Under the pieces are notes generated by a model. It saw nothing but the letters and a program-made list of their open reading frames with translations, was not told the DNA's origin and did not search any database. Position numbers and translations under genes: made by a program. This document shows positions 1-64,000 of a DNA stretch of 64,000 bases, one piece after another (positions within the stretch are counted from its first letter, which is position 1; each line of letters opens with the position of its first letter). The stretch spans positions 97,203 through 161,202 of the forward strand of contig CDMY01000224.1 of assembly GCA_001179505.1 (NCBI GenBank), in the 5' to 3' direction. This DNA is from Vitrella brassicaformis CCMP3155 (taxonomy: Eukaryota; Protista; Chromerida).

Positions 1-299
1 ACGTGCCTGCTGACTGCTGACTTGACTGCAGTGTGTGTGTGTGAGTGAGTGTGAGTGGATGAATCGACTCCCCCATCCGTCCATTCCGATCTCCAATCCC
101 GTGCACCGAAGGGCACCCAAGCAAGCTGAACGCACGCACGCACCTTTACTCCCACACGGCTGGCCGACTACTGATCGCCTGGACAATCAAACAGGCAGAC
201 AGTGGCTGCCCGGCCGTGTGTTTGGGGGAGGGGGGCGGCCCAGCCCATGGCAGGGAGGCTGCTGAAAAACTCCTGTGAGTATCCTGTCTGCATGTACGT

Positions 300-2600
300 G
301 TGAGTCTCGAGGAAGTCAGCACGGATTGACGAGCCGTTCATAACGAACGCAAACACATGTGTTCCTCCCTCCATTTGCCCCTTGAAAACGAACGAGTGGG
401 CGGCCGAGGCTCGCCACTGCACACTCAGGCGGCCCATGGATCCCACCGACCCAGCCCAAGCCAAGCAGACACAACAAATCGCCACCACACGTACACGACA
501 CACGAATCTTCACCGACCCAACAGGCAGACACGCACTCATGGACACACACAAACACACACACACACACAGAGGTCGGTCGGTCGGCTGCGCTGCATCAAA
601 CGTTTGAGAAAGGAAGCAGATGGATGGATGGATGGATGGGTCAAACCAAACCTGACTGACTCTACGCGGCTGTGCTGTGGATGGGGCAAAAAGTCTGATC
701 TGTCTGTCGACAGATCAGCTGCATTACTCAAATCACTCACACACACAACACACACTCACACGCAACGCAACACACATATATATAAATGTGAGTCATGCAG
801 GCAGGCAGGCAGGCGTGTAGACCGTCCGCCCTTCCGCCGTGTGTCTGCCTCCTTTGTGTCAGTCGACAGGCAGTCACATCGCGGACGGACGGACGAACAG
901 ACAGACAGACAGACTTCATTCACTCTTCCATTCACTACACACACACATAGTCACACACACATAGTCACCCAGTCCCTCCACGAAAAAGCCTGTGGATGGG
1001 ACCGTCTGGAAAAAAAGCGGCGCCAGGGCACACCCAACAAACAGCACGAGCGCGTCGACTAGAGGGGAGGGGGTATCCACGCTGGGATGACAGACAGACG
1101 GGAAGGAGGAACGAGAGAGGGGCTTGAGGATGCGATGCCACAATTCAACGAGAAGAATGGGTGTCCAGGCCAGCCAGGCACACACTGAATGAGATGAGAG
1201 GGACCTACAACAAGACTGGCTTACGTATACATGGCAAGTAGTGAGTCAGTGAGAGAGGAAGGGAAGAGCCAAGCCTTTCTCGAGATAGCGAGCGAGAGCA
1301 TCAATCTCAAGACACATACAGCTCAAATCGTCCTTGTTACTTACCCACACCCGGCCCGGCGGCTTCACACACACTCACACATATGCAAGGAAACAAGACA
1401 CATGAACGAACACGTGAAGGAAGGATGACTACCTACCTGTCAGCCTGCGATCTGACCTGCACACCACACACACGCGAGCTGCCACCATGCACACACACAT
1501 TCACACACACACGGACGGACAGACAGACGGACAGACAGTACCTACTTGTGACCATCAAGGCACGAATCAATGAATGGAGGGAGGAAGTGAGAGAGCAGTG
1601 CAGTGTTTACCTATTTGTTAGACCTACATACCATACTCCCCTGCGTGCCTGTCTGGTTGCTGCGCGTCGTCGACTTCAAATGTGTGACAACCGACACACC
1701 GCACCGCACCGCAGACGTAGGACACATCACATGCACGCCCCGCTCCTGTCTGTGCGGAATGCGACTGACTGACTGCACCCACAGCCGACACAGAATACCT
1801 ACTTGGGGGCGGGGTGAGGGCAATCGATACAGGGACGGAAGCACACGCCGGCACACACACACACACACACACAGAAAGAGAGAGAGAGAGAGAGAGAAAG
1901 GTCGCTCACGCAGGAGCGCCCCTGCGTGTGTGGCGATTAGGCACCCACCCTCATCAGCAGACAGGCGTAGACACATGAATCAGTAGGCACACACACACAT
2001 ACACACACATACACACACATACACCCAAACAAACATCACGGTTTAGATAGCACAGCGCACGGACACATAATGACGCACACAGAAGGAAGAAGTGCACGGC
2101 GCACTTGTGTGTATGGGTGCATGAGGTGGATGTGTGCTGCAAGCCTTACTGACTGAGCGGACCAACAGCAACAAGAGGGGATGAGATAAGGGGCCTGCTG
2201 TGTGTGCGATAGATAGTTGCGTCTTCACCCTTCACATACGAGGCAGGCAATGCAGGCAGGCAGGCAGGCAGGGCGGATCAGCCGGTCTCTCAGCTGAAAT
2301 GGCCCTGCTATCTATCTGGACAGACGAGATACATGGCCCAATCACATCATACCCCACCACACCACACGTCACACCACGCACAGACAGGCAGACGGACATG
2401 AAGGTCCCCATCCCCCATCGCGTCTCTATCTCCTTCTCTCTTGCCCCATTAAGCATGGCCAAAGCTCCCGAGCCCCGGCATTTACTCACACACTCATTCA
2501 CTCGGCAGTCAGTGTGCGTCTCCCGTCCCCCCAACCGCCACACACTCACGCCACGGTTGCTCGCTTCAGACCTGTATGTGTGGCGTAGTACACACGCACG
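300..2600 (-). CDS. Probable intron-rich gene segment of unknown product, with several micro-exons; may continue the CCCH gene or be a separate gene
   Basis: Minus-strand AG-exon-GT units at 2550-2571 (22 nt), 1910-1921 (12 nt) and 1437-1456 (20 nt). Intron microsatellite polarity indicates minus-strand transcription. A candidate exon at ~303-455 reads GSMGRLSVQWRASAAHSFVFKGQMEGGTHVFAFVMNG. No domain recognised. Confidence 0.3.
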
Positions 2601-3202
2601 CCGACCCACGTCAGACATCAGAGGGAGGGACGCACGGAGCAGCCAGCACCAATTAGCAGATAGAGAGGCAGATGGACAGATAGCCACGTACACATCACAC
2701 ACGCACACACAGGCGTGGCGTGAGTAAACAGGGGTGGGTCGTCAAGGGCGCCCGTCGTCGTGCCCACCAGTGTCATGGACCCGTATCATCCGCGGCTCAG
2801 GCAGACAGACAGACAGGCAGGCAGACATTGCCTCCTTCTCCCTCTCCCCTCCCCCTCCCCTCTCTCTCTCTTACACACAGGCAGTCAGTCATCCGCAAGC
2901 CACACGTCTCTTCTCGCTGCCTCTGGCACTCACACAACACGCCCACACATCCATCCATCTACACCCACACCCACACACAAGACGACACGACACAAGGCCG
3001 CATTGACGTGTGTGTGTGTGTGTGGATGTTTGTATGGGTGACCGGGACACACATGAGAGGCCTGGACTCTTGAAGGGAGGGAGGGAGGGAGGGAGGACGA
3101 GCATACATCAAAGGCCCCAAACACACACACACAGACTTGCCCCCTCGGCCTCCCCTCCCAGCCCCCAGGCCCTCCCTCCCCACATTCACCCCCGCACCTC
3201 AC

Positions 3203-4975
3203 CTATCTGTGAATGTGGGTGAGAGAGGGAGTGCGTGTGCGTGTGCGTGTGCGTGTGCGTGTGTGTCTGCCACTGCCCCGCTCCCCATCCCTCTCGACGG
3301 TCGCCACATACGGCAGGCCCCGACGACGCAGCAACAGAAACGGCACCGACACCACCTCCTTAGCGCCACCACCAACAGCAGCGGCAGCAGCAGCGGCACA
3401 AGCACACCCACCCTCCTCAAGATCGTCATCGCTCAACTCGAGTTGGTGGAGGGATGACGAACTGGCGGCCGTCGAGGGCGTGTCCATGGCGTGGAGGAGG
3501 ATGCACTTGGGTGTGGGCGTGCTGCTGGCCGACGAGATCGGTGTGGGTGTGAGTGCCGTGGCTGTGGGTGTGTTGCTGGCGGAGGGAGTGGTGGTTGACG
3601 AGTGGGGGGAGTGTGAGTGTGAGTGGCTGGGGCTTGGGGGGAGGGGCCCCGGTGGCGGTGGGGGTGGGGGCAGGAGGGAGGCTACGGGGATGCCGTGGTC
3701 ACCTGTCACTGCTATCCTTGGCCTGACACACACACAACCAAACCACACAGCACACACATGACATGGTGTGGCCAGCCATAGCTACACACACGTAGAGAGA
3801 GAGACCTCCTTACTTACCGTGAGTCTGTGCGGACCCTGCGTTTGCACTTGTACTGTTTCTTGTGTGGGTGATGGAAGTGGCAGAAGCTGCACGAGGCGCC
3901 GTTCATGCAGCCCTTGGTCCAGTAGAACACGCACTGCTTGCAGCTACCCAGCAGATGATACGCGCTCCCTACAACCAAGTTTACCACATCGACGCATGGA
4001 ACCAACACACTCACACACAAACATCCCTCCCATCCGCCCACACCACTCCCACCTGTCTGTGCCGTGCCAACGTAACGTACCAGGATTGATGGGTACGATG
4101 TGGTCATAGTCGCCGTAGCTGATCTTGCCGAGGTCCCCCTCCACCTCCTCAAACCACAACACACGCATCCGGTGACGCGCACAGAAATCCAGACGCTCCT
4201 GCATCGACGCAGATGGGCTGGGTGAGGGGGAAGGGGAGGTGCCACCCGGCAGGTCTGCAGGGCTGTCGCCCTCGTCGTCGGTGTCGTCGCAGAGGAGGGC
4301 CTCGGTGGGGGTCCTCTGGGGTGTCTTGTGGGCGCTGATGGTGCCGCTCTTGTTCTTGTGCTTCTTGCGTCTGCGCTTCTTGGAGGAGGATGACTCGACC
4401 GTCGAGGGGGTCTCGGGGTGGCAGCAATCTGCAGACATGGTATGGCATGGTGGATTGACAACAAAGGTTTGTGCCTGCCTGCCTGCCAGTCGTCTCTCTC
4501 TCTCTCACTGACCGCCGTTCTCTCCGTCCGTGTCATGGTGTTGCTTGAGCAGAGGCGGCAGCATCGCCTTGCCCTCCTGCTCCTGTCCCTGCCCTTCCCC
4601 CTCCCCCTCCCCGTGGTGGTCTGCCGCTTGCTGCTCCTGCTGCTGCTCCATGGCCCGGAACTCCCAGTACATGGCAGTGTCGTCACGGAGCCGCGCCATG
4701 CCCTCCCTTCTCGCGACAGCCATGCACTCAGACGCGGCCACGCTGTGCATCAAGATGGTGGCATTGCGGGCGAAGGGGTCACAGTGGTGCAAGTGGTCCT
4801 GCTGGTGGTGGTGCGGGGCGTCTGTGATTGTGCGTGGCGAGAGTGAGAGGCATCTGCGTCTTGCGGATGCGGGGAGGGGGCTGCGGATGCTGATGAAGGT
4901 GTTGCGGACGCTGCCCTTGAGCCATGACGTCTGCCCATCCAACACAGACGACTCGGAGGGGGTGAGGAAATACAT
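3203..4975 (-). CDS. CCCH/C3H1-type zinc-finger protein of the alveolate type, multi-exon
   Basis: Exon ~3835-3955 encodes HLLGSCKQCVFYWTKGCMNGASCSFCHFHH. The N-terminal exon carries the VRNTFI...RRRCLSLSP motif. Low-complexity linkers. ATG at 4975; 3' end uncertain. Confidence 0.7.
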
Positions 4976-5132
4976 GACGAGGGATAGCCGACAATGACAA
5001 TCGAAAGATCTATCTTCTGCCAGGGTGTGGGAGTCTGGATGCCCCAATCAGCGGTACCTGCCCCGTGGTTTTGACGCGGCCCTTCCCAGCTAAGCTCGCA
5101 GATCTGCGTCCCAGATCTGCCTTCATTTGGCC

Positions 5133-8100
5133 ATGGACGACGACGTCACCATGGACGGCGAGGACGCCGGTCCATCACGGGCTCAAGGCGATAAGCGCAA
5201 GGCAGCAGCTGAGGCACCATCTGCAGCAGCAGCGCCGCAACAGCAGCAGCGGCATCCTCCTGCCAGCGCCAAGAAGAAGTCGTCAGCGGTGTCGCGTGCC
5301 GAGGGTGCCATTGACAGGAACCCCTACGACTGGAAGGCATGGGACACTCTGGTGGAGGAGGTGCCCTCACACGACCTCTTCGAACGCGTCCTTGAGGTCT
5401 TCCCAAACGCGGTCAGCCAGCCAGCCAGGCAGGCAGGCAGCCTTGATGGATGGCGGATTGTGAACGAACGAGCGAATGCACTCATCTCATCTCATCTGTG
5501 TGTATGTGATGTGGTGGGCTGACTTGACTGGCGTCCGTCGTGTCAGGTTCGTTATTGGCTCCGCTATGCGCGGTGGCTCTCCGGGCAGGTACCAGTGCCA
5601 GCAGCAGCAGGAGAAGCAGCGGCGCCTGAGGCCAAGAGGGCACGGGTGGATGAGCAGACCGACAACGGAGACAAAGAAGCTCATGCAGAGGCGACGGATG
5701 GGCCGCGGAGAGAAGCCATCGGGCGTGTGCTCGACGTTTACAGCCGTGCGGTGGCCGTCTGTCCGTCTGCCGGTCACCACACCACACCACACCAAGTCAT
5801 GGACGGACGTGGAATCGGGTGGTGCATCTCACTCTCTCTCTCTCTGTGTCTGTGCAGAGCTGTGGCGCGCCTACATCGACTTCGTGTGCACCTGCCCGGC
5901 AGACACCTTTCCCACCACAGCCACAGAGCCCCCCAACGACCACCACCACCAGACGCAGCCGCAGCACCCGCAGCAGCCGGCCACCGCCGGCCCATCCCAT
6001 TATGGGTATTCCTTTTTGTTCGGTTTGCTGAACACCGCTGTGGATGAGGTGGGGGCCACGCCGCAGTCGTTCGACCTCTATGCCGCACTTCTCTCGCTGC
6101 TCGTCCGTATCTATAACTCAGCACTGCTGCAGGTACGTATGTCTGTCCGTCGGTCGCACACCAAGGATGGATAAGACAACAAACAAGGCAGGCAGGCAGG
6201 CAGGCACAACGCTGCATGCCGTGTTTCTCTTTCCTCGCTCTATGTATGTATGTGTTTCTTTCAGTCCGGGACGACAGAAGGGCTCCTCCTCGACCCATTC
6301 GGACCGGTCAGCACACCACAGCACAGCACATCGCCTGACACACAATGTACGTTTCTCCTTCTCTCAGCTGTCGGTGGGCAAGTTCGGCCGTCCTCTGAGG
6401 TCGCGTGAGGACATAGCGGACCGGCTGTCGCGGGCTGCGAGGGAGTCAGAGAGCAAGGGCGGCGGCGAGGACCCCACGGGAGGGCTGCCCGAGGGGCTGC
6501 CGGCTAACGAGGTGGAGAGGGATGAGCTGGGAATGCTCAAGGCTGAGGCCTCCGTCAACGACATCAGACGACGGACACAAATGGTCGGACGGACGGACGG
6601 ACGATGGGTGGTTCCTGCCATCGGATGGAGCGGGATGGATGGTGCTCTTCTCACTCACTCGTGTGTGTGACCGTGTGTGCGACAGTGGTTGAGCACGCCG
6701 TGTGGGGCGTTGGACAAGGTGTGGGGCGCATACTGCCAGTTCGAGAAGAACCTCAACAAGCAGCTGGTGCGGACGGACGGCGGGAGAGGGAGAGGCGGGG
6801 AGGGACTCCGTAGGTGTGTGTGTGTATGTGTGTAAGCACGCTTGTTTGTGTTGGTTGTGTGTGTTCAGGCGAGTCGTCTGATAGCCGAGTGCGAGCCCGT
6901 CTACCAGGCAGCCGGTGCCATCACTAGGGTGAGACAGACAGACAGACAGACAGCAAAGAGAAGGTGCAGTCAGTCGGATAGAGACCAGACCGATGTCTGC
7001 GCATTTGTGTGGGTCATTCATCTTCATTTGTTGAACGATTGGTTCTCCACACAGGAGGTGCAGGGGCTGTACAGCAAGGTGGACATGCTGCGGCCGTCCG
7101 TACCGATCACAGCCGACAATGCCGCTAACCAGAAGGTCAGTCAACCGGACAACATACAAAGACCCCACACCCGCGTCGCGTGTGGGTGGAGTGGATCCCG
7201 TCCGTCCATTTTGTCCGTATTTACGTCTTATGTGTGTGCAGTCCCTGCGTGAGAGCTGGGAGGCCATCATTGCCTTCGAGAAGGACAACCCCATGCAGCT
7301 CGCCGTAAGTGCAGTGAGTCCACTTCACTTCCCACCGATCTGATCTGTCTGCCCGCTCACACCACACCAAGTCTGACTGACACTATTGACCGTACCCATT
7401 TCTGTGTCTGTCTGTGTGTCAGGAGGCGTCTCTGGTTCAGCGTGTGATGACTACGCTGCAGAGTGCGGTGATGTGTGGGTGTGCGTACCACCCCGACATC
7501 TGGCTCACCTTCCTCCACTTCCTCAACAAACACCAAATGCGCGACAAAGGTGGGTCGGTCGGGTCGATGGGAGGGAGGGAGGGAGGGCTGGGTGGATGAT
7601 GCACACAACACAACCGCCTGCACTGCACTTATCCTATCCAGCGATTGAGTGTCTGCGTCGCGGCATTGAGCTCTTCCTCCCACACGATGGTGACACACAC
7701 ACACACAGACACGCTTGCCCGTTGGATGGATGAATGGATGGATGCGTCCAACTTGCTTCATTCCTTCGGTGCTGTGCTCGGTCGTGCTGCACACACTGCA
7801 GAGCTGTTGCGTCTCGTCCTGGCCGACTCACTCGAAGAACAAGGCGACCTCGAGGTCAGCTCACTCAGCAAACCAGCCATCCCATCAACACCCACCCAAC
7901 TAACCCCTTGTGTTGTTTGTGTGTGCCTACCCCATCTATCCCCCAGGGCGCACTGCAAGCCTATGAGGGCCTGATGCAGAGCGTCCTGGTGCTGCACGAC
8001 GAGGACCCCAGTGCTGCCGCCATCGCAAGGTCACTCGCACCCGCCATGGCCCCAGCCACCGGCAGGCGGCCGATGGACAAGGGCGAGGAGGGGCCGGGGG

Positions 8101-10284
8101 GCAAGGAGCCGCCACCGGCATCGCCTCTCGCCCTAATCTCATACCTCAACTTCATCAGGAGAAACTACGTACGTCAGTCACAACACAGCCAGCCACAGAC
8201 GGAGAGGGGGATGGGAGGAGGGACCATTGATTGTCTTGGGTGTGTGTGTGCGGTGCAGGGTGTGGAAGAGTGGCGCCGTGCCTTCTCGGAGGCGACGGAG
8301 CTGCCTTTGTCCCTGTTCTCGTGGGAGGCGGTGATCGCCCAGGCATTGCGCGAGTGGCGGATGGCTGGAGGGGAGACCACCACCCGCAGGAAGGAGGCCG
8401 TCATGGACACACTCAGGGTGGGCCGGCAGCGCTTCCGCCTCAACGGGCAGTTCATGCTGGCCTGGGCCGACCTTCTCGTCGACATGGGAGACATTGACGG
8501 TCGGTGACTGATGTTCGTACGTACGAGTGTAGGCAGGGGATGATGAGATGCACGATGGATGATCTGATCCTGTCTGTCTGTCTGTCGTTCTGTCGTGTGT
8601 GCAGCTGCGCGCGAGGTGCTCTCGGAATCGGTGGAGGCCATTGCCAAGGAAAAGGGTCAGAGACGGACAGAGGAGAGCACCGCATGGCCATGAACCACAT
8701 GCCATGCTCGACTCCCTCCTCCGTCCGTCCGTGTGTTCAGGTGAGTGTTGCGAGATGCTGTGGCAGCGGTGGTTGCGGCTGGAGCAGACCTACGCCACAC
8801 GAGAGTCACTCAAGGCCACACAAAAGGCCCACACCCAGCAGCAGCAGTACGTCGCATCCCTCGCCGCCGTACCCGACGCACAACCAGCGGTCGCCACAGC
8901 GGCCGGTAAGTCATGGACCAGGGAGGTGGAAGGAAGGATGACTGACGCTCACATGATGGGTGCGTGTGTGTGTGTGTGTGCGTGTGTGTGTATGGCTTAC
9001 ACACACAGAGACGGTGCCCGAGCTGCTGCATCGGTACCGTTTTCTCCAGCTGGAGCCCCGCACACTCACCACAGACGCATTCCTCACCGAGACGAAGGGA
9101 CCCGCCACCCACATACACAAGCCGGACGGTCAGTCAGTCAGTCAGCAACCTGTCTCTCTTCCATTCCTGCACGTCTGTCTGTCTGTCTGTCTGTCTGTGT
9201 GTGGTGGGTGCGGTGCAGTGGGTGAAGCCGACCAGCTCGCCGGCCCCGAGCCGCGGAGCAGAAGGCGCGAGAGGGGCCCGGAGGACAGATCTGCGGCTGC
9301 CCACGGTGCGGGCCAGGTGGCCGTTGCGGGTGGCCGCATGGCCCGGCCAGACACCACCCGCATGCTCTCTTACAAACCATTCCTCTCACCCCAGGGGGCC
9401 ATGCAGCAAGGTCAGGTCGGGCCGGTGGGCTCGCCTTCCTTTGTATCTCACTGGGATGGGGGCATCCATGTCTGTGTCTGTGTGTGTCGGTGGGCTGGGC
9501 AACGAACCAATCAATCAGGCGAGGGCGAGGCGGATTTCTCATCCTTTTTGCCTGCGGTGATCCCGCGTGCGCTGCAGGACCTGCAGTTCCTGCTGCCGTC
9601 GTTGGCCCCCGATGGTCTGGAGATGCAGCGGCTGCGTGCGCGGGGTTTCTCGATGGAGCTGGTGGACTACCTCCTCACCACGCTGCAGCTGCTGCCCATC
9701 CCGCACGTCAAGCTCGACCAGTTCGGGCCGCTGCCCACTGGGGCCGGTGGTGCTGGTGGGGCTGTGCCGAGGGAGGGAGATAAGGCGGCAGTGGCTAAGG
9801 AGAGACGGGGCTCCGGTGTTACGAAGGGCGAAAAGGTGAGCGCGCCATGGATGTGATGGACCATGGATGGATCGTGTGTGCTTTGTCGTGTGTCGTCAGG
9901 TGGGTGTGGGTTATGACGCTGAGATGGCACTCAACGGCACGACGGACGTCAAGGATGAGGAGGCAGGTCAGTCACCGAGAGAGAGGGAGAGAGAGAGAGA
10001 GAGAGAGAGAGACTCAACACACCAACGCAACCCACCTGTGTGATGTCTCTCTCTGTCTTACCCCTCCCACCGATCGATGGCATCCATCCATTGCACTCTC
10101 AGACGAGGCATCCGATGAGGACGAGATGACGGCCGAGGGGCCGACCTTCTTCAGAGCCAGGGGGCCCGCAGACAAGGGCGATGCCCGACGCACTGCTGAA
10201 GACAAGAAGGCCTCGGTGGACTGGGCTGCCAGCTTATACCGACAGAGACTCGCCAGACGGATCAAGAGAGAGCCCATGGGATGA
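5133..10284 (+). CDS. CSTF3: Cleavage stimulation factor 77 kDa subunit (Suf/Rna14 family, HAT repeats), many exons
   Basis: Spliced exons give NPYDWKAWDTL..FERVLEVFPNA, LWRAYIDF, LDKVWGAYCQFEKNLNKQL, WEAIIAFEKDNPMQL and RVMTTLQSAVMCGCAYHPDIWLTF, in the order expected for CstF77/Suf. Canonical GT-AG junctions. Confidence 0.85.
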
Positions 10285-10503
10285 GAGAGATGATGGATAA
10301 GAGTGCCTGTGAGTGTATGGTTGGGTGGGTTGACTCGTGAGTGAGAGACTTGTTTGTTTCGTGACACGAGAAAGGCTTCGGATCTGATCTGCTTCAGCAA
10401 GCCACATGCATCGAATCGAAGCAAGAAATGTCGCTTGTTTAACCACACCCACCTTACCTTGCCCACCCAGGGACTCAGGGATAGGACACACGCATCGCAT
10501 TTC

Positions 10504-10555
10504 TAAGCAGCTAACCAGTTCGTCTTAAGCAGCTAACCAGTTCTTCTTAAGCAGC
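10504..10555. repeat. 22-bp minisatellite (taagcagctaaccagttc(g/t)tct), about 2.4 copies
   Basis: Direct inspection: units start at 10504, 10526 and 10548, in the convergent intergenic region. Confidence 0.85.
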
Positions 10556-10863
10556 CGTCAGCAAAACAGCTGACTGAGAGAGGAAGAGAGGCGAGACAAG
10601 ACAAGACGAGACGGCATCGGTATCGCATCTCCGATGGACAACGCCTGTCTGCCTGTCTGCCTGCCTGCCTGCCTTCCTTGGCTTCTCATCTATGTGTGCT
10701 ACCTACAACTAGCCACGCCCCCCCATTATCCATCCATCCATCCATCCACCCCTCCATCTATCCCGCTAACAAGGGCAATCCGACGAGACAGACAGACGGG
10801 CACAACACAACGAGTGCCGTCCGTCCGTCCGTCTGTCTGTCCGTCTCCCTTCACGAGTCGGCC

Positions 10864-11721
10864 TCAGCCGTCATAGTCAGCGTCTCTGCTCTCATCCCCA
10901 TCGCCAGCACCGCCCTCCTGCCCTCTGAAGCTAGCTTGACGATGTCGTCCCTCTGAAGCGTGACCCAATGCACCCCAGCCACCTGCTCTCCCGCCCCCGT
11001 CACGCCCGTCACGCGACGATCGCCTGGATGTGCTGCTGGTGCCGTGTGTGTGGCTCCCATGGTGGGTATTGGTGACCCTGCGACCACCGTAGGGGTGCGA
11101 GTGGGAGGATGGATGAGAGTGAGAGTGAGAGGAGCTACCACTCCCACCTCCCCCGCCCCCACTGCCACTGCCCCCACCCGGCCTGCGGTACATGTTCATG
11201 CCCAGACTGACTGTCTCGGCCTCGGGGAGCTCGTCTTCCTCCTGCCGCTGTTGCTGTGCTGTGTCGATCAACTCCGATACCGACGCGGAGATGTCGGCCC
11301 ATACGCTGGCAGACGATCCTGGTGCTGAGGCCGAGGCGGACGCAGACGCAGACACAGGCATGTTGAGGTGGTCGATGTGTCTTCTGTTGGCGGTGGTGCC
11401 GGCAGTCGATGTGGCCCGCTTGTTGTTGAGGCCACCACCGCCGGTTGGGCCGCTTCCGTAGTCCGGGGGAGGGGCGTTGATCCGCTGCAGCGGGGGCGGG
11501 GGGAAGAAGGGCGTCGGTGGCCGCTGGGCACCGGCTGCAGCCGGAGATGGCGAGGACGGCCCGGGCAGGTCACTGGCCAGTGAGAATGAGGGCGGCGATG
11601 CGTTGGAAGAGGAGGGCACTGCAGGCCCGGCAGACTGTGTGCGGGCGGGTTGGGGTGCCGATGCAGAAGCAGGGGCAGCCGCAGGCAACAGGACCTGCTT
11701 CGCCGATGTTGATCCGGCTGT

Positions 11722-11752
<31 letters not shown>

Positions 11753-14700
11753 GCTGCTGCTACCGGAGCTGCAGCTGGCGCTGGTGCTGGTGCTCCGGCT
11801 GGTGCAGTCGTGTTGGTGTGGGTGGGTGGCGGTGGTGGTGGTGGGTTTCGAAGGAAGTTCTTGGCCCCTGGGATGGCGGCCTTGGGTCTGCCGTTGGCTG
11901 TCCCGGGTGGCTGGGACTGGGAGTACCTCTGCTGCAGCTGCTTGGCGTGTGTGCTGGTCTTGCGCTTCTTGAGGCACTCGATGATGAGCCCCTTGTCCAG
12001 CTCGCAGAAGGACGGCAAGCAGCTGATAACGTCGAAGTGCTCCGGCTCCAAAATGTACCGGAGAGCATGCTTCCTGTAGGGACACCACCGCCAACACAGA
12101 CACGTGCAGCAAGAGTCTTAAGAAAGATGGTTCATTCGTGTGTGTCGGTAGGCACGCACACACCGCACCTGAGTCGGGGTGCGGCGAGTTGGTCAGCGAG
12201 GTTGAAGATGGTGGCGGCCGTGTCGGGCGTGATGCCCTCGATCAACACACGCTCGCAACGCTTCTTGAGCTCACCCACAGCCAGCCTGACATACATAGAT
12301 GGCGACACACACAAGCATTGGGCGGGCGAGTGTGCTCACGTGAGGGTGTGTGTGTGTGTGTGTGGTGACGCCCTCACCCACCCATATATATACCTATCAG
12401 CGATGGGCATGAGTGCGAGTGCGTCCTGGACCGACTCGCCCCACCGGTCAGTGTAGAGGAACGCCAGCAGAGACGACATCTGCGACCCCGATATGTCCTG
12501 CGGGCCGTGCCGTGCAGCCACACATAACATACATACGTAGCCAGACCCACGTTTGTTGCGTTGTGTGTGCTGTGCTTACAGGCAAGTCCCACTGCCTCTG
12601 GTGTCTCTCGCGGAAGTCGCCGCCGATGAGCGCCATGAAGTACGCTGAACGGCTCGCGAGGATGCACCGGTGAGCTAGGAACACCTGACAAACGAACGAC
12701 AAACAGCGGGATCTCGACAGCGAGAGGGCTCCCTCCCCCCGGTGCAGGCAGCTCTTCCTTCGCTTTTCCTACCTACCTCGTCGGCTGTGACAATCTCTAC
12801 GTCAGCCGTTTCGTCTCCCCCCAGCAGCCACCCCAGGGCTCCCTCCAGCCCCATCGAAGACGACCAGTATTCCCGCACGTCCTCCTCATCCTCATCTACA
12901 CCCAAAGGCACCGGAGCCGGCGCCGACTGCGGTACATACCACTTTCCACCCCCACTCCGGGCTCCGCTCTTCCCGCCCAACGCGCCGCCGCTCTCCTTCA
13001 TCTCCTTCTTCTCCTTCACCTCTTCCTGCTGCTGCTGCTGCTCCTGCTGCTCCTGCTGCTGCTGGTCGTTGGCGAACGACAGGCGGAGAGGGATGCCCTT
13101 CCGCAGAGTGGTCCGGTAGGTCTCGCTGTCCAGGACCAATGCCATGCCGTCCGGCAGGAAGACCACACCCCACTGGCCGTCACTGTCAGATGGGCTTCCA
13201 TGCGGAGGCGATGGCGATGGCGATGGCGATGGCGACGGCGACGGAAAAGGGGAGGGGTCAGTCGGCAGCAGGGGCGAGCAGGGGACTAGTGGGGATGAAT
13301 CGACCGCTGCAGCAGCAGCAGCTGCTGCAGCTGCGGCTGCCTTTCTGAGGCCGACGGTGTCTCGCTGCTCCCTCTCCTCCTCCTGCTGCGCCAGCAGGCC
13401 CGACGAACCGATTGCCAGACCGCCCAGTCTACCCACACCGAAGTCGGGCTTCCTCGACACACCGTCGAACGCCGGCACCGGGAACATCGTGGGTCGCATT
13501 GCCTCTATATCAGGACCGCCATCCCACTCCTCAGCCTCACTCTCCTCGTCCTCCTCTGTCATCGTCTCCCTGGCCTTCCGACGGAGATCGCGGGCTATGT
13601 GGTACGCCGCAAGCGAGAAGGGCCGCCTGTGGTCGGCAGGCGAGCTGGGTGGCGCGTCAGAAGGGGAAAATGGGGCGCTGGGCGATGTCGGGTAGGAGGG
13701 GGAGTCGAGGAAGGATGTCGACAGAGCTGTGGGGTGGTGTGGGTCGGTGGATCGGTCTGCTGGGGCTGGTGGGGGGTCCCGACGCTGCCGCGATGCGCTC
13801 GACGGACGACCACGGCCTGAATGGACCACAGCAACAAAGAGAGAGCACTCATGTGGCCTGCCTTGGTGTGCATTGCATTACATGTGTGTGTCTCACTCAC
13901 TCATTTGCGTGGAGGATGTCGGGGCCTTTTCCGTCTCCTCAGGCTCCTCCTTCTCAAAGTTGTCCTTGTCCGTCAACTCGTCATCATCGGCTTCACGGGC
14001 CTCCTCCCTCTCTGAACCACCACCACCATCAGCAGCAGCAGTGCCCCCGCCCCCACTGCCGCCGTCTGCGCGTCGCGACCCTTCCTTGGTCTTGGTTCTG
14101 GTCTGCTGCGAGGGCGGCCCGAGGCTGGCGCCGAAGGGCGATGTGAGCCTGACGGTCTCCTTGACGAGCTTCTGTGTGTGTCGTTTGAGGGGTTTGATGG
14201 CGAAGTGTCTGGCAAGGTGGTAGAGCTGCAGGATGGTCTGCATGCGGTCCGACGACATGGTCAGGGGCGGCGACTCGCTCGGCAGCCGCAGGCGGTCCAG
14301 CCGGTCCGTGTAGAGGAAGTAGAGCAGCTCCTCAAACACCTCGGGCCGCAGACCCACGAAGTCCACCACCAGACCACCACCCATCGCATCGTTGCTGCTG
14401 CTGCTGCTGATGTTGTTGTTGTTGTTGTTGTTGCCGTTGGGGCTCATGCTCATGCCGATGCCGATGTCGCCCTTGTCGTCATCCGCCACTCCGCCCTCCT
14501 CCGCCTTGTCCCTCTCCTCTTTCTTCTGTGAGGGCTGCGAGCCCCCCGAGCCGAGCCTGCTGGTGTCCCACACGCGCTGCCTCCCACTGGCACGCACCGG
14601 ACGAGTGCCGAGTGGCGAGGGAGGGGGCAGGTCTGCCGCGTCGTGCTGGTAGGGGTGGGCACCGATGTGCAGAGTGGGCATGGGGGGGATCGGTGGAGTG

Positions 14701-17700
14701 CATCCCGCGGTGAGGTACTGGTAGAGGTGGGGGGCCCGTGCCTTGATGACGGACAGGTGTGCGGGGATGACTGTCGGGAGAGGTATGGGTGCGAGGGGTG
14801 AGCCTGTGGTAGTGTGTGAGGGGAAGATGCGGAAGGAGACGTCGCTGAGGGTCTCGGAGGTGAGCAGCCGGTGCATGTAGTCGGCGAGGGGCTCCTCAAC
14901 CTCCACTACCGCCAGGCAGTGCACACCGCCACAAGCTACCGACAGCACATTGCCGCCACCGAAACCTGCGCACCGCAGCTCACACCAGAGGGGAGGGAGG
15001 GAACATAACTACACACGTGGTTGAACGAATGAATGCATCGAATCAATCGGTGTGCTCGTGGGCTCGTGCGTACCGACCGTACGTACCGTCATTGATGAGT
15101 GCGGGTGTGGGGCGGTATCGGTATCCGCCTGGGTCAGTGGCGGGATCGAGAGCCTCACGGTAACCCAGCTGACCACAGGACGACGCACCCCAACTGAAAC
15201 AGACAGACAGACACGCACACGCGCGCACGGAGACCAGTTGGATGTGGTGTGCCCGTGTGCTGTGCTGTCTGAGTGTATTATTCTCAAATGCATCTGGACA
15301 GACCTGTAGACGTCTCCGTCCTGTGTGAGGGCGACGGTGTGTCCCTCGCCGCACGCCACACTGACTATGAACTCCTCCGCCTCTACCAGCGTCTCTGAAT
15401 GAACAAATCAAGCAGCCAGCATACCCACACACACCCCCACACACCCACACCCACAAGCAAGCACTGGCTAAGGTGCCCTGCCCCCATGGGATGGATGGGT
15501 GTGGTTCATTCCCTCACCTACCTACTACAATGGGGCTGACAACGACACGAATGCCGTCACGGTCACGCTTGATGCGATCATCCTGTGACATACAGACAAA
15601 CAACCCACAAGCCAACACACGCACACCATTCGTGTGTCCATCCATCGCTGGCTGTCTGCCCGTCCATCCATATATCGCTGTCCTGTCCTGTCCTGCGTAC
15701 CTACCGGTATCTCCCCCAGGCCACACTGGCCGCACGAGTCGGCCCCCCAGGCATACAGTCGGCCATTCTTGTCGACGGCCGTGGAGTGGCTATCGCCGCA
15801 CTTGACCAGCACGGCGTCCACCAGGTCGACGACCAGCTGCGGCGTCGGGATGTACGGACAGCCATCCTGGTCGAGCGGCAGCCAACCCAGCGGCCCGAAG
15901 TCGCCCAGAGGGGTCTTGGTGCGCACGTCAAGCGGGTAGATCTCCTCCTCCATATCGTCGGGGTCCTCCCCATCCTCCCCGCCTCCCTCGTTGCCGTCAC
16001 TGTCAGGCGAGTCGTTGGCCTCGGCGCCAGGCGTCCATGCGGGCGCCCCTGTGTCGGACGACTGCTGGGCGGGCGGCTGCTGGCTGTTGTTGTTGTTGTT
16101 GTTATTGTTGTTGTTGCCGTATAATCGCCGTTGCCGTTTGTCGCGTCTGTTGAGGATGTCGGCCCCCACCCCAAGCTGGCCGAAGTTGCCCCCGCCGAAT
16201 GAGTACACGAGGCCCGATTTGGTCAGGACCAGCGTGTGCACGTCGCCACACGAGGCATGCAGGGCGGTCAGGCCGTCCTGCTCGTCCGCCAATGGCTGGT
16301 AGCCGCTGCCACTGCCACTGCTGCCACTGCTGCGGAAGAAGTCAATCTGCCGTGGGATGGGCTGGAAGGGGTAGCCGTCTGAATGAAAACCATGCATGCC
16401 CACCACGCACACAATACAACCATATACAGAGGTATTCAGCAAGAGGTTAACGGGGCAAGTAAGTCTGCATCGCAGACCAGACCAGACCCACCATCGTCTC
16501 GCGGGAAGGTGGTCGTCTCAGGGTGTCCAAGCTGCCCACACGCACCCGCACCCCAGCTGAAGATCGAACCTGTACACACACAAACAACAGATAAGCCAGC
16601 CGCCACACACATTTGGCGGCTTTGTGACTGATGGATGGCTCGATGCTTGGTAGCCATTTTCTGTCTGTCTGTACCTGTCTTGGTGACGGCGACGGTGTGT
16701 GCCTTGCCGCAGGCCACCTGTATGACCACTTGCGGGAAGAGGTGCTCGACGGCCCGCGGGACGGGCTGGAAGGGGCAGTTGTCCTCGTCCTTGGGCATCT
16801 TGCCCGTCTCCGACAAACCCAGCTGACCACACCCACCACCTAGTAGACCACCACACGTCACACACAGATGTGATGATAGACACACGAATGCATTGCGCGT
16901 GCATGCGTGTGTGTGTCAATGCTGACCTCCCCAGCTATAGACGACTCCCTCCATGGTCAGCGCCACCGTGTGCGCGTCGCCGCACGCTACGAACGTCACG
17001 AATCGGTTGAGCCGGACGAGCGTCTCGACCAGCAGAGGCCCAGGGAGGTAAGGGTACCCCTCCTGGTCTCTAGGCCTTTAAGAAGAGCCAAGTAAGCAAG
17101 CAAGGCAAACATACATAAGGCAGCTGCTCGCTACTCTGTTTGACATCTGCCGTCGTCTGTCTCTGTCTCTCCCTTTGTTTACTTACATGTTGTAGGTGTC
17201 CTCTAAGCCGAGCTGTCCACACGCACTCGCACCCCAGGTGTACAGCCGCCCGTCGCTCGTCACTGCTGCCGTGTGGCCGTCACCTCCGCTGATCTGACGC
17301 ACCACCGGCGCCGCACGGTGAGGAGGCCGACGCAACAACCACTCAGCGACCTTCTCCTCTCCGGCACCCTCCCCCTGCCCCTGTTCTTCACCCTGATTAT
17401 TGCCGTCGGTACCACCCTGCGCACTTGCCGCAGCAGCAGCAGCGGTGGCCTCGCCCTGGTCTTGCGCATGCGGGGCCTGTGCGTCGTCATTGTTGTCGTC
17501 GTCAGCGTCCTCTGTGTCTTCGTTGTTGTTGTCTTGTCTCGCGTTGTCCTGGTCGGGGACGGACGGCGGGGGGCTGTCGGGGTCGAAGTGGCGGGGGTCG
17601 ACGCCGTGTGGGGTGGGCTGGAAGGGGTACCCGTCTGAACCACACACACACACACACGCGGAGGGTGTGTGCAGTCTAGGAGGACAGCTACATTGCCACC

Positions 17701-18002
17701 GTTTCGCGCCATACCTGGGTCTCGCGCCAGCCTGACGGTGCCGTAGCCGAGCTGACCCATCTCGCCACTGCCCCTGAGCCAACGCACACACGCGCCGGCA
17801 GACACGAACGAAATGAACATGTATTCACGGTGGTTCACTCTGCATGTCTGTCTGCATGTGCCTCGTGGCGCTATCCTGCCCGCCTCGCTTTCTGCCTCTG
17901 CGCACGCTGCTGCCTTGGGGAGTGCCGTGATTCAACGTACCACGAGCAAATGACGCCGCCTCGCGGTCGCTTCCCCGCTTCATGGTAGCTGCCGCCCAGC
18001 AT
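10864..18002 (-). CDS. RCC1-repeat protein with two BTB/POZ domains (plus BACK-like helices) and a low-complexity tail
   Basis: ATG at 18002 splices to ICSWGSGEMGQLG. RCC1 blades include QISGGDGHTAAVTSDGRLYTWGASACGQLG, QVACGKAHTVAVT, ASCGDVHTLVLTKSGLVYSFGGGNFGQLG and VKCGDSHSTAVDKNGRLYAWGADSCGQCGLG. BTB1: LSDVSF..IPAHLSVIKARAP..LLYFLYTD. BTB2: ADVEI..FLAHRCILASRSAYF..LLAFLYTD..LKKRCE. Confidence 0.85.
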
Positions 18003-18247
18003 GCTATGCTCCCAATCGAATGGACGAGGAGTCAGTCAACAGGCAAGTGCTGTATTTGCGCCATTTCTTGCTAAGAACAGAAGAGGAACAGCGTTACGCC
18101 GACCTCTTGTCCCCTTCTGCAATCGCTTCAAGCTCGCAGACGAAACTGGCCTTCGAAGAAAAGTGCCTTCTCCGCTCCCATGCGCGTCCGCTGGTGCTGC
18201 TGAATGACATCTGCCTGGCGGGAAAGCTAAGATCTTAAAAGATCTGA

Positions 18248-20681
18248 ATGTTTATTCATAGAGGAGCCGCTGCGTGCGCCGCGCTGCTTCTCGCCCTCTC
18301 CCTGCCCTTCCCACCATGTCAAGCGACCCGCCCACTGCGCCGCCAGACGTCATGCCTCGGCTTCGCCCCCTGCGTCACACCGTCTTCGCCCAGGCGCCAC
18401 CTGTCAGCATCAGTACGGCCGAGGAGGCCTCTGTTATCGATGTCGGCCACTGCCGTCATAGATGCGCCGCCAGAAGAGGCAGAGCAGAGGGCGGCGCCAC
18501 CCATCCCAGCGCGCGACAAGCCCACAGGTCTTCCCCTTTCTCTGGTGGTTGGCAATGAGCCGATCAAGATAGCCCTCCTGCTGGCGGCGGTCAACCCCCT
18601 GATGGGCGGCGTGGCTATCGGCGGCCGCCGGGGGACGGGCAAGAGCGTCATGGCCAGGGGGCTGCATCGGATCCTGCCTCCGTTGGAGGTGGTCAAGGGC
18701 AGCTCCTTCAACATCGACCCCAACAAGCCCGAGGAGGTGGATGATTTCCTCAAGGAGCAGCTGGCGGCGGAGAACAAGACGCTGGACCAGCTGGACAAGG
18801 ACATCATCCCGACGCCCTTCGTGCAGGTGCCGCTTAACGTCATGGAGGACCGCCTGGTGGGCTCGGTCGACGTCGAGGAGTCGGTCAAGCAGGGCAAGCC
18901 CGTCTTCGCGCCAGGCCTGCTTGCACGCGCACATCGGGGGGTGCTCTACGTCGACGACCTCAACCTGCTCGATCCCGAGCTGGCCAACATCCTCCTGTCG
19001 GTCATCTCGGACGGCTGGGTGCAGGTGGAGCGAGAGGGCATTTCTGTGCGGTACCCGTGTCGCCCTCTGATCGTCGCGACATTCAACCCGGAAGAGTCGG
19101 AGATGCGCGAGCACCTGCTGGACCGGCTGGCTGTGAGTCTGTCGGTGGACGCCACGCCGCTGACCGACTTGGAGAGGGTGCAGGCCGTCGAGGGGGTGCT
19201 CAAGTTCGGCAACTCCAAGCACAATGAGCAGATGCTCAGGGAGGCCGAGGAGGAAGAGGACGAGCTCAGGACCAGAATCATATTCAGGTGGGTGCATTCA
19301 TGACAATGACACACACATGCTGACTGACTGACCAGTCAGTCCATCGGATGGATCACTCGTGTGTCTTTGTGTCCTGTCTGTCAGTCGCGAGTACCTAAAG
19401 CGCGTCAAGTGCACTCACGACCAGATCAAGTACCTCTGCGAGGAGGCCGTCCGTGCCGGCGTGCAGGGCCAGCGCGCTGAGATCTTCGCCTGTGAGGTCG
19501 CCCGCGCATCGGCGGCCCTCGACAACCGCGACAGCGTCACATCCGATGACCTCAAGCTCGCCGTCAAGCTGGTCATCGCCCCTCGTGGCGTGTTCCTGCA
19601 GCAGCCGGAGAACATGATGCAGCCGCCGCCCCCTCCGCCCCCGCCCCCCCAGCAGGACACGTCTGATGAGGACACCGAGGAGGACAAGAAGGAGGACGAG
19701 AAGGACGAGGATGAGAAGGAGGAGGACCAGATGCCCGAGATCCCGCAGGAGTTCATGTTTGACGCAGAGGGGACGCCCATTGACGAGGAGCTCATCAACT
19801 TCGTCACCAAGCAGCAGAAGGGCAAGAGCGGCGGCAGGGGGCTCATCTTCAGCCAGGACAGGGGCAGGTACATCAAACCCATGTTCCCAAAGGGCAAGGT
19901 CAGGCGGCTCGCTGTCGACGCGACCATGCGGGCGGCCGCCCCCTACCAGCGGCCGAGGCGGCAGCGGGCTCTGAAGGACGACAAGAAGCGCTTCACCAGC
20001 AGCGGCAGGGAGAGGAAGGTCTTCATCGAGGAGGCTGACGTGAGGGTCAAGCGCATGGCCAGGAAGGCCGGCGCGCTCATCGTCTTTGTCGTCGACGCGA
20101 GCGGCTCCATGGCCCTCAACCGCATGAACGCAGCCAAGGGCGCGGCCATCTCTCTATTGTCCAAGGCGTATGAGAGCCGCGACAAGATCTCCCTCATCAC
20201 GTTCCAGGGCACCGACGCAGAGGTGCTGCTGCCGCCGACCCGGTCGATCGCCATGGCCAAGCGGCGGCTGGAGACGATGCCGTGTGGTGGCGGCTCCCCG
20301 CTGGCGCACGCCATCAACGTGGCCGTCAAGACGGGCATCAACGCGCAGAAGAGTGGCGACGTGGGCAAGGTGGTGATAGTGTGCATCAGCGACGGGCGGG
20401 CCAACGTGGGTCTCAACGAGAGTGTGGAGAAGGGGAGGGTCACTGAGAGCGAGAAGCTGGACAAGGAGGCTATGAAGGCCGAGGTGCTCGACACAGCCAG
20501 GGCGCTGCAGGGGCTGCCCAACTTCCACCTGGTGATGCTCGACATGGAGAACAAGTTTGTGTCGACGGGGCTGGCCAAGGAGGTGGCCGAGGCGGCGGGG
20601 GGGAGGTACTACCAGGTGCCCAAGGCAACGGAGCGCTCTGTTACCGATGTCGCCGTCGGCGCACTGGCTATGGCCAGGTGA
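18248..20681 (+). CDS. chlD: Magnesium-protoporphyrin IX chelatase subunit D, nuclear-encoded and plastid-targeted; 2 exons (18248-19287, 19385-20681)
   Basis: AAA+ module with LPLSLVVGNEPIK, GGRRGTGKS, PGLLARAHRGVLYVDDLNLLD and HLLDR; Pro/acidic linker; vWA domain with FVVDASGSMALNRM MIDAS. The N-terminus is a hydrophobic signal peptide followed by an S/R/P-rich transit-like stretch. The intron joins IFS|REYLK in frame. Confidence 0.95.
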
Positions 20682-21067
20682 TCGATGGCTGGCCGAATGG
20701 ATGAGGGCATGCTTGGGTGAGGGGCAACCATCTGGCAATGCAGAAGGTGTGGGACGGTGCTATAATTGCGTTGCGTGTGTGCATGGTCATGTGTATGTAT
20801 GTATTTTTGATGGATGATACATGCATGATCGATTGTGCCTGCCGACGTGTCGAAGATTGTTGTGTGGCTGTCTATTGATAAGGATTCCATGAATGAGGGT
20901 TGGTCGATATCCCATGCAAACAGCGGAAAGAAAGTTCCATACGCAACCCATTTGCGAAGCTTTCCGCCTTCGGGTCGCCTCGAAACTGACGGAACGGAAC
21001 AACACTTTTGAAGCCGATTCCGCCTTGCGAAGGCGTTGCAGGCGAGTCTGACCTTCGTCAAGATCCG

Positions 21068-22730
21068 ATGACATTGTCAAAAGCAGCGGTGCGGTGTCCT
21101 TCGTGCGTGTTGCTGGCGGGGCTGTTCATAGGCATTGGCTGGGTTGCGGTGCCCTCCCTCCTCCTCGCACTCCGCCCGGCAGGGCTGCACGTGTGCGATC
21201 ACACCAACACCAACACATCTGCACTGCATCAGCACACGGCAACCCATGGCAACTTCACTCTCGTGGCTGGGAGGCGCTTCCGGCTGCTGCAGGCCAGCCG
21301 GTGTGGATCTGCTGAGCTGCTGAGAGGGGCGGAGGTGGTGCTCGTCTCTCTGTCGGCTATGCGGCCACTGAGTGAGGATGATCTGGTGCGGACGGCACTC
21401 CAGCCGGAGAAAGATGCTGGGAAGGAGGAATGTCTGTTCCCTCTTGCCAGAGTTGAGGCGGACCAAGAGGAGTGCAGCGTCTGCCTTGACCGTCTGGAGC
21501 CTGTTCACACCATCCTACCGCCCTCATCCGTTCCCCCCAGTGGCTGCATCCCCGTCAGAATGAAGGGCCTACAGTCCCTCATGCCGGCCGGGCAATGGAC
21601 ACCCGCATTCTTGCGGAGGCTCGGCGCCGCCCGCAATGTGACGCTCGACGCCTTCTCTGAGCCCTCCAGTGTCAATGGGAGCACTAAACTGGACATCCAG
21701 CGGGCAATCACACTGGATCAGGCGTTCTCTGCAGGGAACGGCACACACGAGGGCGGCGGGGGCAGGTGGCTGGACGTGCGGGAGGACATTGAGGTGTTCA
21801 ATCAGCTGCCCGGGCTGCGAAGACACCTGCACTGGCGACTTGCAATGCCGACGGTGAGTGACTGGCCACACAATGAAGAGAGGAAGAGAATTCGCGGTCG
21901 ATTGGCTGTCATTCCTTTCAGCATTTTGCTGCTTCTCTGGTGGAGTATCTGTGGATCGCCCCCAAGGGTTCCATCACCCCACTGCACATGGACCTGGCCG
22001 CCCCACACATATTCCACTACATCATCGCCGGCAAGAAGACCTTCTGGCTGTACCCCTACTCGCAGTCGGATCTCCTCACTCCCACCGGCACCATGCCACT
22101 CGACGGCGCCCTCTACTCCAATATGGTTCCTCATGATGCGCCGGCTAACAACGGATCGGCAGATGTGTCTGTCGTTCCGTCGTCGGCAGCGCCACTGAAA
22201 ATCACTCTCAGGTGGACGGGGCGAGAGTGGGAGGTGTTCTTTGGTATCGCCCCTGCCTATGTGTGTGTGTCGGCGCTGTGTGTGTCCACAGTGCCGGTGA
22301 GAGTTTGTACATTCCCTGGGGCTGGTGGCATTACGTCCACTACGACCAGGACTCCCTATCGGTCGGCGACACACACATCCACTGACACCTCTCATACACA
22401 CATCATATGATGCAGGCGATCCTCTGTCTGCTGGTGTGTTCAGGTGAATGTGGTCGGTTTCGATTCGGACGTGCGCACGTCGGTGTGGTATAGCGTGTTG
22501 GCGGTGGGTGTGGTGCTGCAGGGCATCAAGGCCTTGTGTGCCGGCGACTGGGCCACTGTCTCGTACTGCTCTCACTGGCACCCGACTACCTGCGGATCAT
22601 CAGTGTGTAGGACGGGATGGGACCGATGGTTGGATGGGGGTGTGTGCACTTTTGGACCTTGTATGTCCGTCTGTACGTGTCGATACACACATGGACTCAT
22701 TCATGGAGGTGAGACATGGGGCAATTGACA
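21068..22730 (+). CDS. JmjC/cupin-like 2-oxoglutarate oxygenase with an N-terminal hydrophobic anchor
   Basis: YLWIAPKGSITPLHMD...GKKTFWLYP and a later exon YIPWGWWHYV supply the HxD...H iron ligands. The N-terminus VLLAGLFIGIGWVAVPSLLLAL is hydrophobic. 3' end approximate. Confidence 0.75.
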
Positions 22731-22860
22731 TGGATTGGGTCAAAATTGTCTGTCCATCGGTCTGTCAGTGTGTTGATCAATCGGCTGTGCTGTCTGTGTT
22801 TGGGTCTTCCTTCGGTTTGTCTGTCTGTGCGGTTTGTCTGTGTGTCACTCGGTCCCTCTC

Positions 22861-25379
22861 TCACGAGAAGATGAGAATGCCGGGGTGGACGCGGAGGCAA
22901 GACAGCACCACCCGCAGCACACCGCTCTCATCCACAAAGTGCAGCAACGCCGCCTCATCTGCACCGCACACAAAGCGACAATGCCACAGACACTAAGGGA
23001 GAGACATCCCTCTCGGCTCACCTTTGAAGGCGAATCGGCAGAAGGGCTCCACCGAACGCGTCATCGAAAACGACTCAACCTGACACAGACAGACACAGAG
23101 AGAGAGAGAGGGATGTGCATGTCTCTCTCTGTATGTCATCTTTACTCTCCCTCACCTTCTTGATGACGTTGCGCCGTTCGTCAGCCGGGTGTACGAGTGT
23201 GATGTCGAAGCTGATGCGATACGTCGCCTCGTCCTCTGGCACACCGCCATCGCCACACCTGGCCTTCTTCTGATCATCCACACATGACAGGGCACACAGG
23301 GAGAGAGAGACATGGGTGTTGTTTTCCGCTGTCTTGTGGTTGCGTACAGTGATTGGGTCGTTGTGGTCGTGCGAGTCCTCAAGCCCACGCAGCTGGCGCT
23401 TGTTGTCACTCACTGCGTACACACACGCCGACACGTACCCATGGAACACTCAACTGTCGGCCGGCTGACCTACCGGTGTGTTGGTGGTGTGTGGAGGATG
23501 ACTGCTGTGCGGCGATGAGATGATAGAAGATGCTGCTCACGTCGGCAGGGCCCTTGGTGTTGGGCGTGCTCTGCGACGCACTCACTGGCGAACGAGCAGG
23601 TGTCTTGACAGGTACCTTCACACACACAGAGAAAAGATGTGGGGTGGGGTCCTGCCACTTCCTTTGTTCCCTCCTCACCGTCTGTCGTGGGGTCCGGGCA
23701 GGCATGGTGTTGTCCTGTGTCGCCGCCCGCTGATGGTACGAGACATGATGCAGCGACACCCTGGACACAACACACAACACACGCATTCTTCGCAGGCAGC
23801 CCATCGACACATCATCCGTCTCTCTGGCTGCAGAGTGGTCACCTACTTGAGCGACAGTGGGTTCTCTTCGATGAGTAGCGATGCAAACCAGGAATGGCCG
23901 GACAGCTGGAATCGAGGAGACAGGATCAGATTGGCTGCACATGCACAGACATATCAGTCTTGCAATGATGTCTCTCCACGCCATCCCACCCCCGCACAGA
24001 CTTGTTTGTGCTTTGGTGAAGACATCGCCGATCTCCCACAGCACGTATCCCTCCTGCTGCTGAGGGGAGGGCGACGGGGGCGGCGGCAGACGGGCGGCAG
24101 CAGCACTCGCAGACGTGCTCTCGCGCTGCACCTCCTCAACCCTGTGTCACACACAGACACAGATGGGCCCATTCCCGCTGTCCTCAATGTTCGTGTTCGT
24201 TGACTTGTTGATTTTGGCTTCGAGTGTTTGGATTCTGTCTTTGTGTTTGATGAGCATGTCCTTGTAACACTCCGACGCGTGCGCCTCGAGCGACACAGCC
24301 TCAACCAACCTGACGACACAAACGACACAGCAACGGACACATGGGGGCCCTGTCTGTGTGTGTGTGCGTGTGCGTGTGCGTGTGCGTGTGGGTGAGTGGA
24401 GGTGTATGTGCTTCACTCACTCAATTGCACTCACTTGCCACAGAATCTGCATTTCTTGCGCTGATAGGGACACTTGGCGATGTGGTAGTGATAATCGCCG
24501 CGAGGTATGGCCTTGGGGCAACCGGCATTCACACACTTGAGCAACTCAAAGTCCTGCACGTGGACACCACAGACCAGCCAGCGAGACGACCTCTCGTCTG
24601 CAATGTGTCAAGATGCACACACATTGCCCGCCCGCCTCACGCATTTGTTGAGGTGTGCGGCATAGTCACTGTAGGCACCCTTCCTGCGTGTGAAATAAGT
24701 AAGGCCATGTGTGTGTGGTTTCGTTTGTGCGTGTGTGTGAGGACCATTCGCAGCCGGTTCGTGTCTTGGTCTGTGTATTGGATGCGGCGCTCTCAAACGC
24801 CACACGGTCGTCTGAGAGAGATGAAACAAAGAAAATACATAAAACATGAGAGCTATTGTGGTATTTCTTCCCCATCGACAGACCGTAGTGTCTGCAGGAA
24901 GGTCACATACAAACACCACGCCAATGCCAATGAGATGAGATCGTGTCTTTCGTCCTTTGCTGGCCTTCCTTCGTCCATCTGACTGACTGACTTGCACTTG
25001 AGGTTGATTTTGCCTATCATGCGATACAGCAGACGGTTGGCCTGCTCCAGCGGCTGCACACACGACGCACCCGTCAGCATCTTCTGGCACGTTGGACACG
25101 AGCGAGACCTGCGGGACACACACACGACAGACAGACACACATGCACTGAAAAGCACTTCCTTTCAGTTGTTCAGGTCTTGCCGACCGTGCGAGCCATCTC
25201 TCGAGGCATGAGCGGCAGTAGATGTGTTCGCACTCGGTGATGACGGGCACCCACACGAGCCACGAGCAGATGGAGCACCGCATCTCGTCGCTGATGAAGG
25301 TGCCGCCGACGTTGGCCAGCAGCTCGTCGGGGATGCCCTGGCACGGCTGCTCAAACAACTCGCCACCGCCAGACGACAT
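22861..25379 (-). CDS. TRAF-like E3 ligase: RING, TRAF-type zinc fingers, coiled coil and MATH-like domain
   Basis: RING: CSICSWLVWVPVITECEHIYCRSCLERW..CPTCQK. Zinc-finger exons: AYSDYAAHLNKC and KCVNAGCPKAIPRGDYHYHIAKCPYQRKKCRFC. MATH-like segments: GYVLWEIGDVF, YRISFDITLVHPADERRNV and LHFVDESGVLRVVL. Confidence 0.7.
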
Positions 25380-25531
25380 CGTTGTGCACGAGGAACGAAG
25401 CAGCAAAGCAATGAATGAAATGAATGTAAACTCGCTCGAGTTTCACGGAACGGCGATGCGCTTCGGCCGGTCACGTACCTACAGTGCCATGATGAATAGA
25501 TAAAGCCAGGAGATCTGGTTGGCTGCGGACC

Positions 25532-28500
25532 ATGGAGATCTTGCCCGTCTTGCTGACGTCGCTGCTCATGTTGAGGCCAGGGGATAAGAAGTGGAGGCGC
25601 CTCAGTAGAGCCAGATCTCGGCAAATCGCTCATTGGCTTCGGCCTTCGACGAGAAGCCGCCCAGAAGCTGCAGAGCAACACCATCACAGAACTTGATGAA
25701 TCGACTCGGTAGACAAGGAGTATGGCACGTAATGCATCACGATGGCTTCTGATGTCCTGCTTTTGTCCGTTTCTTTGTTGTGCAGGAAAGATGTCATCTC
25801 GGCTGTTGTTAGGCCTCTCAGCAGCGACGTGCGTGCAGCGACGCTGGTGCTCGCACTGGACAAGCTGGTGCCGGTTACATTTCATCCCTCCTTCGATGAG
25901 CTGATTCGTGTCGGTGGTCTTCGCCCCATCGTTGCACTGCTCGGCCACACGGCCCCTCAGGTCGCCAAGGCGGCACTCAGTCCCCTCTTTCCATACACAG
26001 GTAGGCGGCCTCCCAGTCTTGCGCTGCGCGTCCACCATCGTTGTGTCGTGTGTGTGTGTGTGTGTGTGCGTGACAGTGTTGTTCGACTCAGCTCTCGTCC
26101 CAGAGGAGAAGCGGGCGGGCGTGATCAAGCAACTTGTCGACGAGGGGCAGCTCCTCCGCTCTCTCACAACGCTGCTGGCAACGATGCGCCAGAATGCCCC
26201 CGACGAGAACTGGCAGCGCGACGTGAAAGATGCCCTTCATGCCATCGGGGACTGTATCACAGGTGCGCGCCGAGCAACTACTGATTGCTTTTTCTGCATC
26301 GCCTTCTCTCATACCTTTCGCAGCGGGCGGCGCCATGGTCATTGAGAAGATCGTCGCTGCGAATTTGGTGCCTCAGCTGAGGGCTCTCGACAGGAGGATC
26401 GCACGGGACACAAGCATGGACAAACCGGCGGTCAACGAACTTCATGTCTTACTCGGGTGGACGTCCCGATCGTTGCTGGACACTCTGATTGACGGCGACA
26501 ACACCGTTGCCAACGCTACCCAGGTCGGCGAGGCGGCTTGCACAACCGGCCCCAGGACGCCGCAGACGACCTCGCGTCGTGTGTGTCCTTGCAGCTGTTG
26601 TACATGGTGGAGCAGGGCTGCATACAGAGCGTATATCGCGCGCTCGACGCCATGGATTCCTCATCTGTTGATTCTTCTTTGCTGACCTTCGCGAGGCTGC
26701 TGTACGTAGGCCGCAGACGACAGAAGAGTGGCATATTGCATGGTTTGTGTGGTGCAGGATGGTGGACGCGACGAGCAAGGTGGGCCAAGCCATCATACAG
26801 CGGATGAACAAGGTCGGTTCGAAGAATAGAGAAGCGCCGATGCACTAGAGCCACCGTGTGTGGGTGCATCGCAGGACGGGTTCGAAGTCGCCATCAGAAG
26901 AGTCGCTGACCAACGGTTACCAGACGAGGACATCCAGCAGCATGTACCCAGCAGCTCACGGCACATCCTACGGGACAACTCACTCAGTCACCTGCTTTCA
27001 TTTCCGTTCCAGGCCGACGTCGTCCTCGCTCTCAGGGAGCTGAGAGCCGACCCCACCCTGTCCGATACCCTTTCGGCCATGTCAGCCCACTTCACGAACT
27101 TAGTCGAGTGCCGTGGACAGCACGCTGACGCCGCGGGAGATGACCTGGCTGCTGTCAAGGAGATCCGCTCAAGCGTCAAGAACAACAAGGGCTGCGTCCA
27201 AGCTTGCCGAGCTGCGCGACGTGAAAGAACTCTTGCTTGACTTCAAGCGACCGGGCTTGCAGCTGGAGGCCACACGAGCACTGCTGGACGTGGCATATAC
27301 CGGCATTGATGGGGTGCGCGCACTCTTACGGTAAGGATCCGAACAGACAGATGAGTGGGTCGATGACGCACATCTGAGATGTCGTTCGTTCACAGGATAG
27401 ATGTGATACCCGGACTGGCCGCTTTCCTGAAGCGCACCATCGGCGCGTCGCGGGAGTTACAGGAGTCGCAAGTTGACGCCATCGTGCCTGCCCTCGAGAC
27501 GGTGCTGTTCATCTTCGACGTTACGGAGCATCACGATTGCTTCGATGAACTCCTGAGTCATGGCGTCGTGCCGCTGCTGGTGCAGGCGCTCAAATGCAGG
27601 GAGAGGGTCAGAGTGAAAGAGGCCACGAACGCCATGGGGGCGATAGCCAATATCCTAAGGAGCACCTCAGGTCAGCCGCAGAGCACAGGCACACAGGCAC
27701 AGCGCAACGCTCGTCCACGGACGGCGCATCGCATCCATCTGTCTCCTGGCAGCCAATGCGGATGATCTGCGGGAGGTGCAGCTGCAGCTGCAGCTGCGGG
27801 AGAGCGATTTCCTCACCGAATGCGAGAGGATCCTGTCGCTTCCGTTTACTCATGGTTGCGTGCTGTACCGTAACGCCTTGTCAGCTTTCCACGCCTTCCT
27901 CGTCTCTTTCAGCCGTGCTGGCCTGAGCGCTCGAGGTCAGACAGACAGAGGGACAAAGAGACAGACAGACAGACAAATAGACCGCCTGTGCTTACACCTA
28001 TATCTGTGGCCATGTGCTCAGAGCGTGATGAGTATATCCAGGAGATGTTTGATGCCGACGTTGTCCATCACATCATGCGCTTCGTCGATGTTCCTCCTGA
28101 TTACAGAGCTCATCCGTGTTACTTTGACGACGTTTACACCACCAAGATCTTTCTGGAAGTAGCAACCGAAGCGACTAGCAAACAGGTGCCACCAGTAGAC
28201 AGAGCTGAGAGATGGCCCATGGATGGATGTATGTCGCGTGTGTGTCATATATGCAGCTCTCCATCTTTGTAGGTCACGGTGTTCTCCCGCTCATGTGTCG
28301 CAGCTTGAGCTCGGCCTCAGTTTCCATCCTTGGCTACACTTTCGAAACGCTCTTTCGGTCGGCGACAAATACTCGGATCAAGCAGCTTGTGGGAGAGGTT
28401 AGGGAGAGCCAGTCTTGGATACGCGACCACTGGCTACGGTGCTCATTCATCGATGGGCATATTTCAGGAGGGCTGCGTGGGAGAGATGGTGAAGTACGCA

Positions 28501-31500
28501 CTTGGTAACGACTCTGCTATCAGTGAAATGGTGCGAATTCACGCGCGGACGGCACACACAAATGCGCATTCATTCATGTGTATCGATCTTGTGTTGGTGT
28601 GGTGTGGTGTATCCAGTACGCATCACTGCTGAGCACCATGTCCATCGATCGGGCCACGTGGCACCTCTACCTGCAAACCAACAGGTGGGCGGTCACCCAG
28701 AAGCACGTGTGTCCTGCACTGTGTGGATGCTCGCATCAATCCAGCAGCTCTGAGAACCGGACTGCCGAGCAGACTTCGTCGTCCGACATGGGTTCGTGCA
28801 ACTTGACCGCGCCCTCGCTATCCACCGTACGTTGAAATGAAATAGACCCGTCATGACTGGCTCCCATTCATCCCCTCTCTGTCGTGTCTTTGATTGACGT
28901 GTGCATGCAGGCCGAGGACAGCAGCGGCACCGATGCATGGGCAAGAATGAGATCGTCAGTATTCCACAAGAGCGGCTCCATTCGCTTTCCCAACGCCGCC
29001 GGATGGGAGGCAGTGACTTCACTGACTTTCACTGACTTTGTGGAGGAGAGCATGGACGCGACGCCGTCGGCGACACAGTCTGAACTGCCGCCAGAGCCGG
29101 CCCCGACAGTGAGGCAGGAACTGGATGCATGGAGGACTCACTCACAGGTATTGTGGATGGATGGAGGGATGCACACGGGGGGATGGCGCTGATCATTTTA
29201 CATTTTTCAGGGATTCTTTCTCGCCTTGGTGTGCGTCGTGGTCGTGCTATTGATCCTCTACAAGACCGGCCCTCCTGCCCTGAGATTCTTCCAGTCGTGG
29301 CGCGCTGACGCAAAGGCAATGCGGCTGCGAGCAATGGAGGAAGAAGCGCGGCGGAACGAAGAGGAGCTCGTCGCTGAGGAGGCAGCCGAGCGGGCAAGGA
29401 CCCCCACTGCCGGCAGCAAGCAGCGTCAGAGATCTGAAAGGCGTCCCACCACCCCTTCCCATCAAACAGCTCAAGCATCACCCAATGCTTCAGAATCGGC
29501 CGTCGCTGCCGCCATGCCGACCGAAGGCAACGACAGAGACGATCAAGGCGACCACGCAGAGGCCAGGGGCATGGCGGATGAGACGAGGCTTGATGAGGAG
29601 GCGACACATGAGGCGCTCGCCACTGCACGATTGGTGTCGCAAGGTCGCAAGAAGAAGGGCAAGAAGAAGGCATCGGCGAAGGCCGAGCCGTCGGCCTCAT
29701 CGGCATCCCGGCAGGAGGCGGTCTCTGCGTCGTCAAGCTCTGCGTCACCGGCCTGCCCACTTGATGATAGTACTTCTGGTGGGCCTGACGGCAGTGGGGG
29801 TGATGCTCACGTACGCAAGGAGGGAGCGACGTTCACCGACGATATCAGTGCTGGCAAACATGTCAGCCGCGACATCACCAGGACCACATCTCTATCCGCC
29901 ACGTCACTATCTGCTTCGTCTGCTAGCGACACGCCCTGTCCACCTGAGCCCGCGGACCCCTCACACGAAGATCAACATGACAAGAAGGATGCAGCAGAGG
30001 AGGAGCCGCTTGCCCCACTGCGTCTGGTGCAGGAGCATGCGCCCACTCCCCGGCCACAGCCCCCTGCCGCTCGCCCTGCGTCTCCGACACTCCGTCCCTC
30101 CCAGCCGCCCCCAGCGTCTATGCCATCTCTCCCTCCTCCCCCTCTCCCTTCATCCAAGCCATCACCCTCACGCCATCACAAAGACGAAGCCCCCAAGGAG
30201 AGCGGGCCCACCACCACCACCACCTTCAAGGCGCCGCAGGCACAGACAAGGCGACGGCACCCGGGGGCCTGTCTACCCTTCTCTCAGCCCACCAATGCCA
30301 TCACCCCGTCCACCCCCGTCCCACCACAGCGGCCAATCGCCCAAGCAGCAGCCAGTGGTGCAGCATTCGGTACGCATGATTCCAGTTGGGTCGAGATGGA
30401 AGCTGCGTGGACAGAGTGGGAGAGGGGGCCATCGGGGGGACGGCAGGGGGGTGGTGGCGAGGACATAGGCGCTGTGACTAGGAGGGCTGCCGAGGAGCAG
30501 GCTGCCAAGGTGGTCGCACAGCTGCAGAGCGATGTGAGGGACGCCATAGCGAACAAACAACGGTGAGAGCAAGAAAGGAGGGCACACGGACCTTCATCGT
30601 GTCGACGCGTGTATGTCATGTGTGCAGTCTCGAGTCGCAGAACGCTGCCCTGTTGCAGCATTGCTGTAGTCTGTAGGAGCGAACCAAGCAGCTGAGCGAG
30701 GCCATCGACACACTGAAGAGCAGCGTGCCCCCCGAGTACGTTATCAGCACAGACAGACGGGAGAATGAAGCCGTTAGTCATTCTGTGTGCGTGTCCTGTT
30801 GTCGGTCAGGTTGACTCGTGACGCCTTATTTGCGTCGAAGACATCGGCTGAGGTGCGTGCCTTTGAGACACGCATCAGGGAGGAGGACCAGCGGCTCGAC
30901 ACGCTGTATGATATGGCCATGGGGGCCAAGGCACTACCACGAGGGCAGCCCCGCCCCCTCTCTGACAACTCCCTCCTCAACCAAGACGCCACTGCATTCT
31001 CCTTGACACAGCCTCCTGCTGCTGCTGCTGGGTGAGGGGAAATGGAGGCAGAATGGGCAGTCGTCGTGTGCATGTTGTCCTGCCCTGTGTGTGTCCGGCA
31101 GGTCGTCGTCCGATCGCTCGCAGGAGGCGCTGCCGTCAACAGAGACGGAGCTGCGCCAGATGCACTACAAACTGAATATCGCCATACGAGAGTGAGTGAG
31201 CCAACTCAGCTATGCTGATCTGGCCAGCATGACGCAGCACTTCATTGGTGCCTGTATATGCTGGATGTGATGTGCAGGTTGGAGGAGGCCATCACGACGG
31301 TGACCGTGGAATGTAGGTCGCTTCAGACGGTGCTACAATCTCTTCAGCGCGAGTACGCTGTCATGCGAAACCAAGTCACCACTGGGTGGGTGACCGACAG
31401 TCACATTCACGCATCCATACGATGCACAAACACGTCTTGCCGGTTGTTGTCAGGTTGACAGTGGATCGTCTGCATTCCCTAAAGACGGCTGCCGCCATCG

Positions 31501-32035
31501 AGGCCTTCAAGCAGGACATCAAGCACGCACGAGAGGCGCTCCGTGATCTCTCCCGCGAAGTCGGCAAACGGGAGGCGCTGCTCGAGGGGGACGAGAAGGA
31601 TACGCATTCCCAGCCACAACAGCACCAGCACCTGGTCCAGCAACAGCAGCAGCAGCAGCCATCGGCCAATGACAATGGTGATGCAGCCGTCGAGAGGGGG
31701 AGTTGTGTGGCGTGCCGTGACGACAAAAAGCCGCCCGTGATCACATTCGTACGGCATAATCACACACGCACGCAGTCCTGCATCGTACAGATATGTGTCT
31801 TCTGTCTGCGTGTTGAATGCAGTTTCCGTGCAAGCAGACGTGTCTGTGTGAGGAGTGTTGGCAGGAGTGGCGCGACAGACATGAGAGGGCCAAGGCGGAT
31901 AAGGAGCGGCTGGAGGCGGCGGGCAGGCCGGTGCCTGAGGAGGTGCGTCGGTATGCGGTGCTTCGGTGCCCCGCCTGTGGCATGGATGCCGTCCATGCCG
32001 ACTCGCTGAGTGATGTCAGAGTTACCACAGACTAA
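25532..32035 (+). pseudogene. ARM/importin-alpha-like repeats, transmembrane helix, low-complexity/coiled-coil region and C-terminal RING; carries reading-frame lesions
   Basis: ARM-like exons: LIRVGGLRPIVALL, LLSHGVVPLLVQAL..NAMGAIANIL, VGHGVLPLMCRSL. An in-phase splice SLST|AEDSS links the two halves. TM: FFLALVCVVVVLLILY. RING: CVACRDDKKPPVIT|FPCKQTCLCEECW..CPAC. Lesions: in-frame TAG at 30674-30676, frameshift near 27195-27203, and no in-frame ATG for the first spliced exon. Confidence 0.55.
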
Positions 32036-32477
32036 TGCGGGACAGGAAGGGTTAAAGGATGAGTAGATGCACGGATCGGTGCATGTAGTGAGCATTTCTT
32101 AGTCGAATGATGATGATTAGTATGCCAATTCGGTCGCCTGCCGGTTTCTGGGCATGTGTCCATGTGTACATATGGGTGTGTGTCCTGCGGGTTTATTGCG
32201 CGTGTCGTGTGATCATCAAGACGTACGTATCCCATAGTTGAATCCAATACGCTGTACATGGCTGGGTCAACAACGTCCACACCGAAAGCACCTTCCACAC
32301 GTACGGAAAGTTATCCTACAACCTTCACAACACCTGACCAGACATCATGTAGTGCCGTCTCCTTGCACGAATGATCACACCATGTGGCCAACTGAATCAC
32401 TTTACGTGGTCCTGGCGAATCCAATACTCGAAATATAAAATGTAGACACCGATGGATACGCACCATACATCCGCAGC

Positions 32478-35400
32478 TTAGTCGTCGACGCCCCTCCGGG
32501 CCGCCCGTGTATTGCGCTTGGCCTCGACCTGCATCTGCCGGAACGTGTCTGAGAGCCGCAGGTGGCCTATGGTGTTCCGGTTGGTGCAGTAGCGAGCGGC
32601 GTTGCGGAGGCGGCGCTCGACACGGCTGTCCTCGCCTTCGTTGGCGCGGCGCGGGCACGGGCGCTTCTCCTCGAACCTGAGCAGGACCCAACAACACACA
32701 CACATGCAGGTCATCCATCGGTTCAAGTCACCCGTGTCTTCTATAATTCGCTCACTTCTCGAGGACGCGGTCGAGCTGGGCGTTTGTGAAGTCCCAGCCA
32801 CTCCGAAGAGTGTCGGCAGCAGGCTGACGCCGCGGGTGGGGTCGGACACCAAATACGCCACGCTCAACACATGCTCACTCCCCTGGCCCCTGAACACACA
32901 TCCACACGTAAAAAAACATAGAGACATGCATGGATGTTTTTTCTCTGTGCCTCCCATACACTTACGGCAGCAGGGGGCCGTTGTGGAGGATGCCGTCGAT
33001 GAACGGCTTGTACTTGTCCCTATCCATGTGGCTGTTGGCCACCTTGGCCTTGGCTTTGTCCACCCTCTCCTGCTCCCCATCCTCCTCCTGCTGGCGCATC
33101 GTCTCGTTGTCGTCCTCTCGGGACGGACGGTCGTCCCCCCGCAGCGCCGCCCTTTGTTGATTGTTGAGCCCGTACAGCTCTTCTGCTGTGCCGTATCGGC
33201 CGGGTATGCGGATGTCGGGCTGGCCGTCGACCGTCTGTATCCACCAGTGCCCATCTGTACCCTTGTAGATGACGACGCAGCCGTCAACGATGAGGGGCTC
33301 CAGACCCGACTCCTGGATGAGGATGCAGATGGGCACCACGACGCACCATCACCAGATAATTATACACCACTCCCACCTGAACCAAACACATCTTGCACTG
33401 GATCCATGCATCTGTGCGTCCACCCATTGACGTATGCGGCCAGGTCTTAGTTGGGGCAGCAGCGCCAGATGATGATGAGAAGCTGCCAAGAGGTACGTAG
33501 CTCCGCCCGTCACCTCGAAATACTCCAGCACCCGAGGAATGACGCTCTCCAGGCGCAGAGTGATGTGTTCGTTGGTCTGGTGGTTGCGGGCAGAAAAGTC
33601 TAGCATGTAGCCGAATATCTCAGTGAACCACAGGAATCCACAAAGCCATGGGGTGCATCGTCGCTGCGAGTCGGCCGCTCCTCTGGCTTCTCCTCATGGT
33701 CGTCTCGGACTTTTGTATCAGCTTCTTGACGCCCTTGAGGGGCATGGTGGGATGGGTGGAATGGAGAGAGTCTCAGCCGCCCTTGGCCGCTCCTTGATGG
33801 CGTTGTGTACACATCCGCCTGCTCTTCCTCCAAACTGTCGAGAGACAGAGCATAGAGAAAGAGATGTGCTGTGTCGTAGGCTGATCGAGCAAATACACTC
33901 ACTGGGGAAGTATCCCAAGGACGAGGGCGCGTTTTCCTGCGTTTTCCTGCGTCAGTGACGTCGCGAATCTTCTCGGACAGCTCGGCCCCAGAAGCTCTCC
34001 TCACAGATGGCGTCCGACCAGCTGTGCAGCGCTGATTTCACATCACACGGACACACACATGTGGATGCATCGAACATGCCGGGAGCTGCACGACGGACCG
34101 ATAAAGTCGGAATCTTCGTATTTGATGGCCCACGTTGCAGACCCAATCGAAGAGACACATTGCTCGTGCCGCATCGGTGTGAGCTGATCACGTTCACTCA
34201 CCCCGGCACACTCGTCTGATGCTGTCGATAATGCTGCGCGCCTTTAATCCGCAGTCCTCTTGATAGATCACTATCAAGCCGTCAAGGTCCGCCTGCATGA
34301 CCGAATCGACGTACACATGCACGTGCGTCAATCCTCCCTCCCTCGCCCACCTCTGTCCTCTGCTGTGCTGAACCGATGTTGTCGACTTGGCCATTGATGT
34401 TGTCGATCAGATGACGGGTGTCGGCCTTCTCCTGACGAACTTCCTGCACACGCATATAAACACATAAACATCCGCGTGTCTGCGAGTGAATGGGTTCTCG
34501 TGCAGGTCGAAGTTGGGGCAGACGGCGGCCCTTCAACGTCAGCGGCTTCCTGACCACCTTTCCCACGTTAAGCGCATTCGCCTTGCTCCTTTCGTCACTT
34601 CCCTGTGTGCCAGTGTGTGGTTTTTTGTGTCGCCCTTGGGGATGGCCCACTTGATCTGCAACCATCGCGCGCAAACACAAAGTGGAAGGGTATACATACA
34701 TTCGTGTGCTCACCTCTTCCTTGCTGTCTCGGTCACGGAGAAGCGGTGCATGTGCCTCAAGCTGGGATGAGAGACACACATGCAGAGCAATCGCCGCCAG
34801 CTCCCCTACCGTGTGTATCCCTCCCTACGAATCGTATCCCCTACCATTATGGAGGCCAGTAATGAACGAAGACGGGGCGTGTCTCTTGGTTTCCACAGAC
34901 GTCGGAATATAAAATGTAGCCAGCGATATGACACTTGTGATGTCCGCCTCAACATTGATGACCTGAGCAAGATGAAACAGGAGACGCGTAGCAAAAGGTC
35001 ACATCAGTGTCCGTTCTTTCGTGACACCCTCCATGTCACATTTGTCGTACTAACATCTGAATGAATGCAATGCAACACACAACACATGCGCACACCTGGT
35101 GTGCGTGGCTACCCTCCCCACGCGGCCCCTCCAGAGGACGCAACGCATTTGGTGACGTGAGATACCTGAATTTCGTGGTTCCATCACCCGCAATCAGCTG
35201 CTGCCCTGCACACACACATGCAGACATACATACATACATTTGTATGAACTGCCATCATCCGTACTTCAATTCATGAATGTATGAGGTGGCGGTGGCGGTA
35301 GGGGTTGACAGACCGTCTCATCCGCGCCGCCGCTGCCCTTCCGCCATTGAGCTTTTCGATGGTCTGAGAGGTGTACAAAGTGAATGAACGAGGGCGAGAT

Positions 35401-37115
35401 GCATACCTCTGATAGCCGTATCACCCCCGCCTTCAAGTCGTCCTGCAAAGGACAACCAACACGAGGGAGAGGAACATTAGCAAATCGACCACCCAACACA
35501 CACAAAAATAACAGAGAGTCGGTCCCGTACCCGTTGTTGCTCCAGGTTGGAAGACCGCTTCCTGACCATCCGCTCCCGCCAGACACGCAACTCTATGTCC
35601 TCTGTATTTTCACACATACACACACGGGGCCGGTCATACACACAGGCAGGGAAGCCAGTGTCTGGACTGAGTGCACGTGTTAATGCTGTGTATCCTTTAC
35701 TTACCGTGGTAGAATGTGAGCTCGTCCATTAGGTCCCTGACCTCCTCATATAAGGTCTTGGCGTTGTACTTGGCGAGGCCTGACAGACAGAGCATGGGCT
35801 CTCCATCATGGCAGCGCTGATGGATGTGCCTTTGTCAGCCGCCTTACGGTCAACGTAGAGGGCTTGGAGAGTCGCGTGGTCGCCCTGGTCCCGGATGGCC
35901 TTCAACGGCATCCCCACCAGGGGGGGCGCCTCCTTGGCGGACTGCCATGGGGGAGGCGGCGGAGGTAGCGGGGCTCCGGTCTTGAAAGGCATGCCGGTGT
36001 GGCCGAATTCACGAAGGGCTTCCTGCTGCAGAAACAAACGCTGACGAACACGCTACACGAGTGCCAGCCAAGCCTCCTTGCCCGGCTCCCACCTCAACCC
36101 AGATACAACACACTGAAGAGGCATGACACAGCTGAGGTGTTTTACCATCGTGTATTGCGCCTGGCCCCTTACAGCTGCACTTACCGGAGAAATCTGGGAG
36201 GCGGTGGAAGTGGAAGTGGAGGCGGGGGTGGCGGTGGCGGTGGACATACCGCTTCGTCGTTCAGCTCCTCGGCCGCTGGCTGCGAGGCCGCCGCCGCTGA
36301 CGTGTTGCCGTTGAGGTTCCGGATGACCTGAAGAGGACAGAAGGGCACAGGGCAGAGTGAATGAGTGAGTGAGTAAACAAAATAGTTTCGTTCGAGTGAG
36401 TGAACGGGCGAGATGCCTACCTCTTTCAGCCGTATGACTTCCACCTTCAACTCGTCGTGCAAAGGACAACCAACACGAGGGAGCGAAACGTTAGTTAACA
36501 AATCGACCACCCGACAGACACACAATGAGAACAAGTCAATAGTCGGTCAGACCGTACGTCCCTCTGCTGCTCCAGCCTGAACGCCCGCTTCCTGTCCAGG
36601 CGCTCTCGGCAGGCACGGGTCTTGATGTCGTCTGTATGTCCACACATACACACACGGGGCCGGACAGACAGGCAGACAGGTATGTTTGTAGGCAAGCCAA
36701 TGTGTGGACTGAGTGGGGGGGACAACGTTAACTCAAAGCGCAACGGCAGGCAATGTGTGGACTGAGTGCACGTGTTGTGTTGCTGCTGTGCATCATATCG
36801 TTCACTTACATACCTTGGTAGAATGTCAGCATGTTCATGACGCCCTTGACCTCCTCGTACAGCGTCTGGACGTTGTACCTTGACAAACCTGACAGCCGAC
36901 GGACAGACAGAGCATGGACGTGCTTGTCTTTCTTAGGGCTTGCTTACGGTCGTGGTAGAGCGCCTGAAGGATGGCTTTGTCGCCCTGCTCCGAATTGCCG
37001 TCCAGGGCATCCCCACCAAGGCGGGCGCCTTCTTCCCAGACTGCCAGGGGAAAGACGTCGGAGGCCGTGGGGCTCCTGTGATGATGGGCATGCCGGCGTG
37101 GTCAAATTCTCACGA
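32478..37115 (-). CDS. Orphan multi-exon gene or genes of unknown function with an internal tandem duplication; partly decayed
   Basis: Exon-like ORFs flanked by GT/AG, e.g. PICILIQESGLEPLIVDGCVVIYKGTDGHWWIQT, MLDFSARNHQTNEHITLRLESVIPRVLEYFEV, LAKYNAKTLYEEVRDLMDELTFYH. No family recognised. Confidence 0.4.
35280..37115 (-). repeat. Diverged tandem segmental duplication, two copies offset by ~1.0-1.1 kb (~35280-36030 and ~36200-37115), including introns
   Basis: Matching intron blocks such as gcaaaggacaaccaacacgagggag at ~35445 and ~36459, and tggactgagtgcacgtgtt at ~35663 and ~36758. Paralogous exons: LAKYNAKTLYEEV / LSRYNVQTLYEEV and DDLKAGVIRLSE / DELKVEVIRLKE. Confidence 0.85.
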
Positions 37116-37326
37116 AAAACGTTCAGCAAAAAGAATCCGCTGACTGACAGTGTCGAACAGGATACACGAGGTACCCCTAACACGAGGCCAGCCGAGCTCT
37201 TCCTCCCAACTGAATCTCAATCCAGAATATAATATTCGCGCGCGCGGCCGAGACAAAACCTGGCCGTCTCGGCGAGAATTCGCGAGATAAGCGCGCATTT
37301 TGCTGTGGACGCAGTGAGATCACGGA

Positions 37327-38040
37327 ATGAGCGATGAGGATGACGTCACCATTGAGAGCATCGAGATCAGCCCAAACGAGTGCCCACTCGAGAGCCCTCT
37401 GCATCTTTCCATTGCCTTCCGCAGTAAGAGGGCCTTCACTGCCGCCAGATGGAAGATCACCTACACTGTGGACACCGTCCACACACGCAAAGTCATATGT
37501 GAGCAAATGAGAAGGGAAAGGGATCTTAGGATTCATTGCGCTTGCGTGTGTGTGTGCAGACCTTGGAGAGACCGATGCGGCCGACTACAGTGTCGGCAGC
37601 AACGTAATGACCTTCTCGGTAGGCCGATATCGATTTAAGAAACCCACACGAGCCAGCTGGCACGTCATTGGTTGGTCTGCTGCATTCATTCTGGTGTTTG
37701 TTCAGGTAGATCAGATATCGACAGAGGGCATCCCGAAAGACGTCCTGGCAAACATCGGGTGGGCCCACCTTGGACACCACAAAACATACAGGATCCATGC
37801 AACACGCCATAGCCTGGTTGTTTGGCGTTCGTCAGATTGTTGGCGGCCACTTTGATGGAGGGCGACAAAGAGGTCCTCGCCGTCAACATGGTAAGCTATC
37901 TGCCCACAGTGTGTGTCTGTCGACTGAGTGCACTGCCCCGTGTGTGTGTTGTGTGTGTGTGTGTGTGTGTGCAGGTGACCCAGGTGCGTGCAGAGGCGAA
38001 TGGGTCGCTATCGCGGGTCATTTTCAGCCCACTGGAGTGA
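37327..38040 (+). CDS. Small ASF1-fold (histone-chaperone-like) protein, 5 exons, roughly 135 aa
   Basis: Spliced product MSDEDDVTIESIEISPNECPLESPLHLSIAF..WKITY..YSVGSNVMTFSVDQISTEGIPKDVLANIGLLAATLMEGDKEVLAVNMVTQV..SRVIFSPLE follows the ASF1 strand pattern (V.V..V.V..NP..F..PF.F.I.F..W..Y..G...F...P..IP) but is divergent. Confidence 0.6.
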
Positions 38041-38609
38041 GTCAAAGGACTGACGGTCGTGTACAGAGGGCAGGCTAGTGGGGCGGCCTTTGTGCAGTGT
38101 CGATAGACTGACCATTTGACCACCACTCATGGCCACCATGATGGAATCTTCGCTCATCCGTCCATTCATCCATCCATCCATCCATCCGTCCATGCTGCAC
38201 AGACACACTATGGCTGCACAACACACACGAGGGTCTTGTCTTCTTTGTCTACCGACACGATACCCATGCACGCATGTCAAAACCTATGTATCCACCGCCG
38301 ACAAACGTGAACACAACTAGACAGGGAAGAGGGATGCTCGCATGCAACATAATGCATTCCATTCGCCAAATACTTGTCTGCGTGCCGCAGCTGTGTGGTC
38401 GACTAAGACTGTGGAAAAGTGGGGCTGACATCGTTGTCTTCGGACCATCCATGCAAAAATGTCAGACCGTCACGCAGCCACACAGCCAGGCAATTGAAAA
38501 AGCAAGTGGCTACATCACTTTACGAGTAGATGGCCAGTCGGCCAGACAGCCACTCCATGCAATCACCAGGCCCCACCATGCCCCCTCCCCCCCCCCATGC
38601 ACCGAACCC

Positions 38610-38909
38610 NNNNNNNNNNNNNNNNNNNNNNNNNNNNNNNNNNNNNNNNNNNNNNNNNNNNNNNNNNNNNNNNNNNNNNNNNNNNNNNNNNNNNNNNNNN
38701 NNNNNNNNNNNNNNNNNNNNNNNNNNNNNNNNNNNNNNNNNNNNNNNNNNNNNNNNNNNNNNNNNNNNNNNNNNNNNNNNNNNNNNNNNNNNNNNNNNNN
38801 NNNNNNNNNNNNNNNNNNNNNNNNNNNNNNNNNNNNNNNNNNNNNNNNNNNNNNNNNNNNNNNNNNNNNNNNNNNNNNNNNNNNNNNNNNNNNNNNNNNN
38901 NNNNNNNNN
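38610..38909. other. Assembly gap (300 N)
   Basis: N run after a poly-C tract. Both flanks share gcaccgaaccc, suggesting the contigs overlap. Confidence 0.95.
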
Positions 38910-38943
38910 GCACCGAACCCACCCCGCCATATATCTCTCGTCG

Positions 38944-41232
38944 TCATTTCTTCTGCGCCATGAGCTGCCGGCGGGCCCGGGATGCCTCCGCCTGAGAACA
39001 CCAGACAGACAGGGGAGGCATGATTGTCTTGTCCTTCTCTGGTGACGATATCACTCATCTATCTGTGGTAGGTTTGTTCACCAGTTTGTTGAGCATCGGC
39101 ACGGTGTCCGACCAGCCGACACACGCATCCGTCACGCTCACACCATATCTGAAATAGCAAGGACCACGTCACAGAAATCGTCCTGTCTGTGTGTTTGTGT
39201 ATGTGTGTGTGTGTGTGTGCCGACTGACTGACTGACTGACCGCATTTGCTTGAGGACCGCTGGCGGGCTGCTGGAGATGCCCCCGTCTGGCTTGGATGCG
39301 GGAGGGTCTGCCGCCGGGATCTCCTGACGACCTGCACACAGGAAAGATAAGTGGATCGGATGAGATCAGCATCACGTCTCCCTCCCTCTATGGCACTCGA
39401 GCTGTTTGGCTGACTGACCTTCAAACAGGTGGCTTTCGATCATGACGCCGATGATGTTGTCCTCGCCGTTGCTGAGCTGACCCGCAATGTCCTCGGACAC
39501 GATGGGCTGTCTGCGGAAGTCTTTGCTGGAGTTGCCGTGCGAGCAATCGATGACCAGCCGGGAGTTGACCTTGGCCTTGTTGAGCTTCTCGACCGTCGCC
39601 CTGACCGACGCCGTGTCGTAGTTGGGGCCGTTGGCGCCGCCACGGAGGATGACGTGGCAGTCGGGGTTGCCCATCGAATGCACTATCGCAGGCAGACCCT
39701 GCTTCGTGATCTGAACACGTGGGACGTGACACAGGGAGACAGGATGGTGTGTGGGTGTGAGGGAGGCGTCATGGCTCTTTCTCTGTCTACCCCACCCCCA
39801 GGAAGCAGTGCGGGTGGCTTGTCGACCGCACGGCATCAACCGCAATCTGTATGTCACCACTCGTACCTGGATGACAGACACAACAGAGTGTCCCAGAGGC
39901 TTCCCTCGATCTGATCTATGCGGTTTCTGTGGCGTGGGCACGTGCCTACCGTTTTTGAATCCGACGGGCATTGAGAGGCCGGATGCCAGCTCGCGGTGCA
40001 GCTGGCTCTCAGTTGTGCGCGCACCGATGGCGCCCCATGCGACCAGGTCGCACGTGTACTGCGGCACCAGAGTGTCCAGGAACTCACACCCGACAGGCAA
40101 ACCCATGTCATTCTGATCATACATCACCGGTGGGGCACACACAGGTACAAGGATCGTGTTTTGTTTCGTTCCTTCTCGTGTGTTGTGTTGCGTACGATGT
40201 CAGCCAGTAGCCTGCGTGCCTCCCGCAGGCCCTTGTTGATGTGGAAGCTGCCGTCGAGGTCGGGGTCGTTGATGAGTCCCTTCCAACCTGACATACACAC
40301 GAACGGCACACACAAGCATCGGGCTGTGCATGTGTTGTGGGTATGGGTGTATGGCGGTGTGGTGCGCACCGACGGTGGTTCTTGGCTTCTCGAAATAGAC
40401 CCGCATGATGATCCGCAGGTCGTCCTTCAAACGCTCTGCCTCCACCACAAGCTTGGACGCTGATTCATGACGCACACACACAGACAGACAGACACAAAGA
40501 CCAACGAATGATTTGACACATTTAAATCATTGACACACGTGCTGTGCTATGGATGGGATGCGTTGCTGCGCTGCGTACCGTATTCGCGTGCCGCCTGCGC
40601 GTCGTGGATTGAGCAGGGGCCAACAATGACCGCCAGTCGATTGTCCCGACCTGCACACACAACATACACCCACCCATCACACACAAGGCCCACAATGACA
40701 GCAAGACAGTCGGCTCTCCCCCCCCTCTTCACTTACCTTGCACGATGTCGGCCATTTCGTCCCGTGCAGAGAGGACGGTCTTCTTAGCGCGTGCCGTGAC
40801 GGGGATCTCCTCCATGAGCAGCTGCGGATAGACGACGGCGTGCATCTTCTCGATCCGCAGGTTGTCCACATCCGGGTCCGCATAGTACTCTTCATACAGA
40901 CACACACGACTACGACTCTGACGCGCTCTCTCGCTACCGTTACGAATACGATTATGGGTGGCATACGGATGAAACCGAGTGGTGCCACCAGCACCACCGC
41001 TACTGCCACACGCGCCCTCCCTCTCTCTGTCTGTCCTGCCTGTCTGGCTGGGCGAGCTGCCTCCACTGGTGGACACTGACGACTGGCTGTCAATGCTGCT
41101 GCTGGCCTGAGTGCTGGTGGTGCAGGGAGGGGGGAGGGGCAGTAGGGGTGGGGTGGGCCCCGTACCTTCAAAATGCTGCGTCGATTTGCCCTGGCCGCTG
41201 CGGAAGGCATCGGCGGCTTTGCCGCTCGCCAT
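38944..41232 (-). CDS. aroG: Class I (I-alpha, AroF/G/H and ARO3/4 type) DAHP synthase, about 9 exons
   Basis: Motifs: [102 protein letters not shown]. Last exon [15 protein letters not shown] stops at 38944-38946. Confidence 0.93.
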
Positions 41233-41947
41233 GGCGCACTATCACTCCTTCCTTCAAAAAAGAGGCAGCAGCAGAAGACAAAACAATACAATACAGAGCG
41301 CTCACTGCCTGGGTGGGTTGTGCACACGAGGCCAGCCAATCTATCTACAGCAGGTATCTACAGTCTTTCTGGCTCTGTGTACGGTACGTGCTGTCCTCCC
41401 CTCCTCCCTCTCAGACTGACCTCAGTTTTGGGGAGCCCTTTGCCCAAACGGCCACAATTAACGCCACAACACCGATCAATCACCGACACCTCCACACACA
41501 GAGATTCTTCCTTCTTCTTTCTCTTCCTTCTCTCTCGCCTCTGCGACTGTCTGCGAGCTTATGTTGAAGTCGCGATCCTGAGCTTGCAATGGAAGATGAT
41601 TTTTCCCACTCCCTGGGCTGCGATAGCCACACGGATGGCTGCCATACTTCAGTAGCTACCCTTCACCAAAGAAGCACATGTATGTATTGCAGCCTTTGGT
41701 CTGGCATGTTAGGGTGCTTCATGAAACCGCTGCAGTTTTCTGATGTTCAATCCGTTAAACAAACTAACCAACCAACCAATCAATCCGTGAGTCTCAGATG
41801 TCCTCAATCCAAATGCATGTCAATCCAAATGCATGTGGATCGGATACGCGGAGGAACTTTTTTCGCTTTCTCTGGGTCCTCCAGAAGAGAGAGTTTTAAG
41901 TAGCCGAGCGTGGTCGTGTGCTGACGTTTGCGGAGCCGCGCACGACG

Positions 41948-42900
41948 ATGATATCGATGCGTCGTTTCAGACTCCTTGCCATCCTGTTTGGGTTGGTTGC
42001 CATTGGGAAGGCGGCTCAGAGCAAGGACGCCTCACGTAAGCACAGCGGGGCCACACACGCACCGAACCGACCATGCACCATGGCAGATCTGCCCATACAT
42101 GTGTGCTTGTGATTGTTGTGTGGCTGATCTGTGGCTGCAGAGGTGTCGGTGGCCGCTCGCGAGCTCGGTAGGTGGCCGCGGCCATGCAGCCATCCATCCG
42201 TATTGCGGAGATCTGTCGGTTCTGCGCTGCGTGTGTGTGGTGTGTGCGTGCCTGCAGGTGGGGAGGTGCGGGCGTTTGAGGCCCAGCAGGCGGCGCTGGT
42301 GCAGCTGCAACTCGACCAGGCCGCCAACACCATCACCGCCGCATACAAGCTCAACACTGCTGCACACAAGCTCGACACTGCCGCACACCAGCTGACCGCC
42401 CAGGCCCTGGAGGCCATCGACAAGGCCCACCGCACCCTCACACAGATGACGACAGAAGGCCTCAACACGCAACAGACCGGAGATGGCAGAGGGAACGACA
42501 GTACGCATGAAGGATGCCCTGTCTCTCTCTTTGCGTGGGTGCAGGCCGTCGCAAGATTGCTGCAGAGGGGGGAGGCGTCTGGACGTCGTGCGGGAGCATT
42601 GATAAATGCAAAACTCCGTGGGGTGACATACGGATGGACAATCGGGTGGGTGTATGTACGCATGTGTGATCGGTCGACCCATGTCGCTCTGTGCTGCTTG
42701 TGTGGCTGTCTGTCTGTCTGTCTCCCTGCAGCCATGCGGCATACTTTACGGCTATCCGTGCAAATGTATGACGACAGACGAGCAAACCCCCTACGCAGAA
42801 GATGGCTGCTGGGTAAGCAAGCGTCCTATGTATTGTACACCCACCACACAAATGCTTGTTTGTTTGTTACTACAACGCCTGCAGGCTCTCTTGCCCTAAA
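41948..42900 (+). CDS. Small putative secreted protein: signal peptide, heptad-like repeat and Cys-rich C-terminus
   Basis: MRRFRLLAILFGLVAIGKAAQS signal-like N-terminus, then GT-AG exons EVSVAARELG, AANTITAAYKLNTAAHKLDTAAHQLTAQ and PCGILYGYPCKCMTTDEQTPYAEDGCW. Confidence 0.5.
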
Positions 42901-43384
42901 CAAGCCCGTGTAGCACCAAGCTGGTATGCATCATACATACGAATAGTTCTCATGCCTCGCCCGCCATTCTGTCTGTGTGTGTGTGTGTCACAGAGGGGCC
43001 ACACACGCACACGCACACACACAGGGCCAAGAGTGAGCGACCAATAGCGGGACAATAACATGGGTGTGATCCCCCCGACCGGTAGCGAAGGGTGTGGGTG
43101 GGGTGGGGTGGCTAGATGAGATTGGGGGTGCTAGTGGGCAGGTGGGTGTGGGGACAGATGTGTCTGTCTGCTGGGTGCCTGGCTGGCCGCCACGTGCATG
43201 GGAGGGAGACCATTTCTTTTCCAGCAATGGATGGATGGATGCCTGTCTGTCTGTCTGTCTGATGAATGTGTGTGTTGACTGACTAGCTCTGTACATACAT
43301 ACATACATACATTTCTTGTCTATATTGCGATCTGATGGACGATGGATGGCCACTTAAATGAATGGATGAAAGACATACATATAT

Positions 43385-43500
43385 GTACTGAAACAAGGGT
43401 CTGAGCGCTCGCTTCGCTCGCAAAAATCCAATTGCAAAAATCATTCTCTCCTGTTTCATACGAGCGAAGTCAGCTGAAAATCCCTTGTTCACTTAAGTAC
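43385..43500. mobile_element. Short AT-rich element with imperfect inverted repeats (MITE- or Helitron-relic-like)
   Basis: Left arm gtactgaaacaagggtctgagcgctcgcttcgctcg (43385-43420) versus the reverse complement of the right arm 43461-43500 (gtacttaagtgaacaagggattttcagctgacttcgctcg). Confidence 0.3.
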
Positions 43501-43741
43501 TACTCAGAATTTGTTTATCATATCGTCCGCATCAATGTCGCTTATCTTTTTCTTCTCTCGATATACATGCATTCCATTCATTCAAAGACAGCTGTTACTC
43601 GTTTCACCTCTGTCCACATGCATTGCATCAACATGCACACGAAGTACCTACAGGCCATCTGCCCGCTGCTCATGCTATCCAGCCAGCCATCCATCCATCC
43701 ATCACGTGGTTGGATCATTCATGTGTTGGTCTGCCCCTGGC

Positions 43742-46700
43742 TCATGCCATGCCGGCGACTGCCTTCTTGACGGGCCCCACGGTGCACGAGTTGACCTTGG
43801 CTGCGAAGCGGAGGGAGTTGAGGGTCTCGTTGAGGTGCATGGCCAGGGGAGACACATTCACAAACATCAACGTCTTCGAATCGCCACCTGCAGCCCCCCA
43901 GCCATAGACAGACAGACAGACATTCATGCGGATGGGCCCTTCTTCTCTCCGTCTGTGTGTGTGTGTGTGTGTGTGTACCGAGTGAGTCCTTGAGAAGCAT
44001 GGTGAGTTTGGAGTTGCGATAGGGCACGTGGCCCACACCACTGCTACCCTTCCCAGACGCACCACCACGGCCACCTGCATGCGCAAATGGCCACATCATG
44101 TGCACATGGGATGTGCGTGGCGTGCATCTGGCTGGCGGTCTGACTGACTGACCCATGGGGGTGGGTGGCCTCTTCTCCCCGAGCGCACAGATGACATCTC
44201 CCAGTGCGCTGAGGCTCCTGTTGATGCTCTGCGTCTCGCGCAGGCGGTCCCCCGTCACCTGAGACTTCTCCACACGCTCAGAACCCGCCAAATCAATCTG
44301 ACACACACACACACACACACAGTGACGACAATGGACAAAGGGTGCGGATCTTAATCCTTCCTGCTGGCTGACCAGCGAGAGCAGGCCGCCGACACTGGCG
44401 TTGCCCTGGCTGGCATCTTCGCCCAGGATACGCAGCTGAAACACACTGAATGATACATAGATGGATGGATGGAGAACACACACATACACATGGAATCGAC
44501 GGCCGGCCGTGTGTCTGTTTGGGGTATGTGTGTGGTGTGTGACCTATGGCTACGGGAGCTGCGGGCGTTGCATCGGGTCTCGGCTGTGGCACTGAAACCA
44601 AGGAAGGACACAATGAATATACATAGATGAGACGATCATGATTGATATGCGTGTAGGCTGCGCTGCCTACAGACCGGTTGCCGTGGGCCTGGATGAGCAG
44701 CTGGTGCACCTGGTGGGGGGCCGTCACGGGCACTGCATGGCATGGATGACACACAGATCACACACACCATAATGGCATTCGTCTCTACCGGTTTTGATGT
44801 TTGATACGACGACCACGCCCTTGCCGTCGATCTTGATGTCGGGCACCACCCCACCGCCCTCATCCTTGTCAGACGCCAGCAGATCGCGAACCGTCTCGTT
44901 GTATATCTATCTAGACACACACGGGTCGGATGCATGGACACACACGACACTGCCTGGCCTGGCCTGGGGGAGATGGGGGACCGACCTCTATGAAGGATGC
45001 CTCCACTTTGAAGGACCAGCCGCGCCTGAATGGTGTGAGTGACCTACCTGTGTGTGTTGGTGTGGTGTGCATGGTATGGTGCCCACCTATCTACCTCTGG
45101 AGTGTCTGTACGGTGGTGAATATGAGGTCGACGGCGCGCGGGATCATGCCCTTTGATTGCTGATGGATGCCATTCCATTCCACATACAACATACATTCGT
45201 TCAGGTGTGGTGTTGGTTGAGCCAGCCCCTCTCTCACCTGCCACTGCTCCTCAGATGCGTAGTTGTCAGGGCCCTGCGGGTGGTGGACAGCATAACGGTG
45301 CACAGCATCCACCATTTGGATGGATGGATGGATGTGTGTGTGTGTGACGTACCTCCATGGTGTAGGTCTTGCCGGATCCCGTCTGTCCGTATGCGAAGAT
45401 GGCCACCCTGTAGCCGTCCAACGCACTCTGAACCAACCTGATAGACAGACATCACATCGATGGATGGGCACAGAGAAAGAGACATGATTGGTGGACTGAC
45501 TGACGCTTGTACGGGTGTACAGGTCTCCCTCTCTCTGTCTGTCGCTTGTTTCCCATCTATGTATGTATGAGTGTGTGTGTGTGTGTGTCTTTGTGTGCTG
45601 ACTGTGCAATTTCCTCAAACACGACCGCCTGGGCCGCGTTGGGGGCGAACACCTGCACAACACACATAGATGTGCTCAGCCGTCCGCCTGAATGCGTTAT
45701 CGGTCAGGTAGAGTACCTTACCTACCTTATCGAATGTGAATTTGTATTGGTTGGAGTGTTCGTTGAGTCCATCCACACTGCGCATCTTGGCCGAGCACAG
45801 CGTCACCCCACAGCCGTCGGGACTCAGCTCAAGCTGACCCTCGTCCAAACCGTCAGACACCTCACGACCTGCCCACGTACGTGGACATACACGACAGGAC
45901 ACAGGTGTGGTGTGGTCTGTCTGGGTGTGGTGTATGTGTGTATGCCAACTCACTACTGCGCGGTCGGATTCTGCAGAAGACACGTATGTTGCCTCGGAGC
46001 TCTTGTGCGATGTTGTGCAGCTTCTTCCGGAGTGCCTCGGTGGCGTGCGAGTCCTCTAGCAGACGGACTAGATACGCCTCCATCTCCTAAGCACACACAC
46101 ACACACACAAACACACACAGAGGCGAAATGCAAGCAGGGAGGAGATGTGTGGATGTGTGGATGTGTGGGTGTGGGGGTAGGTATAGGTATACCGTGAAGT
46201 ACCCCTTGAGTTGGTCCACTTGTTTCTGCTGCGCGAAGGCCTCGGCGTGCTGGGTCTGTGTGAGGGCGCAGCCCAGCCAGACACACACCATCCGTACCGT
46301 ATGTGTGTGTGGTGTGGTGTGTGTGTCGTCCCCCACCTCCTTATCGTGTTTGAGTCGCTCGATCTTGGCCTCGTCCTCAGCTATCAGCGCACGCGTCTGG
46401 GCCGCACCGCTCTGACATGCACACACACACACACACACACGCACGCATATGTGTGTGTTCGGCCACTCCACTCCTCGGTGGTTCTTCCCTACCTTGAGGA
46501 CCTCATTTTGCTGTTCCTGTGCGATGATTTCCTTGTCGAGTGCGGCATTGTCGGCCTCCAGGGTCTCTATCGACACACGCAACTCCTCACTCTCCGTCTG
46601 ATTGATGCATCCACCCCATGATACACACATACACACACACGGCAGGTGTGATGATAGGCTGGGCTGCTGGGTGGTGTTGTCTGCCTGCCTCATAGTTGGT

Positions 46701-47954
46701 TTCGAGCTCCTCCAGCTGGCGCAGACTCTCCTCACGCTCGGCCGCCATCTCTACCTGCACATACAAAGCGCACAACACACACACACACACACATGGAGGT
46801 CGGCCGATGAAGTGAAACACGTGCGCATTGCGTTCATTCACGGATTGGGTGGCAGGTTGACTGACCTTGGCCTGGTCAAGCTGCTCCAGCTGCTGCTTCA
46901 ATTCCTCTAACTCGCTACGCAAACGGCTCTCTACACACACGTGTGGTGCACAGCACACATCGACACACACACACATACATACATATAAGTGCAGCCCAGC
47001 CATAAGACCCCTCTTCTTCGTTTCGTCCCCACCCTCATCGGCCGTCTGTGAGAGCCGGTTCGCTAGCTCCAGTTTCTTGGCCTTCAGCTCCTCCAAACTC
47101 ACATGCGGGGGCGGACCACCACTCCCACTACCCCCAGCAACACCAACACCATGGACGCCGCGCACACGTGGGGACGCAGCCCGACGGTTCGCCGCATGAG
47201 ATGGGGGATGGCCCGCAACTCTGGTGGGCGGCTGGTGGTGGTGCTGGTGTGTGTGTGTGTTGGGTCTCTCCTTGAGGTTGGCTATAGGTACGCGTCGTCC
47301 GCCGGGTGGGAGGGGAGGGATGCCGCGGGAGGGGTGCGATGGATTGCCGGCCTCACGGGCTTCCCTGCAGATGGGCGGGATGGATAAGAAAGGACACGTA
47401 TACACATCAATGTGATGTGCACTGTGGCGCAAGGGCACTCACTTGGCGCTTGGGGCTCGACGAGCGGCGGTCTGAAGGGAAAATAGGATGGATGGACGGA
47501 TGGATACCGCGAGTTGACCGCAGCAGTTCCTTCCTTCCTTCATCTGCTTACCTTAGTATCTTTTTTTTATATATATATGCTTACCTTAGTATCTGATGGC
47601 ATGGCTCTCCCTCTGGGCTCCCTCCCCGGCGTCTTCGCCCGCCGCATCGACACATCCTTGTCCGACAACGCCGGCGACGGATGACGCACTCTGCGCATCC
47701 GCACACAGCCATCAACACAGCGATCACCATTGCGCCATCTATGTGTTCGTTCTTCCTTACACTTTGGCCCCCGAGGATGCCGTGTGGCTGGCGTACGAAG
47801 CTGACGCATCCCCGCCCCTGGGTGTGCCCGTGTCGGACGCCGTGTCTGTCGGAGGGACGGATGGCTGCTGCAGCGGGACGTTCCTGGCAAAGATGCTCTT
47901 GGCGAAGATGCTCTTGCGGGTCGGCTGCCTCAATTGGCTCTGAAAGTCCCTCAT
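43742..47954 (-). CDS. Kinesin-14 (C-terminal, minus-end-directed motor; KIFC1/Ncd/Kar3 class), many exons
   Basis: N-terminal disordered region and coiled coil. Neck [24 protein letters not shown]; P-loop [14 protein letters not shown]; switch I NARSSRSH; switch [10 protein letters not shown]; [44 protein letters not shown]. Confidence 0.92.
47546..47594 (-). mobile_element. 16-bp direct repeat flanking a 17-nt AT/poly(A) insert that duplicates a splice donor (TSD-like footprint)
   Basis: gcttaccttagtatct at 47546-47561 and 47579-47594. The minus strand reads agatactaag-gtaagc, atatatatataaaaaaa, agatactaag-gtaagc. Confidence 0.55.
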
Positions 47955-48015
47955 CGAACCCGCCCTCCTGAGCGTTTACATTCGCAAGGAGGGGATCGCG
48001 GAGGGGAACGAGGGA

Positions 48016-51000
48016 ATGGCGGACGAGAGCGAAATGCTGTGCCCTGTCACGGTGAGCAGTAGGAAAAACTCGAAGAATTTCATCGCTACCGTTCACTGCA
48101 TCTCTGCTTTTCCTTCCAGGTGGCCGTTCGCGTAAGCGCCATATAGATCAGGCCTGATCCATGGATCTGCAACACACACACAGACGCATACAAGAACCGC
48201 ACGGTATTTTGTTCTCCTCCTTTCCGCCTGCAGATCCGTCCGTTCCTTCCCGACGAGGCCTCGCTGGGCGATGACGTCGCCAGCCAGTCGTCCATCGACA
48301 CCCCCGACCCCCACACCATCATCGTCAAACTCGACACAAACACATTCATACCACAATCCCAGCAGCAGCAACAGCAGCAGCTCCAGCAGCAGCACTCACA
48401 GGCGGCGGCTGATGGCGATGGCGTTGACGGTGTGGTGGCGGGGTCATCCGCCAATGGCAGTGATGGCCGTTTGGAGCAGCTGACGGTGTTCACTGCGGAT
48501 GCGATATTGGGTGACCAGGAGTCGATGTTTGAGGCAATAGGGATGCCGCTGCTGAGGAATGCGCTCGAGGGGATGAACGGGGCCCTCATCGCTGTCGGGG
48601 CAAAAGGTGAGTCAGTCGGCCAATGGGGGGATGGGTGGATGGAGGAGGGGGAGATCACGCCAGGCCAGGGGAGGCATTGGGTGTTTGTGGATCTTCTTTC
48701 TGCCCGTGTGTTTGTACGTGTGTGTGTGTGCAGGCACGGGCAAGACGTACACTCTGCAGGGCACGGAGGGTAGGCCGAGCCTTTCCTTTTCCTCCCTCCC
48801 CTTTTGTGTGCCGACTCACTCTTCTTGTCTCGTCTCCCTCGCGTGCAGCCGAGCCAGGTCTCATCCTCCGCATACTCAAAGGTAATGAACAAACAGACGG
48901 ATGGATGGACTGGGTGGATGGATGGATGGATCGGACAAATCACATCTTCAGAGTTGTTTCGTTGGGCCCGCGAGGTGGAGGAGTCGCCCGTGGCTGCGGC
49001 AGCACCTGCAGAGATGGCATTCCGCACAGCCAAAGTGCGCGTAGCCGTGTCGTTCACGGAAATCGCCCACAACAAAATCAGGTTGGTCACGCACACACAC
49101 ACAGACAGAGAGAATGAGGACAGGTGGGGGGACTCGTGGAGAGCGTGTGTGTGTGTGTGTGTCGTGTTGCAGGGATTTGTTGGTTCCTCGTCTGGGCGGC
49201 AGTGCCGACCTGACACTCTACGAACACCCGGAATGCGGCACATTCGTACCGGCACTCACACACGTAAACCAGCCCCCCCCCCATGTCTCGATGACGGCAC
49301 TCGCGTCCCCTCTGCACCTTCGTGTGTGTGTGTGTGTGTTTATAGGTTGCTGTGGATAGCGAGGATGAGGTGTCGAGCCTGTTGTCGTATGCGCGTCAGA
49401 AGCGCCTGGCCCACGCCGCCACCATGAAGGACATGGAGTGGACGGCACACACACTCTTCACCATCAAAGTCGCACAGGTACGCCACGCCACGCCAGCAGA
49501 CCCGTAGACAGACCTTCCTTGCAATAAATCCATGGGATGGATGCGTGTGTGTGTAGGTGCTTGCTGACGGGAGTGTAGCGCGTGTGAGCCGTATAGAGTT
49601 GTTCGACATCGCATCGACGGACGACTGCCGCCAGCCCGACACATCCCCACCCACATACACAGCAGCCGGCACCACCACAGAGGAGGGCTTCCCGCCCGGC
49701 CGGCCCATCAACCCCTCACTCACTGAGGTCGGCACTGCACTGCATGCCCCGCCCCCTCAGCCAGCACACAGTGTATGTATGCCTCTATATCTGTATGTGT
49801 GTGTGTGTGTGTTGATGCGTCCATCGATCAGTTGGGCATGTTGATTGGGCAGTTGGGGATGCATCAGGGGAACGGGGATAGTGGGGAGGGGGAGTCGGGC
49901 AGGCAGAGTAGCCGTATGGACGCATCACGCATTATCGACGTCTGGGGGCCTGACTGTCAGCCACACAAACACACACACACACAGATACACAGATAGAGAG
50001 AGATGGGCTTGTGTTGTGTGATGTCTGTGTGTGTCATTCATGTGTGTCAGGTTTCCGTGCGTCAGGATCCAAGCTGTGTCTGCTGTTGAAGGATGCACTC
50101 ATGGGCAACTCCAAAACCTGCGTACGCTGCTGGCCGCTTCCTGTCCATCTCCCATTTCATGCCTGCCTGCTATAACATGACTGTGTGCAGATGGTGGCCA
50201 CGCTGTCCCCGACTCGCCGAGCGGCCGCAGGCTCACTCATCACCATGAGGTCTGTCTTTCTGTCAGCCGTACGAGCGCACACGCCTCCATCCATCCACTG
50301 ACTCGTTGGCCGCGTGTGTGTGTGCAGGTTGGCGGGCTGTGTTCGTCAGCTCAAGACGCGCCCCGTCGTCAACTTCGACCACTCTGACAGACTCATCAAA
50401 GAAATGAACCGGGCAAGTTGTACATGGCCACCGCTGACATCCTTATGTGGTTTCCTTGTCCATCCATCCACCCACCCACTCATCAGGACATAGAGTTCCT
50501 CCGTGCCCAGCTGGAGTATGCAGCCGAAGGCACGCACATCGAAGACCTCAAAGTATGCGGCATGCACAACGCAAAATGATATGTGTGTGTGTGTATCGGG
50601 TTTGGTTTGCTTTTGCGGCAGTTGGCGTTGTCTGACCGCGAGCGGCTGATCCAGCAGCTGCAGTGCCTCGGCAACGAACACGACAAAGAGGTGCAACGCA
50701 GAGCAGACGGCTTCGAACCAAAACATGTGTGTGTCTGATGCAGTTGGAGCGCACCGCGTTCCTCCACAACCATCGCCTGCTCGCACTCCGGGACTGGGGT
50801 CTCAAGGAAGGTCTCACACACACACACACCCCCCAAACAAGGACCATCCCTACCACTCCTTTGTGTGCGTCTTTTTGTATGTATGTGTGTGGGTGAGTGT
50901 AGGTTACCAGGTGCCAGCGTCGTTTGGGGGCGAGGGCGGTTTGCTAGCCAAGAGCACCCCCCGGCACATCCCACACATCGCCTCCGACATACTCAATGCA

Positions 51001-54000
51001 CTCCCATACCTCGAAAACATCTCGGACGTACACACAACACAACCACATAAAGCTTCAAAGCTCCCATGTCAACGGTGCCGGCATTGCCTGTTGTGGTTGT
51101 GGTTGTGGTGGTGTGTGTGTTTGTGTGTGTGTTTGTGTGTGTCACACATGCGATGCCATACAGGGTGTGGGTGAGTCGAGCGGCGTGCTGCAGTACCCTT
51201 TGCTGCCGGACATGGACTTCACTGTCGGCGCACGACTCGACAACAGACTCCCACTCAGAGCACTTGGTACTCAGCACAACAGACAGATCACTGCGAGGTG
51301 GATGGATGAATGGGCATTCATTGTAGCTGTGTGTGTCACTCGCTTGCACCGACAGGCATCCCGGAGCGCTTCTGTGTGCTGACTTACGACCAGAACAACA
51401 AGCAAGTCATCCTTCAGAAGCTCGCCAGAGGTACCTGCAGGACACACCGAGACAGAACAATACACCAGATGCCCACATCAACACACACACACACACATAC
51501 ACCTCCCTCTCGCTCTCCGCTCTGCAGGTGGTGCGTATCATTTGACGGTCAACGGTCGCGAGATCGGTGCGGGCGAGCGCGTGACGCTCTTCAACGGCGA
51601 CAGGATCATCCTGGGGCAGGCACGTGCGATGCGGCTGGTCATGCCGGGAGGGAAGGGGGGCAAAGGGCAGGGGTATGAACCCGATATGGGCATGGGGTGT
51701 GAGGATGGAGAGGAGACGAGGCTCGTGCCCGCCGCCACTCTGCACGCAATGGAGGTAGGTAGGTACCTATGTGTGGATGGATGGATGGACCGACAGAGAG
51801 ACCATGGTGGTACATGGGTGCGTGTGGTGTGTGGTATGTGATGGGGTGTGTGCAGGTAGAAGTGTTGGAGAATTCTCCCGAGCAGGACGCCGTGCTCGAC
51901 ATGCTAGATAGCGTCAGGGTACGCACTCACCAAAGGCACCCGCATTGCATTGCCGTGTGTGCCCTCCCTCCCCTTCTTCGTTCTTTCATGGGCATACAGG
52001 ATGTGTTGGGTTTGTCGAACAGCATCATTCCCTTCATGGCCCGCCAGATCGGCGAGGCTGACCTCCTCGTCAAAGAGGCGGTGCGTGCGTGACGATGCAT
52101 GCATGACACTTCCTTTTCCTTCCTGTCTCATGTATGTCTCTCTCGTGACATTCCCTCCCTGCACACAGAACGAGATACTGAGTGAGTTGCGTCCCGAGGA
52201 CCACCTGCAGTTTGCCGTCGAGATGTCGCTGCCCGTCTTCCCACACGACACAGAGGAACCCACCACCGCAATCCCACAACTCGTAAGCCACCGAGCGGGC
52301 AAGGGAAGGAAACGAACGGCGTCCATTACAATGCATTGCGTCCATTTTTTGATGTGTTCGCTCGCCGCAGGCCGTGCGTTTGTGGCGTCACCCGCACGTC
52401 CCCGTCGACATCAGGGGCCTCACCTCCTCACCCACCAGACGGCTGGCCTTGCACAAGGAAGACATGCAGTCGCAGCAAGAAGCTGACGGCCTGGATGCCA
52501 ACGCAGACACAGAGGGAGAGGGTGGCGAGGAATGCCAAGAGCAGAAGACCATGGCCCAGCCACAGCCACAGCCGCTGCTGCTGTGGCAGCTCGACCGGTT
52601 CAAGGACCGGCTTGACGCCATGCGGGGCGTGTACCAGGACTTCGTGACGACTCAGATGGAGGGAGGGGACAGCGAGTGGACACTGAATCCCTCTAGCGAG
52701 CCGTGGCGCGACCTCACGGGCAGCGAACTTGCCAAAATCACACTGCAGGTATGTTTGCCGGTGATGGGAAGAGATGGATCGCAACGGATGGTGTGATGGT
52801 GTGATGGTTGCAGGAGAAGATATGCTTGTTGGAGCAGCGGGAGGCGGAGAGACAGGCCCTCGAGATGGAGCACCTCACCATGCCGCACCAGGCGGGCGGC
52901 CCATCCTCAAACCTCATGGCCCTGTGCGGAGGCGGACGCACCATACACATCAGCCAGGCGGTCAGGCGAGAATTCTTTATTTTCAAAGCTGATTCCCCAT
53001 TCCCTCCCTTGTTTGTTTTGGTGTGCGTGCAGATGTGCCTCCCTGACCGTGGATCGTACGAGGACGAAGAGAACGACAGCGACTTCGCACACTACCCACA
53101 CATGACCAGACGCAACAAATCCGACACCGCACTCGGAAGGTGAGCCAGCCAGTCACACCGCATCGAACACCATATGCGCACCCCATCCTCTTTTATCTCT
53201 GTCTGTGTTTTAGGAGGCGGGTCCCCAAGAAGCCTGCAGTTGTCCCGAAGATCATTACGATCAGCAGCGGCAGCAATCGCCCCCACGAGACGTCCACCGC
53301 GTCCAAGTCCACAGGCCGCAGCAGCAAGACCAGGCTCATGCAGGGGGGCCGTGCCATGTCGTCGCGTGACACCGGGGCCGACGAGAGCGGCGGGGCGTCA
53401 CCCAAACAGAGGGGGCCATTCGCTGGGGCGACCTCCATGGTGTCCGGCGGCCGCAAGAGCTCACCCACAGGTGGTGCTGGTGCTGGCGTTGGCGTTGGTG
53501 CTTCTGAGGTGGTGCCGAGGGGGGCGGACTCCGCCCTCCGCCTCAATGAGGAACTGGCAAAGGTGAGGAAAGATGCACGGCTGGGATCCCCATGCTGCCG
53601 ATCTTGTCTTCTTTGGCGTTGTGCAGTTGCGCGGTCAGTACGGTCGGCTGTCGAGTGAGCACTTTAGCCTCAAAGCTGCCCACATTCAACTCAAAGTACC
53701 GTTACGACACACAGACGACACACAGATGATGGCGCCTGCAGTGAGATCCATCCATCTCTCCACCCTGTGTCTTCGCGCAGGACGAGGCGGACAAGCTGCG
53801 CACACAGCTCAGGAAGAAGACGCCACGCACCCCAGCACCCCCGGCAAAGGAGGCCGCCGTGCTGAGTCGGCATAGCCACCCAAGATCACATACATTGCTG
53901 ATGTATTGACGCGCGAGGGTGCGTGTGGTGTGGTGTGGTGTGGGTAAATCAGGTGATGTGGAGGCATCGGCCAGGGCGCAGCTGCTGGGGATTATCAAGG

Positions 54001-55980
54001 AGGTGGAGGGGCTGCAGAACACAGAGCAGCAACTGGTGACGCGACTGCTCAGCACCACTGGTACATACCTGTCCACCTATGTGCAGCAGGGAGACACGCA
54101 GAAACCTGTATGCTCACGCCTGTGTGTGTGCGTCAGAGATGAGTGCTGGCAAGCGCCGCATTGGGCTCTCCGCAGCAGAAGTAGATAGACTCCGATCAAG
54201 ACTCGGTAACACACACACACACACACACACAAGAAATCTCTCCTTGACCTCTTCTCGTATGCTATGTGTTGTGTCTGTTTGTCTGTCTGTCTGTCTCCAG
54301 AGACGTTGCAAGCGCTGACCAAAGAGCAGGTGGTCAACGTGCAGGCCATGCGCGGCATCCTCATAAACACTCAAGAACCACCGCCCGGCAAAGACACACT
54401 GCCGCCCCAGACCAACATCGACTCGACCCCCGCAGCCAAGGCAACCGAGGTGGCCGCGCCCGGCCGCCTGCAGTGGCCACACACGATAACATACCTGAGC
54501 GCGCCGGGCGGGGGTGTGGCCGGTCGGGGGTATGGTATGGCGCCACCAGCTGCATCAGCGGCCAAGTGTCCACCTGCCCCTGCCCCTCCCCTGTACAAGG
54601 CCACCTACAGCTACTACCCCGCACCGACGTATGCCAGCCCCAACCAACGAGGGGTGGGTCAACACAGAAAGGATCAAACAGGCAGGCACGGAGGCAGGCA
54701 GCCAGAGAGGAAGGAACGAACATGTGTCTCTCTCTCTCTCTCTATTTCCCTCCCTCCCTCTCTGTGTCTGTAGGGTCCCATGTCGGGTGCGTATGGCCCG
54801 TTGTATGCCCAGCTGCAGCGCGGCTCCAACCAGTACATCCCCAAACCAGCATACCCACCGCCAGTAGGAAGAGCAGCCCCCATGGCAAAGGCACCCTCAC
54901 CCACACCCAGCACCACCGGCAGCTGGCAGGACGCCGTATCGACGGCCATCCGGGGGATCCCCTGGCCCGGCGCGCAACACCTCTCCTATCAGGTCAGAGT
55001 GACCGACAGAGAGCCACGCACACAACATTCACATAAAGACATCTCACCAAAGGACCTTCCTGCAGGCGCCGGTGATGGGCAGCCGTGAGGGCCCGACGGC
55101 AGTACCCATGACACATCGAGAGGGCAAGAACGAGCCAGTTGGGCAGGAGGCCGCGCCACAAGTGGTCCCGAAGTCCCCGCCACTTGACAAGACGGCCAAG
55201 GCGTTCCCTGCACCAAAGAGGGGAGCTGGCGAGCAGGACAATCTGCGGACGTTGGTGCGGTCTGCGAGTATGGGCATTCACGACAGAGCCAACCCGGTGA
55301 GCACAGAAAGAGGTGAAAGAGATGCGCCTCTTTGTTGCTTTACAAATGTGCTGTCGATTGCTTGACGCAGCCTGGGATCAGCCGTGTGACGTCAGTGCCG
55401 CATTTTGGAACGTATATACGATTTGATGTTGGAGAGAGAGGAATCGACAGCGACATATACCATGCCATGCTTGATACATTTATGTGTGGTGCAGTGGTGG
55501 GGCTGTCTATCCGGCCGGCATGCCATCCTACCCCTACCAGGCTGCATCTGTAGCTACGTCGCCTATGGTAAGTTGCCTGCCACCTGTACAAACAACCATC
55601 CATGGGGACTACTCCTCTCTCCCTTTTTTCTGAAGCTGGTGTCGCGCCCGCCCGTCTACCTGCCCATCACCCCCCCGCCCCACCCATCCCACCACCAGCA
55701 GCACCAGCACCAGCACCAGCAGCACCAGCAGCATCAGCAGCATCAGCATCAGCGATACAACATCTATCCGCCGCCCGCCATGGCATACACACCCTCGCAG
55801 AGCACCCCAGACCTACGAGGCGTCACCCGACAGACCACGGCACCCCACACACACGGCATCACCACCACCACGCAGCAGAGGGCGCCCTCACTCGTATCGC
55901 GTGTGGTGGCCGGTGCAGGCAAGCTGTGGACACAGACGACAGCAGGCACGTCAGATGGGCTGGCGGACTACCAGCAGTGA
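48016..55980 (+). CDS. Kinesin-3-like protein (N-terminal motor, FHA, KIF1-type domain, long low-complexity tail) with a degenerate motor
   Basis: Motor segments: VAVR|IRP, ALEGMNGALIAVGAK|GTGKTYTLQG, VAVSFTEIAHNKIR|DLL, LYEHPECGTFVPAL, SKLCLLLKDALMGNSKT. FHA region: LPYLENIS..VNGREIGAGERVTLFNGDRIILG. KIF1-type: WQLDRFKDRLDAMRGVYQ..EPW. The 3' end is the least certain part. Confidence 0.8.
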
Positions 55981-56287
55981 GGGAGCACAGCTAGTGGGGG
56001 ATTTGGGATGCATTAGGAGGGGGAGGTGAATTGAGGGGCAGATAGGTAGCACAGACCGTGGGATGGGGCTGGCTGCATGGATGGGATGCCGTGTAGCTAG
56101 TGTCGATCGCATGACTCACTGACCTACATGGAATTGAATGGGTAAGACCAAATTGTGTCAAGTCTATCTTCCGAGCCACACACATGAGACACGAGCCATG
56201 TACATACGTCCTGGAGCATATATACATCGCACTGACGGTCACGTCCATCCTCCACACTCCACTCCCTCCCCATATCATATGTCTTCC

Positions 56288-59200
56288 TCAAGGTCTTGTC
56301 CCTGGCTGGCTTGACGATGTTGCCAGCGTGACGTACCTAGGCGCTTGTGCCTCGAATGCCGACACCCCGCGGTCTTCCGTTTCGCCTGAGAACAACTTCT
56401 GTTCCATGTCGGTGAGCCATGCGGCGAAGTGGTGGTTGTCGATGAAGACATCGCTGCCGTCGCTGGCGCACATGCGCTGCTCCTCCTGACCCGATATCTC
56501 CTCTGCTTGTGTGCGCTCTAAAAAGTGGTCCACTATCGACCTTCTGTGCGGTGCACATCCCATCCACAGTCTTTCAGTTCGAAGAGTATCTCGCGTCGCG
56601 TGCGTGTGTACTTACCCCTTGGTGTGGTGTCTCTGCTGGGCGAGGTCGGATATGGCCCTGATGTCCAGCAACTGCAAAACATGCAGCAGATTGCCGTGTC
56701 TCTCTCCTGTTGTGTTGTCATTGACTTCCCCAGTGCCCACCAGTTGTATGGCTTCCTGCTCGTCGACTTTTGGGAAAAGGTCTTGAAGTGCGTTGCGGAA
56801 CTCAGCAGCTGTCGTGTAGCCGTTGTCGTCCACATCCATCAACCTGACACATACGCACTCGCACAACGACGATGTCGATACATAGCACGCCTGGCACGGG
56901 CAGGTGGCTTACTTCCACATGGCTTTGTGCAATGTCTCGTTGGGTGTGAAGCTGCCCTGGTCCTTGTACGCCGTCCGACGCTCCAAAATCTGATGAAACC
57001 ACACACCCATCACCGGATGACACTGAGCTGGCTGTCTGTCTGACTTGGAGGACAAGGGATGCGAATTCCTCGTAGTCGAGGACCCCGTTCTTGTCCACGT
57101 CTGCCTCCTGGCACCACCTCAGCAGGTGAGGCGTGAAGGCGGGAAGCATGATGCCGAAGCCCTGCACACACAGATGTGCCGGTGTGTGCAGTCCTTAGTC
57201 CCTTCCTTTGCCTACCTCAATGACGTCGACGGCCTGCCGTATGGTGATGTATTTCGTCTGGTCAACTCTGAAAGATCACGAGCACAACAGATACGACACG
57301 AGTCTTGATGCACTTTGCTGTGGGTGTGACATACATGTTGATCCTGGTGGCGAACGTGTCGAATGCGCTCTTGACGGGCTCCTTGCAGAACTCGGGAAGG
57401 GAGGCGAAGGCAGCACGCAGACGCTGATCGATCAGACACGCAACGCACACGCTGGGCAGTCGGTGCGCCGTCGTCCCGCTTACGCGGTCCTGGGAAGTGA
57501 TGTCATCGGACTTGAGGAACATGATGGCCTTCGATCGGAGGAAGGTCATAATCTGTCGGAGGCATACATATACGTGTCGATGTGTCGACAATTGTCATCG
57601 ACCCACAGAGAGAGATATTGCTGATTGGTCATGTCTCACTCACCTGTGCCTGCCTGCTGGTGGAAAGCGCTTGGTACTGCTGTGTGACCTCCTGTATCGT
57701 CTTCTGGTCCGCCAGGAACTCGATCGACGTGCTGATGGCAAAACTCCTGTGCATGCGTGCAGCACGACACAATGGGGTGGCGTATGGATGTGGCTGTGAT
57801 TGTGACCTGACGATTCTGGGGAATATAATGAGGAGGTTACACATGAGGGGCAAGAGGATGAGGATGAAGGCAAGGAACCCATAGCCGTTCCTTACCCAAC
57901 TCCACTGCCTGAAGGGAGACACGCATTTGGAGAGGCCCTCCTGTCGGGGCGTGTGTGCTAAACTCACTCACCTTCATTTCACATTGAAGAAGCCAACAGT
58001 CGGATTGGCCAGATCCATCGTCAAGAGGACCACGGTAAGGAAGAACAGCGTCCGAAGACAGCCCTGCAGGCCACACAGCACAGACAAGCAACACACACAA
58101 ATCCACACATCTAACATCGATGGATCATGCTCACCTCTGTCTTCTCGATCCCGTTTTTTGTCCAGGTGGAGAACAGCTGCGCCTGTCTGTGTGTCGGCTT
58201 CTTCCTCGTCAGACCCACCTGCCTCACCACCGGCAGACTCTCAAACGGCGCCTTGAGACGCGGCGCCGACAGCAGCTGCTGCAACCCCTCTCGACCCTCG
58301 CTCGCCTGCGCCAAGATGGCGTCCACGTCGATGGCGTCGTAATACCGCTCGTCCAGCACAAAGTCGATCGACGATTTCTTGGGCGCAGGGCGAACGTCGC
58401 TCCGCCGCCTCTCTTCTTGCTCGTCCTCTTCCTCGTCCGACGAAGGGGTCTCCTCCGGTTTGCTTGGCTGTATGTGTATTTCCGGCGGCGGGAGTGACTC
58501 GGTAAGTGACTCTCCGCGGAATGATGCGAGGTCTGAGAGGCTGGCGCGGCCGTCGGCGAGGCCGCAGTAGTGGTACAAGACGAAGTCATCGATCACAGGC
58601 AAAGGGGGCGTCAGCCTGAAAGTGACTCAGGTTAGAGGGTGTGTGGCGGTGTGTGGTCGACTCACTCACTCACTCATTCACTCATTCACTCATTCATTTG
58701 CTCTCCCTACCGGCTGAGGATGCGGTTCATTCTCCACCAGAGCAATACGACGGCCACCGATTGGAGCGGGCACAGGAGGGCGAGGAGAAAGGTGAACTGA
58801 CTGCACGCACAATCAGCCAACGAACACAGAGACACGTCTGTGGATGTGTCCTGCCCCCTCGCAGATCTATCGTGCGGTCGTTTGGTCACCGTGATGTCCT
58901 CAGAAAGCTGTTGAACGAGAGGACGAACCCAAACACAATCGCTATCACCGCCAACATCGCCCAGAAGAGGACGGGCACACGGATGCACGTCAGCAGCACG
59001 GCTGTGAGACGCCGCGAGAGGTACTCGCTGAAACAAAACCTGAGATGTGCGCACACCAGGCAGACGACAGACAGAATGTGACTTGCCGCGTGCACGAATC
59101 TGCCTTGCGTACCTGTCAGGGTGCGGCACAGCGCTTTGGAAGGGGTTGCGGGTGTAGACGAAGCGATGCCTGCGGGCCCAATATGTGAGCATGAAGTTCG

Positions 59201-60170
59201 CCTCCCGCTTTTCACGCCAGCTCATCCCATGACGCCCGTCGCGCACTTGACCAGGTCGGTGGGCGCTGTGTCCTCAGCGCCCTTCCACCGACGCACCACC
59301 CGAGTCACAGCGTGATGAAGGACAAACACGCACACCTGTTGTTCCCCACACAATGAGAACACAGACACACTCACACACAGACACACACACACACACAAGT
59401 ACTGCGGACCGCGTTCGGGTGTGCATGTGTTGTGTTGGGTTTGTGTGTGTGCTTGCCACGTATACGAGAACTCCGACAAAGATGGTCTTGTGTACTTTTT
59501 CGCCCCAATGCAGGAGCGTCGCGTGTTGGCTCACATTCGGGCCCTCCCCAAAGGATATCTTCTCGCCTGCAGCATCCCCCAACATACGAATGCCAGGCTG
59601 TCCATACATACATGAGTGTGTCTTTTTTCCCACCTGTTACTGTCTCCAGGTCTCTTCTTATTCTCCTTTCGTAGAAGTCGAACACGCCCATGGCCACGAC
59701 GCCCCTTATGGCGATGGAGACGAAACACAGGTTCGACACTTCTCGGAACACCACCCCCATCAACTGCGCAAACCCCTTCTGTCTCTCAAAGCGGCTGGTG
59801 AGGCGCTCAAAGCCGATGGACAGCAGCAGCAGCGTTGCAAACGCCCCACTTACCATGGCATAATGCCTGCACACCGCGACAAAAACCCAGACAGGCGCAT
59901 AGATCGGGAGGATCATGGCCGTTTCGGTTGTGTCGGTTGTGTCGGTTGTGTTTGTGTGCGGTACCTTTCGGCCAGCGGGTCATTCAGCTCCTCGATCTCC
60001 TCCTGTGTGAGTTCGCGGAGGTGGCGGCTGATGAGATTGGACTGATCATCGAAGTCTATCGGCGGAGGCACCAGCGCCCGTCCCCCTTGGCCACTGTCGT
60101 ACTGAGCTGCATCGACACACGAACATGCTGCAACAACGACCAACCACGCAAAGAACGTTGGACGCTTCAT
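56288..60170 (-). CDS. MLO-like multi-pass membrane protein with C-terminal EF-hands and an N-terminal signal peptide
   Basis: MLO-like segments in order: LLLLSIGFERL..FREVSNLCFVSIAI, KVHKTIFVGVLVY, VRRWKGAED, FCFSEYLSRRL..VPVLFWAMLAV, GFLAFILILLPL. Canonical EF loops DVDKNGVLDYEE and DVDDNGYTTAAE. Signal-like start MKRPTFFAWLVVVAACSCVDA. 3' end approximate. Confidence 0.7.
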
Positions 60171-61030
60171 GGCTGGTTGGCCGGGGGAACAGCTGAAGCG
60201 AACTGGCGCGCAGAATGTGGGAAAAGGCCAGACGAGACGCCCCCAAGCTGCCCCCAAGTCTCAAGCCGCTGCATGCAACCGGGAGGAAGGAGAGAGGAGA
60301 GAGGACGACAGGATACCAGACACAAGCGAGCCACCCTGATTTGTGTGTGTGTTTCATGGCGTGACCGGTCTGCCCTCTCCATAAGCATGCTTGAGTACAA
60401 TGTGGCTCATTCCCCCGAGTGAGCGAGAAGGTGTTGTGTTGTATGCATATATCCCTTTCCTTGCCCGACCAAACCGATCAGGGCCACCAGCGCCTTCAGT
60501 GTCACCATCTGACGGGGAAAGGAGAGAAATCGTCCATCGATTTATCCTGAACCACTGGCATGGTTGCGCATCACATGATTGTACGCGCGGGATTCTGAAC
60601 TTGAGCACCGACAGATATCGATGGGCCTCGCCGCGAACGCGGCTCGACGAACGGTTACGAGGGGGGAGGGGCCCCCGAGGAATGGGAGGCGATCGGGAAG
60701 GGACACCAGGCAAAATGTCGCACCGAAGTCGATATACACAAATTTCCAGTGATCGCGATTGGCCACGGGCTGAGATTTAGGGTAGTCCGTGAAATTCGTT
60801 GAATTGTATGATCATTATTTTGTGAGAGAATACGACTCATGTACGTTCAGAGGGGTGGATGCAGGCAAAGCGAACAGTGCGTTTGACTTTCACGAAACAC
60901 GCAGCAGCGGTAAAAGTGTGTACTGGCAGTGTGGTTGTGAGTCTCGGTGAGATGTAGACAGGCATTTGTATCGTCGCTATGGACTGTGCCCCCTCCCCCC
61001 CCCCCCTTTGAAATGGGGGGGGGGGGGGGG

Positions 61031-61330
61031 NNNNNNNNNNNNNNNNNNNNNNNNNNNNNNNNNNNNNNNNNNNNNNNNNNNNNNNNNNNNNNNNNNNNNN
61101 NNNNNNNNNNNNNNNNNNNNNNNNNNNNNNNNNNNNNNNNNNNNNNNNNNNNNNNNNNNNNNNNNNNNNNNNNNNNNNNNNNNNNNNNNNNNNNNNNNNN
61201 NNNNNNNNNNNNNNNNNNNNNNNNNNNNNNNNNNNNNNNNNNNNNNNNNNNNNNNNNNNNNNNNNNNNNNNNNNNNNNNNNNNNNNNNNNNNNNNNNNNN
61301 NNNNNNNNNNNNNNNNNNNNNNNNNNNNNN
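61031..61330. other. Assembly gap (300 N)
   Basis: N run following a poly-G tract. Confidence 0.95.
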
Positions 61331-61942
61331 TTCAGAGGGCGCCCATGCTGCTCGCGGGCTAAGATTCGATGCTTAGATACACTGTATACACAACGGTTAC
61401 CGCCCCCAACCAATTTGGCATCTCTCTTGCCCGTCCGTCTGTCCGTGACAACCGTTGAGGGGATGAAGTGCTCACTTTGGCAGTCAACCAAGGTGAAACA
61501 CCCGTACACTGCTTGCCTGCATGTGCAAAACAGCCGTCGTGCGACAATTCATTTCCTCCTCACCTCCCTAAGGCCCTTGAAATCCATACATGCTCCTTTC
61601 TGACCCCCCCTCCCCCCCCCCCCCCCCCCCCCCCCCGGGGGGGGGGGGGGGGGGGGGGGGGAGGGGGGGTCAGAAAGGAGCATGTATGGATTTCAAGGGC
61701 CTTAGGGAGGTGAGGAGGAAATGAATTGTCGCACGACGGCTGTTTTGCACATGCAGGCAAGCAGTGTACGGGTGTTTCACCTTGGTTGACTGCCAAAGTG
61801 AGCACTTCATCCCCTCAACGGTTGTCACGGACAGACGGACGGGCAAGAGAGATGCCAAATTGGTTGGGGGCGGTAACCGTTGTGTATACAGTGTATCTAA
61901 GCATCGAATCTTAGCCCGCGAGCAGCATGGGCGCCCTCTGAA
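61331..61942. repeat. Perfect 612-bp palindrome (306-bp arms, no spacer) centred on a poly-C/poly-G junction at 61636/61637
   Basis: 61331-61636 is the reverse complement of 61637-61942. The ORF track shows identical peptides on both strands. Confidence 0.95.
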
Positions 61943-62680
61943 AAGAATGTCAGTTAATGTTAACTGCACAGAGCGATGTGGCACCCCAAGCCCACTAATC
62001 GTAAGAAATGCCTGGGGCAGTGGACTCATCGACACATGAAATTCAGGGACCCCGGGTCAAGCCCCACACAGAGGCAGCATTCGAACGGCCTGGGCGCCCT
62101 TGAAAAAGAAGGGCAGTCAATGTCATCTGTGCAGGGCGATGCAACATTTCAAGCCCAACAATCGCTGGAAATGCACAGAGCAGGGGACTCATCGACACAC
62201 GAAATTCAGAGACCCCTGGGTCGAGCCCCACACAGAGGCAGCATTCGAACGGCCTGGGCGCCCTTGAAAAAGAGTGGCAGTCAATGTCATCTGTGCAGGG
62301 CGATGCAGTATTTCAAGCCCAACAATCGCTAGAAATGCCCAGAGCAGTGGACTCATTGACACATGAAATTCAGAGACCCCCGGTTCGAGCCTCACACAGG
62401 GGCAGTATTCGAACGACCTGGGCGCCCTCGAAAAAGAGTGGCAGTCAATGTCATCTGCACAGGGCGATGCAGCATCCCAAGCCCAACAATCGTTAGAAAT
62501 GCACAGGGCAGTGTACCCATCGACACATGAAATTCAGAGACCCCTGAGTCGAGCCTCACATAGGGGCAGCATTCGAACGGCCTGGGCGCCCTCGGAAAAG
62601 AATGACAGTCAATCTCAACCGCACAGGACTATACGGCATTCCAAGCCCTCCACTTGCAAGGAATGCATGGGGCCGTGGAT
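61929..62680 (+). repeat. 164-bp tandem repeat array, 4 full diverged units plus a degenerate fifth
   Basis: The ggcgccct anchor recurs at ~61930, 62093, 62257, 62421 and 62585 (spacing 163-164). The unit length is not a multiple of 3. Confidence 0.93.
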
Positions 62681-62995
62681 AAACCCGTCAGAACACATAT
62701 GAGAGACATATGTCTCCACTCTGAGGATCACGTCTTGGGTGCGACCTTGTTTGTCGCATCAACAGCCGACTTTTAATATTCGTATTTTCTCAAGCCTACA
62801 TGTACGGAGTGCTGCTTTTGACTGTGTCACATTGCGTGTTACCTGTTGACTCATACATGAGTGTTTGTCTGATATATGCAGACTCTAGCTGAACGTGTCT
62901 TTGTCTCGCTACGTGTCTCTATTGCCAACCGGCATACACCCTCATGTGCACATGATTCAGGCTCGTTTCTGTTGTATCTGCTTGTGTTCGTATGT

Positions 62996-64000
62996 CTAAG
63001 TCTGGCGGAGCTTGGCGAGCAGGACATTGGTGAGCATTACCATGTTGTCAAAGGCGTTTGTCACCTCGCCGATCAGCTTGAGCACGTCATCTCTGACATC
63101 CCAGGCTTCGACCAGTTTGGCGCTCGTCTCATCCATGCCTTGCAGCATCGACAGCTCGTTGGCCAGGCAATTGCTGCTTGCTTCGAAACCATGGCGGCCA
63201 CTTGTGATGTGGAAAGTGCCCGCACGGACGCTGTGAGACATGCATCAATGGATATAGATATCAATGGTTCGCCTTTTGCTGTCCGTACGGCAAATACAGC
63301 TGCAGAGTTCCGTGCTCTCGAACTTTGTAGTCAGCTATTTTGTGGTTGTTGTCCATTGTGATGGATTGGTGGGTGAGGGTCTGCTTTTTGGCGGGGATGC
63401 CCTCCTTGTACTGCAGCTTCACTTCAACAGCCCACACCGCGTCGTCTCGCCCAACGTTGAGGCACACTGTGCCGTCTGACAGACAAGAGACGACAAACAG
63501 ACAGACAGACAGACAGAGAGACAGACACGCACATAATAAACAATCAGACAAAGAGATTGAGCAGTGCGGGTCTTCTGTTGTTGGGATTTTGGCATGTGTT
63601 TTACGAGTCATACCGCTCTACCTACTGTTTTGGCACACTTGAGCGTTGACTGACTTTGCTGCCTGTCTTCCTGCCTCTGCCTTCATGTAAGTGGGTCGCC
63701 AATAAGCCCAGCCAGCCTGCATGTCACCGTGGGTCGCCGATAGCCCAGTTCGCCAAGGCCACGTGCCTTTTCGTGTTCGCCTTCGTGTTTGCCTGCCTGC
63801 TTGTTTATGTCGGACCTCTCTGCCGCTCTTTTATCAACGCTCGTGATCTGTGGGACTCTGCTATCCACACAACAACTTCAACATGGGCGCAGCAAGAACT
63901 GGACTACAGCGATGACCGAGAGTCAGCTTCTCGCCGCTAGTCAACGCCTCTGCGAGGTCACTCTCGATGACGTCAAGCTCTCTGTGCCCGTCCTCGATGG
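62996..64000 (-). CDS. Ubiquitin-like domain fusion protein; 5' part probably extends beyond the window
   Basis: CLNVGRDDAVWAVEVKLQYKEGIPAKKQTLTHQSITMDNNHKIADYKVREHGTLQLYL aligns with ubiquitin ([49 protein letters not shown]). It splices to VRAGTFHITSGRHGF..KLRQT*. Confidence 0.7.

Follow-up and report, generated by a model that had tools for sequence, protein, structure and literature searches.

Head-to-head kinesin-14 and kinesin-3-like genes, the latter encoding a probably ATPase-dead motor fold, in Vitrella brassicaformis

Organisation of the divergent gene pair

The window analysed, a 64,000 nt stretch of the Vitrella brassicaformis CCMP3155 genome (contig CDMY01000224.1), carries two divergently transcribed genes of the kinesin superfamily, i.e. 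a kinesin-14 gene on the minus strand (43742–47954) and the gene of a probable kinesin-3-like pseudo-motor on the plus strand (48016–55980). When all six frames of the window were scanned with a kinesin HMM, all matches of at least 5 bits fell within these two genes. The start codons, located in the window sequence at 47954–47952 (−) and at 48016 (+), enclose a spacer of 61 nt (47955–48015, no strand assigned), which comprises the common promoter region and the 5′ UTRs. This head-to-head arrangement, proposed earlier in a sequence-only reading of the locus, was confirmed by the sequence, by spliced contigs from one RNA-like run (X5), and by a related contig, L001, from an ENA metagenome. L001 shares 85% nucleotide identity with window positions 46813–50054 and retains both ATG codons, there with a spacer of 56 nt.

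The minus-gene transcript was represented by a spliced contig of 2548 nt ending at 47941 (X5 record 16), and that of the plus gene by a spliced contig of 4678 nt (X5 record 17) with an upstream reach of at most about 47993, a limit derived from the record offsets, as the first aligned piece itself is absent from the listing. The ends of the two contigs are about 51 nt apart, and the X5 contigs of this single run showed no overlap between the two transcripts. According to the spacer and the contigs, possible transcription start sites of the two genes are separated by about 38 nt at the most. The pair thereby displays the features of a bidirectional gene pair (divergent genes, short common spacer, transcription of both), and the layout is kept in L001. 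Since only 61 nt lie between the ATG codons and about 51 nt between the contig ends, a very short common bidirectional promoter region or overlapping 5′ ends are needed, which supports the earlier suggestion of such an arrangement.

The spacer was aligned to L001 with 71% identity and with indels, which is below the identity of the flanking exons and of most introns. The sole fully conserved block in mid-spacer was GTTTACATT (47974–47982, no strand assigned). Its minus-strand reading is ATG-TAA, which would constitute a minimal upstream ORF should the minus transcript begin beyond it. No enrichment of GTTTACATT was found within the window. The word GCGAGCT was missing from the 61 nt spacer, and its count over the whole window, 13 matches vs. 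8.8 expected, did not amount to an enrichment.

The minus-strand gene encodes a kinesin-14

Pfam, the kinesin-14 HMM and X5 record 16 together outline a minus-strand gene of many short introns with a C-terminal motor. The exon structure is modelled at 47364–47760 and below 45650, and the low-complexity N-terminal part is approximate. The first coding exon (47761–47954, −) is covered by an RNA contig piece at 47761–47941, and in comparison to L001 it has 14 differences, 12 of which affect third codon positions (omega 0.07), accompanied by an in-frame indel of 3 nt. The ATG at 47954 is the only one in this exon, and coding constraint sets in at it, so that 47954 is the real start. The stop codon is at 43742–43744, in agreement with the sequence-only reading.

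Exons of the gene matched the Pfam domains Kinesin and Microtub_bd, and the kinesin-14 HMM produced nine colinear matches along the gene. The neck and the beginning of the motor (45955–46086, −) were assigned by a PDB search, in which all significant matches (E<0.1) were neck-motor chains of kinesin-14 proteins (Kar3, Ncd, KCBP, KIFC1), the best being Kar3 (E = 2.4e-7) and Ncd (6e-7), so that the neck is of the family-specific type. The P-loop exon region (45335–45439, −) returned a Pfam E-value of 2.3e-13 and 59.8 bits with the local HMM; switch I, NARSSRSH (44513–44587, −), was identified in the translation and by an HMM match at profile positions 257–281; and the region of switch II (DLAGSER) and helix alpha4 (44154–44312, −) had Kar3, KCBP and KIFC3 as best PDB matches and an HMM score of 74 bits. 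The P-loop, switch I and switch II, described previously as intact in this gene, are borne out by translation, HMM and PDB matches. The HMM and Pfam matches extend from 46086 in the neck to 43757 with the stop codon beyond, which places the motor at the C-terminus.

Relatives of the minus-strand gene carry the names KIFC1/C2/C3 and KIN-14, and the translation contains heptad-like charged stretches. Judged by its sequence, the gene product is a regular kinesin-14 of the Kar3/Ncd/KIFC1 type. By analogy to its family, the protein is predicted to dimerise through the N-terminal stalk and to move towards the minus ends of microtubules.

Structure, expression and conservation of the plus-strand gene

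Exons E1–E17 of the plus-strand gene (48016–51027) are supported by RNA and form an open reading frame of 560 amino acids, consistent with the positions of X5 record 17. The remainder is approximate: the 3′ part (51.0–56.0 kb) is a rough exon-chain model, and the end at 55980 is the figure of the sequence-only reading. The protein size is estimated at roughly 1,400–1,500 amino acids, in the order of an N-terminal motor fold beginning at residue 13, a neck coil, an FHA-like domain, and a long low-complexity tail. The N-terminal strand VAVRIRPF includes a micro-exon of 12 nt encoding VAVR (48120–48131, +), evident from the RNA joint 48054>48234 with GCCGTTCGC in between; in L001, 12/12 nt of the micro-exon are identical.

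Over 379 codons aligned with L001, dN/dS was about 0.26, which indicates purifying selection. A decaying pseudogene was rejected as an explanation on the basis of the spliced mRNA, the open frame of 560 amino acids and this dN/dS value. An exhaustive protein search with exon E3 returned a single fragment of 182 amino acids (P0001) from a close relative, with no orthologue from distant taxa and no full-length protein, and two metagenome scans gave no relatives beyond L001.

The motor fold and its switch motifs

The plus-strand motor was compared with kinesin profiles exon by exon. Owing to strong divergence of the motor, just four exons, E3, E4, E8 and E11, matched the kinesin profile, and weakly so; their HMM matches are colinear on the plus strand. 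The first HMM placed E3, E4 and E8 above the window background, the second E8 and E11. Exons E3 (48234–48606) and E4 (48734–48769), together spanning 48234–48769 (+), are separated by an intron that splits the P-loop as GAKG/TGKTYTLQG, and E3 contains a poly-Q insert. The Pfam kinesin match of E3 (profile 29–83, E = 0.044) is below the cut-off, and the local HMM scores were 5.6 bits (E3) and 8.0 bits (E4) vs. a background maximum of 4.4 in the window. Exon E8 (49346–49477, +; Pfam kinesin profile 170–216, E = 0.0079, likewise sub-cut-off) has KDMEWTAH at the site of the switch I motif NxxSSRSH. The local HMM alignment sets KDMEWTAH on ndrSSRSH, and the stretch is unchanged in L001.

Exon E9 (49557–49727, +), present in an RNA contig piece, carries RIELFDIASTDD at the site of strand beta7 and switch II (DLAGSE), an assignment read by position only. 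After it come a long loop 11, rich in Pro and Thr, and INPSLTE, with which alpha4 starts. By the same positional reading, the switch II stretch is DIASTD vs. the canonical DLAGSE, and identical in L001. E9 was not recognised as kinesin by any search, including PDB, the kinesin HMM and the ESM Atlas. Exon-wise PDB searches with E3, E8, E9 and the FHA exon yielded nothing usable, the exons being too short and too diverged.

The motor fold thus keeps the P-loop GAKGTGKT and RIRP, also in L001, as well as the switch II aspartate and the last histidine of switch I, whereas the SSR of switch I is replaced in all three residues, and switch II in its glycine and its glutamate. All four motifs of the gene are identical in L001. 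The earlier observation that canonical switch motifs are lost from this gene is supported, for switch I by profile alignment and for switch II by position alone. In kinesins that have been studied, single changes at the switch positions abolish or uncouple ATPase activity. With the P-loop and RxRP kept, the plus-strand protein probably still binds nucleotide; with both serines and the arginine of switch I exchanged, along with glycine and glutamate in switch II, it would be expected to neither sense the gamma-phosphate nor hydrolyse ATP. We infer a loss of ATPase activity and a capacity to bind microtubules, the protein being kinesin-like and probably ATPase-dead.

That the protein is instead a fast-evolving kinesin, still active as an ATPase by means of non-canonical switch residues, seems very improbable. 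The intact P-loop and RxRP, the retained aspartate and histidine, and the purifying selection on the gene would suit such an enzyme, and the switch II exon was unalignable by any tool, which leaves its reading uncertain. Nevertheless, switch I SSR and switch II glycine and glutamate are all replaced, and in studied kinesins even one such change is enough to abolish ATPase activity or uncouple it.

Kinesin-3 features and the FHA-like domain

The FHA-like domain (51164–51754, +) is encoded by three exons, 51164–51266, 51356–51430 and 51528–51754, the end of the last being modelled. The Pfam FHA match was weak (profile 41–67, E = 0.055, 14.3 bits vs. a cut-off of 20.7); in the ESM Atlas, FHA clusters accounted for 24 of the 30 nearest to the FHA exon, and one of these also had Kinesin_assoc. 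The order of N-terminal motor, neck coil and FHA-like domain is that of the kinesin-3 proteins KIF1A, KIF13 and KIF16. Unlike in kinesin-3, switch I and switch II are degenerate, loop 11 is longer, and loop 12 is acidic or neutral: its sequence, HQGNGDSGEGESGRQSSRMDASRIIDVWGPD, is without lysines and is not the lysine-rich K-loop of that family. In addition, residues that FHA domains usually require to bind phosphothreonine appear, as read by eye, to be altered in the plus-strand protein.

Comparison with Kar3 and Cik1/Vik1

The sequence-only reading had proposed that the two genes encode a motor/pseudo-motor pair similar to yeast Kar3 with Cik1 or Vik1, and such a pair likewise consists of a catalytic kinesin-14 beside a kinesin-fold protein probably unable to hydrolyse ATP. 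A coiled-coil heterodimer with one active and one non-catalytic head would agree with the adjacency of an active kinesin-14 to a kinesin-like protein devoid of canonical switch motifs, with the promoter region common to both genes, with the similar contig depths in one run, and with the estimated improbability of two kinesins adjoining by chance. In Kar3-Cik1/Vik1, however, the non-catalytic head sits at the C-terminus, at one end of the common coiled coil and next to the Kar3 head, and the Cik1/Vik1 heads are without the elements required for ATP binding (PMC4338441). This defining layout is not found here: the plus-strand protein has its motor fold at the N-terminus, from residue 13, with GAKGTGKT and RIRP kept, and differs from Cik1/Vik1 also by its kinesin-3-type neck and FHA-like domain. 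With an N-terminal pseudo-motor head, the two heads would come to lie at opposite ends of a parallel coiled coil. A Kar3-Cik1/Vik1-like pair is therefore not supported, and we consider a heterodimer of this kind highly unlikely. To our knowledge, the yeast Kar3 and Cik1/Vik1 genes are not neighbours.

Genome context of the gene pair

The 22,817 genes of the very compact Vitrella genome lie at a median distance of 92 bp from gene to gene, and close gene pairs in it are preferentially head-to-head and mostly modest in their co-expression (Woo et al. 2015, PMC4501334). In its divergent orientation and a spacer far below 1 kb, the present pair is similar to the head-to-head pairs of V. brassicaformis (Woo et al. 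2015). Given this median distance, the preference for head-to-head orientation and the mostly modest co-expression, tight spacing does not speak for a partnership. The pair differs from usual Vitrella head-to-head pairs in that both genes belong to one superfamily. If 30–60 of the 22,817 genes are assumed to be kinesins, about 0.04–0.16 adjacent kinesin pairs would be expected genome-wide, and fewer head-to-head. Two kinesin-superfamily neighbours are thus not expected often by chance, which counts against mere compactness as the explanation. Local duplication as the origin of the pair is unsupported, as the two genes disagree in head position, in neck type and in where an intron interrupts the P-loop; since the genes come from different families, duplication does not explain their adjacency.

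The rarity of such neighbours is among the arguments for a co-regulated module without a heterodimer, where the common promoter would couple two microtubule proteins of one process, such as the spindle or the zoospore flagellum. In such a module, the pseudo-motor may tether or regulate the microtubules on which the kinesin-14 acts. The spacer, so short that possible transcription start sites can be no more than about 38 nt apart, and the expression of both genes in the same run are in favour, as are the nearly equal contig word depths of the two transcripts (64.4 and 62.9; one X5 run, a poor measure of expression) and the retention of the arrangement in L001. On the other hand, synteny is uninformative in so close a relative as L001 (85% nucleotide identity), a head-to-head arrangement is normal in Vitrella and comes with mostly modest co-expression (PMC4501334), conservation of the spacer (71%) is below that of most introns, and expression was recorded from one sample. 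Altogether, we regard the co-regulated module as rather unlikely, if the most serious of the alternatives.

Most probably, the locus consists of two separate kinesin-superfamily genes placed head-to-head as is usual in the very compact chromerid genome. The 61 nt spacer would then serve as a shared core promoter region, or as two interleaved ones, and a common promoter region need not imply a joint function of the products; we infer that the two gene products are independent. For the plus-strand protein, probably nucleotide-binding and predicted to be without gamma-phosphate sensing or hydrolysis, the most likely role would be that of a static microtubule binder or scaffold, as the gene is expressed and kept by selection.

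Pseudo-kinesins and implications

In pseudo-kinesins, e.g. kinesin-11 KIF26A/B, VAB-8 and trypanosome KIN-B, a kinesin fold devoid of a functional ATPase cycle is retained to bind microtubules or to serve as a scaffold. The plus-strand protein is proposed to be alike in this respect, with its ATPase cycle predicted to be lost, and is different in its family and domain set. KIN-A and KIN-B both have N-terminal heads, whereas the head positions differ within the pair of kinesin-14 and pseudo-motor described here. The trypanosome proteins are presented in one report as orphan kinesins acting together (PMC10987093).

As two separate genes, the locus provides a clear-cut case, in Vitrella, of a bidirectional promoter of extreme tightness and a well-supported gene model, including a 12 nt micro-exon, of an expressed and selected kinesin-3-like pseudo-motor. 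The boldest reading, that a core promoter of at most 40 nt couples the kinesin-14 to a nucleotide-locked kinesin-3-like pseudo-motor in one spindle or flagellar microtubule module, is improbable. If true, it would represent an independent origin, in relatives of malaria parasites, of a partnership between an active and a dead motor, resembling yeast Kar3-Cik1/Vik1 and trypanosome KIN-A/KIN-B with the head positions opposite. Such a motor/pseudo-motor module would be a new example of dead heads tuning a kinesin-14, in a lineage near the apicomplexan parasites.

Kinesin-14 gene

The minus gene, 43742-47954 (-), is by its motifs and matches a standard kinesin-14. Pfam Kinesin and Microtub_bd were found on its exons, and a profile of seven full kinesin-14 motors obtained by word search gave nine colinear matches, from 46056 down to 43757. 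The first PDB matches of the switch II exon were Kar3, KCBP and KIFC3, every significant match of the neck exon was a kinesin-14 chain, with the Kar3 and Ncd necks leading, and the relatives carry the names KIFC1/C2/C3 and KIN-14. The motor is C-terminal (stop codon 43742-43744), with a canonical P-loop and canonical switch I and switch II motifs, which confirms the intact motifs ascribed to this gene in the sequence-only reading.

Transcripts and model of the plus gene

The locus DNA is eukaryotic and rich in introns, which are short and CA/TG-rich. Among the public sequencing runs containing the stretch, run X5 was taken as RNA-like because its contigs jump over short GT-AG or GC-AG intervals, and the transcript evidence for both genes comes from this single run of a single study. 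Its spliced contigs are record 16 (2548 nt) for the minus-gene mRNA, with the final piece 47761-47941, and record 17 (4678 nt) for the plus-gene mRNA, including pieces 48234-48607, 48950-49079, 49555-49725 and 50901-51028. According to RNA contig joints or record positions, GC-AG introns are located at 50413-50486 (+), with donor GCAAGT after plus exon 13, and at 46598-46688 (-), within the kinesin-14 gene, where the donor is GC. Intronic GGATGG- and CACACA-type short repeats (46621-46640, 48890-48935, 49088-49113) stood out in every run by their very high word depth and led to many spurious long-range joints in the contigs, e.g. 46638>48913.

Splice-site reading of the plus gene resulted in 17 exons (E1-E17, 48016-51027) with an open translation of 560 aa, and the summed exon lengths match record 17 positions (E9 at 867-1037, E17 from 1579). 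The nine additional letters GCCGTTCGC at the record 17 joint 48054>48234 (plus three ambiguous) are explained by a 12-nt micro-exon (exon 2, 48120-48131 (+)) present in the RNA contig and encoding VAVR, part of the conserved kinesin strand at the N-terminus. The protein begins with MADESEMLCPVT-VAVR-IRPF, and its P-loop is interrupted by an intron (GAKG/TGKTYTLQG).

After the motor follow a neck (LIKEMNRDIEFLRAQLE), more coiled-looking sequence and an FHA-like region in three exons between 51164 and 51754 (+), the gene past ~51.0 kb being an approximate exon-chain model; judging from the length of record 17, the protein has about 1,400-1,500 aa. The Pfam FHA match of a single exon was sub-threshold (profile 41-67, E = 0.055). 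By eye, the usual phosphothreonine-binding Ser and His positions of the FHA-like domain (51164-51650 (+)) appear as Pro and Phe (GIPERFC), and this domain may also be non-canonical.

Diverged motor domain of the plus gene

PDB searches with single plus-gene exons returned no usable match, and the single-exon Pfam kinesin matches of E3 (profile 29-83, E = 0.044) and E8 (profile 170-216, E = 0.0079) were sub-threshold. The profile scan took in 2,038 stop-free six-frame pieces, covering all of the 64-kb window, and every match of at least 5 bits to the seven-motor profile fell within the minus and plus genes. On the plus strand E3, E4 and E8 scored 5.6, 8.0 and 12.3 bits against a background maximum of 4.4, under which E11 stayed with only 2.9 bits; a 120-sequence profile gave 9.7 bits for E11 and 11.7 for E8, with a top background match of 6.3 bits. 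The 6.3-bit match to the fragment-based profile lies at 43585-43647 (-), in the presumed 3′ UTR below the kinesin-14 stop, and is probably due to chance. The plus-strand matches were colinear (profile positions 94-362), and such colinear above-background matches, tested exon by exon, support a kinesin fold for the plus protein, with a very diverged domain.

The gene had been described as lacking canonical switches, which for switch I was substantiated by profile alignment: KDMEWTAH aligns on ndrSSRSH, with the asparagine, both serines and the arginine all substituted. For switch II the description holds by position, since exon E9 was recognised by none of the tools tried, making the change 'G to S, E to D' a positional reading. 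There, RIELFDIASTDD occupies the place of strand beta7 and DLAGSE, between the switch I exon and INPSLTE/LGMLIGQL (alpha4). Loop 11 (49626-49706 (+)) is Pro/Thr-rich and ~13 residues longer than usual, and loop 12 (49850-49955 (+)) contains zero lysines and has an acidic, Gly/Ser-rich insert in place of the K-loop; both loops are microtubule-facing in normal kinesins. Loss of such switch residues in kinesins is expected to stop hydrolysis and permit nucleotide binding, and the substitutions should abolish ATP hydrolysis in the plus protein, with nucleotide binding still possible.

Head-to-head starts and spacer

The head-to-head arrangement, with ATGs at 47954 (-) and 48016 (+) and a 61-nt spacer (47955-48015), was borne out by the spliced X5 contigs and by L001, a metagenome contig of 3,146 nt (ENA ERZ893784, contig k147_186320) that aligns with window positions 46813-50054 at 85% DNA identity, carries the same pair and keeps both ATGs. 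Record 17 reaches ~47993 at most, as computed from record offsets, and record 16 ends at 47941, so the contig ends, which are not transcription start sites, are ~51 nt apart; no overlap between these X5 contigs was seen.

Identity to L001 is 93-100% in exons and mostly 84-97% in introns, and 71% with indels in the spacer, which is 56 nt long in L001. Differences in minus exon 1 are at third codon positions in 12/14 cases (omega 0.07), and conservation falls directly beyond the ATG, which identifies 47954 as the true minus-gene start. The word GCGAGCT does not occur in the spacer. The sole fully conserved block mid-spacer is GTTTACATT (47974-47982), for which no enrichment was found within the 64-kb window. 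Inside it the minus strand reads ATG-TAA (47976-47981 (-)), conserved in L001; should the kinesin-14 transcript begin beyond 47981, this would form an upstream ORF of a single codon.

Vitrella has 22,817 genes in 72.7 Mb, separated by a median of 92 bp; head-to-head orientation is over-represented in closely spaced neighbours, and the co-expression of close head-to-head pairs is mostly modest (PMC4501334; Woo et al. 2015). The spacer is thus at the tight end of the range but of the usual kind for Vitrella, and the proposed shared bidirectional promoter is a sound inference, yet an ordinary one in this genome.

Motor and probable pseudo-motor

The pair had further been likened to Kar3-Cik1/Vik1, in which the accessory protein has a C-terminal, microtubule-binding motor-homology domain without ATP-binding or hydrolysis elements, and the two heads lie side by side at the same end of an extended coiled coil (PMC4338441). 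Head position and lack of ATP-binding elements are two defining features, and the plus protein differs in both: its degenerate head is N-terminal, whereas the accessory head is C-terminal, and it retains the P-loop. The kinesin-14 head is C-terminal. The pairing is unsupported, and its Kar3-Vik1 form is contradicted by the protein layouts. A looser functional link between the two proteins was kept under consideration: adjacent kinesin-superfamily genes are expected by chance at ~0.04-0.16 per genome (an estimate assuming 30-60 kinesin genes), and contig depths in the single RNA run are similar (64.4 and 62.9), depth being a poor expression measure.

An exhaustive protein search with E3 (E ≤ 0.001) returned one fragment, from L001 (94% protein identity in E3), and no other relative; metagenome scans turned up no additional relatives. 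L001 suggests that there is another close relative or strain, one not in culture, which is too closely related for shared synteny to inform on function. The micro-exon is identical (12/12) in L001, as are the P-loop and both degenerate switch motifs of the plus protein. The unchanged motifs, together with a dN/dS of 0.26 for the 379 plus-motor codons compared, indicate that the pseudo-motor is maintained by selection.

Follow-up and report, generated by a model that had tools for sequence, protein, structure and literature searches.

Non-motile kinesins

Kinesins without motility are known in kinesin-4 (KIF7/Cos2), in kinesin-11 (KIF26), as the Kar3 partners Vik1 and Cik1, and as KIN-B of the kinetoplastids. 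The motor-homology domain of Vik1 and Cik1 has a kinesin fold without catalysis and still contributes to microtubule binding; it is C-terminal, possesses no nucleotide pocket and hardly resembles kinesins in sequence. In KIF7/Costal2 the kinesin head is reused as a non-motile microtubule-binding scaffold (PMC12919046); KIF7 keeps recognisable switch motifs together with a low ATPase activity that is important for release from microtubules. KIF26A/B, which are metazoan, differ in the tail and lack an FHA domain, are cited in that article as kinesins without ATPase-driven motility which act in signalling or adhesion. KIN-B is an orphan kinesin, partner to KIN-A in the chromosomal passenger complex, with an N-terminal head that is predicted to be inactive and is followed by coiled coils (PMC10987093).

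The window analyzed here is a stretch of 64,000 nucleotides from the chromerid Vitrella brassicaformis CCMP3155 (contig CDMY01000224.1, positions 97,203 to 161,202). It contains a gene for a kinesin head in which the P-loop is intact and both switches are degenerate. To our knowledge no non-motile kinesin of kinesin-3 architecture has been described, and literature searches for pseudo-kinesins of Vitrella or Chromera yielded no paper. Like KIF7/Costal2 the protein would be a non-motile scaffold, but its switch motifs are degenerate and it belongs to a different family. It shares with KIN-B an N-terminal head in a protist, but retains Walker A and the alpha4/alpha5 motifs. The likeness to Vik1 proposed in the initial annotation is loose, Vik1 having a C-terminal motor-like domain and no P-loop; strict membership of the Vik1/Cik1 group was rejected, since the Vitrella protein carries its head at the N-terminus, with Walker A retained and a sequence that can still be recognised as kinesin.

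Gene structure and transcription

The gene is situated on the + strand and possesses at least 27 exons. Translation of the spliced sequence from the ATG at 48016 meets no stop in 1,108 codons, up to position 53562, whereas sequence of intron composition would contain some 22 stops over this length; the tail continues beyond this point. The motor extends from approximately 48120 to 50412; both it and the whole gene (48016 to >53562) exceed the interval of 48560–50420 initially annotated. The 26 introns display GT-AG signals, save for one GC-AG intron. Exon boundaries were fixed by reading frame, by contig-length arithmetic and by a minimal-change test of single boundaries, while those of the tail exons were moved to GT-AG, which left the product unchanged.

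A spliced contig of 4,678 nt (depth 63) from run X5, which is not recorded as RNA and whose RNA nature we infer from this contig, agrees with the model in its joints, in the letters of the micro-exon and in the summed exon lengths. Contig positions 445–866, for example, comprise 422 nt, the same length as the five exons between 48734 and 49477 taken together. Data from another study (X6) include spliced contigs at two tail introns, with joints 52282>52371 and 52959>53032, both of which the X5 contig shows as well. This is a real, spliced and expressed gene. Its features are given below, together with their counterparts in a close metagenome relative, L001.

43742..47954, − strand: kinesin-14-type gene, head-to-head with the present gene, with canonical P-loop, SSRSH and DLAGSE (six-frame reading, motif scan, alignment)
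48016..48051, + strand: exon 1 (MADESEMLCPVT) with the start codon at 48016; the RNA contig starts approximately 23 nt upstream, and L001 conserves both the ATG and the exon
48120..48131, + strand: 12-nt micro-exon specifying VAVR (beta1 start, RxRP); GCCGTTCGC occurs in the RNA contig between 48054 and 48234 and is 100% identical in L001
48234..48606, + strand: exon 3, with IRPF, a polyQ/acidic insert, alpha1 to beta3 and the first half of the P-loop, GAKG (RNA piece 48234–48607; Pfam Kinesin)
48734..48769, + strand: second half of the P-loop, TGKTYTLQGTE (RNA joint 48768>48848; 100% identical in L001)
48849..49263, + strand: three motor exons, 48849–48881, 48952–49081 and 49173–49263, alpha2 to beta5 (RNA joint 48879>48950; contig-length sum)
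49346..49477, + strand: switch I exon, with MKDMEWTAH at 49424–49450 where N..SSRSH is expected (Pfam Kinesin; aligned to kinesin-14 NARSSRSH; motif identical in L001)
49557..49727, + strand: switch II exon, with LFDIASTDD, a long Pro/Thr-rich L11 and the alpha4 start INPSLTE (RNA piece 49555–49725; aligned to DLAGSER; motif identical in L001)
49832..49955, + strand: alpha4 and the L12 insert; probable donor 49955, alternative 49913
50051..50412, + strand: exons 50051–50121, 50191–50249 and 50328–50412, with alpha5 (FRASGSKLCLLLKD), beta8, alpha6 and neck linker (VVNFDHSDRLIKEMNR) (Pfam Kinesin; frame and length arithmetic)
directly after 50412, + strand: GC-AG intron
50487..51027, + strand: four heptad-like exons from neck to FHA region, putatively neck coil/CC1-like (open frame, GT-AG introns, length arithmetic)
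51164..51754, + strand: FHA-like region, exons 51164–51266, 51356–51430 and 51528–51754 (Pfam FHA; ESM Atlas; RNA piece 51526–51752)
51856..53562, + strand: tail exons 51856–51918, 52000–52080, 52169–52282, 52371–52748, 52814–52960, 53033–53139 and 53214–53562 (RNA pieces and joints)
within tail exon 52371–52748, + strand: KIF1B-like motif LLLWQLDRFKDRLDAMRGVYQDF
53563..55980, + strand: further tail exons, Pro/Tyr/Gln-rich and of low complexity (1,333 nt of spliced sequence past 53562 in the RNA contig; open segments)

Of the single boundary changes, only the donor at 49955 agrees with the 1,015-nt length of the contig; this donor is conserved in L001. The putative ATG of the kinesin-14 neighbour (47954, − strand) lies 61 nt from that of our gene, and the head-to-head arrangement is kept in L001.

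The degenerate motor domain

Residues 13–20 (VAVRIRPF) and 138–145 (GAKGTGKT) carry the RxRP and the P-loop GxxxxGK[ST] motifs. The P-loop is split by an intron, GAKG being specified at 48597–48606 and the rest at 48734–48747, and it differs from the kinesin-typical GQTGxGKT by Gln to Ala and Thr to Lys; the Tyr after GKT is retained. Switch I reads KDMEWTAH (49427–49450), in which EWTAH aligns to SSRSH with His alone retained, and switch II reads DIASTD (49605–49622), which aligns to DLAGSE with the Asp retained, Gly replaced by Ser and Glu by Asp; SSRSH and DxxGxE are both absent. The initial annotation had reported precisely this combination of an intact P-loop with degenerate switches, the loss of the gamma-phosphate-sensing Arg, Gly and Glu (EWT standing for Ser-Ser-Arg), and a preserved frame with its flanking strands; all of this is borne out, the strands LFTIKV, SRIELF and SKLCLLLKD being present in the head. 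The same annotation raised the possibility of alternative exons restoring SSRSH or DLAGSE. A motif scan of the + strand of the locus revealed no canonical switch-coding segment, and the X5 contig confirmed the spliced motor.

The kinesin-14 motor on the opposite strand served as an internal reference for motif alignment, its conserved open segments having been joined with approximate splice junctions. Its alignment with the head scored 17 SD above shuffles (z = 17) and paired GQTGSGKT with GAKGTGKT, SSRSH with EWTAH and DLAGSER with DIASTDD. Pfam Kinesin matched collinearly in three exons, 48234..48606 (13.2 bits, profile 29–83), 49346..49477 (13.7 bits, 170–212) and within 50051..50412 (13.3 bits, 281–299); each match is below the cut-off of 29.3 bits, and they sum roughly to 40. 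At the sequence level, similarity to the kinesin superfamily (PF00225) runs along the motor domain.

On the microtubule-binding side the alpha5 motif is lengthened by two inserted residues, and both L11 and L12 have been remodelled. The L12 insert of 33 residues includes 3 Arg, 4 Asp and 2 Glu, has a net charge of −3 and lacks the lysine-rich K-loop (no Lys in 33 residues). Because of the alpha5 insert, the remodelled loops and the missing K-loop, microtubule affinity could be weak.

When PDB was searched exon by exon the switch I, neck and FHA exons had no match at E ≤ 10, while exon 48234..48606 matched a kinesin-2 head with an E of only about 1. The same exon gave a single match in a HMMER search of the whole library, an ORF fragment of 182 residues (P0001) in a cluster of one. 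Neither the switch II ORF nor the KIF1B-like exon had a match in word-index protein searches, whose length window hides full-length relatives; no relative of the switch II exon turned up in a JGI metagenome scan, and exon-level searches found no orthologues in more distant lineages.

Conservation and selection

L001 shares the P-loop and both degenerate switches in identical form. Exons are 96.9% identical between the two loci vs 83.8% for introns (Fisher p = 1e-23), exon indels are multiples of 3 only, and all splice sites are retained. The dN/dS ratio, 0.26 overall, falls to 0.07 in the motor core of 211 codons, where neutrality is rejected at p = 1e-4, and exceeds 1 in the N-terminal insert; these values are measured at short divergence (dS ~0.07) against the single relative L001, which might conceivably be a paralogue. 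Purifying selection acts on the degenerate head. The low ratio in the core and the greater conservation of exons than introns fit selection on the fold and not decay, as had been proposed from the preserved strands.

Possible kinesin-3 affinity and tail

As in the kinesin-3 proteins KIF1A/UNC-104, KIF13, KIF16, KIF14 and KIF28, an N-terminal motor is followed by short coils and then by a putative FHA domain. Pfam FHA matched with 14.7 bits against a cut-off of 20.7, and covers only the last third of the profile (positions 44–67 of 67), since three exons share the domain between them. An ESM Atlas feature search with this region gave FHA clusters in 17 of 20 matches (best score 0.94, 201 shared features). 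Among named Atlas clusters, those closest to the KIF1B-like tail exon carry PF12423 KIF1B (score 0.88, 148 shared features), a lead only; Pfam gave no match to this exon. The neck linker and neck (VVNFDHSDRLIKEMNRDIEFLRAQL) resemble the kinesin-3 motif VNEDPNAKLIRELxxEVxxLR. The phosphothreonine-contact positions of the FHA-like region look substituted relative to the FHA consensus.

Unlike kinesin-3 proteins, the Vitrella protein has degenerate switches I and II and no K-loop, and no PH, PX or CAP-Gly domain was found in it. Pfam identified no family in the four heptad-like exons 50487..51027, and no domain in the other tail and coil exons, PH, PX and CAP-Gly included, nor in the tail 53563..55980. 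The kinesin-3 placement of the initial annotation is partly supported, by domain order: motor, neck, coils, an FHA-like region (sub-threshold Pfam match and Atlas lead) and a KIF1B-like lead. The K-loop in L12 is missing.

Possible function

We consider it probable that the gene specifies a functional, expressed pseudo-motor of kinesin-3 architecture, which acts as a static and possibly nucleotide-gated microtubule anchor or scaffold. The protein would consist of an N-terminal head, neck linker, short coils, FHA-like domain, KIF1B-like segment and a long low-complexity tail. Its head appears to retain the kinesin fold, the adenine/phosphate pocket (RxRP and Walker A) and the alpha4/alpha5 microtubule-binding face, and has dispensed with the gamma-phosphate sensors (EWT in switch I, Ser and Asp in switch II). 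Judging from kinesin switch mutants, binding of nucleotide and microtubules may persist, while closure of the switches, hydrolysis of ATP at a useful rate and coupling to neck-linker docking would be lost; the substitution of switch II Gly by Ala is the standard rigor mutation (PMC10987093). ATPase activity and motility have presumably been lost and microtubule binding kept, the loss of hydrolysis being predicted from the motifs. A static anchor of this kind would present the FHA region and tail as a scaffold, and non-motile kinesins such as KIF7 do serve as scaffolds (PMC12919046).

That the locus is a pseudogene of recent origin which is still transcribed, or that the model is wrong and the true isoform has normal switches, is most improbable. 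The motor exons are indeed very divergent, with some 13 bits per exon in Pfam and no useful PDB match, and the N-terminal insert has a dN/dS above 1; but 1,108 open codons stand against the stops expected, the spliced transcript agrees with the model, no canonical switch-coding segment exists at the locus, the core ratio is low and conservation is much higher in exons than in introns. On these grounds pseudogene and mis-splicing were rejected. A little less improbable, though still improbable, is an unorthodox active ATPase or motor, in which slow hydrolysis would drive a cycle of microtubule binding, in the manner of KIF7 with its low ATPase. The protein retains Walker A, RxRP and the switch II Asp, all identical in L001, and Asp for Glu, Ser for Gly and Thr for Arg might support slow hydrolysis. 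KIF7, though non-motile, requires ATP turnover in order to leave microtubules (PMC12919046). The Ser, Ser and Arg of switch I and the Gly and Glu of switch II have all been replaced together, however, and in the kinesins studied single substitutions at those positions abolish microtubule-stimulated ATPase. A rigor mutant of the switch II Gly has been described (PMC10987093).

The protein might also be a non-catalytic partner head, forming a coiled dimer with an active kinesin (a kinesin-3 paralogue or another) such that the complex moves and this subunit does not; we regard this as unlikely. The heptad-like exons come after the neck, and Vik1 and Cik1 give Kar3 a second microtubule-binding head in a comparable manner; on the other hand, kinesin-3 proteins usually homodimerise. 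Pairs of a dead and a live head are known, for example KIN-A/KIN-B (PMC10987093). The canonical kinesin-14 gene close by, kept head-to-head in L001, might suggest itself, but adjacency is no proof of interaction; its motor is C-terminal and that of our protein N-terminal, and in a parallel coiled coil one head would therefore lie at each end.

Returning to the static pseudo-motor, we tentatively suggest a narrower version, which may well prove wrong: a nucleotide-binding, hydrolysis-dead kinesin-3 serving as a rigor-like or ATP-gated static anchor, with FHA and KIF1B segments as its scaffold. It would belong to a group of pseudo-kinesins specific to the chromerid lineage, whose task would be to construct or pattern stable arrays of microtubules (pellicle, pseudoconoid, flagellar apparatus) and not to transport cargo.

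With Walker A and the microtubule face kept, the gamma-phosphate sensors gone and selection clear, the kinesin head of Vitrella therefore offers a natural test of binding uncoupled from hydrolysis. Its practical impact is modest so far; the protein may help to explain stable microtubule arrays in the free-living relatives of apicomplexans.

Gene model and motor motifs

The window has a GC content of 57.7% and is eukaryotic DNA in which short introns are plentiful and rich in TG and GGAT repeats. The gene model of the pseudo-kinesin was assembled by hand on the + strand; it starts at ATG 48016 and, as far as modelled (53562), comprises at least 27 exons. All intron acceptors are AG and all donors GT but one, a GC donor (GCAAGT) after 50412 giving the single GC-AG intron among 26 (median intron 82 nt). 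The joined frame holds 1,108 open codons, against about 22 stops expected at intron composition. The features discussed are:

43742–47954, − strand: kinesin-14-type gene of several exons, its motifs fully canonical
48120–48131, + strand: 12-nt micro-exon GTGGCCGTTCGC, encoding VAVR, the start of beta1 and RxRP
48607–48733, + strand: intron splitting the P-loop (GAKG/TGKT)
49427–49450, + strand: switch I, reading KDMEWTAH
49605–49622, + strand: switch II, reading DIASTD

Taken singly, three exons gave weak matches to Pfam Kinesin (13.2, 13.7 and 13.3 bits), in collinear order along the profile (positions 29–83, 170–212 and 281–299). The script-joined head was also aligned to the canonical kinesin-14 motor of the opposite strand, scoring 17 SD above shuffles.

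Motifs of the pseudo-kinesin head in the alignment with the kinesin-14 motor
P-loop: GAKGTGKTYTL, aligned with the kinesin-14 P-loop
Switch I: MKDMEWTAH; kinesin-14, NARSSRSH
Switch II: DIASTDD; kinesin-14, DLAGSER
Alpha4: INPSLTELGMLIGQLG, aligned with kinesin-14 alpha4
Alpha5: FRASGSKLCLLLKDALMG, aligned with kinesin-14 alpha5

The head thus retains its Walker A and RxRP motifs together with the face of alpha4 and alpha5, and has lost Ser-Ser-Arg in switch I and both Gly and Glu in switch II. Motif positions and alignment bear out the initial annotation, which had described an intact P-loop beside degenerate switches; the flanking strands that it listed as preserved (LFTIKV, SRIELF and SKLCLLLKD) are all present.

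Elsewhere in the window there are two assembly gaps of 300 N each (38610–38909 and 61031–61330). At 18623 on the + strand a Walker-A reading (...GGRRGTGKSVMARGLHR), which we take to resemble a P-loop of the AAA+/Mg-chelatase-I type, is probably part of another gene.

Conservation in a related lineage

A whole-library HMMER search with exon 48234–48605 returned a lone protein, P0001, an ORF fragment of an ENA metagenome contig. That contig, L001 (3,146 bp; ENA metagenome assembly ERZ893784, contig k147_186320), aligns to 46825–50054 at about 87% identity and covers the pseudo-kinesin from the gene start to the L12 exon. With about 87% nucleotide and 97% exon identity it is an environmental contig of a close relative, so that public metagenomes contain a second Vitrella-like lineage.

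Comparison of the window with L001
Exon identity: 96.9% (35 mismatches)
Intron identity: 83.8% (119 mismatches, 125 gap columns)
Exon versus intron identity: Fisher test, p = 1e-23
Intergenic spacer identity: 71%
dN/dS, all 379 codons: 0.26
dN/dS, 211-codon motor core: 0.07 (2 nonsynonymous, 9 synonymous; p = 1e-4 against neutrality)
dN/dS, L11–L12 part: 0.13
dN/dS, N-terminal polyQ/acidic insert: above 1 (10 nonsynonymous, 1 synonymous)

The only exon indels, of 6 nt and 3 nt, are in-frame and lie within polyQ and Ser runs. Every splice site of the compared exons is conserved, the micro-exon is 100% conserved, and L001 shows no difference in the P-loop or in either degenerate switch. Based upon the low dN/dS in this one relative, the excess of exon over intron identity, the kept splice sites and the identical motifs, the degenerate head is being preserved, at least across this short divergence (dS about 0.07), as the proposal of selection on the fold rather than decay had anticipated.

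The N-terminal head insert (48234–48500), a polyQ run with Asp/Gly/Ser-rich sequence, is fast-evolving, the motor core being nearly frozen in comparison.

Searches for more distant relatives used single exons as queries. Exon-by-exon queries of the PDB gave nothing useful, two word-index protein searches gave no match (their length window hides full-length relatives), nor did one JGI metagenome scan. Since exon-level searches are nearly blind, the lack of distant orthologues in them is uninformative.

Transcription and splicing

Among public contigs placed on 47900–53800, one of 4,678 nt (depth 63) from sequencing run X5 is spliced identically to the hand model. In it the micro-exon sequence stands between 48054 and 48234, and the joints 48768>48848, 48879>48950, 52282>52371 and 52959>53032 are present. 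The lengths within it agree with the exon sums: 422 nt for the five exons between 48734 and 49477, and 1,015 nt from 49557 to 51528 with the end of the alpha4/L12 exon set at 49955, the sole single boundary change fitting the contig. This donor was placed by length arithmetic, which also covers the switch I exon; for the switch II exon the contig has a matching piece of its own. Run X6, from a separate study, contributes small spliced contigs spanning two tail introns. Neither run has an RNA label on record; we infer that both are RNA because many GT-AG introns have been removed.

A motif scan of the locus in six frames revealed no other + strand segment that could encode SSRSH or DLAGSE; canonical copies were limited to the minus-strand kinesin-14.

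Intronic (GGAT)n and (TG)n microsatellites at 48885–49278 and 51643–51839, dispersed repeats of the genome, account for spikes of depth and numerous false joints in contigs aligned there.

Family placement and tail

The head is followed by a neck linker and neck (VVNFDHSDRLIKEMNRDIEFLRAQL) which we take, as a lead only, to resemble the kinesin-3 signature, then by four short heptad-like exons and an FHA-like region over three exons (51164–51754). The last of these scored 14.7 bits with Pfam FHA, under the 20.7 cut-off; in an ESM Atlas feature search FHA clusters made up 17 of the 20 neighbours (best score 0.94). The phosphothreonine-contact positions of the FHA-like region look, in our reading, substituted (GAR for GR; IPERFCVL versus I..EHC.F of kinesin-3), and so this FHA domain may likewise be non-canonical. 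A tail exon contains LLLWQLDRFKDRLDAMRGVYQDF, whose nearest named Atlas clusters are PF12423 KIF1B (score 0.88, a lead only); Pfam gave no match for a KIF1B segment there and recognised no cargo domain in the distal tail, which is rich in Pro/Tyr/Gln.

Unlike textbook kinesin-3, the pseudo-kinesin has no K-loop, since its 33-residue L12 insert has no lysine and a negative net charge. The assignment to kinesin-3 stands in part: the domain order (motor, neck, coils, FHA-like region, KIF1B lead) matches, making the architecture kinesin-3-like as a lead and family membership putative.

Possible function of the degenerate head

[quoted passage not shown] The pseudo-kinesin lacks these gamma-phosphate sensors; what it conserves is the sequence at fold level, Walker A, RxRP and the motifs of alpha4 and alpha5. 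Replacing the switch II Gly by Ala yields the standard rigor mutant of kinesins (used in PMC10987093). We favour a head that may bind nucleotide and microtubules but would not run the ATPase cycle, and that probably acts as a static anchor or scaffold, a logic comparable to that of KIF7 (PMC12919046).

The main alternative, a non-catalytic partner head of a heterodimer, has precedents in KIN-B with KIN-A (PMC10987093) and Vik1 with Kar3, and might be entertained as a distinctly less probable reading. The kinesin-14 neighbour lies head-to-head, its putative ATG (47954) 61 nt from that of the pseudo-kinesin, an arrangement also found in L001; the spacing is suggestive of co-regulation, but the geometry is wrong for a pair of the Kar3-Vik1 type. 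Residual, unorthodox ATPase activity of the head seems improbable. Least credible is a pseudogene or mis-model, given a spliced contig equal to the model, a + strand devoid, at this locus, of canonical switch-coding segments and a core dN/dS of 0.07.

The pseudo-kinesin is thus real, expressed and under selection, and we infer its function as a static anchor or scaffold. We count it as a variant among the pseudo-kinesins, or non-motile kinesins, already known.
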